Shown here piece by piece: positions 1 through 64,000 of a stretch of DNA of 64,000 bases. The stretch is from Bigelowiella natans CCMP2755 (Eukaryota > Protista > Cercozoa): assembly GCA_000320545.1 (NCBI GenBank), contig ADNK01001596.1:62001-126000 (forward strand). Direction: 5' to 3'. Below the pieces are notes generated by a model, which was not told the DNA's origin, searched no databases, and saw only the letters and a program-made list of their open reading frames with translations. A program made the position numbers and the translations under genes. The number at the start of each line of letters is the position of its first letter. Positions within the stretch are counted from its first letter, which is position 1.

Positions 1-341
1 TTATCACCATTACTACCAACGTCTCTAGGAAAGAGGAGCTTTCGAATCCCAGCACCCTCAGCGGTTGATTCCATCCCCTATCAACCAAGAAAATACATTA
101 TGCGTAGCCGTAGATACAGCAACCCCTACCCAGCCACATGGTGTGCTCACACGCGTGTACCGCGCACACACTTTCTGCTGTTGCTATCGGTATCAACAGG
201 TAAGGTAGCAAAAGAAATCCTTTTGAGCAAGGAGCAGATGAAACGTCTCGACGAGCGAAGTCACGCTGCGAGGCTTGAGGTAGGTATATAATGACGATTC
301 AAGAAGAGGGTGCTAGCAAATAAACTCCTCCCCCCATAGCA

Positions 342-378
<37 letters not shown>

Positions 379-1180
379 ACACACACACTTACACACATAT
401 ACACCACATACATACGCTTCACATATTACAATCAGATTCGCAGCCGTGTGGAGGAATTGATGGAACTTGACACAACAAGCAGGGCTATATTCGGCACCAA
501 CAACACCTACACAGATTTCCAAAATTCTGCAAAGGTCTTAGTAGTTCTTATGATACAAATACGAGAGGGGACAGATAATTGTATTTTTTGTTGTTGTTGA
601 CCAAGTCGGCATGCATCTACCGGTATAACTTTTATGTCTATAATGCGTGGTTTTTCTAATAATCTGAAGGCTCTAAAAAAGATTCTGCAAAAGTACCCGG
701 CCAGTAATCGCCCGTTAGAAAGAAAGGTTCTCTCTCCACAAGCTGATGCTTTTGCAGCAAAAGGGACAACAGGCAGATCATCATCATTATCACCGCCAGT
801 CCCATCATCAGTCCCGCCATCATTGCTGCCACTGCAATCACAAAGAGATGGAGATTTGGAGGGAAGTCGGAGATGGCAAGGTGAGATACAGAGTAGACGT
901 CTACAAATGGAACAAATTGCAACAAGCCATTATATAAACAAAGTTGTATGTTTATGTTTATCTAGCTTGCCTTGGGACCATAACAGATGTGCTGAGACCA
1001 GATCAGGTTTCGATGCGTGTGCGTTTGTTTATTAACAGTATGGAGAATGGAGCCAATAAATGGAAGCAGGATGGTGATTCCCGACATATTCATTTTGTTC
1101 AGATCGCGGCCATCTGTAGTTACGAGCAAAAGGAGAAGGTGGTTGCACGTTTCGTGAACAGCAACAGCAGTACCTCTTAA
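1..1180 (+). CDS. 3' part of a multi-exon gene of unknown function (5' end outside window)
   Basis: GT-AG bounded exons at ~200-280 (KVAKEILLSKEQMKRLDERSHAARLE) and ~436-534 (IRSRVEELMELDTTSRAIFG). Last exon ~966-1180 ends ...FVNSNSSTS*. No family recognised. Confidence 0.55.
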
Positions 1181-1189
1181 TTCAGACAG

Positions 1190-1960
1190 ATCTCTAGATC
1201 TGCTTGCTAAACTTTATTCACTGAGTCTGATATGTAGCCGATTCAACTAGTATAGCTAGCTAGCAGGGACACGATGCTGACAAATCTAGATTTTTTAATT
1301 TCATGCATGTACGCTGTATGTACGCCTGTACAGTGTACATGCTAGTGCGTGTAGCTAGATAGCGCTACGCACAGAATCTCTGCTAGACATCGAATTGCAT
1401 GCGTATACGACATGGCATAATGACAAAATGGTGTAGCACTACTAGCTAGCTAGAGCAATCAACACTGAACAATCGAGCGCACCATGGCGCATCGCATCGC
1501 ACGTCTAGACGTACGTGCATTCTAGCTAGCGCTATGGCGTAGCATGTCTCGTCTCGCAGATTTTTGCGTGCACGATGCATGTGTCTAGTGGACATGCATG
1601 ACGTCTGCGTACTAGATGACGATGTTGTGAAGAAAATGCGCACACATCAGACATCTAGACACGTGCATCGCAGTGTGTCTTCAGCTAGCTGGGCATGGAG
1701 ATCAATGCCATGGCTGTGAGGGGTCATGCGTGATGATGCGTGCGCTGCGTAAGCTAGTGCGGTCGCATCGTGCAGTGCGACCAGATGATTGTGCAACTCT
1801 GGAGCTAGGTGCCGGGATGGGCCGGTGGGCCAATCATGGACACTGGGACGAGCAACACGATGCACCGGTGCACGTGCAGTGCTAGCACATCACACATCTA
1901 GACATGTTGACATCACCAGCTAGATCCATCACTGCTAGTGCACACTGGACTGGCCATCAC
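1190..1960. other. Convergent intergenic spacer rich in CTAG/CATG/TGCA and purine-pyrimidine alternation
   Basis: Dense GCTAGC, GCATGC, TCTAGA and TGCA words between the 3' ends of the partial + gene and H3. Confidence 0.7.
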
Positions 1961-2183
1961 AATTGACCGATCATTTTGGTGGAAGTGTCACAGGTTGCAT
2001 TCACTCAGGAGCCAACTGAGTGAACCCAGAATTCGGTGGGATGGCATCACATCTCGTCCCTGGAAGCAAAACAGTTTTTTGTGTGTTCACAACATCAATG
2101 TGATCAAATCAACATGCGAAAGCAGCAATCTTGATTGCGTCGATCCAGTTTTTCCTCACACGCAAGTTTCGATTTGGATTGGT

Positions 2184-2198
2184 GGTGTCGTAGACACC
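2184..2198 (-). promoter_or_regulatory. Histone mRNA 3' stem-loop-like element
   Basis: Minus strand reads AAAAGAC-GGTGTC-TAC-GACACC-ACCAA, 32 nt after the H3 stop codon. It has a 6-bp stem starting GG, an A-rich 5' flank and an ACCAA 3' flank. Confidence 0.6.
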
Positions 2199-2230
2199 GT
2201 CTTTTGAAAGTTGATGGAGCAGTCAAGTGC

Positions 2231-2644
<414 letters not shown>

Positions 2645-4225
2645 TTATGTGATAATTTTGTGTGATGAGAACCTGTCAACTTGACACCCAACGGCCCTAG
2701 CGCGGGGAGATGTATCGCAGATCATCATGTCCCATTAGCCTACCCAAAGAGTATGCAAGACAATGCATAATTTGAATTCAATGCTTGTTTTTTATTGTCG
2801 TTTGAAATAATTAGATTTAACAAATATTAATTTGATGAGGGTTGTGAGCTGAAAAGGAAAGTAAGTCAAGCGATGAATTGTTTCAGACCTTTGAGAACAA
2901 AAATCAGAATGTCATATGTCCAAAATATCATTTAGTTGACGTTATTGCATATGTCGTATTGAATAGATGTTGTGTGCATGTGCAATGATGAAGTCAAAAT
3001 GGCATTTATATTGTCTGGATACCATCGCTATCCCAAAGGCGAAATTGTGTTTCGAGAGAGCAATTTGTAAAAATATTTGTAATAATCCGCCTTTGTTTTC
3101 CGTAATTATTGAAAGCTTTAACGGTAAGCTTCCACCAAAAGGCCGAAAACGCCTTCGTTGCCAACTTTTTGAAAGGCTTCCATTTGTGGTTAGTCACAGA
3201 TGCAAAATGTAAGCATTTTCTGATTTACGATTTTTTAAATACAATTGATGTGTTTGACCACATCCTGACCCTTGCAGATGAGTTTTGCCGCAAAAAGGTG
3301 AAATTATGCCATTATTTACCGATCTTTCATCGTAGAAAAGTTATCCCTAGTGCTTTGTGATATTGACAATTTTGTTTCACAAATTTTGAATCACAAGAAA
3401 AAGATGTCATCTTCAAAGAAAGTGTATCGTAACTTTTGTGTCTAAAGTAGCTGTTCATCAACAACTTCTTTCTTGTTTCTTTCTTTTTTCTTGTGTTCTT
3501 TCTCATGCTCATTTCCATGGCATGTCCAGCAAGTCTCAATTGGCAAGTCTAGAAGTGGTTGTGACTGCAGCCAAGACAAATTCACCTGTTGACTGCACTA
3601 GTGCAGTGTTTGGAAAGATCCACAAGTGAATTTTGTCTCTGTGCCATGCTGGCAAGCAAGAAACGAGTTTGCACGATGAGAGCGACACAAACGTTCGATC
3701 TGATTTGGCGATCAGCACAGCTGACAGGCTAGCTGCAACATTGCCGGCCATGTTCCAGAGCCATGGCACTCGCATCATCAATGAACAATGAACAATGAAC
3801 AAAGCGTTGATCAAAAACTGCATGCGCCAGAACCACATGGGAGACAGGCATTTGCACGCAGCAGAGCCTCAACAACACTCGTTGCATCATCGATGCGCAT
3901 CGCCACAGCATCATCAACCTGACTGAGTCCAGAAGTCATTCCAGCATTGCTCGCGCTGCCATCTCTGCGATTCGCCGAGCACCTGATGCGAACGTGCATG
4001 TGGACTGGCAAAGACATCGGCGACGATTCCAATTCAGTGTTGTGCACATTCAACACATGAGATTTGCTAGCTTGAGCTAGCTGCAACAAATGGTCCTCAT
4101 TAGCGGATGGTCATTAGCGTATGATCATCGCACAAAACTGCAATCATTGACCCCACGTGCACATCTGTAACATCACATTCATTCATTTCTGGTATTTTGT
4201 TGGACAGGATACATGCACTTCACAG

Positions 4226-6514
4226 TTATTCAGTTTTTCCACCCAAGCCTTGTGTTTGTGGTGGAGAAGAGGCACTGGCTTGTGCGCTTTGGCTTTCAAC
4301 TGGTGTCCCAGGTTCCAATTTTGGCACACGTTGTATCTGCGAATTTTCGTTGACATCGGTCGACGAAATGGCGTCAACTTTCCTTTTTATGGAAGAAGGT
4401 TCGTTGCTGTTCGTCGGTGACGTTTTGACCGAAATAGTTGAGGAAGAGGCACTGGCTTGTGCGCTTTGGCTTTCAACTGGTGTCCCAGGTTCCAATTTTG
4501 GCACACGTTGTATCTGCGAATTTTCTTTGACATCGGTCGACGAAATGGCGTCAACTTTCCTTTTTCTAGAAGAAGCTTCGTTGCTGTTCGTCGGTGACGT
4601 TTTGACCGAAATAGTTGAGGAAGAGGCACTGGCTTGTGCGCTTTGGCTTTCAGCTGGTGTCCCAGGTTCCAATTTTGGCAAACGTTGTATCTGCGAATTT
4701 TCGTTGGCATCGGTTGTCGAAATGGCGCTAACTTTCCTTTTTCTGGAAGAAGCTTCGTTGCTGTTTGTCGGTGATTTTTTGACCGAAATAGTTGCCGTCT
4801 CTTTTCCATCGGAAATTTTCTCCCCTTCTGAGGGTTTATCCGGGTTTGTCGGTGGCATAGTAACTGATTTGTCATTTCCCTCATTTATCTTAGTATGTTT
4901 TTCCGAAGGAACTGAGGATTCAGATTGAGGATGGCCGTTTCTGCCACTAGATCGGTGATTTGAATGACCTTTGTTGAGATGATGAACAGGCTTCGAAGTA
5001 TTCTTACGTCGACGAGGATCGCATTCATCATGTAATTTCCTCTTGTAAGCGTTCTTTTCGCTCCGTGACATCTTTTTGTACCTTTCTATCTCTTCTGCAC
5101 TTCTTTGAGACCACCTAAGCGACCAATTCTTTTCATGCTGCTCCTTAAGAGATTGCTCCTTTTTCAGGTGTTCCCGATTCTCTTTTTTCTCATTCCATTT
5201 TTTCTGGAGGAAACGATTTTTCTCCGCCTGGGACATCGTTTTCATCTTCTCTTTCTCTTCTCGTGTGAGGGGAATTCCATCTTTGCCCATTACTAGATTT
5301 AGATAAAGTGTGTAAATTGTACGGATACATCAACGAATATGTTTTAGGGATTATAATGTTATCTGACTTTTTTTCTCTGGGTTTTCATAGATCTTGAGCA
5401 TCTCGCTTCCGGCGCCTTTTCGTAGGATGTTGCCGATTACTCCGGTTTTGCAGTGGGCAATTGAAAACATTAATGTAAGTACTACCTTCTAAGTGTGCCA
5501 AAGTGACTCCGTAATTCTGTGTGACATGAATAACATATTATCAAAAGCACGATCAATGGATGAATCTATAGTTTCAGTCGAAAACATTGTTTCAATCTAA
5601 TGAAAATGGAGTGCATGTTAATAATCTTTGACATAAGTTATTTTTAAGGGATTTATGCTACCGTGAACCATGGCGTCTCTGTCTCGAATCTCTTATCGAA
5701 ATTGAATCTTTGATGCTTGAATGCTAGATACAAGGCTGCCAATGCAATTGTTTGTGATGGGTGGGTTAAACAGAGCTTTGATTTGATGCTGTCGTTGATG
5801 AAGTTCGAAGCCCACACCCCGATGTTCCTGAGGGTCTTGTCGGTCTTGATCTGGTCACCAAACATCTTTAGCATAACATTCTTCAATATTTTATGAGGTC
5901 TTTTCACAGTGAAATCAAATTCCAGTGCTTCCATAAGTCGTTTCTCCGTCGATATTATCTTTGCCCTAAAATCCAGGAATTCCTAACCAAAATATCAGCC
6001 TGGGTTGATTGGCAATACCTTTCCCCGCACAAGTAGACACATTAATATCACACAGTACCGGTGAATTAGTTCTAGGCCGTCGCCGTCCCTTCCACAGAAT
6101 GTAGTTGAAGAAGTCGAGAAGTCTATCTAGTTTCATTTTAGTTCCTTCTATCTTGTTTGCAAAGAACAAGCATGTGCATGCTACGACCTAATACGAAAAA
6201 GTAAGAGTAAAGAAAGATACGAGCCTTTGCAGTGCGGAAAAATGATAACATATAATTCAACAACCCGATTATCGAATTCCTTGTAAGAATATCTGGTGTA
6301 GAATCTTTGATAGTAGACTCCTCCAGCGTAAACCGAGTGTGCAGATCTATTAAATCAATGTATGTTGGTAGGAAAATAAGGATTTCAAGCCCTTGAGAAT
6401 AACTGCAATAAATTCTTATTTGACAATTAAAAAATTATTGCTCCTAAGTAACAGACCCGCGAAGATCCTTATCATTCACCAATGAAAAGGGTGTGGATGC
6501 AATTAAAAAACGTA

Positions 6515-6554
<40 letters not shown>

Positions 6555-6558
6555 GCGG

Positions 6559-6595
<37 letters not shown>

Positions 6596-6900
6596 CGTGT
6601 GCCTACTCTCAAAAGTCATATTTTTTTCGTAACGATAAAATATTACATATTGGTTGCATAGGTTTTCTTTCCAGATGTGGATTTCTTCTGCATCTCAACC
6701 ATCCGTGCGTTGATTTCATTCCCGGTAGCAGAGATCCATTCCACACCCTGTCTTCTATATGCTTCTTCCTGGCTAGGTGTTATTCCGTCTCGGCGGGATG
6801 GAGAGTCACTAAGCTCGCTCTTTGTCATCAGCCATTTTCTCTGGTCACTCGTACATCGTTCCCTTGGAGAAGACCTCTTCAGGGGTCCGTTCGGATTCAT
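4226..6900 (-). CDS. Transcriptional cyclin (cyclin T/K/L family) with long repetitive C-terminal tail
   Basis: Spliced exons give WLMTKSELSDSPSRRDGITPSQEEAYRRQG, YYQRFYTRYSYKEF, ACTCLFFANKIEG, EKRLMEALEFDFTVKRPH and NDSIKSKLCLTHPSQTIALAALYLA (two cyclin boxes). Last exon is 4226-~5290; its link through 5300-5650 is not fully resolved. Confidence 0.85.
4266..4796 (-). repeat. Coding tandem repeat, 3 x 177 bp (59 aa)
   Basis: GAAGAGGCACTGGCTTGTGCG recurs at 4266, 4443 and 4620. Unit is TISVKxSPTNSNEASSRKRKVxAISxTDxxENSQIQRxPKLEPGTPxESQSAQASASSS. Confidence 0.95.
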
Positions 6901-7435
6901 TATTTGCGGTTCTGAAGACAAGAAGTCCAAGAGCTAACGCCCAAGCGCACGCGCTCCTCAAACCGCGTTGATGAAAACCAACTTTATTCGTATGAACACC
7001 TTCTTAAAGCACTCGCGTTCAAGGGGAGAATGGCCCGTGCATGCATCTACTGCGGGTCCAACCTTATTAAGAGGGGCGCAACAAGGGATTCTGCTCCAAC
7101 CTGAGAGAAACTGGACATAGAGACAACTTACTCTTCATGACGCAATAGTATACTTCCTGTCATTCGTTCTTTGCGACTTGAAGTATGGGGAGGCATCTCA
7201 GAGAAGCTCTGACGCGTCTCTGAGAAATCTCCCCGCCAAGCTCTTTCCTTTGGCCGACTTTGGAGCATTCAGCAAAAGGAAGGACAGGCGTCTCGTCAGC
7301 GGATATCATTACCCACCTGCCTCCTCGCCGCCTCTTGTTGTTCCATGCAGGTACTTGATCTCCTACTCTAGCCTTTTTTCAGAAGGGAGAGTGAGCATCG
7401 CTGCTAAAATACTCGCATTTCCATTCTAGTGAAAG

Positions 7436-14616
<7,181 letters not shown>

Positions 14617-14819
14617 ATGTGTAAGCGGAAATAACTGATGCATAGCATGTCTTACAAGATTTTTGCGCGATGTAGAATAGGAAAACCAGAATGTTTCATG
14701 TATTGTAGTTGGTGTGGTGATCTGGACCTTGCCTGCCCGCATAGACTTCTTATTATTAGACCACAAGGGATGATATCTGTTTATAAAGAAATAAATCTTG
14801 TCATTCGTGCAGAAATGCA

Positions 14820-15720
14820 ATGAGGGTTCATGCATTCCATCGCACTAGCTTGCGCGTGCCATGCTAGTGCGTCGTGCTGCACATGTATTTTAATGTTGTT
14901 GTTTTCTCATTCGTTTGCCAGTGTTTTTAGTTTACTAGCTTCCTGTTGTGCGCAGGGACTAGCTTGCGTGCCGCTTATTGTGCGAAGGGGCTGTCTCTCT
15001 CGAGATGATCAATCCTCTCTAGCGCTCATCAAACGTTCATGCTCGTAGGTTTGCTACCTTGGGCTCTAGATGCACTGTCGTAGCCAGCATGTCGCGCTGA
15101 TGTACGTGCATGTGTATTAGTGTGTGCGTGTGCGTGTGTGTGTGTGCGTGTGTGTGTGCGTGTGTGTGTGCGCGCGCGCGCATGTGTGTGCATGTGAGTG
15201 CGTGCTGCAGGCAAATTAAGTCGTACAGCTGTTTGCGATGATTGTGCGATTATTGACATTATGCACCCCACTCGTCAGTGTGGATGACACAATGAGCACT
15301 TGGCTAGCTAGCGCAAAGTTGCGCCCAAAAGCGACGTGTGCATGGCACTCTGCACGTTGTCACTACGTGCACGTACGTTGGAAAAAAACTGCGTGTGTTT
15401 TCATTTCGAAATCATGCCAGCATGCCCACGCTGGCGGGTCACGTAGTTTGCTTATTTCCGAAGTGCGACAAGCTGGACAACGACGAGGCGGCGGCGTCGT
15501 CATTCAATGATGACATGTGCATGCATGTGTCAGCCTGGTGGACAAACAGCAATATGATGTCTTCGATCGGCGACGCTGCAGAGGCAAGAAGCATTGGCTC
15601 TGCATGCCATGACGACGAGAGAGCAAAAATAAGGCACAGCAGCTCATTAGCACATTCTTCATCAATGGGTGGTGTCGAAAGTTGACATGCGATTGAATGT
15701 CGTTGCATGCGATTGAATGT
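14820..15720. other. Convergent CTAG/CATG-rich spacer
   Basis: GCATGC, ACTAGC and GCTAGCTAGC words plus a (TG/CG)n tract. A ~20-bp tandem duplication CATGCGATTGAATGTCGTT lies at ~15686-15724. Confidence 0.65.
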
Positions 15721-15725
15721 CGTTT

Positions 15726-16106
15726 TCAAATGAAAGCTGTGGCATCATTTTTCTTGAGGTCATTCCGCCTGCGTCCGCCCCTCCTACCTCTCATTCTACT
15801 ACTTCGTTGCCCCCAGAATTTTCCACGGAATCCTCTTCGAGAATTCCTATTTTTATTGCTACTCCCATTACTACTTTTCCCTTCTTGATGCAGAGTCTTT
15901 GTTATCTCCGGCAAGCGGAAAAACTCAACAGCATTCTGCGTTGTTTCTGCCGCCAATTTCTCCACTGAGATGTCGTAGCACTCAGCCAAGGTTTGAGCTG
16001 TGATCCCGAGCGTGCATGGTTCGTTCCTACTCCTCTTGTACACCTTACCTAGGAGTTTAGATCATTGAATTTATTTATGATATATTTCTCCTAATATTTT
16101 CTTCCA

Positions 16107-16150
<44 letters not shown>

Positions 16151-16946
16151 GAGGCATCGTGTTGCGGTTGTTTCTCAACATTTCAATCGCTGTTTTGAAC
16201 ATCGGAAGACTACTACATTGTGGATGATCCGGACACATGTACGGAGAGTCGGTTTCAATCATGAGCTGAGGGAGGGGCAACGCCTAAAATTTAGGTCGTG
16301 TGATTCGATAAAATCCTGAGAACATCGATAGATGAAATAACCTTTCTTCTGACAGCTTCCCTTAGCCTTTCGCCTCTGGATTTCATCGCAATAAACCTGC
16401 AAGATGTTCATCACAGAAAAAAATACCAGGAACATTCAGAATAAGTAAAAGGACAGCTCACAATTATCAGCTTGAAAGAGCATGTAGGTCGTACCCAGTG
16501 ATGCCGATGTAGTAGCCTCTTGATACGTAGTATCTGAGCTCCTCCTCTGAGCCAGTAAAGCAGTGCACGCATATCTTAAGAGACTGTTTTTTTTTCCCCT
16601 CCTCTCCATCATCAAATTCCTCCAGGATTTTAACAAGGTCGTCATGGGCCTCTCTCTCATGAATGAACCTTTGGAAGAGCACACATGCCTCAGTCAGCAG
16701 CGTAGGTGTTGCCTACTATTCTCTGCTCGGTACGCACATGGGTTTTCCCGTGTCGAGAGCTAGCGCGACATGGGCTCGGAAGCAGCGTTGTTGCTCCTCT
16801 TTCGTAGACCTCATTCGGTTGTAGTCAAGGCTGAGAATGATAACATGAAACAGCATGGGAGCAACCAATTACATGTTCGGCCGAGTACATATAGCCCTCT
16901 CTTTCTCCCTCTATACACACACGCACACACACACACGCACACACAC

Positions 16947-16996
<50 letters not shown>

Positions 16997-17744
16997 CGTG
17001 TGTGTGTGTGTGTGTGCGTGTGCGCGCGAGAGTATATGCGAGCTTCCTCCCTCCCTTTAATGTTGCTTGCTCATTTTTTGGCCTGTCTCACCCAGTTTCA
17101 CCGATGCTGCAGGCAGACTCCGATGACAACAGCCTCCTCAGATCTCTCAAAGAATCTTTCCCAAAGCTCTTTGCATGGTGGGGGTGAATGCCTACAGTGG
17201 CACGTAGGAGCGCTGGGTACTTCTCAGCAATAGCAATTGCCGACCTGGAAATTGCCACGCTTGTTCCAGTGGCCTGTGTGCGCAATAGAGGAGTCAAATA
17301 GAAGCTGATCTACATTTCCAAGCGTTCATGGTTTGAGGGCCAACAGCAACGCTATGGGAGGGGAAGAGAGTTGCTACATCGGCTTACCAGCATGAAGCCC
17401 ACGTTTGCTTCAATGGCCCTCTCAAACATCTCTTCCAATCTTGCAATTTCAGAGATATTGGCTAGGTTGGGCTTTCCTAGGTTGATACCGATGTCTACCA
17501 GCGGAGTTCCAGGCGAGATGAATGGCACTATTTTCTTCTTTTTCTTCTTCTTCTTCTTCTTCATCTTACTCTTGCTTTCACCCTCCTCATTCCCGAGTGC
17601 CACTTTTGATGGCGGAGATGCTGCAGAGAACGCTATGGAGGATATCGTATATCTACTCGAAGGCGCTGTCCTTGCAACTTCCTTTCGTGTCTCTACGTCT
17701 AGTAGTGCGCGATTACACACACACACACACACACAAACACACAA

Positions 17745-17802
<58 letters not shown>

Positions 17803-17977
17803 AAAGAGGTTGCCCTCCCTCATCCTTATATTCGTTGTTCTGGCTTACATATGTGAGAGGATTTTTCTGGGTATACATGCGTAAATCCAGGGACTAGTCC
17901 TGGAAGATTATCGGCTACATAGCGAGCTGCAACGCTCCTGTCACAAACATCACAAATGTCACAAATATATTTATATA

Positions 17978-18023
<46 letters not shown>

Positions 18024-18340
18024 TTGCAGACTTTTTCTACCGGTGGCATCGTTTATGGCTGCCGCATCCACAGAGAAGAAAGACTGGAAAAAAAGAAGTA
18101 AAGGCTATGAGGCTCAGTGGCTTTTCAGTATAATAGACAATGATACCATTGCGTTTTTGTTTCCGAAGTAAGTCGTCAAAGGTAGTCAAGCTCTCGGAGG
18201 GACTGAACGTTTGAAAAAGTGATGCAATACCGCCTCAGGCACCCCAAGGAGTGCATTAGCGGATAGATACCTTTTTAGTTGAATTTTCGACCCTCTTCCA
18301 CCATAATTTACGTTGCCTGGCATTGTGTCACAGCCCTTCT

Positions 18341-18376
<36 letters not shown>

Positions 18377-18863
18377 CAGATACGGAGAAAGCAGCCCAAA
18401 AGATGCTGAACGTGTGAATGTATTACCCAGACACTCCAAATGCATGTAAGACTTGCGGCCTAAACGTTGGCCAAATAAACGCTTTGAAGATAGAACCTTC
18501 AAAAGAAAAAAACTCACCGATATACTCTTCCAGTTGGTCCTTACACCAGTGTTTTGTCCTGCTGTATGGCTTCAGACGAGTGTCGATTAGCATCGCACTG
18601 TCATGCTGTACCTGAGGAGAAAGTTGGCCACTGAGAGGACTAGCGCATACTAAGCTCAGATTTTGAGCGCACCAGAAGTTGCTTGATTTCTTCGGGATTC
18701 CATTGCGCGTAACCTGTGCAGTTTACGTTAAATTTGGAGATTCGCCCGAAAAGAGGACAGGATTTTTACCAATAGTGTACAGCCCCCCTCGTCTCTCAGT
18801 GCTAGAGCTACTGCAGTTGCTGCTTGTCGTTTTGATATCGCTGTCGTTGCTGTGGGCGTCCAT
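15726..18863 (-). CDS. DUF488-like domain fused to TatD family nuclease
   Basis: N-terminal small exons splice to GLYTIGY...LIDTRLKPYSR...YMHLECLGNVNY...VFLLCGCGSHKRCHRSVAA (DUF488 motifs). Downstream exons give DIGINL, VGIHPHHA, IGETGLDY, FIHEREAHDD, VHCFTG, IETDSPY and RNEP (TatD). Confidence 0.85.
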
Positions 18864-19152
18864 TAGATAGAGAATAGACCACGTAGGAGGTAGGTCTACA
18901 CGACTTGTAGCGATTTAAGGGGTCGGGGTCAAAGACCTGGTCTTCGGAGTTAAGAGCTGGGCAGCGTGCCTTTGGATCATTTCCGTGTTATTTTACCTAA
19001 ATGAAATGGTTCCTACCAGGATGGTGGTGGAGATATGACCTAGTCTTCGGAGTCGAGAAGACAGGTCTGGGATTGTTCAGGAGAGAGCTGCTTTTCCGTG
19101 AACTTTCCAGAAACTTTTGTTCGGGTCTTCCTGGAATAAATGTGACTATCAA

Positions 19153-20391
19153 ATGGTGAAAAATATGAACCAGGAATATCTACTAACACCTCACCCTACT
19201 GAACAACAACACAGCCAACAACCTGCTGCAGGTGTAGTTCGCAGGATCGTAATACCAGCGAGTGACTGCTGGTATATTTATTCAAGAAATGGCCTGTATT
19301 TTTGGAAGCAATAGCATGTACAGGGCTGGAAATTCCAAAGAACGCCCTGCGCTTCTCTGACTACCTCCAAAATCGGGCCGAATACGGTGAAGATGGATCC
19401 GAGCACCGCATCGAATTGCGTGATTTGCTGTGCCCAATCATCCGATCCAGAGTACCACGTGCACTGTCGGTGTTGCCGACATATTCCTCGCCGCTATTTC
19501 TGGCACGAATTGGCTTCCGGATGCTGTTTCAGAAGGCGAATCCCCTCTCTTGGCTCTGTTCCACCTAGCCTGCAGCAACAAGTGAATGGGGTGATCGTGC
19601 CTCTTCCAACAACAAGCAGAATTCAACAGCATCCTGGCCAGCGCTGCTAGTCTTCCCCCGTCGCAATGATCATTCGAATCCCTAGCGGCCATGACCTGTT
19701 GCGTTCCTCGAGCACGTCCGAATCACCGATGATCGGGCGCACCGATACTCCCACATCATTCATCGATGGGGGAATACCTAATGTAAACCCCTTCTTCAGC
19801 GGGCGAGACATTCATCCTAGGTTTCGAAGGTACAGTAAGAACTATGAAGTTCCCGAATTACTGGATGGATGGAACCCGTCATTTGCTTCCCTATGTGATG
19901 CCGGGGAGTCCCATTCAACAACGGCGATGATGGAGCAGGAGGACAACAAGGACTTCGACATGGACGCAATATCACCGACATTGGATAGCATACGCCAAGC
20001 TTCAAACAACTCAGAAAAACTGGCAACAAAGAATGTGAACATGAAGCTGGAGGAACAGGATCTAAATAATGAACAGGAATGGATGCACGGAGAGAATGAA
20101 AACGGGCTGGTAATAAATGAAGCTAAAAGGCAGAAAAGAAGAACTTACCGGATTGCTGCATGTGGGCATGAAAATAATATTGGTCGGAAAACCTGCTGGT
20201 ATCCTGGCTGTGGAGCGAAAATTAAGCCTAGCATGACAATGGCAGCAATGGCGAAACGAGAATGGAGACGTCGCAAAAAGATGAAAGACAGGGGCTTCTT
20301 CACGGGTTCAAAAATGTCAAAAAACAAGAACTATACAAGGGATGAAGCAGAGTTGCTTGCTCATTGCAAAAGAGTATATCGTTTACTTTAA
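19153..20391 (+). CDS. Hypothetical protein with C-terminal Cys/His cluster and basic tail
   Basis: 241-aa final ORF 19666-20391 contains CGHENNIGRKTCWYPGCG. Upstream exons at ~19153-19231 and ~19324-19460 are likely but not fully resolved. Confidence 0.55.
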
Positions 20392-20490
20392 GATGAACAG
20401 AAAATAATCTGTAATGTACAAACAATAGAATTTCTTTTTAGTGTAGTAACTAATGAAGGGATCGTCGTCTTTGTGGCTCGATCAAGCAGA

Positions 20491-20529
<39 letters not shown>

Positions 20530-20599
20530 ATGATTCAAATCGCTTATTTTATGTACAGAACTATTTTATAAATTAATTTATGATATTAGGGAAACGAAT

Positions 20600-21130
20600 A
20601 CGCTTTACTAGTTTATTAATGTTGTACTAAATATTATCGCACGCGCCTATCAATACTAGAATACATCGCAAGTCGCTGCTGCAATACCAATGCAGCTCTA
20701 GAGCTGATCATGTAGGCTGTCACCTACCTGCCTAATTTACATGGATGCATGCATCCATGATCGAGACATGGCGCGGGGCACAAGCAAAGGCCACGAGCAT
20801 CGATCGGAGAGATGTGATTACAAACATCATGCAATGAACTTTTCGACATTGCTTGGTACACTATCCTAGGTACACGAATCGCGCTAGAGCCTAGATAGCT
20901 GCGCCGCGTCGCACCACTCTAGCTGACTGCTACTGACTGCTTCTTGCATAGTCTAGATAGGCAATAGCTAGTTGTCGGCAGCGTTTACGTTGAAAAGATT
21001 TAATCACTTCATTAGATCTACATCCGTCTCATGCATGCATGGATATAGTCCGTGCGCTCATGCTTCATGCTCATAGAAGTACGTACGTGAGCAGCTACAA
21101 ATACGCACAGAGAATACTAACGCACAATTA
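20600..21130. other. Convergent CTAG/CATG-rich spacer
   Basis: CTCTAGAGC, GCTAGAGCCTAGATAGC and ATGCATGCAT words. Contains a copy of the TGAGACGGATGTA repeat. Confidence 0.7.
20988..21031 (-). repeat. Dispersed TGAGACGGATGTA-family repeat, copy A
   Basis: Reverse complement TGAGACGGATGTA(GATCT)AATGAAGTGATTAAATCTTTTCAACG aligns with the copy at 25540. Confidence 0.75.
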
Positions 21131-21299
21131 CAGCACTGTCCTTGCGGATCCTCCAAGCCAAAGCTTTAATTTCTCTACGGCTAAAATTTGAACTAGACTC
21201 CATAAACGCCAAACTAATTGGCGCCAATATCATTGAACCCAATGACGTTAATTTCCCACACATAATTAATTTAAAGACATTCATTCAAATATCTGTTCA

Positions 21300-22212
21300 T
21301 CATCCATTCTCCATACAAGCACTAGACTCCCTGGTCTTGTTCTTCAAGCAAAGACCAGCGAGAACGTAAAGGGATGCTAATGTGGGCTCAGATTCATTCC
21401 TCAACATTTGATACGATTTCCCATTGAATCCGTCGAGTGAACCAAATGTTTTCAGCAGGATTTGCGACGTGCTGTTCTCGATGCCAATGCCCTTTTCGAG
21501 CATAAGGGAGTGCAAATCTTTCCCAACGTCTATTTTCTGTCGCATTAATAAGCGACGAAGGATTATATTGTATGTCTCCGAAGAGGCTTGGAGTTTCCAC
21601 TGATCCATGCGATTTAATACATCGACAGCATTCTCGAGTCGATTGGCGTTCACATAGGCCAGAAGAATGTCCATGTACATACACTGAGAAAGACATCGTT
21701 TCAGATATAAATCTTACTGTTATTTATTAGGAACCGGTGGTTCAGATTCCAATAAACGAAAAGGAGGTAATATTGATGAATCGTGTGTATCTTTTTCAAC
21801 CAATGGGTAGATTTTTCTACTTTCTCTCTCATACGATTAGAGAAGATGAGGGTAGTCATTATTTATCATTATTACTCTTGGTGATAGTAGCAGTGGGGTG
21901 ATATGAATGGTGCCCTACCAGTGAAGGTTTCAGGTTTTGTTCGTGCAGCCGCATTAGGACACGTTCTGCCCCTTCGAAGTCGACCAACGACATGTTTCTT
22001 AATGGAAATTTCCATGAAGCAACCATTGGCATCCGCAGGTAGCTTTTGATGAGAACGACGTAGTGCAGCCTTTTTGGATGCTGCAATCTCGAGAATCTTT
22101 CTTGCATCAAGGAGCAGTTTTGCCCCCTCCTCAGCATTTCCTTGAGTAGTGTTTCCCAGTCTTCATCCCTCAATTTGTTTGGATCTTCGTCCGCCCTGAT
22201 AGTTGGTCGCAG

Positions 22213-22249
<37 letters not shown>

Positions 22250-22593
22250 GGATGTTTCAAGGTAAAACACTCCCTCGATGATAGCTAACAGCACAACATC
22301 ACAAGAACTACTCACAGTGATTCTGCAACATAGTGCTTTCTGTATTCAATTCTGATGGAGCCCAGCCGCGGTATTCTTCTCATGAGACTGTAATCGTTCC
22401 TCCAGCTGTGCCGATTCCATATGCTGATCGTCGGGGATTTCTTCTTCATTGCCAGCGACACCCCAGTAATCTGATATCGTAGTAGGTCAATTGGATTGTG
22501 AGTAGATGCAAGTGTATTTTGTCGCGAGGAGGATGCGGTTTTGCCTTTACTATCTGATAACTTGGTAAGAACTCCACGCACACACGACTCTCT

Positions 22594-22658
<65 letters not shown>

Positions 22659-23719
22659 CCTCTCTCTCTTATCTCTTTCGCACTCAAAATTACCTCAGAT
22701 GCGCACAAGCTCTCATTCTTCAGTAGGGTACCATTTGTACACGTAAATACGATATCTTTCCAGCCCTCAGCAAGATTTGCGGTATTAATACTTCGCAGCC
22801 GCCAACGTCCGCCGCGACAATTTGAACGATCCTCCCAGCATGGGGCTATGCCTTTACGCATGAGGAACCTGAAGTACAAGTTGCTGCTGTCTCAGACACT
22901 TAGACGGCTTTATTGAAATAGAGAACAAATTGCAACCAGAAGCCGTCGCCCTTGGTGAAGTTTATTCTATGGAATGTGTTGATGATATCTTGTCTTGAGC
23001 GTGCCTCCTCGAGCTTCTCATAGCTCCCTAAATCCCACCTAATATTTGACGGTGAGAGGTTAATCGATGGTTACATAATAATCATAATAATCAGGTAATT
23101 ATGTACCACATCGAGATTCATTCCACCCACATCATGATCACTTTCATAATCAATGAAATTCATGAAATTCTGCCGTTTCGGGGCCAAATCGTAGGTTGTG
23201 CTGATTAATACCCTGCCACCCCCCACCACAACGAACCTGTTTGATGTCGCCGAATGATACCACCACACCCAGGTGTATCTGAAGCGACTTCTGTCTCTCT
23301 CTCTATGGCGCGAGCTAATCCTGGCCATTGGGCATCGAGAAGACGAAGTTCGAGGTTGCTTGTCGAGCTGAGTTGCATCATTGGCGGCCATTAGCAATGG
23401 AAAAAGCGGTAATGGGGCCCAGTAAAAAGCTGACAGAAACAAACTTGCGTTGTGCAGTATGGGAAGATAAAAGTCGAAGCCCCACCCAAAAATCAAAATC
23501 TATGCTTATATTGTTCCATTCGCTTACGTGGCGAGTGGGATTGTTGTCTTTGCCTCTTCGTGCTTCTTTCTTAACGGTAGAGGAAAGTAGACGTGACTCC
23601 CCCCTCCCACACAGGACCAGAGCGAGAAGAATTGTCGTTAGACACATAGCTATAACCGTCCACTTACGACGACAGATTTTCCTCGGCCTGGGCCCATAGC
23701 AAGGGGCGGAATAAATCAT
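21300..23719 (-). CDS. eIF4E-domain / pentatricopeptide-repeat fusion protein with signal-peptide-like leader
   Basis: eIF4E motifs are YTWVWWYH, FLMRKGIAPCWED...N.RGGRW and ITGVSLAM....ISIWN. These splice in phase (CT|GTGAGT ... CAG|G) to PPR-like helical pairs HYVVLIKSYLR, YMDILLAYVNANRLENAVDVLNRMDQWKLQAS and TYNIILRRLLMRQKIDVGKDLHSLMLEKGI. Alternative start at 23391. Confidence 0.8.
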
Positions 23720-24176
23720 CCGGAAACGAGGAGGGGGTTAGTGCTTCGTCATGATCCTTTCTTCGTTTCGATTTTGGCCACTCTTCTGTCTGATAAGAGC
23801 AAACCCACAACACTTGAAACACGCAATATTGAATTTAGGCCTAATAATAAGCGGAAAATACCTAAACCTCTCTTTCCAGAGTTGAATTTGTTTGAGAGAA
23901 TGAGTACGTAACATCCAAGCAACATCCAACCCCTGGCACTAATTTGCTCCGGTTTAACCTACCAGAAGCTTTCTTTCTGAACTGGGTAAAAATCGATGTC
24001 GTTCTATATAAATCTCCTATATTTATATAAGTTTTGTCCGTCGCTGCAGCGCAACAGAGCTCAGGAAGAAAGGGCTTTCTGTGAGGCAGCGAGATTGAGG
24101 AGGTTCCATTTTCCTGGGTCTTGGATTTCGTTACGTATTGCTAAATTCTAACCCTTTATTGATTGAATAGGCTCAA

Positions 24177-24248
24177 ATGTCGTACTCGGGACAAAAAACT
24201 AAACAGGTTTGTGAAGTCTTTTACAACATTACAACACAAATAGAAGGC

Positions 24249-24299
<51 letters not shown>

Positions 24300-24866
24300 G
24301 GTGGGTGCGTTATGTTCTCGTACAAAATCATAAAGAAACTATTGGAACACGTACCAAGTAAAATTTGTCTTTAACAGGAAGGGAAAGACTACGAAGCTTC
24401 TCGATCATATGCTCAATCATCTTCATCACACTTCATGAACCAGCAGAGTATGGAACTCGATGCCTCTCAGTTAAAACTTGGCAAGGAATTTCATGAAGCA
24501 CATTGCTTATGGAATGCAGAGGTAGCTGTGATTCTGGATACTGTGATTAAAAGAGAAACGCTAAGTGATAGGAATAAAGACTTGGTAAAGACGACATTAG
24601 ACTATGTAAATAAGTTCAAGTATTTCCCCACGAAAGAAATGGCTAAGAAGGCAAGGGAGTATGTTGAAGATAATACTAAGCCCGATAGGAAAGGAGGTAA
24701 ACCAGGTATTGACATCGAACAATTTGAAGTCGCTGAAATGGCGAACACAGGAATATTCCAGGCTGAGGAAGCCAGAGAACTTCTGCCAACCGTAAAGGAA
24801 AAATTTGAGGGTAGAGAGGATGAACTTGAAGATTTCCTTTCCGGTCTCACAGAATATGTGGGTTGA
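24177..24866 (+). CDS. RPB4: RNA polymerase II subunit RPB4
   Basis: Motifs ELDASQLKLGKEF..AHCLWNAEVAVIL, KTTLDYVNKF and FEVAEMANTG...AEEARELLPTV. One intron at ~24207-24377. Confidence 0.9.
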
Positions 24867-25182
24867 ATCAATTTCGTGGTATTCGTTGGTTTCCAGTCGG
24901 GGCGATTTTTCTAGTCACCCCGATTTTTGCGATAGGCACGTGCGCATTCGTGCCTTAATTGAAAGTTAAAAGTAATACACTAGTTCATGTCTATTGAGAA
25001 TGCTCCAGCTGAAAACAATTTGACGTCCCTGGCATTCTAAGCGCTTTGTGTTCAGTTGCGCAGATGCTGTGCGCATTGCGTAAAAGTTCCAAATGATCCA
25101 GTCGTATATGTATCTATAATAGCTACATGTACATCAACAACGTAACGTAACGTTGCGCACATTGGCGGTTATTTTATCATTA

Positions 25183-25281
25183 TGAGACGGATGTAAGACG
25201 GATGTAATCAACCAATTAAATTTGTGCAATAATGGTCATCCTAATGTAGCTGTGCAATGCCAGCGGCTTACAGCGCTAATG
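25183..25281 (+). repeat. Dispersed repeat copy B (with internal 11-bp duplication AGACGGATGTA)
   Basis: TGAGACGGATGTAAGACGGATGTAATCAACCAATTAAATTTG...AATGGTCATCCTAATGTAGCTGTGCAATGCCAGCGGCT. Confidence 0.85.
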
Positions 25282-25539
25282 TTGAATCTGTTGGTCTACG
25301 CTATGATGTGTTTCATGCAATCAAATGCATGTGGCTCGGTCTTAAATGTCACGCATTTCCCTAGTTTCGCGCAGCAGTGCGTGTTTCCTTCTCATCGCAA
25401 GTCAATCTTTTCGTTTCGTCGTCGTGCATCACCATGTAATGTGGCAGTGAGCTGATTCCTCTAGTGGCGTTGACACGTGCCGTGGCAGTGTGCAATGAGC
25501 AAGAAATATAGAAAGCAAATGATCTACATCGATCTTCGA

Positions 25540-25640
25540 TGAGACGGATGTAATGAAACGATTAAATTCTTTCAATGGTCATTCTTATTCTGTCATTGTG
25601 AGACGGATGCATTAGGTGGTGCGCAAACCAGCGGCTAGAC
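25540..25640 (+). repeat. Dispersed repeat copy C, with a second head at 25599
   Basis: TGAGACGGATGTAATGAAACGATTAAATTCTTTCAATGGTCATTC ... TGAGACGGATGC ... CCAGCGGCTAG. Confidence 0.8.
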
Positions 25641-26104
25641 TACTACATAGCTCTGCAGCTAGCGTAGCTAGCATGGAGCGCCTGTGTGTTGTTCGTATTT
25701 GTTGGTTCATCTACATAGCTAGATAGGCATAGTAGCTTGACTTGCTTCGCTAGCTAGATAGTGCCATGCATGGTGTCCATACGCCAACCTATAAATCATG
25801 AACACATGTACGTGTACTACTACCGCTACTACCTACGATATTCTACCTTTAAAAGATGACACCACGACGGCATGTAGATGCTACACGAGAAGCCGCCATC
25901 ACTAAATCACACCGCATCTCGAATTAATGCGCGATGCAATCCTAGCGCTGCGCATGACGACACGCTGTAGCGAGTGAAATAAATAAACACCCAGCTAGAA
26001 CGTCATCACAACATCCATCACATAGATACTGTTACCACACTATAGTGGAAATAACTTTAATTAGTTGCACGATTGGTAGGCATCAAAGGTACAATCACAC
26101 TGGT

Positions 26105-27287
26105 CTAGCCGTATGCAATGTCCGGATTAGGATTTGGGTAAGAGTGTGGATAAGAATTCGGATTCGGCAGTTGCTCAGACTGCCTGAATTTGTAGATGTC
26201 CTCCGCAATTTGCTCATCATCAAGTTGCGAAAATTCACCTATAACTGAAATCTTACTTTCATACTCGGACATCAGCACCTCCGTATCCTTCCCGAAAAAA
26301 AGGTATTTAACTATTTCGTAAATCTCTCTTCGAACAGTAGGATTGTAGAAGAAGAACAAGGCGTCTAACAAACCAAACGTACTCGAGGAGATAGCATGAA
26401 GCAACTGGAAAGTGTACGGTGGTGTAATAAAGATTGCGATGAAGCGATTTAGTGTTGGCGCCAGTAGACCCCAAATGAGAATTAAGGGGTAGAACTTGAG
26501 CAACTCAAAAGGCCCAGAGATGATTTTCCTCTCTTGTCCCGCTCCGTCAAAATTGCGCAGTTTTTGCCATATCGTGTAGTATATATACGTACAGTAGAAC
26601 ACATATATCCAGCTTAATCCATAGAGCGAAAATATGCGGACCATAATATACATGTCACTCTCCTTTCCTTCTTTGACCCAGCACCAATTCCCGGCGTCTC
26701 CATAAGCATTGAACCACATCGGTAACGACGACGGGACCACAGGAAACAGTTGGCATAATACAAAGAATATCCTCATCATGTAGGAATGGTCGATTGGTTC
26801 TCCAGAACTGATGCTGTTTGCGACTACACGATGCAGCGTGTATGCAGTGGCGCAGGCCCACAACATCGCGCTTTGCAAACCTAGAATGTTGAATAGGATG
26901 CTCAGTGTTTATCATGCTTGCTAAACCAGTACGACGAAACTGTTAGAAATTATCAAACCGTAGTTGATGAAGAATGCTTGCGCTTGGCACCTGAAGCTGT
27001 CCTCTCCATACTGGGCCATATCTCCGATTCCAAACACACAGTAGAATATGAAGTCGTTCAGCAATATGAAGAAAACCATTTGGAATGCCATTGTTGGCCG
27101 TAATTTTTCCAGTCCAAAGAAGCAAATCATTGCGAGCAAGACTGCACTGGCACTAATCCAGGATCCAATCCTGGTGAAGATTACCTACAGAGCAGCATTG
27201 GTGAGTTTTATTTTCAGTTCCATATTCAACGGAAACCATTTGTAATCAGACCAGAGCATGATGTTCTTCGGCCACAGACTGCACCAT
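26105..27287 (-). CDS. cAMP-receptor-like (CAR/GCR1 type) 7-TM GPCR
   Basis: Three exons giving RCQAQAFFINYG|LQSAMLWACATAYTL, YGDAGNWCWV, LKFYPLILIWGLLAPTLNR and FGLLDALFFFYNPTVR. Seven hydrophobic segments. Confidence 0.85.
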
Positions 27288-27769
27288 TTGTACTTATTAT
27301 TCCGTGCAATTATCTCTTTAATCCACGATATTGATACGCCCAGCTACGAATGGAGGCCGACAGTCCAGCAGCTACCTACTGTGCTACCATGACGCTGCTG
27401 CAAGCTTGAGTCGGTCGGCTGCAACAATACAAAATCATCACACATCGTCGGTACTTCATCACCGTCATGAGTTCTATCACTGTGAACACTTCCATTCCTC
27501 TGTTAGTCATCGTCTGATTCAGTTACCGTATTTTCAGCTCAGGCCTCCTCCTCATGCTGCATGGTTTCTTTGCTCGGCGACATAGACCAGCTAGTAAGAT
27601 GCAACTCCCGACGAAAAACTACGGGAAAACAATCTATTTTTAATTTTACAGACAAATATACATGTACGACACGATACACTTGAAGTCGTAACAAAAAATC
27701 ACACATTTACGCCACTGCAAACCTGAAAGAGTAGGGACTAGATCTGATGAAGAGGTTCAAGAACGAGTA

Positions 27770-29833
27770 ATGAGGCAGCGCTACAGAGCTGTTGTGCAGT
27801 ACATCGGCACCCGGTCGTCGCTCCTTGGCCAACAATCAATGATGACACAATTATTTATAGATTTTAACGAAATCAATACCTCAGTTATCATGGCTTCGCG
27901 CGCTCGGAGGGCTTTCCGACGGTGCAGGAAGCTCTGGACAGAGCAGTGGCTGTTCTTGGAGCCCAAACACCGAATAATAACGTGATTAACGCGATGAATG
28001 TTGCTGGGGAGGAGGATAATAGTCGGCGGAAACGCAGAGGGTTCTGCGTGGGCGCTGGAAGAACGGATGCGGGCGTGCATGCTCTAGGTAACAGCCGGTA
28101 AGGAATGCGCGGAGCGAGTTGTAGATTTACCCGCAGCTGCTCTATTATTTACCAGGCCAGGTGATCCACTTCGATTTGTCACGAACGCAGCGGAAGACAA
28201 ATGATCCTCTGGAGGCAATATCAGGTAGTTCGCAAGAACCTCTCATCTTTCATCTGTCTTGGTAAGCTAAACAAATGTCCTCGCTTTGGCACGAAGCCGA
28301 AATGATTCATTCATTGCTGAGCTCGAACAACACGGCTTCTCTGTTTGAGCACTATGTTCTTAACAATAGGGGACAGCGTCAAGAATGCTGTGAATTATTA
28401 CCTCAGGCAAAATCAGAATGCAGATATCCAGGTTGTGCAGCTAACTGCTGGTGGAAAAAATCTAGACGCCATTTCGATAGATGCGAGCTGTTGCGATGTC
28501 TCTTCGTTCCTCGAAGGGAATGTTAGATTGAGATGCCTTTCAACAAACTCGCTGTATTGTTTTGAGACCATTTGGAATAATCATATGAATTAATGATTTA
28601 TTAGGTAGTTTCTGCATCGAAGGTGAGCTCAGACTTCCATGCAAGATATAGCGCACGGATGCGGCATTATGTGTACCGCGTGGAACTAACAGAGGATCCG
28701 TCGCTTTTTGAATCGCACAGGTTTCCTTCTTCTCAGGATAGACCATGATTATGTACTCTAACTGAGCCGCTGAAACACTGCAGAACCTCTCACTTTTGCG
28801 GTACAACTCGCACATAACAGGTCATGGCACGTGCCGGAACAACTGGACTTTGAGCAAATGCAGCTTGCAGCTGACGTACTAGAAGGCGAGCACGACTTCT
28901 CTTCCTTCAGGGGATCTAGATGCCAAGCTCGTTCGCCCATCAGGTCGTCCTGAGTTGCAGCTAACAGGGGAAAATCCAGCTTTCTTGAGAAGCACCGCCA
29001 ATAACACACTCGCATTCAATCAACAAATAACGGATGAACGCATTGTCGGTGCATGCATACATAACAGGCGAATAGAAGCTATAAAGCTTGACGGGTACAA
29101 TATAACGGAGGATTTCTCTCCCCGTGTAGTTTCGTCTGCGTCTCTATGCCAAACCTCCTCGTCTTCTCAACTGCTGCGAGCAATCGCCACCACCACCATA
29201 AAGCAACCGGACATACTACACGTGCGTGTGGCTAGCCGCGGCTTCCTGTATAACCAGGTATTAATCTTCACAGGCACGTAGGTCTATGCTTGCACATTGT
29301 TATATATCGAGTCGGTGCATCTGTATCAATCTGCATCAATGTTGATGTCCTCTCTCAATACCTGGTGAGGTTCGGCGAATGGTTGGGGCTCTCGTGGATG
29401 TTGGCAGGGGAAAGGTACGCATTATTTTGCGCGGTCACAAAATTAACATTTAAGGCAGCCCAAGATTCTGATGACAACATTTCTACCGATATTAGCCGTT
29501 GGCATTTTATTCCTGTGTGAGATACACATTTTAAGCATCCTCATAAAGAAACCACGCGTTGTTGTCCCTTCGGAACTTCAGCATTTACGTTTGACGCTAT
29601 TTGAAGCTTTATATGTGTGTGTCTGTGTGTAGATATCTGTCTCACAAGTGCGCGAGATATTGGAGAAGCGAGATAATAGCTTGGTATTTTCAAACAATTT
29701 GAAACGTGAAAAAGAGCTTTCGGTTCATTCTCTGACGACTTCCTTAATCCGTAATATTTATCAGCTTCGAACAGTTGCACCCCCGCACGGACTTTATTTC
29801 GCGAAGGTAGAATATGATAACATTTTTAATTGA
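27770..29833 (+). CDS. truA: tRNA pseudouridine synthase, TruA family
   Basis: Multi-exon. Motifs [12 protein letters not shown]|[17 protein letters not shown]|[25 protein letters not shown]|VRRMVG and [13 protein letters not shown]. Confidence 0.9.
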
Positions 29834-29859
29834 TTGAAGGGCATTCTCTTCTCAGAGAG

Positions 29860-30780
29860 TTTGTGTGCAGCGCAAAGTCACTATGTGCACTGTCAATTAT
29901 CATTGCAACTTGGTGATTAAAGATGCCACAACGAGTGTATCTGTAGCAGTTCCATCGCATGGCAAGCAAGCTTTACTGCATCAATTTGCATTGGTGGCCG
30001 GATTCACATCTATACAGCGCCGAACAATGATCATTGCAATAGCTAGCATGCACTTTGCTATAATTATGCTCGAATTACACATTACACAACGCGCTGGTCG
30101 CCTGATCGACTTATTAGCCAGTGGAAGCCAATCAGTCTGCATTAACATGCGCTACTTAGCTAGTTAGCTAATCTAGTGATGCTCGATCGATCAGGCGTGC
30201 GCTAGCAATTGCAAGTCAAAACAATGCGAAGCACACGCAGCATGACCAAAACAACATGCACTTGATTGCATGCATGAAACATGCACATCACGCATAGCGG
30301 AGACCAACAGATTGAGCATGCATGTACAATAGCGCTGCAAGTAGCCGCTGCGCTGCATTCTAGCATTGCACAGCTACATGAGGATGACCGTTAAACAAAT
30401 TTAATTTGATCGATTACATCCGTCTCACAGACTGCTAGCATGTACATGCATGCTAGCATGCCTACCAGCTAGCAGCTGGATGTGCATGTATGGCTGTGCT
30501 AACAGAGGCATCTAGGCATGGCAAAGTGTAAGCGTTTGTATACGCACGTGCGCATTATTTTCGCATTGTTGGCAGATGTCTTTGTGCGCTTACGCTTATG
30601 TAATAAGCTTGCGTATACATGTAAAGCTTCTTAGACTATCTAGCTATTATTCATTTGCATCCGCACGCTCAATATCATGTATCTTGATCTAACCAGCTCG
30701 ATCTCCAGAACTAGAGAATAACACGCATGCGCAACGACCGAAGATGTAGTATAAATTCACGCAAAAGTCTTGAAAAAGGC
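29860..30780. other. Convergent CTAG/CATG-rich spacer containing repeat copy D
   Basis: Words such as AGCTAGCATGC, TAGCTAGTTAGCTAATCTAG and GCATGTACATGCATGCTAGCATGC. Confidence 0.75.
30327..30427 (-). repeat. Dispersed repeat copy D
   Basis: Reverse complement TGAGACGGATGTAATCGATCAAATTAAATTTGTTTAACGGTCATCCTCATGTAGCTGTGCAATGCTAG...CAGCGGCTAC aligns to copy B over ~90 bp. Confidence 0.85.
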
Positions 30781-30850
30781 TAAGATTACATTACGATAGC
30801 ACGTGATCAAATCAAATGAGCTGATGTCATGGATTGCTTCACAAGGAGCA

Positions 30851-33374
30851 CTAACTAAATCGAAAAGAAGAACCCAGCCGAGAAAGAATTGGATAGTGGT
30901 TGGGACTTTGATTCGGTGAGGGTGCGTACCATTGCCTGAGGTAATAACATCAAACTATGGAGTCAGGAGAGAGCATTCCTTCGGGAAATTATTAGTTATT
31001 ATTAGGATGTCGACTTACAAGCACTGTCGCTGGACCCCATTGATTTGTTCTTCGGATTCGCTTATCATTCCATACCGCTCTTTAAGGTTATCAAGTGCGT
31101 CTTCCATCACCTGTGAGGTGTATGAACAGAAGGGAGAGGAAGGGGAGGGGGCGGCAATGAGGGCTTAGAGATCATGGCATGAAAAGTAAGAGCAAGAACC
31201 ACGACTCATCATCATCATCACCACCATCATCATAATCGTATTCCCTCTTGCTCTTACCTGAGGATTACTCTGATAGCCCATGATGCTCTTTAAATGTTCT
31301 ACCGGCACCGGCATATATTGCTTTGAACCGAATGGACCATCACTCACGCTTTGCTCCAGCTCTTCCCGAATCCTAGCTGTGAGCCTGTTGTGCAGACGTA
31401 AAAAATATGTGAAATTGTGTACGTTATGCTTTCTTCAACACAACACTTTTACTACCCGGCATTTCTTCAACCTTTTCCCAACACGAAGAAATGCACGCAC
31501 CAGTGTTACATAATAACACTGTTGTCGCGAAATGATAACACATAAAATCTCACCTGGCAATTGTCCATCGGTGCCACAGCTTTCGCAGGTAGATCGATGC
31601 AACGCCCATTGCTGGAGCAACATACTTCCAGTTCGCCAGTGCGAATGAGAGGAGCGGCCACACGCATTTATTCAAAATATAGCACCTCCACGAATACCGT
31701 CGATAACCCATGCTAGAAGTATACAAATTTCCGCGATTCTTTATGCCAGTTTTGGGATCGCTCACTATCTCGCGCAGCACCTTATCTTGTCGCGTCCTGA
31801 GATCCCTGAGATCCAGACCCTTGCTCCTAACTGCTTCTCCGTATTGCTCCTCCAGCTTCGTAGCTATCTGTGAAGGGTTGAGCCCTGGCGGTGTCGACGT
31901 CCCAGAGCATTCTCGCCTTGCTTGAGCTTCCTCGATCGTTTGTATGATAAAGGGTTTGAGCTCCCTTAGCACCCAGATGGGCCGGCACTTTGAAGACTTT
32001 TTCTCATACCACGGTTGGCAATGTGTAAACTCTCCCATTTGGCAATATCCATTGTCCGGGCATGGGATGCAAAGAGTCTTGGATTGCGATGCATACTTGC
32101 CGGTGTCGCAGTATTTCAAAAATGCTGGGTGGCTGACATAGCGATAGACTCTCTGGGCACATAGGAACGCAACCAGAAAAATCAGAATACTACCCACTCC
32201 AGCGACCCCGGATGAGCTGAAGCCTTGCTTTGTGGAGGATATGAGAGACTGAGTCGCTTTCATTGTGGAGTTGAGCACTGCTAAAGCAAGTCTGATGGGA
32301 GCAAGCAGTGCCCACACCACCAATCGTATGAAAGCAAGAGGCAACTTAATAATATCTTTCAATGCATTCCCAGATCCAAGTCGAGGGGGAGGGGGAGGAG
32401 GAGTAAGGGATTGCGCGGGTGATGATGACGATGAAAATGATGGTCCTCTTGCTGCTGGGGTGCTCTTCTTACTCTCCTGCTGTTTCACTGCATCATCTTC
32501 AGGAACCCCGAAAGCTTCTATGTAAGCCTAATAACGTGTAGTAGAGAATAGAGTTATCAATAAGCTCATTCAACAAGTGCGGATGATGAACATGATAATC
32601 ATTGTGATGCATCGGTAGAGGCAGTGGTAGCAGTTGTTGTTGTAGTAGCACTCGCAGGTTTTATAAATATCACATAAATTTTGAAGATAAATACTCCGAT
32701 GGCGGGGAGGAGGAAAGGAGGGAGGGGGGAAGAGAGATCTAGTCCTACCTCAATAAGTTGTTGCCTTCGCTGGTAACTTTTCGTTTGAATTCCCACCATT
32801 TTCAGCTGCTTTCTCATTTCTTTAACAGTAAGGCCCTTCATTGAAGTCGGCGTCGTATGCTTCTTCACACCTTGCCTCTTGCTGTAACTTCCCACATGGC
32901 TTTCTTTCTCCTTTTTTGCACCCACAGTTGTTGTGTGATAATTATCCGCGTGTATGTGCTTGACATCCTGTTTGCCCTTTCTAACGACGTACGCATTGTC
33001 GTCGTGTTCTTGTTCTCCGAGCTCTTCCAGTTCTCCATCGAGTATTGGCGCTAACTCCTCTTCACCTACCCAACCCATATGCTCCTCCTCCTCTACCTCA
33101 TCTTCCCCCTTCACGTCTTCGTCTTTCACCAAAAAATCAGCCAATTCAGGCTGGGCCCGGCGTCGTGGCGCTGTTCGAGGAAGTCATAACATAATTTTAG
33201 TCATTGGCAACAACTTCGGAGTTATCAAAAACAAATCGCAAAAAAATGCAGTTTACCGGTCTTTCGCGCACTCTGGAACACGTTATCTCCTGAATCCTTA
33301 CGTTCCCATATTGCGTTCATCGCGGACTTCCTCCTTCCACGCTTTGGCCTTTTTGTAGGGCGAGGGTCTGTCAT
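30851..33374 (-). CDS. MAN1/Src1/Heh-like inner nuclear membrane protein (HeH/LEM + 2 TM + MSC domain)
   Basis: HeH-like LTVKEMRKQLKMVGI...RQQLIEAY, then a TM, a luminal YCDTG...CIPCPDNGYC..G...CQPWY...C segment, a second TM, and C-terminal PVPVEHLK...QCLQW. N-terminal basic NLS KRPKRGRRK. Confidence 0.8.
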
Positions 33375-34099
33375 GACCTTCCCTATACACATGCAGCAAA
33401 TCGTGATTATTCGGATGTGTAACCAATAATAAAGTCTTCAATCGATTCAGCAATTACTCTTTGAACGAGTGCGACGAGTAGGCGTAGCTGGTTCAGGGCT
33501 CTGTGAGAACCAACATCAACATTTATTCAAGATGACGGTCTTAACTCGAAGATATGAAATGTTAGATACCCTTCTGACGCTGGAAGACCCTCGCCGTCTA
33601 CCCGTACGGCGTTGTGACGATCGAGGCATGATGGCGGGATGGGGCGGGTTGATTTACTTTATCTCTATTTTACTGGTGTAGAATCCTAGTTCTTGGAAGG
33701 GGCGGGGACTACTCAGGACGATGAGTTATGAGTAGAAGTAACAAACACGCCACACGCTTCTTTGATTGCACTTTTCCGTGCGAAAACATACACACTACCT
33801 ACAGTGTTTCGTAAGCGTCTCACGAAATTCCATGACGTAGACTAAAATCCGCAAGGGTTTGCGTTCCGGTTTAAGTTTAGTTTACCGGTATCCTGTATAC
33901 TTAGATCTGGGCTCTACTCTGACATATTGATGTCGCAGGTATAAAATCCCCTATGATTGATAAAATCACTGAATCGTGCGGCTCAGATGGACCACTGTCC
34001 ATTCCTCACGACTCACATCTGCCGCTGTGCCACTCGCGCACGCCACCACGAAAGGCGAAGCTACTGTGAGAGAATCAACGGAACGATTCTGTTCAAGGC

Positions 34100-35253
34100 A
34101 TGCCCGTAGTCCCTTTTGGTTTGAGCGCACTGCCAGCCAGTGTCCTTGCTCCATATGATTTGGAGGATTTACAATATCTGGTCTCAGCGACGCTCGCGGC
34201 ATTGCTCACGGCCATCGTTCTTGATCGGAGGAAAGCATCATCTATAATCTTCACATTCTTTCAGGTTTTTGTTCAGTAAATTATTTCCGGGCAGCCTGTA
34301 TTCTGAATTATTATTCTCACATATAAATATATATTTCATCGACGCGTGATATAATTGGAGCTCATCTTCTCATCACATATCAGGAACTCTTTGGGACTGC
34401 ATTCATGATTTGCTGCGTGTTTCCACCAAGTCCTCTCCTCGGTCACCTCTCTCCGAAATACATGTACGAGTGGCCTGTGCATGGACTTGGCGTTATTGTG
34501 TCGGACTTTATCTTCGGAGGGCCACAAGTCAACGCTGCCTGCACTTTTTCCTTGTGGATCGCACAGTTGGTAATACGGAAATTTACTAAGTGGAAAATTC
34601 ACACTTCCTCAAATATATTCCTTATAGTTTCCGGCGATTAATTTATTTTCATTGAACTCGCCATTAAAATAATTACTGCATATTTTTAGATTCCGTTGAC
34701 GCAAGCAGTATCAAACATTTTCGCCCAGCTTCTCGGCGGCGTTATTGGATTCCCTCTTGCAAAAATGATAACTCTCGCTATAAGACCAAAAGCCGAGTTT
34801 GGAGGACCCACATTTACCCTAGATGAAAGTGAAACTCCGAAACAGCTGACTCTGGAGGAGGCATTCGCAAACGAGTTCGCCGGAGTCGTTCTTCTAATGT
34901 GCGCAGTGTACGGATTTTGTTTGACAAAACTTGGTAAGAGGTATCTTCTAAAGCAATCGCTTGTAGCCGCTTCTATTCGTTTCATATTACATTTTTATCC
35001 TAAAACTGGACCAGCCATGAACCCTGGGCTCGGCAGTATGTACCATTTCTTCATTTCTGGAAGATTACATAGAGATGCGAGTCACTACTACGTGTACTGG
35101 CTTGCTCCATTCGCAGCAGGAGGAATAGTTGCTCTTTTCTGGAGTGGGGCAACCGAGACAGGACTATTTGCAGCTGAGCCCAGCAACACAAACATGAACA
35201 GTAAAGCTGATAATTCGGGTGAGGGAAAAACTTCGCATAAGGTGTACGAATAG
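34100..35253 (+). CDS. Aquaporin / MIP family, non-canonical NPA boxes
   Basis: Three exons giving QELFGTAFM, GGPQVNAACTF, IFAQLLGGVIG, NEFAG, TGPAMNPGLG and YYVYWLAPFAAGGIV. Confidence 0.88.
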
Positions 35254-35379
35254 CGCGCCGGCATGCAGCCATAACAAAATCACATGTAAGCCTGATCAAA
35301 GCCGCACGATATAACGACGCTTAGGACAGATACACATTATGTACTGGCACAAACAGCATTCGAAAAATATAACAGTACA

Positions 35380-35910
35380 TAGTAGTAGGTCGGTGTCGTT
35401 AAGTCGCTAACCTGCTAGTAGTTGCTTCATGCGATGGATCGTGCATCCTAGCAATGCTAGATCACATGAATGGATCCTGTGCGCGATAAAGAATCAAAGC
35501 TAGACCGGGCATACTCACACATAGCATATCCCCATCGTAGTCAGCGCATCGAACAGTTGTAACCATGCAGAACAAGAAGCTACAAGCGTTGGTTGTAATG
35601 CACGTGTTTTTGCATCATAGCTAGCACATCGATGCAAGTGCATGTCTTTTGCATTGTTTCCAAACTGCAAATTACGTAGTTCACAATGTACAGTAAATGC
35701 ATTGCAATGATTTGGCAAGTCGCACAATAATTGCGGTAAAGTTGGCAGTGCACATCACATCACAATCATAATGCAATCGCTAGCTAGCTAGACTAACGCT
35801 ATATATTGGGATGACCATTGAATAACCTTAATTGATTCATTACACCCGTCTCACATGTAACACTAGCAAATTATTGCACTTTTATGCTATTTAAATGCAG
35901 GCTAGTTCTC
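35380..35910. other. Convergent CTAG/CATG-rich spacer containing repeat copy E
   Basis: GCTAGCTAGCTAGA, ATGCTAGATC and TAGCTAGCAC words. Confidence 0.7.
35798..35853 (-). repeat. Dispersed repeat copy E
   Basis: Reverse complement TGAGACGGGTGTAATGAATCAATTAAGGTTATTCAATGGTCATCCCAATATATAGC. Confidence 0.8.
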
Positions 35911-36061
35911 ACTCCTCGTTACACTTTACAAATTGTAAATTTATACACATACAATCGCTGGTCTTGTAATCCCAATCGGAGTGGAATCACACGCCCGATC
36001 AGCTAAGTCCTTTTCTTCATAGTCCAACGAATCATCACATAAACGACTGATTGTGCTTTCC

Positions 36062-37771
36062 TTACATAAATGGATTTCCCCGCGGACCCATCATATCGCC
36101 CACGTGTAACCTCCCATCCATGGGGAAAAATATTACATGACAAAATCGTTTGACTGTCTTAGAGAGGCAAATAGTGTGGATAACCCTAGGATCTCTTGGT
36201 GGGAAGCTTTCCTCCTTGATTTTTTCTTGTGGTTCTGAGCTACTGGTTGCGCTGTCAAGTGTTGAAGAAGGAGTCTTCTTCGGAGAAGCATGGAATGGAA
36301 GCATAGTTCGACAGAACTTAGACAGTCTTACTACAGCCATTAATGCCCCAATCTTGCCATTTTTAGCATTTGGGGGCTGGAACTGAGGTTCCATACATAC
36401 CCCCACCATCTTCAAAGCTTCTGCAGCACTTACTCGCACTAACTTCTCGAAACTTGACGTTCTTAGGACCTCCCTAAGCTCGGCAGTCATGTTCGCTGTT
36501 CTAACTCGCAAGGCGTGGTCTTCGTTGCTTTCTTTTACGTCTTCTAAATCGCGGCGGTACCACTCAGGCAGTATATAATTAGAGTATCTAAATCTTTCAA
36601 ACTCTTTAGCTTTTACTTCATTTCCCCCGCAATTAGATCGACGAGATTGATCTTCGAATTCCCCCTTTCCTTCCTTAGCGCCACTTGCTGCCAGACTTTG
36701 TCTTGTATCCATAACTTGCAATACTTCCAGGAGGAAGTTTGACAGGTCAGCTGCGGCAAGAGGTTTCTTGACAAAGTTTCCCTTCCGCTGAATCACGCGG
36801 GCCACAGACTCCTCGACATGCTTGGCAAGGTTTTCTAGTCCTGCACCCATAAAATAACGGAGTAGGTTTAACATTTCCTTGCCCGCCTTATCTGCAATCT
36901 CCTGATTTTTGGCAGCAATCATAGCCCGTCTCTCTGCTATTGAAACCCCATTAGGCCCTCCACGCTCACTAATTATTTTGATTATCCTGGCTAAGACCCG
37001 AGGGTTCTGTGTCGCTTCTACAACGCTCATGTTCGCACACAGGCGCTCAAGCTCCGCATCTTTTTTAATAAAATCTTCAAATGCTTTCGGGTCACTCAGT
37101 AGCTTCTCGATATCTAGAGTACCTCCCGTATCTTTACCATCCTCGAATTCCGCAGCGGCGGCTCGTACATGCTCATGGAGCCCATGCCGGTGGAAAATAC
37201 TCAGAATTACCTTTGTTGTCACGCTGAGAAGATCTATGACGAGTACTGCAGTTATAGTTTGGGCAACCCCAGCTATCACAAATTTTTGTAATTTCGAACG
37301 ATCCTTCTTGTCTTTGCCCTTGAGTTGTTCCCTTAGGGCTTTCAGATTGAACAGATAATTTATTTTTTTGAATAGACCTTTGGACCCCTCCGAATTAGAA
37401 TCCGAATGAAGGAAAGTGCTTTCAAGAAGTTGGATTTCAAGCAATTTATCTCCGGTGGCGATGATTTTCTGAAACTGTCTGCCTAGGGGCGTACCTGCCT
37501 CCGCACACTGACCAGTACCAAGTGTATCACCAAACACACTGTCACCCCCGGAGGAAGTTAAGTGATTTATTCCGTGACGGGCGAAGTGGTATAGACCCTC
37601 TAACATGTACGACACCTCAGTACCCCAAGGTTTTAGATTGAGATAAATGTAATATGTTCCCATTCCGGTAGCAGCTAACGAGATCGCTACTTTGTTTCTT
37701 TCGAGAGCAGTTGAAACTTGCGCGTAGCTCTCCTTCATGGCCTTAAGCGTATTCGGGAAAAAGTTCTGCAT
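36062..37771 (-). CDS. PEX3: Peroxin-3-like protein (single exon)
   Basis: 569-aa ORF with N-terminal RNK plus hydrophobic anchor. LREQLK...AQTITAVLVIDLLSVTTKVILSIF, YFMGAGLENLAKHVEESV and ELREVLRTSSF match the Pex3 helix pattern. Confidence 0.72.
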   Translation of the reverse strand: MQNFFPNTLKAMKESYAQVSTALERNKVAISLAATGMGTYYIYLNLKPWGTEVSYMLEGLYHFARHGINHLTSSGGDSVFGDTLGTGQCAEAGTPLGRQFQKIIATGDKLLEIQLLESTFLHSDSNSEGSKGLFKKINYLFNLKALREQLKGKDKKDRSKLQKFVIAGVAQTITAVLVIDLLSVTTKVILSIFHRHGLHEHVRAAAAEFEDGKDTGGTLDIEKLLSDPKAFEDFIKKDAELERLCANMSVVEATQNPRVLARIIKIISERGGPNGVSIAERRAMIAAKNQEIADKAGKEMLNLLRYFMGAGLENLAKHVEESVARVIQRKGNFVKKPLAAADLSNFLLEVLQVMDTRQSLAASGAKEGKGEFEDQSRRSNCGGNEVKAKEFERFRYSNYILPEWYRRDLEDVKESNEDHALRVRTANMTAELREVLRTSSFEKLVRVSAAEALKMVGVCMEPQFQPPNAKNGKIGALMAVVRLSKFCRTMLPFHASPKKTPSSTLDSATSSSEPQEKIKEESFPPRDPRVIHTICLSKTVKRFCHVIFFPMDGRLHVGDMMGPRGNPFM

Positions 37772-38449
37772 GGTAACTGCAACAACTCTTCCGGTTGAAC
37801 GGATCCCCCCCCCCCCTTAAATCGAAGCTTTGGAAAAATCCCTTTTTCCGCCGTCCTGCTGAGGTCCTGGGTGCGAGGTAAGCGGATTCGAAACTAAATT
37901 CCTCTGTCGTACAGTTTATTTTTAGAATGCGACATCAGAATCTCCATGTCTCACATGAAATTCCAACTGTTCACCTTATGCCACAGCTGCATAGTTGTCG
38001 CAGGGGATAATTCGATTGCATTGTTTCTTCTTCATTCATGAGCACTTCTACCACGAGAAATGCCACGTGCCCGTCGGAAAAAGGACGATAGAAATCCAAA
38101 AATCCAGCGGAGAACATCGTACGGGTTGCATCGATGGAGGCCTTCATCAAGGCTCGCCGTTGTGCTCGGGATAGCTTTTGGCGGGAAGCGAGTATGGTAC
38201 ATCTTTCGGATGGTCTGTATGATGTTGCGACGGGTCGTATAGGTTGTCGCAGCCCGTAATTAGGGCTCTTTTTGCGAGGAAGAAAGATCATGTAATATCA
38301 TCCCCGTGCTGTCTCATTAACCGGTAGCGACGAACCGAACCACTCGGGGTAGGAGCATAAGGGCAACCTTTCCCTCCTGTCCTCCTGAATTGGCAGGACT
38401 CCTTCGTGGATATAAGGAGAGGGGTACCTACCTTCCTTTCGTAATAAAT

Positions 38450-39803
38450 ATGGAGCAGAAGGAGGACCTTCGGGAGCCACTTGCCCGGGGGCTCTGGAAA
38501 TTAGCGAGGAGATGTACGGACGCGGAATGGAAGCTGAAGCGACGATCTCATCTAGTGAGGGCTATAGTCACGATATCTCTCCACAAAGAGCCCTTGCGTT
38601 CGCTTCGTCAGGTTGGCCAGTTATACAAAATCGGCAGTGTGGTCTTAGAGCAGCTCCAGGCGCTCCTTAAGACACGTCACTGCAGCAACGGTAGGCCTCG
38701 TCGTAGTGGCCCTTTGTTGAATCTTGAACCCCTCAACGAGACGCAGTTTTGCAGTGCTGCATTAGCTATACTAGTCTGTCTTTATGAATGGAAATCGAGA
38801 GAAATCGAGCGAGATCTGTGTTCTTCTTCCTCCTCCTCGAAGACTCGTCACGAGTATCTTTTGGCACTGGAAGAACTCTGTGACGGCACTCTCCAAAAAC
38901 GCTTGCCGGGGGAGCAGGGAGGCCTTCTCAACGTATCTAAACATGTCAATGGAGCTCCCTGTGGATGCTTAGATCAGCTGAAGACCATGGCAACAGGGAC
39001 TTGGGATAGCGGGGGTGAGAAGCTCATCAAGCTGCGGAAGAGAAACAAGAAAACTGTGTTGGAACTCCTCCCGGCAGGAGAAAGAATAGCGTCGCGACTT
39101 GTCTCTGAGCGACGGAGAGTTATGCAGAGAAAACGGGAAGGAATGGCCACAGGCGTAAACGAAGGAGTGCTGAAGATTGCGTCACAGAATCGATTTGGCC
39201 CTCTTATTGATTTCAAAGCCCCCCCCCCTTCCTCGTCGTCGACCACCTCTTTTGTGAAGTTGCTCGTCGACACGCGTGAGGGGGGTGGAGAGGACCACCA
39301 TCTTTACGAAATATCGGCGAAGCTGAAGAGGATGAGGGTTAGCTTTGAGACCCGACGCTTGCCAACTGGGCTAGGTGACTACGTGTTTGTTGTGAAATCC
39401 CGTCGTGGCGCTGCAGCAGCAGGCAGGGGAAAAGAAGAAGAAGAGGAGGAGGAGGAGGAGCTTGTCCCCATCATCATTGAACGGAAGACGCCGGTTGGTA
39501 CATGTAAACTCTCCCATCATTTTCATCTGCCAAATCATTATTTTCATAAAGCAATCCATCATCATCATCATCGTTGTCGTCGTCGTCGTCGTCATAGTTG
39601 TCACCATTTTGAATCGTTGTTATTTCCTCATTCAACCACCACCAAAGGTGGATCTTTCACAAGGCCTAATGGACGGGCGCTTCGAGCGGCAGGCCGCAGG
39701 TGCAGTCAAAAGCACCATTCACTGTGAACACCACCACCGGTAGCAGGATCTCATTATCTTGTACTCGGCGAGGGCTGACTACGTGATGATGAGGAGATGT
39801 CAA

Positions 39804-39852
<49 letters not shown>

Positions 39853-40430
39853 TCTCTCTTTCGTCCATTCCTAATCCCTAATCGCGCTATAGGCATGCAA
39901 AGAGCGATGAAACTGCTCGTGGCTGGGCTGGGAGAGGCCTCCTCATCCTCCTCCTCCTCCTCCTCCTCCTCCTCCTCCTCCCCCTCCTCGGCGTTAGAAC
40001 GATTCGGGCTGCAGGAGTACGGAGCACCTGTCTACTTGCTTCAGGGAACCCCTTCCCCCTTCCAGTGTCCAGCATGCGGCATATCCCGACAATGCCGTGG
40101 GGTGGGTGGCTGCGAAAGGAGGGGATTTGCTTCAATTGAGCGGTTGGAGAGGCAACTCTGCATCATAGAGGAGAAGGATGGCATGGTGCTGGTAAGAATC
40201 GCTTCGAGCCTTGAAGCCGTAGCAGGTTACTACTGTGTTATACTACTATATGCACGTATGGACAACTGTCATCTGCTCGCTCGACGCTTTATCTGGCACC
40301 ACCATTCTGATAGTAATCAATAACATTGCCCCTCCTCTTACACCCCCCTCCAGAGTACCTCGCAGAATTGCATGCACAGCTTTCCCAGCTTCTGGAGGAG
40401 GGCCAGTCGATTGGATCGAATCGTAATATA

Positions 40431-40463
<33 letters not shown>

Positions 40464-42075
40464 GTGATGACATTTGAGAGCTCACCTATCAACCCCATGT
40501 GCGTACTTCGTGTCTTGTATCCTTTTAGGCTCCTACCGGCAAATCGTCGATTGTTTAAAATATCGTCGTAGTAGTAGTAATAGTAATAGTAGTAGTAGTA
40601 GTAGTATTCCTCAACCTCATCATTCGTGGAAGGAGAAGGGGAAGGAGGCACAAGTCTCCCATGCAACTCAGGGCACCATCTCAAAGAAGCGTGAGAATCC
40701 ATCAACCACACAAACACAACAACAACAACAACAACAGTAGTAGTAGTAGTAGTAGTAGTAGTGTCTCACTTCTCTCTGTCCCCCTCCCCTAATTTTCCCC
40801 ATCTTCTGCGTTCTTCCCCATACTTTCACAGGACTTTCGCCGATGAAGAGGCGATATCGAATGGTAGGGGAAGGTGGAATTGCAGATGCCGCTGCCACAA
40901 GGAAGAAGCAACAAGGGCTTGCCGTCCTTAGTGTGCGTGGTCCGAATGGTTGTGAGGAGGATAAGGGGGGGTGGGGGGAAGCGGAAGAAAGGAAAACTGC
41001 AGCCTATGCTAAGAAAAGGGAGAAGAAGAAGGGTTTTTGGAGCTGTTCCAGGTAGCGCCTTATGTTGATCGTCAATATAATAATAGGAGTGATGAAAGCT
41101 TTTTGGCTTCGAATTTTGGAACTATCATGGTCGTCATCGTCATTATTATCTTCATCACCGTCGTCACCGTACTCGCCCCTTTTTCCCTTTGATCCTCATA
41201 TCTGTAACCCACGATGGCGACGGTGATGCTGCTGCTGCTGCTGCTGATAATGATGATGATGATGATGACGATGTGTGTGTGTGTGAGAGTGTGTGTGTGT
41301 GTGTGTGTTTGTTACAGATGTACTTTCATCAACAAGCCACTTCACTTGATGTGCGCTATGTGCAATTCTACGCGGCGGAATGTAGAGAAAAACCGGAGTT
41401 CATCGACGTTTACGGCATCATCGCCTTCTTCTCAAGTCAGTGATCATCAGGAAGCACACCTTCAGCAGGAGTCGTCAATATCATCAGCATCAACAACAAT
41501 CGCAGCAACATCTTCTTCTTCTTCTTCTTCTTCTTCTTCTTCTTCGCTAATTCGGCAGCGACAGCATGGCCAGAAGCAAAGTAGCAGCGACAGCAGTAGT
41601 AATGCCATCGTAGTAATAGATTTGGTGGGGGAGGAGGAGGAGGAGGAAGGAGATCCTCCAGCTACAAAGCCAACATCCGGACGTGCTGATTCTGACAACT
41701 ACCCAGATAACAATGCAATGAATGCTAAGTGCAGGAGCGAGCAAATTGACGACGGCAACGACGACGAAAGACTCGCAAAATTGCCAACCACCAGAGGAAT
41801 CAAGGCCAAGGTATTGACGACGAGCAAGAAGAAAACAGCATCGATGATGACAGCAGCCCTGAGAGATCAAAATGAAGGAGGAGTAGGAGGAGGAAAGGCG
41901 GCTCCAAAGACGAAACAGCCGATTTGCGGCATTGTCAGCATCATCAGCAGCAGTGATGACGACGATGATGACATTCTTATGAGCATCAGGCAACAGAATC
42001 TTCTTCTTAAGAGTCGTAAAAAAGCAGCCACCACCAATTCGAAGAAGAAGACGACGTTCACCGCCAAAACAGCAA

Positions 42076-42114
<39 letters not shown>

Positions 42115-42182
42115 ACAGTAGCACAAGATCTTCCTCTTCGTCGTCGTCGTCGTCGTTGTATAAAGCCACCAGCGCTAAGAAC

Positions 42183-42222
<40 letters not shown>

Positions 42223-42873
42223 GCTCTTCTACTGCTACTACTGTCACAAAAACTACTACTACTACTACTACTACTACTTCAAGAACCACCGCTGCTGCTA
42301 CGAAAGAGAGGAATGTCCAGCAAACGATTACTTCTCTATTCAGAAGCCAAAAACAAAAGCTATTTTTAAAGGGGGATGCCTCATCATCTACCAAAGAGCG
42401 AAGAACAATACGTGGGAATGATCATCAGAGCAGCAGCACGAAAGCCACCAATCCTACCCTCGCACCATCGTTATCACTGTCGTCATCATCACACTCCTCA
42501 AACACCTCGCAGAAGACGAAAAACAAGAAGATGGTGTCCATATTGCAGGTGAAAAAGCAGGAGAAGGCACTGGATAGCAGTAGCACGCAGAATAAGAATA
42601 ATAAGATGAAGAATAGCACCTTTTTCAATACTACCACTACTACTGCAGTGAAAGGAGTCTCACGCGTTAGAAAGGCAAAATACAGCATGGGATCTTGCCA
42701 GTATAGCAGCAGCAACAAAGACGCTCCTTCCGGAAGAAGCAGTAGCTTTCTCTTGAGTAAATCCGTAGCAGAGCTTAAACGATTGTGCCGCCAGCGGGGA
42801 GAACCAGTCTCAGGTTGTTCTTTTGACAATGATGATCATTATGATGACGACGACGACGACGACGGTGATGATA

Positions 42874-42906
<33 letters not shown>

Positions 42907-43970
42907 GTGATGATGAATATCAGGAAGCAAAAAGGTACTGGTGGAACGGCTGTTAAGGCCTCCGTTGCCTTTCATTCTCCAGAAGCGAAAGAGGGAGAAG
43001 CAATATGTCCCTTTGAAGGGCAGCATAAACAGCGCCATTCTAGTTGAAATGGAAAGGATGCTCGGGACCGCCGCTACAGTGACGACGCCTACTGCTGCTG
43101 GATATGATGGTGATAATGATGATAATGCTAGCAGGGATGAAAACATCATAAGTAATAAAAGCAGTATTATCATTAGTAGTAGTAGTAGTAGTAGTAGTAG
43201 TTGTGTAGTGATAATGATAATATCGAGTACTGACTAGCGTCACAACTCAGCGACGCCATTATTACCATATGAATCTGTATCATTCTGCGAGTGGGAGAAG
43301 GAGCCCTTTCTTCGTTTTCTTGCTCTTTTGCTATTGCCGCCACTACCTCGAGGTGATGCTGAAGTTATAACACACCAGGCTTCACGAAGGAGCGGATCAT
43401 GCAGATAGCGAACGACTCTCCCTTCACATCGACTAACGTGTTTGAGAAGAAAACTACGGGCAAGGCAAACTGGTAGAGCTAGAGAGGCAGCTTGCCTAAT
43501 ATTACACACACATATAATTTATATAAATATTATATGTGTATATATGTATGTATGTGTATATATATTGTGTGTGTGTGTAACAAGCATTTACGTAATGAGC
43601 AGGGGCTACGATGGTTGGTCTGGCGTGTCTCGCTTATTCCAAACAGAAGACAAAGATAACTACCCCATGCTGGTCCTGACAACTAATTAGCACATCTTCC
43701 GTCATATCTATTTTTAGGATGATGCTTAAACGCTAAGTAGTTACGTCCTCCATCATCATCATCATCATCACTTGATCATGTTGCCTCCCTATTACAACTC
43801 ACTGTACCTACTACCACCACCCCCCTCAGACCAAGTGTCGAGGTAAGCCCGTCCGTTACAAGCTGACCCCGTTAGGGAGGAGCATTGGCAGAGCGATTCA
43901 TAAACATGCTCACGATCTGGGTTCGTGTATCTGCGATCACTTCGACAACGACGATTATCAGCAGCAATGA
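38450..43970 (+). CDS. MUS81-like ERCC4 structure-specific endonuclease with extra zinc finger, SAP and winged-helix domains
   Basis: N-terminal HhH (QLYKIGSVVLEQL) and WH (SAALAILVCL). ERCC4 motifs LLVDTRE, LGDYVFV and IERKTP|VDLSQGLMDGRFERQ. Followed by WSCSR|CTFIN....MCAMC, LSKSVAELKRLCRQRGEPVSG|SKKVLVERLL and YDGWSGVSRL...YKLTPLG. Confidence 0.82.
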
Positions 43971-44259
43971 ATGATGATGAAGATGATGATATCGGTCGTT
44001 TTGGTTATGATGCGGTACCTACTGGTCAATGCCTCAGTCTAGATAGTAATGTTCCACAGCTAGCATGCGGGTTAAAATCGATGTCTCCCTGTCGAATATT
44101 TGTTTTATTTGTTAATGAAAAAAGTCTTAGCCTAGTCTTGCATGTCAATACTGTTACAGGCGCAAGTGTACTAAAAAATGTCAATATTTCAACAAAGAGA
44201 TAATTACTAATTCATACCTGGGATTAGTTGTAGCTTAAAACTGACACTACAACTTGTAT

Positions 44260-44600
44260 GACGTGCGATCATCGCATGCTTCAAGCACGTATCCATGTAC
44301 ACACACAATTGAAATTAATGATGACAGTACTTTGTGCACACATGTAAGCTGAAGCACACCACAAACATGCACACGCACTAGACGCACGCGCACACAGCTC
44401 AAGAGCTTTCTAGCTTTACTAGACAAGGAGAGAGAGAGAATGAGAGGCGCACATGCCCACTAAGACATGCCAGCTAGTCAGATGTGTACATCTAGACATC
44501 AAGTCGCATAGATGTGCCCGCTGTGCTCATCGCGGTGTGCTAGCTGCGTTACATGGTCAAAATGCAAGTAGCTACACTGTTACAACACAGTAAGTGCATT
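44260..44600. other. Convergent CTAG/CATG-rich spacer
   Basis: ACATCTAGACAT at 44488, plus many CTAG and CATG words. Confidence 0.65.
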
Positions 44601-44639
44601 AGCTGATACCAGTAAAAATTCTAATGCAACCAGAAATAA

Positions 44640-46443
44640 TTATATCGTTACTTCTTCATCCTCGTGTGTACTTTCATAAAGATCTCTATAAGTTCCCCTC
44701 TCTATTTTCCCAAGTCTTAAGTCACCCCCGTCATTCTGTTCTTCTTTTTCAATTTTATTGTCTGCCTCTACTTTATCCCAACTTTTACGTACGCATCCAA
44801 AAAGCACGAGAAGAAGAAAGACTACATGGAAACTGAACCAAATTGTTAAAAAGGCTGAGAAGCAACCTCGGTCGACTCTTTGTGAAAGCTCTTCACTTGT
44901 TGCATCTCTCACGACAACACTTTCAACGGCGACAAATGCAAGAACCAGATTTGTATTGAGAATGTACACATCAACAAATGTTAAGTAGGAAATCAAAGGA
45001 ATGTGGTCTGAGACTGCAAACTTAAAGGCGACCGAAGTAAGAAGCAGAGCAACAACTAAGTTTATGCGGTCGGCTATATTTTCTGGATCAATCAGGAAAG
45101 CAGTAGAAGCCAAGGTTGTTATAACAAACAACGGTAGTATCACGTTGAGAAAGTAATAAAAAGTAAGTCTCTGAACTCTAGCTTTGAAAACTAGCTTTCC
45201 GTTGTCTCCAGAAATGTCCATTAAAGAATGCAACATTTGAAATTCAGAACTTACTCTGGGACGGAGTTTTATGTCAATACATCTTCTTGAAACATGTTTT
45301 GAGAGCTTCCATCTCCTCGGTGGTGCTGGTATAAATTGATAGTCTCCACTATTAACTAGGATGAAAATATGTAAAAGTTGGCGATCAAATGGAAACCTAT
45401 GAAGTTCCATCTGCTCCTCTAATGTGCCGTGGTGTTTGTAATGAACATGGACTATCCCAGTAACCGGATTGAAGAACTCTTCGCGTTCAACAAAGGTTAC
45501 AGAACCTTCTAAAGCGTTACCAAACAGTTTTTCGGGATCTACGGGTAGTGAGGAGTCTTCTGGGAATACAATAGGAAAATCGCCTAGGACATTGTCGTTC
45601 TTTGATTTCAATTTGACCTTCTTCTCCCGTATCAAATTTGGCTCATGCCAGAAAATACTTGTCTGGCAAGAAATATTAAAATTCTCGTTCTGGCAACTTA
45701 TTTGGCTTACCTCTACCTCGAACGTTAAGTACGCATTTGCTCGCTGTGTTACTTTGATGCCAGCCTTTTTCATTCCTTTCAAAATACTTTCAAACTCCTT
45801 GCAGCGTACCTTTGGATCTCGATCTGCATCTTCCACGAAATAGTGATGTGTCCCATCACTGAGAGTGTCGCGAAAATTGTCGTATTCCTTAATTGGTCTC
45901 GATTTACCACCTGCATTATTAAGATTATTCCGGAAGGTTATCTATGTTTGCTGGCATATGCAAGTTTAATGTTAAACCCCTTATATTGTGTTGCTTTTCT
46001 TAGTAATATTACGTACCTTCTAAGATCTTTCTGATATCATCCGGAAGTTTGCTCTCATTTGTGTTGACAGGATCCCAGTGGAGATAGAAATTAGAGTCTG
46101 CATTATTATATTCTATTCTCCAACATTGAACTCGAATTCCAAGGTCTAATTCGCCTCTACTGTTGGTAATGCTTCCTATATCTTCATCTCTAGTAAAAAG
46201 AATGCTTTCCAGTCGACGTAAATGGCCAAAATTTTTAATTCCAAGGCTTCGAAGATCCTCTCGATTCATGAACGCTAGATCTTTCCCGGATACATCATTT
46301 TCCCTATCATTTTATTCATCGTACTCATGGTAACCCCCACACAAATTTCAATACACATGTCACCTAAATTTCTTGTCATAGTCTTCCTTTGGAAATTGTT
46401 GCTTTATTAAATTGGACACATCCAAACAACTCATTTGCTTCAT
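44640..46443 (-). CDS. Cys-less pentameric ligand-gated ion channel with N-terminal SAM domain
   Basis: Pro-loop MELHRFPFDRQ, M1 YYFLNVILP, M2 DRINLVVALLLTSVAF, M2-M3 IPLISYLTFVD and an M4 segment. Upstream exons give YDKKFRENDVSGKDLAFMNREDLRSLGIKNFGHLRRL (SAM). Confidence 0.85.
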
Positions 46444-46809
46444 AATTTTCTGTTTACTCTCTGCTTTCTTCTACTTACTATCATCTTTAGACAAAGGCAG
46501 TACACTCTTCGTTCTGTTAAACTCTATGACATCGCGCCTGCTCTGCTGCCGTCCCTAGGCGACCAGGCTGCATTAGTGCGCCACGTACATCAAGGAACCA
46601 AGATACGATATGAAGTTAAATTGAAGCTGAAACGCATGGCGATAGATCCCTGCGACGATCATAAAGCAACCGAATTTAGGGAAAACCCCCTGTTGTTCTT
46701 GTTCTTTGAGCTGCGTATCTATCCTCGTCGTTTTCTACGGCCTTTGCTTTGCACGCGCCGTTCCCGCCATTTCCGGACTGGCCGTCTCTTGCCCCGTGAC
46801 CCTCGATTT

Positions 46810-47317
46810 ATGTCCGCGACCGCTAATTCGAAGTTTAGGCCCATGGAGGGCGGCGCAGGTAGGATTTTAAATTGATGCGAGACTGTAATGGGCTTCCGAT
46901 GATGTATTTTGCATGCGCTTGTGATGTTTGAATTTCATCAAAAAATAGAGAACATAGGTAGTCTGAACACTCGTTTGATTTAGCATTTATGTAATAGATG
47001 TAATCTCAACTACTACGACGTGGAGCTTAGCAACAGTCTCAGAATTATTAAGCGATTGGCCAGAGAATCGATCAATGTACCTGGAGGCTGTAGATAGGGA
47101 TGATGAAATGGGTATTGATGAACAGCTTGAAAGTGAGACGAGCTCGTCCACAATAGAATCAACTTCAGATGAAGATCAATATTCTGATGGTGATCTGAGC
47201 GAGCTATATATAGCCTCCAAAATTCTTGCACGAGGTGTAATCCTTCAAAGCTACGAAAATTCTCCACAAAGTTGTTTCGCGTCAAAGGAAAGTTGTCAAA
47301 TGTGCGTTGTCTCCTAA
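46810..47317 (+). CDS. Small acidic protein ending in a CaaX motif (CVVS)
   Basis: Exon 46810/46843-46858 (G|GTAGG) joins in phase with exon 47031-47317 (TAG|CA). Ends ESCQMCVVS*. Confidence 0.55.
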
Positions 47318-47679
47318 GTTTAGACATAGTGGTGGAATTTAAAGTTGAGAACCCATTCAAATGATTTACAAAGTATACATATTTTTACACCATTGTAGAA
47401 ATTGAAACCTTGATCGATAGAAGAATTATCTTATCGATCGTAAGAAGGGCAAAACTAGTTCAATTTTCAGTTAAAAAGTGTTTATTAGGCTACAGTACAA
47501 AAGTGAACTATAACAGAGGTTTATCTATTTGGTATTGTTGGATTAAATTCTAATTGGTGATACAAGCGGTTGGTGATTAATAAGAGCAGCTTGATAGTAT
47601 CAGCAATGCAACAGCTCACCCTCTAAACTAAATTAAATATAAATTGTGATAGTGTAAATACCAACAAGTGATAATTCGT

Positions 47680-48010
47680 CAGTCACTAGCTGTCACATCT
47701 AGACATGCAAAATGTGTGCTGTAATATCAACGCTCATTAGTAGACATTCTATTGTTGTCAAATGCCTAGAACATCTAGACATGTATAGATATGTAAATTT
47801 GTATAAATTTTGGCTGCGAATTAGCGCTATCTAGCTATGCGTTGTGCTGAATGAAGACAACTCTAAAATTACTGCACATCCGAGACATCTGGACATCTTG
47901 ACATCTGCGATGCCTACATACTCGTACAGTGCATACTAGACACATCTAGCTACACACTTACAAAGATACATTACGAGGCGCCACATTTTTCTCAATGCAT
48001 TTCGGCTGCG
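47680..48010. other. Convergent CTAG-rich spacer
   Basis: ACATCTAGACAT at 47695 and 47771, and ACATCTGGACAT at 47885. Confidence 0.7.
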
Positions 48011-48167
48011 CGAATTGACGCAGCCAGCCGCCACCAGCGCAATGAAATCATCTTTCCCGAACACAACACTAAATTTTTGATTTACACGTTTGACACACAT
48101 TTATAAGTTTCCGTACATTTTTAACATGTGCGCGAATTTCACTTCATCTGTACCTGTATCTTTGGGT

Positions 48168-49757
48168 TTAACCGCAACATCCAACAGCCTCGACATGACT
48201 CTCTGCAGGAGAAGAATTCCTGGAAACAACATCTCGGCTAGTGAGTTTTGGAGACTTAATTATGGTTGTAGCTATTCCGGACTCGAGGTTAAAGTCCAGA
48301 TTATGTGAAACTAGAATAGGTCTCAGATTGAGACTTGGCTTCCAATGAATCTGTGCCGTGATCTCGAATGTCCCCCATCCTATTCGCGAGAGCTCGAAGT
48401 TTTTGGACTCTGCTGCAGAGACTGTGACTTTGTTGGGTGAGAATGTAGGGTGGAGGAAGTATGTGACTTTATCTGCCACTTGGTTAAGCTTCGCTTCGCC
48501 TGCAGCCGATTTAAGAAAGAGCGTCCATTTGAAGTTAGAGTTTCCAGCCCTTGACACGGTGTTGCCAAAGCGGATTCCGGACTTGAGAATAGCAATAGCA
48601 GCTTTTTCTTCAGTAGTTTGCTGTGCTTCCTTTCTCTTCTTTTTTGCCGCCTCCTCAACAGCCTCTTGGCGTGCTTTCGCCTCTGCTTTGAGCTTCTTGT
48701 TGGAGTCCTCCAAGCGTTTCGCAGCCTGAACGTAGTAAGAACTAACGTATTTCGGGATCTTATGGATGGGGACAGAATCTCTTGGTATCCACACAGGCAC
48801 AGGATCTATTGAAATGCCAAGCTGCTCCATAAGAGCCTCGAATACGGGATCTGTCTTACCCCATATGCGCAGGTCGCATTTCCTATCGTCCGGTGTCTGT
48901 TGGAGGTTGATAATGACGGTTCTCTTTGCGAGAAAGGGGAAGTGGGTAATATGGCGTAGCGACATCGAGGTCCCCGCAACGATAACAAGGTCCGCCTTCC
49001 TACAATGCTTGTCAGCCTCGTTCCAATCCATATCGTCCAGGCACTCGCCGAAGTTGATGTGAGTGTCCTTCGTACCTACCCGCTCGTCGCGTGTACCGAT
49101 CAGGTGGTTGTCCCTGTAGTCTCCATCAGATCCCGTGTTATTAGAGATGGGGCGTCCAGTGTATGAGGAAGGCGGCTTGCTTTTGCACCTTTGGCACTGG
49201 CCAATGTGGTGATCATGCACATGAATTCGCGAGCGTCGGGTGTAGTAGTTGCGTTCGAAGTCATAGCCGCAGCCTGTGCACCTCTCAGCATAAACGCTAC
49301 CGTGAAGGTTGCAAATTTGTGTATGTGCCTTCAGGCCCGACTTTCTATGAATTCCATCAAGGTTTGTTGTCACAATGTAATGCGCGATCTTCTTACGAAT
49401 GAGTGTGGACATAGCCATGTGGGTGGGAGTCGGTCGCGCGTCGATCATCGGGACGGACTTTTGTTTGCCTTTCTTCTCACTTTCTGCAAGAAGTTTATTA
49501 AGCTCAGCCCTATCCTTCGGCGAAATGACGTTCCGTGCCTTGAGTCTTTGAAGCTCGCGAATGCGACTCATCGTCCAAGCCCCAGTGGGCCCACGGTAAT
49601 CTCCAATTCCTGCTGAAGTTGATACTCCAGCCCCCGTGTAAAAGACAGTGTATTTGGATTTGCGAACCCAGTTCGCAAGTGTCTTGATCTTGGCCTCTTG
49701 AGAGGATGATTGTTCCTGGATCTCTTGGATCCTGTCTGCATCTACTGTTGATGCCAT
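48168..49757 (-). CDS. Class IV (SIRT6/7-like) sirtuin fused to a C-terminal YEATS domain (single exon)
   Basis: Sirtuin motifs TGAGVSTSAGIGDYRGPTGAWT, PTPTHMA, NLHG, CxxC...CxxC, GTSM and INLQQTPDD. YEATS motifs GN...WTLFL...KVTYFLHPTF...FELSRIGWGTFEI. Confidence 0.92.
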   Translation of the reverse strand: MASTVDADRIQEIQEQSSSQEAKIKTLANWVRKSKYTVFYTGAGVSTSAGIGDYRGPTGAWTMSRIRELQRLKARNVISPKDRAELNKLLAESEKKGKQKSVPMIDARPTPTHMAMSTLIRKKIAHYIVTTNLDGIHRKSGLKAHTQICNLHGSVYAERCTGCGYDFERNYYTRRSRIHVHDHHIGQCQRCKSKPPSSYTGRPISNNTGSDGDYRDNHLIGTRDERVGTKDTHINFGECLDDMDWNEADKHCRKADLVIVAGTSMSLRHITHFPFLAKRTVIINLQQTPDDRKCDLRIWGKTDPVFEALMEQLGISIDPVPVWIPRDSVPIHKIPKYVSSYYVQAAKRLEDSNKKLKAEAKARQEAVEEAAKKKRKEAQQTTEEKAAIAILKSGIRFGNTVSRAGNSNFKWTLFLKSAAGEAKLNQVADKVTYFLHPTFSPNKVTVSAAESKNFELSRIGWGTFEITAQIHWKPSLNLRPILVSHNLDFNLESGIATTIIKSPKLTSRDVVSRNSSPAESHVEAVGCCG

Positions 49758-50286
49758 GGTTGCGTTTGGTTTTTGATACGAGTAGCTTTTGGTTCTTGTC
49801 AGGTAGTTGTCTCTCCTCGGACCAGATTTGTTCAACGTCATGTCATTTTTTAGCAAGAAACAATCGATGATCATTGTCGCATGTAAGGATACCAGCCAAT
49901 TTCACTACTCTAAGATAGGCTTCGACCTCTCCAGGAAATTTCTGAGAGGAGAAATATCTGTTTTGTTCCTACGACATGATTATCATCTTGTCGCTTGGTC
50001 TCCAAATCCTTACATTAGATTTTTCCTTCTCCTCCTTCCCCGTCATAATTCCATGGGCTGGGAATGTTCCCAAAATGTCGTCACAAACTGGATTGCATTC
50101 GGTCCCATTTTGTGGGCAAACGCGATGTCGCAATTTCAAAAAGCAGGGAAGATATTAGTTAGAGACTAAAGGAGAAATTTTTGAAAACCCCCTTGAACTT
50201 CTTGCATTCCCCGGCGATAGTCTTTGTCGTAGGTGATGTGACGAAAGATCGATCTTCTGTCGACGTCTCCTGCATCCATCCACCCA

Positions 50287-51358
50287 ATGGAGGGTCGTCG
50301 AGCCACATTTGTGTCGCAAACTCCAGCAGTTTTAAGTGGCGTGGCATTTGGTCTGGCCACAGCATGTGGAGGACTCATGGCGCTTGGGCTTTACTTGGGG
50401 CGAAAGAAGGTGATAGAACTAAAAGGTCTGATTCCCCATCCTGAAGGACATGCTTCTACCTAGGTGGAGGATCTTGAAAAACAATCGAGGCAAACAAAGA
50501 GTGTGATTGACACTTTAAAAGGTAGAGAAGAGCTCGCTGATGGGAGAGGAAATTTTCCAATGGAAGTCGGTGCATTCGGATTTACTGAGTCAGGATCTTT
50601 ATAAATCAGGAGAAATTGAGGCAATGAGGAGTATCATGAAGGCCCCGCCACTTTCACACACCTCTAGCTCTCTCACCCCGGCTTCTATTTCGTAGGAATA
50701 ATTACAGAGTTTCAGAATAAAGCAACACTCGTCACACACACCCGATGTGCATGGCATGAATCAATGAACTTATTCACGCAGGTTAGGCATGGACTTCAAA
50801 CAGTCAAATGCTAATCCCAGCTTACCCTCCTCCAGCTCCTCTACAAGGGTACGATGCCCAAAAGCAATTTCGATGAAATTTCCCTGGTATGAAGTAGAAA
50901 ACTTAGCCAAATATATAATGTACGCATAACACTAGGTGTGGCGATTAGTCCTTACTGGAGGGCCCTGTGCAGGTGAGAGATATGATGGACGATGATAACA
51001 ATTATATACAAACAATGGCAATGATGATGATGATGGGGGTGGTGGTAGTGTCAGTGGTCTTGATGAAGGCACAAAATTTGGGGTGAATTGCTTTTTTGCA
51101 ACACCCGCAACACTTGTGGTGTGCTTTCATCAGCAGATGCCGCATCTTTCATGGCAAACGTATGGCAATATAGCAATAGATGTCACATCGTGTATTAGGC
51201 CTCAGTAAGTAAAACCATCGTCGATGGACACTAAAAGCGATTTTACTTTGTGCTTTCTCCAGGAAAATCAACCGCTTTAGCTCGTGTGAAGAGCTTCTTA
51301 CAAAGCAGAGGGTTGGGGATCATTCGCACGCCAAACGCCCCTAGTGTTCTTCCTCCTC

Positions 51359-51393
<35 letters not shown>

Positions 51394-51745
51394 CTAACTC
51401 CTCCTCATCATGGTTAGGTACTTTGTGGCTACGGTGTCTGAAGCTGCGACATTCCTTCATAACAACGGTTGGCAATGTGGCATGTTCCTCGTGCACACAC
51501 ACGCGCGCGCGCGCACGCGCAGACACACACACACAGCAAAAACTGAAAAACAAGCTGGTTTAGTGAAATGATGCAGCAATCTCTCCCTTTTGTTAGGCGT
51601 CAGCTTCTATCCAAAATCCCCCGATATGTTCCAAAAGTGTGTCACTACGATGCAGCGGGTACTACTAAAGATGATAAGGAGTGCAATGTCGACTACGAGC
51701 AGAGTCGCTGATACATCAACAACATTTATATTCAATTAAAATATA

Positions 51746-51783
<38 letters not shown>

Positions 51784-51909
51784 ATATATTATTGATAGAT
51801 GTGTAAAGTATATATACAATTATATGAGTATGTGTGTGCACTAAGAAAGTCCCCTTGATTTGTTCTTTGGGTTAGGACCACGAGAGGAGAATCTTTAAGT
51901 CGCACCAAC

Positions 51910-51948
<39 letters not shown>

Positions 51949-52032
51949 ACGCATACACTCACACACAAGTGAATAAAAATGCACAGAAATATGAGCACAT
52001 GTAAACAATACTTTTTAAGAAATATAATGTAT

Positions 52033-52067
<35 letters not shown>

Positions 52068-52112
52068 TTACGTACAAAATCGCGAATAATAGCTCTCACA
52101 CTTCTGAAATTT

Positions 52113-52148
<36 letters not shown>

Positions 52149-52223
52149 TATTTGGTCGATGACAGCTATTGCCAGGAAATGGCTGTTAGAGAGAACATCC
52201 AGGTAGTAGGTTGATATGTAAAC

Positions 52224-52260
<37 letters not shown>

Positions 52261-52403
52261 AGATTTTTCCTTTCAAAGGGCAAAAAGAGGCACTAGAGCA
52301 GTCATTCTTGAATGTCCGTAATTTGCCATGACACTGCTGTCTAATGGCTCGATTCTACCATAGGCTGTTATGCTCTTTGATCGAGGAATTCAGGTAGAAG
52401 ACA

Positions 52404-52434
<31 letters not shown>

Positions 52435-52632
52435 GAAGGAGAAGCGGGAGAAGTAGAAATCTGCAGGAAAGAAAGACATTCACACCCGCTCCCTCCTTTC
52501 TCCCCCCCTCTCAGGATGGACGCAGTTACTATGATGAAAAGGGTTGGCAGACTGTGCTGGGGAAAATTGGCTTTCCCACCGATATCGTGAGTCGTCGCCG
52601 CGAGAGGGAGAGCGCGAGGGAAGCAGATATAT

Positions 52633-52682
<50 letters not shown>

Positions 52683-53431
52683 GCTGAGGAATGAGAAGAT
52701 AGCTGAGGTACCTACAATATCAACAACTAGGGCTGTCCGAACCTGATGAACCCCAAGTTGATAGGAGAGCAGTAGCAAGCACCACCTCAGTACATGTAGA
52801 TAGTAGCTGTGCTTATGCTTAATTCTCGTCGTTACAGCAACCGATTCTGATCTATACACTCCTCTATATCACTCCTCTTCCTTCCTTCGCTCTTCTTCCT
52901 CTTCTTCTTCTTCTTCTTTCCCCCACCCCCTCCCTGCTACACTTTGTTGCATGCCTTTGCGCCATATCAGGACATGATAATGAAACGATACGACGCTGTA
53001 TTCCACCTAGTTACTGCAGCTGACGGTCTGTCTATCTGCTTGTCTGCTCTGACATGAAGGAGAGAGGGGAGGGTGGGGGGGGAGATGGAGGAGATGGGGG
53101 GTTTGTATCAGCGAGAAGTCCTTTCACACATCTCAACGTGGTGCATGAGAGTGACGTTGCTTAAATAGGAGCTCAGAAGTTTTACACGAAGACAGGAGAG
53201 GATGGAAAGCAGGTAATGATGATGATGATGAGGATGATGATGATGATATCTATGTTGATCTACTCTTTCCTCTCCTATTGATGTATTGCTATCATCATCA
53301 TTGGAAATATGTAGGTGCGGCACGAAGAGCCAGATCAGGTTTGTCGTTCATTATCACACGCGCAACCATGATGTTGCTAACGATGATGAGGATGTTATTA
53401 TTGAGGATATGGCTTGGTCTAAGTCTTCTTT

Positions 53432-53466
<35 letters not shown>

Positions 53467-54330
53467 CTACAGGCTAAAGATCTCGATCGGAAGCTACAGA
53501 AAGCATGGTAGCTATCCTCTGTTGTCGTAAAGAAACCGCATTGACCCAGATTTCACCAACAAAAATATAAAGATGCCGAGAGAGAGGGGAGGGGGGGGGA
53601 TAAATAGAACTCTATTCTGGTGGATTCGAAAGAGATCTATGATCTTGGCTCTAAAGCGGTCTCTCATGCTTTCTTCATCGATCCCTATATAGGAGCTCTC
53701 ACCCTAAACACTACGTCTTCAAGAATAATGGGACTTTCGAGGACAAACTGGAGAAGATGGTAAAGATGTTAATCTTCCCTCAAGTAGTATCACCATCCCT
53801 GCCATATCAGCATCGTTGATGAGCTTGTTCACCCTTTCTCTCGATAGATTTCCTTTGAGAGTGGAAATCTTGCTCTTACTCTGTGTGTTTGCCCATGCTG
53901 TTTGGTTCCTGCTCCCATAGATCTCGCAGATGTGCAAGTTGCTTGGTATTATTCGTTGGCATGCACTCCCTCCCGCCGTCGTGTCCTTTCATGATTCTGG
54001 ACACCATTAGCTTTCCGACTCTTTTCCAACAAAAAAGAGGGGGGGGGGGGGGGAGAGAGAGAGAGAGAGAGAAAAAGAGAGAGACTACCACGCTCAAACG
54101 TTGCTCTGCTCACATGACTATTCACTATAACCATGTCTTCCGCTATTATAGGTGTACCGCACACGAAGAAAAAACCCAGAAAGTTCCTTCTGAAGTCGAT
54201 GCCAAGGGTGAGTATCCTGCACTAATTTTCACGAGGAAAGGAGGGGGGGGGGGGGGGAGAGTAAAGGTTAGGGAAATAGGGTAGAGGCATTTTAATCGGG
54301 AGGGGGAAGTTGGAGAGAGAGAAAGAGAGA

Positions 54331-54364
<34 letters not shown>

Positions 54365-54630
54365 GGGGGAGGAGGGAGAGAGAGAATAGAGGGGGCTGAA
54401 ATATACATAAATTGTTCATAATCAACACGGATAAACCCCAAAACACTGGGTGTGTGCTCGTGCACGTGTATATGTATACATCATCATCATCATTGTCGTC
54501 GTTATCGTTATCGTCGTTGTTTAGTCGTTTCCAGCTGTAGGATTGGATAACATGTCCACGGCAACTTTCACGAAGACTTATATCAAGTATATCTTTTATC
54601 TTCCTCCCCCCCTACTCTCCCTCTCTCTCG

Positions 54631-54670
<40 letters not shown>

Positions 54671-54692
54671 CACACTAGCATATAGTTGTGTG

Positions 54693-54723
<31 letters not shown>

Positions 54724-54848
54724 ATATCTCTTGCCTCCTTGTAAGGCCCCCAGAGCAGAAGAATATGAAGAACGTACAGAAGCATGATCCTCAGCCATTC
54801 ATGTTTGTCAGGGAAAGGTCAATTCTTTTGTTAGTTTCACATAGCTAT

Positions 54849-54922
<74 letters not shown>

Positions 54923-55307
54923 GCGGATTGATTAGGACGCAGCAAGCGATAGGAGATGCAACGGAAAAGCGATCTCTCAGTAAGATGAGCTATCAGCAAA
55001 GAGAGTGATGAGAAGAAAAGCAGCGCCGACACAATGAATAACAGAGCACGTTGGACATCAAAACCACGCAATCAACACAAAATGAGACGAATGAAAAGTA
55101 GCAAACACGAAGTGAATACTGCTCGTGTATTCACCATCATGTTTTCTTCCCCCCCCCCCTGCTGCTGCTTCTCTTTCTTCTTCTTCCTTTCCCCCTCCCT
55201 AAGATATTCGGTCATACATCCTCAAAACTGTCTCAACCAAGGTAGAGCTGTGTGTGTGTGTGTGTGTGTGTGTGTTGATTCTCCTTCTGATTTAATCTCT
55301 TCACTGT

Positions 55308-55357
<50 letters not shown>

Positions 55358-55473
55358 TGTGTGCTGTGTGTCAGGGCGCACAAGAGATTGAAAGCACTCG
55401 CAACCTTTCGAGAAGAGAGGTAGGCCTCGAATCACACTAAATCTGATTACTCATTATAATGCGATTAAGTCAC

Positions 55474-55511
<38 letters not shown>

Positions 55512-55893
55512 GTGTGTGTGTGTATGTGTGTGTGTGTGTGTGTGTATAAAACAATACACTAGCAATGCCCAATAGCATTTATTGGATGTACTGATAAATA
55601 ACACTCATTCTTTTTCTCCCCCCCCCTCCCTGTCTCCCCTTGGTTCCACCATTTTGCTGCTGCTGGGCACTCTCAATCATCATCATCATCGGTCTCATCA
55701 TCGTCATCGGCAGTACGAGGACTATTTGCGCTTTGAAGACCCGGAGAGATTCCGAATCAAACAGCGACGTATTCATTGCTCATGCACACACGCTGCAGCA
55801 CTACTGCATGTTGTCCGCTAATATTATAGCCTACTGACGTAAGCATTCTTTTAGGTGTGCAATTCTCGTATAAAGATCAGTTTTATGAGGTTT

Positions 55894-55933
<40 letters not shown>

Positions 55934-56009
55934 TTTACTTTTACCAGCATGTGCATGCACACTCTCGCTCGTGCGCTCGCATATGATGTGTAGATATCTG
56001 ACCTCGTGA

Positions 56010-56047
<38 letters not shown>

Positions 56048-56205
56048 TGTGAGTGTGGTTTTCATCTTCACCTCCTGATTTCCACCACCAAACATGCTAC
56101 AGATTGTAGAGTATTTGGAACCGAAGAGGATTCCACCGCTGTTGCTACTCAATGTGCATCAGGTCACAAATAAGGAGTCAGCCTCTCTTCTTCTTCCTCT
56201 TCTCT

Positions 56206-56248
<43 letters not shown>

Positions 56249-56727
56249 TGTGTGTGTTTGTGGTACTTGCCACTAACTCCACATACACTGAATAAATGGT
56301 TCAGAATAAGGACGAAAAGCTCGCTATCGTCGATATCCCCGACTTTCTGTCCGTGAAAGGTGCGTTGTGCTATGCTTGCTGCGCTCCACTTCGCATCATA
56401 TCCAAACCAAGCTTTCTGCTAAATCCATACACGTCTCTTTTGCGCCTCTGGTTGTGTTGTTATTTCTATTCGTAATGTGTTGTCCGCCATCAACTCGCAG
56501 AGGACGTCACGTTGCAGTCCACGTACTCAGCGCACATGATTTCGAAGAGAAACCTGCAAGATACCTCGGTACTCTACCTTGACACATTTCCATCCATCCT
56601 GCCAAACGATATTTATCACAACGCTCAAAAGAGCAATACATAATTATTATAATAAAACACAATAGAAGCAAAGCTGCACACCACAAATATTCTCACCGAC
56701 TTAACAGGGAATAATAACATAATATTC

Positions 56728-56804
<77 letters not shown>

Positions 56805-56885
56805 CACCTATATTGTAAATTTTATAATATTTAGTTGCATACATTTTGCTTTTGTGTTATTGTTTGGTTGTTTGTGATACAATAT

Positions 56886-56923
<38 letters not shown>

Positions 56924-56977
56924 ATTAATTGACAGCCTATGATTCCACCACTCGCTCGATCGATGACCGCCTCATGA
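50287..56977 (+). CDS. TTD14-like protein: N-terminal membrane anchor + NadR/Ttd14 P-loop (AAA_28) + CYTH-like domain, about 30 short exons
   Basis: Manual splicing yields VWRLVLTGGPCAG|KSTALARVK, YFVATVSEAATFL, AVMLFDRGIQ|DGRSY, RYDAVFHLVTAADG|AQKFY, AW|SSHPKHYVFKN, RKFLLK, RNLSRRE|YEDYL, FSYKDQFYE and IPDFLSVK|EDVT...YSAH. Confidence 0.88.
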
Positions 56978-56979
56978 TC

Positions 56980-57600
56980 CCTGCAAATATGCAGCATACA
57001 CTACGATAGATGCACTGCATAGATTTGAGATGGGAAATCGTATGAATCGATACTGTTTTTCTGTGTATCATCTTCTTGTTATTCGAGTCGACTACGAGGT
57101 GACAGTAGGCCTGTTGCGCGAGCAACACCCGTCGCCTCGAAATGGCATGTTTGCTGCATGTAATCCATTACGAGTACGTGAGTGAATCTATCTGCTGCTG
57201 AAAGTGCACTGCACTCATATACGCGCGCACGTTTTGCGCCATGACGACATGCAAAGTACACCTGTGACTCACATGAAATCGCGATGCGATCATCACGTTG
57301 CGTACATGAACTAGCGCTGTAAAAACGCCACTGATGTAATCGAGACAAAGAGAACACAACAGTATTAATAATTCTGCTGCTCATATCCGCGCCTGCATAT
57401 TTCTTTGTTTTTTTTATTGCAATCTATCTAGCTCTAGAGCTATCTGCACCTTATTACACATGCTAACAGCTAACAGGCTCACTCGAGAGGCGTACATCAT
57501 TGCCTATTGCATGCACGAATTCAGATGTTGGCTCTACTTGCTACTACATGTTTGCATATAACATACAATCAGAGCCTCATGCATGCATGATGGCTGTACA
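56980..57600. other. Convergent CATG/CTAG-rich spacer
   Basis: TCTAGCTCTAGAGC, GCATGCATG and TGCACTGCA words. Confidence 0.6.
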
Positions 57601-58158
57601 TTATGTCCTCCTTCTCGTCATCGTTAAGCACCAGGGAGCCAGGCAGAATGTCGTACCTAACAGGGCAGTCACGCCCAAACATGCATTCAAAGCCCGTCCT
57701 TCCCGTGCGTGCACCGCCCAAGTTGCGCCGAGCGCGAAAGGGAATGTAGCCCATGCAACACGCCAGGATGGGTTGAGCATCCTGAACGAAAGAAAAGCGT
57801 ATCTGTGAGTCTTCTTATCAGACTTTCATGCGATGAAAGGCAAAGCGATTTAGGTGTCAACCTTTGGGAGGAGCAGAGGAGGCAAACGTAGGGGGAGAGA
57901 ATCATCAAAGAGTGCATCATTCGTGTCCACCCTGGTCCTAGCCGCGTGGCTAGCGTCTCCTGTTTTTGTGTGTGAAACGGCGAAACGAATCAGCTTTACT
58001 TTCACCCGTGGGTTGGTTCTTTGCCGCTGTCGCTCCACAGCAATAACCACACCTTATTCACTTTTCTGTCGCTCGGAATGTCCCGCAAGTTGTTGACAAC
58101 CAAGATAGCGCTCACCTACACCAGGGATGGGGGAGCAATGCGTTCGTGTCGGGCGTGG

Positions 58159-58227
<69 letters not shown>

Positions 58228-59708
58228 CGAGGATTAGGTTGCGGTTTCTACCAGTGATCCAGCGATGAAGGAGGGCAAAATCACTCGACAGAGCAGCGTA
58301 AAGTCCATATTCCCCCCGCTCTGAAGGTCGCGGTAGTAGTGAGGAGGAGGGATTCTTCTAATTCACGGTTTTGTCTTGTTTTGATTATTTCGCTATCATT
58401 TCATCTACCACCTGCACGAGCACTGTACCGAGTACCGAACCTGATCATCAATTGTCAGTGGTGATTCACTACGATATCATGTGGTAGTAGTAGTAGTGGT
58501 AGTAGGCCCTAGGGAAAACGATGGAAAGCGCAGCACATCCCCCTCCTCCTGCTCCGCATGTGTTTTTATTCTTTGCTTTGTACGGAAATAGATGTATAAA
58601 GCTTCAAACCTGGGCCGAATAAAAGGAAGACAGCCACCTCGCCCAACCCTGAAATTATTAAATACTGATCTTACACTCGATTCCAACAAAAGCTCTTCAA
58701 TGTGCAAGTCGAAAGTTGTTGTCTTCGCCAACCCATATATGCGAGCGATCTTTTCCCCGTCGTGTACCTACGTTTAAAAGAAGACAATAATACACACCGT
58801 CGCCACAAACAACGAATCCTGAATATGTGCTTATATTCGGTATTGTGGAATGCTGTATCACCATATGGCTCCTGCCACGCCGATGAGGCCTAGACACAGA
58901 ACGCCGATTCCTATCGAGAGCATTTCCATCGTGTCGGCGCATGCTCATAAAATCGAGTTATTATCATTTACCTCCCCTAAGGCACAGGGGAACAGCGAGC
59001 ACCACTTCGAACCTCAGGATGGCGTCAATCGCCTTCTTGATCTTCCGATAATGAGCATATTCTTAATTAGTTACGAAAGCCGCTCGCTCATCAACCGAGG
59101 AAAAAATGTGAATTAGTACTTCTTCGGGGGTTATCCATCCCATGGCGATGACTCGTGGAGGGCCTAGTCGCTCAGACTCATCATCTGTGTCAGAGTAAGT
59201 AAGTAGGTAATAATAATAATAATCATAATACCAATAAGCGTTCGTTTGTTTTCGTTGTGCAAATCTATTAATAACAAAAACTCTTTGATGGTAACAACCG
59301 GCTCCTTTTTTGTAGTCCCCGTAGTCGTTAACCAGATTTGCCACTATCTGAGCGAGGTGGGAGGCGGTGGGTGAGCGAGTGTGGGAGAATGGTAGCGAGG
59401 ATATGATGGCTGCCTGCCGCATATCTAGTTTCCTTTCCTGTCGCACTACCTGTAGCGTGGCCAGCGCAACGAACGTCAGAGCCAACCATCCAAAGTCTAC
59501 CTGGTAATCATCGGAGAAATCATGGGAAGGGAAATGCAGCGATGATGGATGTACGGAATGAACGCACACGCTGGTCAGGAGATTCAAATGCCAGAGCTCC
59601 AGCTGCGATTGAGGTGATAGAAGCTAGGAGAGTAGGAGGCCGAAGCGCTGCGATCCACCGTCCAATAGGTCCAGGAGGTTTGGCCTGGGCCTTGGCCTTG
59701 GGAGCCAT
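57601..59708 (-). CDS. menA: 1,4-dihydroxy-2-naphthoate prenyltransferase (MenA/UbiA family)
   Basis: Motifs WIAALRPPTL, ANLVNDYGDYKKGA|D....RLGPPR, YTTG....AYMG|LGEVAVFLLFGP, ILVVNNLRDIPSD and GRALNACLGVTA. Exact stop uncertain. Confidence 0.88.
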
Positions 59709-60348
59709 CGCTCTCTCACCAAACCAATCGCTCTCTCACCAAACCAACGGCGGCCGAAGGCGATGCACGCTTCTTCCGGTCTGTGTGACGCAATGAAAAC
59801 ACCATTGTTTTTTTTACCTGCGACAAGCCTCATTCATATGTCGCAAGACGTATATCGTCCGCGTTCTCGAGAATCTGATCATCATCCTGGCATGAAATTC
59901 AGGAAGTTTCCGGGCTGATCCAGCAGTCAGCACAGGAGTCTTAACCGCGGCTCCATTTTAGGAGTATTTGTCTCTGTTGGATATGTGCGACAATGTCATA
60001 TTGTTGTCGCAATGAAGAAAATGTCTTCTGTTTCTCAACCGTGCTCCCAGCTGAGGCTAAAGTGAAGGGGAGGGGCTCGAGACGGAGTCGTTGGGCTGAG
60101 AGAAGAAACCCCATTGGGAAAGAGAGGTGATTTTGCGTATGGCTAGCAAGCAAGCATGCATGTTTCGCGATTGACTTCTCATAGCCTGAACTTAAAAAGC
60201 AACGTTTCGGAGAGTAGAAAAAAGGGAGAGGGGGATGGAGACGATTCGATCAAATTATTATTATTATAGATGCCTCTCCAATGTGCTTATTTCATCAAAG
60301 TAGGGAGTATTTGGTAACGGTATATCTATCTCTTCATCAGCGTGATTT

Positions 60349-63085
60349 ATGTCCAAATCCGTACTCAATATCAACAATGCGGGTCTCACAAATGACCAAG
60401 CTGAGAAGATCTGGAGTGGCCTAAGAACCGCCATTATTGAAATACAGAATCAAAATGCATCTGAGTTACGTTTTGAGGAACTTTATCGGAACTCGTACAC
60501 CCTGGTGCTGCATAAACATGGAGACTTGCTGTACAATGGTGTTCGAAGGACCGTCGCAGAGAATTTGGTGAAGATCTCGAATGAGGTGTCCAATACCGTG
60601 GATGGCCAACTACTGGAGAAGATCGTTGAAGCCTGGGAGAATCACAAAATTGTGATGACTATGATAAACGACGTGCTGATGTATATGGTCAGATCTCAGC
60701 TTGCCCCATTCATTCATTCATTCATCATTTCCAGATACCATTTATTCACGAGATTCTTGTCTCCCCCACTATCAGGACAAAACGTACTGCCTTTTGAAAA
60801 AGAAAGAGCCCGCGTACAACATGGGAGTTCTACTTTTTAAGGACCACGTGATCATGGAAGGGCAAGTTGCAAACGTAGTTGCCGTAATTCAATGCTGCTG
60901 ATGGAAAGAGCACGTATATATTAACTTGATTTAACTCCTCAGCGGCTTAAATCCCTTCTCCTCGAAAACATCCGTTTGGAGCGGACTGGTCGCACAGTCG
61001 ATAGGATTCTGCTCAAGAATGTCTTGTGCATGTTAGTAGAGGTAATGTATCTTCGTCCTCAACCATTGGCCGCTAGTATTAAGTAAGGGTGATACGCGTG
61101 TTCAGGTTAACGTCCGCAACACGGACATATACAAGGCGGTATTCGAAAGCGATCTGCTAAGCTCCACGGCTGTATTCTATCAGCAGGAATCGCAGAACTT
61201 TATGGCGCAAAACACGGTTTCGGGTATTTAATCCTCTCTGCCCCCCCCCCCCCCCCCAATTGGTATTATTGGATAAATTTTGGAGTTTAACACGCAATAT
61301 ACTTGATTGCCGATTATCTAAGGGAGATCGAGAGGAGAATCCGGGAAAAAAAAGACAGGGGACTCGAGTACCTATGACAAAAGTACACATGCCAAGCTGA
61401 GGTAGAAAATCACTGAATCTTAACCGGATATTATATATATTATTATATATGTAAACATATGGGTTTTTAATCCTTTTTCCCCCCCCCCCCCCCCCCAATT
61501 GTTATTATTGTATAGATTTTGGAGTTGAACACGCAATATACTTGATTGCAGATTATCTAAGGAAGATCGAGAGGAGAATCAGGCAAGAAGAGGACAGGGC
61601 ACTCGAGTACCTAGACAAAAGTACACATGCCAAGCTGAGGTAGAATATCACTGAATCTTAACCGTTTTTTTTATATTTTTTTATACATCAAAACCACCGA
61701 ACTTTCGGTTTTCTTCTCCCCCCCCCCCCCCCCCCACCTCCGTTTCAAATAGACACGTCGTCCAAACGGAGTTAATATCAAACTACGCGCAGCAGCTTGT
61801 TGAGAACAAGAGCACCGGCTGCGTACACATGTTTCACAACGATATGGTGGGGGACCTGAGGCGGATGTTCGTTTTGTTCTCTCGAGTGCCTGGAACGCTG
61901 ACGCATATTAGGAGTTGCATGAGCTCCCTCGTCAAGAAGACGGGGACTAACATCGTCAAGGCAATATAGATAACATTCACCACAGCATACGCCTACACGT
62001 AACGAAGTCAAATATGGTTGTGTGCGGCATTATTTCACTGGGGGGGTGGAGTAGGAGAAGGAAGGAAACCGATATCCTGTTGTTGTTGTTGTTGTTGTTG
62101 TTGTTTTCCTGTGCGGGTCGTAGGACCCGGAGAACCTGAAGCACCCGAAGTTTTTCGTACAAAAAGTGCTGAACTGCCGGAAGAAGTTCCACATTTTCGT
62201 CAAGAGGTCTTTCATGGAAGACCGCAGCTTCACTCGGTAACAAGGATCGCAACGATTGGGAAACTAAAAAACAAATGCGAAGTACAATTTTGGTGATTCA
62301 TCCTTGATTCTCACTTCTTGAGAGCTCATTCTCTCTGCGACAAACGCCATACACAGGGATCTTAAAGACTCTCTTGAGTACTTCATCAACCTGGACTCTC
62401 GAGCTGCACGTTATCTTTCACTATATCTGGACGACATGATGCGTAAGGGCCTCAAAGGAAAGTCCCCAGATGAAAGGGAGAAGATTCTCAATGATGTGAG
62501 ACAACGAAGAAGATGATGACGATAGTATTTATAATAATTGCAAGGAGAAAAAGGAAACCCATCGATGGGATAACGTGTAGTAGTAGCTAGCACCGATCAC
62601 GAGCAATCACTCTTCCGCATCACCACCACTACATAATACCATAATGCATCATCATCATCATCATAATCCAGGTCATTTCCATATTCCGATATCTCTCCGA
62701 CAAAGACGTTTTTGAGGACTTTTACAAGAAGCATCTAGCATCCCGACTCCTCACAGACAACTCAGGTTGGTTCGGAGAGGATTGCTTGAAGAAAGAATAC
62801 CAAAAAGACTAAGCAGTTTTTCCTTTCTTGTCGTCGTCAATTCCTCTGTTCTTGCTCATTCTTCTTCGTAAACATCATCATCATCATCATCATCATCGTC
62901 GTCGTCGTTATCATCATCTTCTGCTTCATGCCTATCATCACAGGCGATCGTGAGGATGAGAAGATGATGATATCAAAGCTCAAAGCAGAGTGTGGCCACC
63001 AATTCACATCGAGGCTAGAGGGCATGTTCGCTGATATTCAGATAAGCTCAGACTTGATGGCTTCTTTCAAGAACCAACGTGCGTG

Positions 63086-63121
<36 letters not shown>

Positions 63122-64000
63122 TTACTTTGCTAATACAAACACAGTATAGATGGCCTTCCTTAAAATTACCTAATATGCTCATCGTCCTCTCTCTCTCCCT
63201 CCCTCTCTCTCCTTTCCTTCCTCCTCCTCCTGCTCACCAGGAAAAGATCAGAGCAACGTCGATATCAACGTGACGGTCTTGACGACTGGGTTCTGGCCAG
63301 TACATAACATGGAGCATTGCACCTTGCCTCCTGAGGCCAAGAAGGCCACGGATGAGTTTGCGACTTTTTACAAAACTCGAAACTCGGGGAGAAGGCTAAC
63401 GTGGCAAACGCAGTCGGTCAGTGCCCCCTCCAACTTCGTAGCAAAATTACTCAACCTCGTAACGAAACCACCGAGGAGAGAAACCAATTTAGACCAGCAT
63501 GTTTCCTCTCGAGAGAGGAGGGGAGGGAGGGAGGGAGGGAGGGAGGGAGCGAATGATCTCATGCGGGGCGATACGGTGGGGAAGGGCAAAGATCAAAGAA
63601 TTTTCCTTACATGCCGCTGCGTCCTCCCTTCATTCCTTCTTCTTCTTCTACTACTACTACTACAACTACTACTTATTCCCGCTGATGGTCTACAACTTAC
63701 TCACTGCAGGGCACAGCAGAAGTACTTTGCCACTTCAAACACGGCAATAAGCTACTAGCCGTCCAGACGTACCAGATGTGCATACTGATGCTGTACAACC
63801 GCGCGGAAACGTACACGTACGCGCAAATCGCAAAGCTCACTAACATCCCAGATAAGGTAGTAACCGTAGCAGCCATGCATCACGGACCGACCCCCAATTT
63901 TGCCCTGCAAGAGCAAGTGCAAGAGCAAAAATATCGATACCAGCATGCGCTATTATTCCGTTATTTTCCCGATTTACGACTGAACTGTAGCGAATATGCT
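60349..64000 (+). CDS. CUL3: Cullin-3 (3' end beyond window)
   Basis: Motifs [33 protein letters not shown]|[65 protein letters not shown] and GRRLTWQ. Confidence 0.95.
61222..61664 (+). repeat. Near-duplicate ~205-bp intron+exon segment (61222-61426 degraded; 61461-61664 intact)
   Basis: Both copies start at a poly-C run. The first has CCG for the CAG acceptor and indels in the [29 protein letters not shown] exon. Confidence 0.9.

What the first reader, a model, noticed from the sequence alone, without database searches (positions are those of the whole stretch)
23370..23719. Bipartite targeting-like leader on the eIF4E-PPR protein
Seen: an upstream exon MIYSAPCYGPRPRKICRRKWTVIAMCLTTILLALVLCGRGESRLLSS...NPTRH ends at a strong GTAAGC donor. 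It joins in phase 0 to an acceptor (GCTAAT branch site ... ACTCAG|CTCGAC) that enters the eIF4E frame, giving a hydrophobic signal followed by an Arg/Ser-rich stretch. Known: signal plus transit-like leaders target proteins into complex plastids, including the periplastidial compartment with its own capped nucleomorph mRNAs. Inference: if the host is a nucleomorph-bearing alga, this could be a host-encoded controller of endosymbiont translation. A cap-binding protein otherwise makes little sense in the secretory pathway.
Basis: inference. Interest (0 to 1): 0.75.

Follow-up and report, generated by a model that had tools for sequence, protein, structure and literature searches.

The report
Plastid-bound eIF4E–PPR fusion in Bigelowiella
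A nuclear gene of the alga Bigelowiella natans encodes an mRNA cap-binding domain fused to RNA-binding repeats behind a predicted signal peptide, and it likely supplies the cap-binding factor that is missing from the gene list of the alga's captured endosymbiont nucleus.

Summary
The host is the chlorarachniophyte Bigelowiella natans. Spliced contigs from 7 of 7 contig runs (6 studies) remove a 160-nt intron at 23527-23368 and start at 23729-23764, upstream of ATG 23719. The 471-aa product is: basic n-region, hydrophobic segment, Arg/Ser-rich stretch, eIF4E domain, about four PPR repeats.

An orthologue at 35% identity keeps the same fusion and a basic-plus-hydrophobic leader. The two have the most hydrophobic N-extensions of 58 relatives. 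Both keep W56/W102/E103 and lack the eIF4G-binding W73 motif. Published nucleomorph gene lists for B. natans and Lotharella oceanica lack eif4E.

Best reading (0.55): the protein is imported into the periplastid compartment and binds capped nucleomorph mRNA without eIF4G. Localisation and cap binding are untested. The B. natans transit stretch is strongly basic, which also fits the plastid stroma, and only three carriers were found. The domain belongs to a subfamily shared with giant viruses, but its origin is unresolved. I found no report of this fusion.

The parts
23528..23764 (-). Exon 1: 5' UTR plus codons 1-64 (ATG 23719)
   Evidence: contig 5' ends at 23729-23764 in 7 runs; CDS check
23738..23752 (-). 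4-codon in-frame upstream ORF; its stop makes 23719 the first usable in-frame ATG
23663..23719 (-). Basic n-region, aa 1-19 (6 K/R, no D/E)
   Evidence: orthologue P0156 aa 1-21 also has 6 K/R and no D/E
23609..23662 (-). Hydrophobic h-region, aa 20-37; predicted signal peptide or signal anchor; second ATG (Met25) at 23647
   Evidence: 15-residue hydropathy 2.87, highest of 58 N-extensions; helix 18-37 in the model; (-3,-1) sites after aa 33-42
23528..23608 (-). Transit-peptide-like stretch, first part (aa 38-64)
   Evidence: low pLDDT; basic, 21% Ser/Thr over aa 38-93
23368..23527 (-). Intron 1, 160 nt, GT-AG, phase 0; holds an alternative ATG at 23391 that is present only if the intron is retained
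   Evidence: P0005 and P0016
23284..23367 (-). Transit-peptide-like stretch, second part (aa 65-92, Arg/Ser-rich; Met78)
   Evidence: absent from orthologue P0156
22327..23283 (-). eIF4E domain, aa 93 to about 248, over exons 2-5; W56/W102/E103/W113/W130/W166 equivalents kept, V69/W73 replaced
   Evidence: Pfam IF4E 62.5 bits, cut-off 28.7; Foldseek E 8.6e-11 to eIF4E; column survey
21444..22158 (-). PPR solenoid, aa about 265-424, about four helical repeats (two clear 35-residue repeats), exons 6-7
   Evidence: Pfam PPR_2 37.6 bits, cut-off 30; VIA Z 12.7 to PPR protein 4ozs
21300..23719 (-). Whole CDS: exons 23719-23528, 23367-23237, 23038-22937, 22868-22694, 22470-22316, 22195-21919, 21683-21300; 471 aa
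   Evidence: joints; identity to P0002

Best explanation
This B. natans nuclear gene encodes a spliced eIF4E-PPR fusion whose conserved hydrophobic leader is predicted to be a signal peptide, which would likely route it into the periplastid compartment to bind capped nucleomorph mRNAs. Shown: gene structure, host, fusion, a conserved leader, conserved cap-stacking residues, a lost eIF4G motif, and no eif4E in the published nucleomorph lists. Inferred steps: (1) the signal peptide takes the protein into the ER; (2) the transit-like stretch carries it across the second plastid membrane and it stays in the periplastid space; (3) W56/W102/E103 bind m7G caps; (4) without the W73 surface it does not use eIF4G, and the short PPR solenoid instead holds cap-proximal RNA or a partner protein, so the fusion stands in for the cap-binding step of initiation or protects caps; (5) its pre-dawn transcript peak could give the host a daily handle on nucleomorph messages whose levels barely change.
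For: Leader expressed in 7 of 7 contig runs. Orthologue P0156 (35% identity, same fusion; the pair groups at 100/99) keeps a basic n-region and h-region followed by an acidic stretch, which favours the C-terminus entering the lumen. The two fusions rank 1 and 2 in hydrophobicity among the 58 of 124 eIF4E-domain proteins that have an N-extension of 15 aa or more. Cap residues are kept in both. The B. natans and L. oceanica nucleomorph gene list has eif1A, eif2G, eif4A, eif6 and no eif4E or eif4G (PMC4035089 supplement 1, read whole). A capping-enzyme gene, mce, is named in the L. vacuolata nucleomorph (PMC4494063 passage). Cryptophyte nucleomorph eIF4E has also lost V69/W73 in a nucleomorph that encodes no eIF4G (PMC3388326 section 14). 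The two KEGG-labelled eIF4Es visible in the B. natans table are 'no-signal', and an eIF4A is predicted for the PPC (PMC5635652 Table S1). JGI 62536, the C-terminal model of this gene, is labelled diurnal (cluster A2-1, counts 241 to 935, FDR 0.003), while 99% of nucleomorph genes are constitutive.
Against: No localisation or binding data, and SignalP was not available. The B. natans transit-like stretch is net +11 and neither protein has an Asp/Lys-rich tail, unlike the recalled periplastid signals of EFL. PPR proteins typically act in plastid stroma and mitochondria, and cluster A is dominated by plastid genes. Cluster A2-1 also holds a no-signal eIF6, so the timing is not specific. Only three carriers were found (B. 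natans, a B. longifila fragment, one unnamed transcriptome). None was found for Amorphochlora amoebiformis, although its proteins are in the collection; an essential periplastid eIF4E should be universal in the group (clustering at 50% identity may hide members). Table S1 was cut when stored, so another signal-bearing eIF4E is not excluded. Loss of W73 is common in this subfamily: only 68 of 138 other rows keep it. The subfamily's conserved Lys/Arg two residues before W166 (133 of 138) is Ser in the B. natans protein.
Confidence: 0.55

Rival explanations
1. The protein passes all four membranes into the plastid stroma and works as a PPR RNA factor, with the eIF4E fold reused to grip uncapped 5' ends or nucleotides.
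For: Basic transit-like stretch (17 basic, 6 acidic); no Asp/Lys tail; PPR domain whose closest folds are organellar PPR proteins; co-expression cluster shared with chlorophyll-synthesis genes.
Against: Plastid mRNAs are uncapped (established knowledge), yet W56/W102/E103 are kept across 65% divergence. The orthologue has only about 14-18 residues, acidic and with no basic residue, between signal and domain, a poor stromal transit peptide.
Confidence: 0.17
2. The hydrophobic segment is an uncleaved anchor that tethers a cytosol-facing cap-binding protein to the ER, the outer plastid membrane or mitochondria, to localise or repress host mRNAs independently of eIF4G.
For: In B. natans the charges on both sides of the helix are similar (+6 before, +7/-2 after), so its topology is ambiguous. 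Host capped mRNA is abundant. eIF4Es without W73 have been proposed as inhibitors of cap-dependent translation (PMC3388326 passage).
Against: The orthologue's flanks (+6 before, -2 after) predict a lumenal C-terminus by the positive-inside rule, and both proteins have (-3,-1) cleavage sites.
Confidence: 0.15
3. The working product is a leaderless or re-started form (intron-1 retention with ATG 23391, or Met78) that acts in the cytosol or mitochondrion, possibly alongside the plastid form.
For: A retained-intron contig in X1, and proteins P0005 and P0016. Met78 precedes an Arg-rich stretch. Dual plastid/mitochondrion targeting by alternative starts is known in this group (PMC4494062 passage).
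Against: 6 of 7 contig runs show only the spliced form, and X1 has depth over other introns too. With the intron retained, ATG 23391 lies downstream of an 89-113-codon ORF. The orthologue has no Met between positions 1 and 86. The published 'mt' label rests on a model of only the last 200 aa.
Confidence: 0.08

Closest known systems
Nucleus-encoded periplastid-targeted translation factors of chlorarachniophytes (EFL, eIF1; Gile & Keeling 2008, Hirakawa et al. 2010; details recalled, citations seen)
   Same: Host-encoded eukaryotic translation factor with a bipartite leader, filling a gap in the nucleomorph gene set.
   Different: This is a cap-binding domain fused to PPR repeats; the B. natans transit-like stretch is basic and there is no Asp/Lys tail.
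Cryptophyte nucleomorph-encoded eIF4E (Guillardia theta; PMC3388326 section 14)
   Same: Would serve the same kind of compartment; has lost V69/W73 where no eIF4G is encoded.
   Different: That one is nucleomorph-encoded, truncated and single-domain; this one is nuclear, leader-bearing and fused.
Giant-virus-type eIF4E subfamily (IMG/VR loci L001-L020; mimivirus vIF4E, bioRxiv 10.1101/2025.09.30.678621, passages) and the leaderless B. natans paralogue P0014 (JGI 140887)
   Same: Best sequence matches of the domain (up to 88 bits, against 36 for the best PDB eIF4E; different database sizes); W73 often lost.
   Different: None of the other 122 database eIF4E-domain proteins has an equally hydrophobic leader, and only P0007/P0156 spans both domains among the best 150 hits. 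Viral versus host-paralogue origin is unresolved (AU p=0.27).
Viral-like nucleomorph DNA polymerase delta of B. natans (PMC5635652 passages)
   Same: A nucleus-encoded, diurnally expressed factor related to giant-virus genes that serves the nucleomorph.
   Different: That protein was localised by GFP and placed by phylogeny; neither is achieved here.
P-class PPR proteins
   Same: 35-residue helical repeats, PPR fold.
   Different: Only about four repeats; code positions 5/35 are M/S and N/E (M/T and N/E in the orthologue), not the common code pairs (recalled).

Membership tests
eIF4E family (Pfam PF01652) | Profile match above the gathering score | tested here: met
   62.5 and 61.3 bits against 28.7 for P0002 and P0156
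eIF4E family (Pfam PF01652) | Cupped-hand fold | tested here: met
   pLDDT mostly above 90 over aa 91-240; Foldseek top hits all eIF4E, E 8.6e-11
eIF4E family (Pfam PF01652) | Cap-stacking W56 and W102, and E103 | tested here: met
   W, W, E in both fusions (columns mapped through P0014, human numbering from PMC3388326)
eIF4E family (Pfam PF01652) | Basic residues for the cap phosphates (R112, R157, K162) | tested here: inconclusive
   Arg before W113 in both; the R157/K162 region differs between the two. The column labelled K/R162 is really two residues before W166.
eIF4E family (Pfam PF01652) | Measured m7G cap binding | not testable with these tools
   needs a biochemical assay
Class I (prototypical) eIF4E | S/T-V-x-x-F-W73 eIF4G/4E-BP binding motif | tested here: not met
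   V69 to R/M, F72 to I/L, W73 to I/G; not filed as class I
PPR proteins | Tandem 35-aa helix-turn-helix repeats | tested here: met
   PPR_2 37.6 bits, above 30, in P0002 and 41.5 in P0006; 25.7, below cut-off, in P0156; VIA Z 12.7, rmsd 5.2, 142 aligned to 4ozs (Z under about 13 is common for repeats)
PPR proteins | Canonical base-specifying residues at positions 5/35 | tested here: inconclusive
   M/S and N/E, matched by M/T and N/E in the orthologue
Chlorarachniophyte periplastid-targeted preproteins | N-terminal signal peptide | tested here: met
   n/h regions and (-3,-1) sites in both orthologues; hydropathy rules only, no SignalP
Chlorarachniophyte periplastid-targeted preproteins | Acidic residues in the transit-like peptide (recalled from Hirakawa et al. 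2010) | tested here: inconclusive
   B. natans 17 basic, 6 acidic; orthologue 0 basic, 2 acidic
Chlorarachniophyte periplastid-targeted preproteins | Asp/Lys-rich C-terminal retention tail (recalled; described for EFL, not known to be universal) | tested here: not met
   last 30 aa: 3 basic/3 acidic and 7 basic/2 acidic
Chlorarachniophyte periplastid-targeted preproteins | In vivo localisation between the membrane pairs | not testable with these tools
   needs GFP or immuno-EM

The most novel reading that the evidence does not exclude
The host supplies its enslaved green-algal nucleus with a purpose-built cap-binding initiation factor: an eIF4E of the giant-virus-type subfamily, stripped of its eIF4G site, fused to a PPR solenoid that replaces the scaffold or selects messages, and made before dawn. 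Nucleomorph genes, whose transcripts are almost all constitutive, would then be controlled by the host at the level of translation.
Probability: 0.3. Interest if true: 0.88.

Novelty: new variant of a known kind. Interest (0 to 1): 0.68.

Why it matters
How nucleomorph mRNAs start translation with so few initiation factors is an open question (PMC3388326 section 14), and the chlorarachniophyte nucleomorph lists read here lack eIF4E altogether. Nucleomorph transcripts are about 99% constitutive, so any daily control must come after transcription. This gene is a concrete, testable candidate for both gaps. It was easy to miss: the JGI model covers only the last 200 residues and was labelled mitochondrial with no annotation. 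A natural eIF4E-PPR fusion would be a new architecture wherever it localises.

Tried and rejected
No whole genome is held, so B. natans eIF4E paralogues could not be counted directly. Raw-read run X22 was 3'-biased and gave nothing on the start site. Word-index searches with P0001 and P0007 each returned only the query; lengths were limited. Two metagenome scans found nothing; intron-rich genes are poorly seen by them. The viral scan with P0009 found nothing; P0013 and P0014 gave 15 and 5 loci. Atlas feature hits were all under 0.9 and PPR-like; its one structure row is a mostly viral eIF4E cluster, a lead only. Phylogeny: in the 140-row tree the fusion pair (95) sat in a weak group (80) with viral rows. 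In a 40-row subset that I chose after seeing that tree, the pair (100/99) had no supported sister, and grouping it with host paralogues P0014/P0076 was not rejected (p-AU 0.27). The full-set test did not finish. No green-algal or named canonical eIF4E was in the trees, so no donor is claimed. An eIF4G-like HEAT fold for the C-terminal part: the top rows were mostly PPR proteins and no MIF4G entry was among the 50 shown (inconclusive). Supplements of PMC3542566 and PMC4494063 were not readable. Curtis et al. 2012 is not held; its periplastid list could bear on novelty. The PMC12730881 supplement gave no hits. PMC5635652 Table S1 is cut, and JGI 140887 was not in the visible part. The Hirakawa 2010 targeting rule was not found in the library; only the diatom analogue was read (PMC3017844 passages). 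No complex prediction was run, as no candidate partner was in hand. Earlier-findings look-ups were empty.

Full report
Observation. The gene lies on the minus strand. Exon 1 opens at ATG 23719, the first usable in-frame start after a four-codon upstream ORF (23752-23738), and ends at 23528. Laying public runs on the region showed the joint 23367/23528, a 160-nt GT-AG intron, in all seven contig runs (X1, X3, X5; X7, X9, X13, X16; six studies, possibly all one strain). The tool labels these runs RNA only as a guess, but their canonical splice joints show that they are. Their 5' ends lie at 23729-23764. The eighth run (raw reads) covered almost only the 3' end. Five further introns were resolved, and the seven-exon CDS equals database protein P0002, 471 aa. 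A retained-intron form exists: one X1 contig (depth 52 against 85 spliced), and proteins P0005 and P0016.

Host. A member of the same 90% cluster is named Bigelowiella natans, JGI Bigna1 62536, and equals the last 200 residues of P0002.

Anatomy. Residues 1-19 are basic, 20-37 hydrophobic, 38-92 disordered and Arg/Ser-rich, 93 to about 248 an eIF4E domain, and about 265-424 a PPR solenoid of roughly four repeats. The cap-stacking W56 and W102 and E103 are kept, as are W43, W46, W113, W130 and W166. The eIF4G-binding motif is gone (V69 to Arg, W73 to Ile). PMC3388326 (passages) states that a non-aromatic residue at W73 disrupts eIF4G and 4E-BP binding.

Conservation. The exhaustive search (1,377 hits at E up to 0.001, best 150 listed) found a B. 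longifila C-terminal fragment at 85% (P0006) and one protein spanning both domains at 35% (P0007). The full form of that protein, P0156 (389 aa, from an unnamed MMETSP transcriptome), has its own basic n-region and hydrophobic segment, then about 16 residues with two acidic and no basic residues. It also keeps the cap residues and lacks W73. Among 124 eIF4E-domain proteins from these searches, 58 have an N-extension of 15 residues or more; the two fusions rank first and second in hydrophobicity (2.87 and 1.91; next 1.71). In the window, 3 of 329 comparable open stretches pass a similar filter. The signal-like segment is therefore a conserved feature. The long Arg/Ser-rich stretch is not conserved.

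Mechanism. If the C-terminus enters the ER lumen, as the orthologue's charges predict, the only place downstream with capped mRNA is the periplastid space and its nucleomorph (inference from established biology). The nucleomorph gene list of B. natans and L. oceanica has no eif4E or eif4G (PMC4035089 supplement 1, read whole). A capping-enzyme gene is named in the L. vacuolata nucleomorph (PMC4494063 passage). The cryptophyte nucleomorph eIF4E has lost V69/W73 too, in a nucleomorph that encodes no eIF4G (PMC3388326 section 14). In the visible part of PMC5635652 Table S1, 24 rows are labelled translation initiation factor. The two eIF4Es are 'no-signal' and one eIF4A is predicted for the periplastid. 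JGI 62536 is labelled diurnal, subcluster A2-1 with a peak at the end of the night, counts 241-935, while 283 of 285 nucleomorph genes are constitutive. I therefore favour a periplastid cap-binding protein that works without eIF4G, with the PPR part holding cap-proximal RNA or a partner (0.55). About four repeats with non-standard code residues cannot specify a long RNA site, so broad action, or selection by the first few bases, is more likely than single-gene control.

Against. Nothing here shows localisation or binding. The B. natans transit-like stretch is net +11 and there is no Asp/Lys tail. From memory of Hirakawa et al. 2010, not retrievable here, that pattern points to the stroma; PPR proteins and cluster A timing fit the stroma too (0.17). 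An uncleaved anchor facing the cytosol is possible (0.15), as is a leaderless or mitochondrial isoform (0.08). Only three carriers were found and none for A. amoebiformis, whose leaderless paralogue is in the collection. That weakens the idea of a universal essential factor, though clustering at 50% identity can hide members. W73 loss is common in the subfamily (68 of 138 other rows keep it), so it is weak evidence of adaptation. The truncated table leaves room for another signal-bearing eIF4E.

Origin. The domain's best matches are mostly metagenomic proteins that intermingle in the tree with eIF4Es from IMG/VR viral contigs, many of them giant-virus MAGs. A leaderless B. natans paralogue (P0014) and its A. 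amoebiformis orthologue (P0076) belong to the same set. The two fusions form one clade (100/99), but their sister is unresolved and a host-paralogue origin is not rejected (p-AU 0.27; 40 of 140 rows, chosen after seeing the first tree). A viral-like nucleomorph polymerase in this species is a precedent (PMC5635652 passages), and viruses of chlorarachniophytes encode eIF4E (PMC13196603 passage). Neither is evidence for this gene's origin.

Novelty. Searches (listings seen) showed no paper on an eIF4E-PPR fusion or a periplastid eIF4E in chlorarachniophytes. PMC3542566 has no occurrence of eIF4E or pentatricopeptide in its main text. Curtis et al. 2012 and several supplements could not be seen and may list it. 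Host-encoded periplastid translation factors are a known kind. The architecture, and the match to a gap in the nucleomorph gene set, appear new. Verdict: a real feature, a new variant of a known kind, interest 0.68.

Noticed in passing
window 24068-24866 (+): RPB4-like gene (Pfam RNA_pol_Rpb4) head-to-head with the eIF4E-PPR gene; contig 5' ends are only about 300 nt apart (23764 and 24068), suggesting a shared bidirectional promoter.
   Followed up: partly
window 48168-49901 (-): Long single open frame with a SIR2 domain followed by a YEATS domain: a sirtuin fused to an acyl-lysine reader.
   Followed up: no
window 44640-45941 (-): Single open frame of 433 aa resembling a pentameric ligand-gated ion channel (Neur_chan_memb 27.1 bits, just below the cut-off).
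   Followed up: no
window 26105-26908 (-): Open frame with a weak match to the Dictyostelium cAMP receptor family (GPCR-like).
   Followed up: no
window 23738-23752 (-): Four-codon upstream ORF in frame with the main ATG, inside the 5' ends of five of seven contigs (those starting at 23757 or 23764); could damp translation of the leader-bearing form.
   Followed up: partly
P0014 (JGI Bigna1 140887) and P0076/P0173 (A. amoebiformis): Chlorarachniophytes carry a leaderless eIF4E with an intact W73 motif that is 31-38% identical to eIF4Es on viral contigs.
   Followed up: partly
window 31550-32527 (-) and 38321-39727 (+): Exons of a Man1/Src1-like inner nuclear membrane protein and of an ERCC4-domain (Mus81-like) nuclease (weak Pfam hits).
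   Followed up: no
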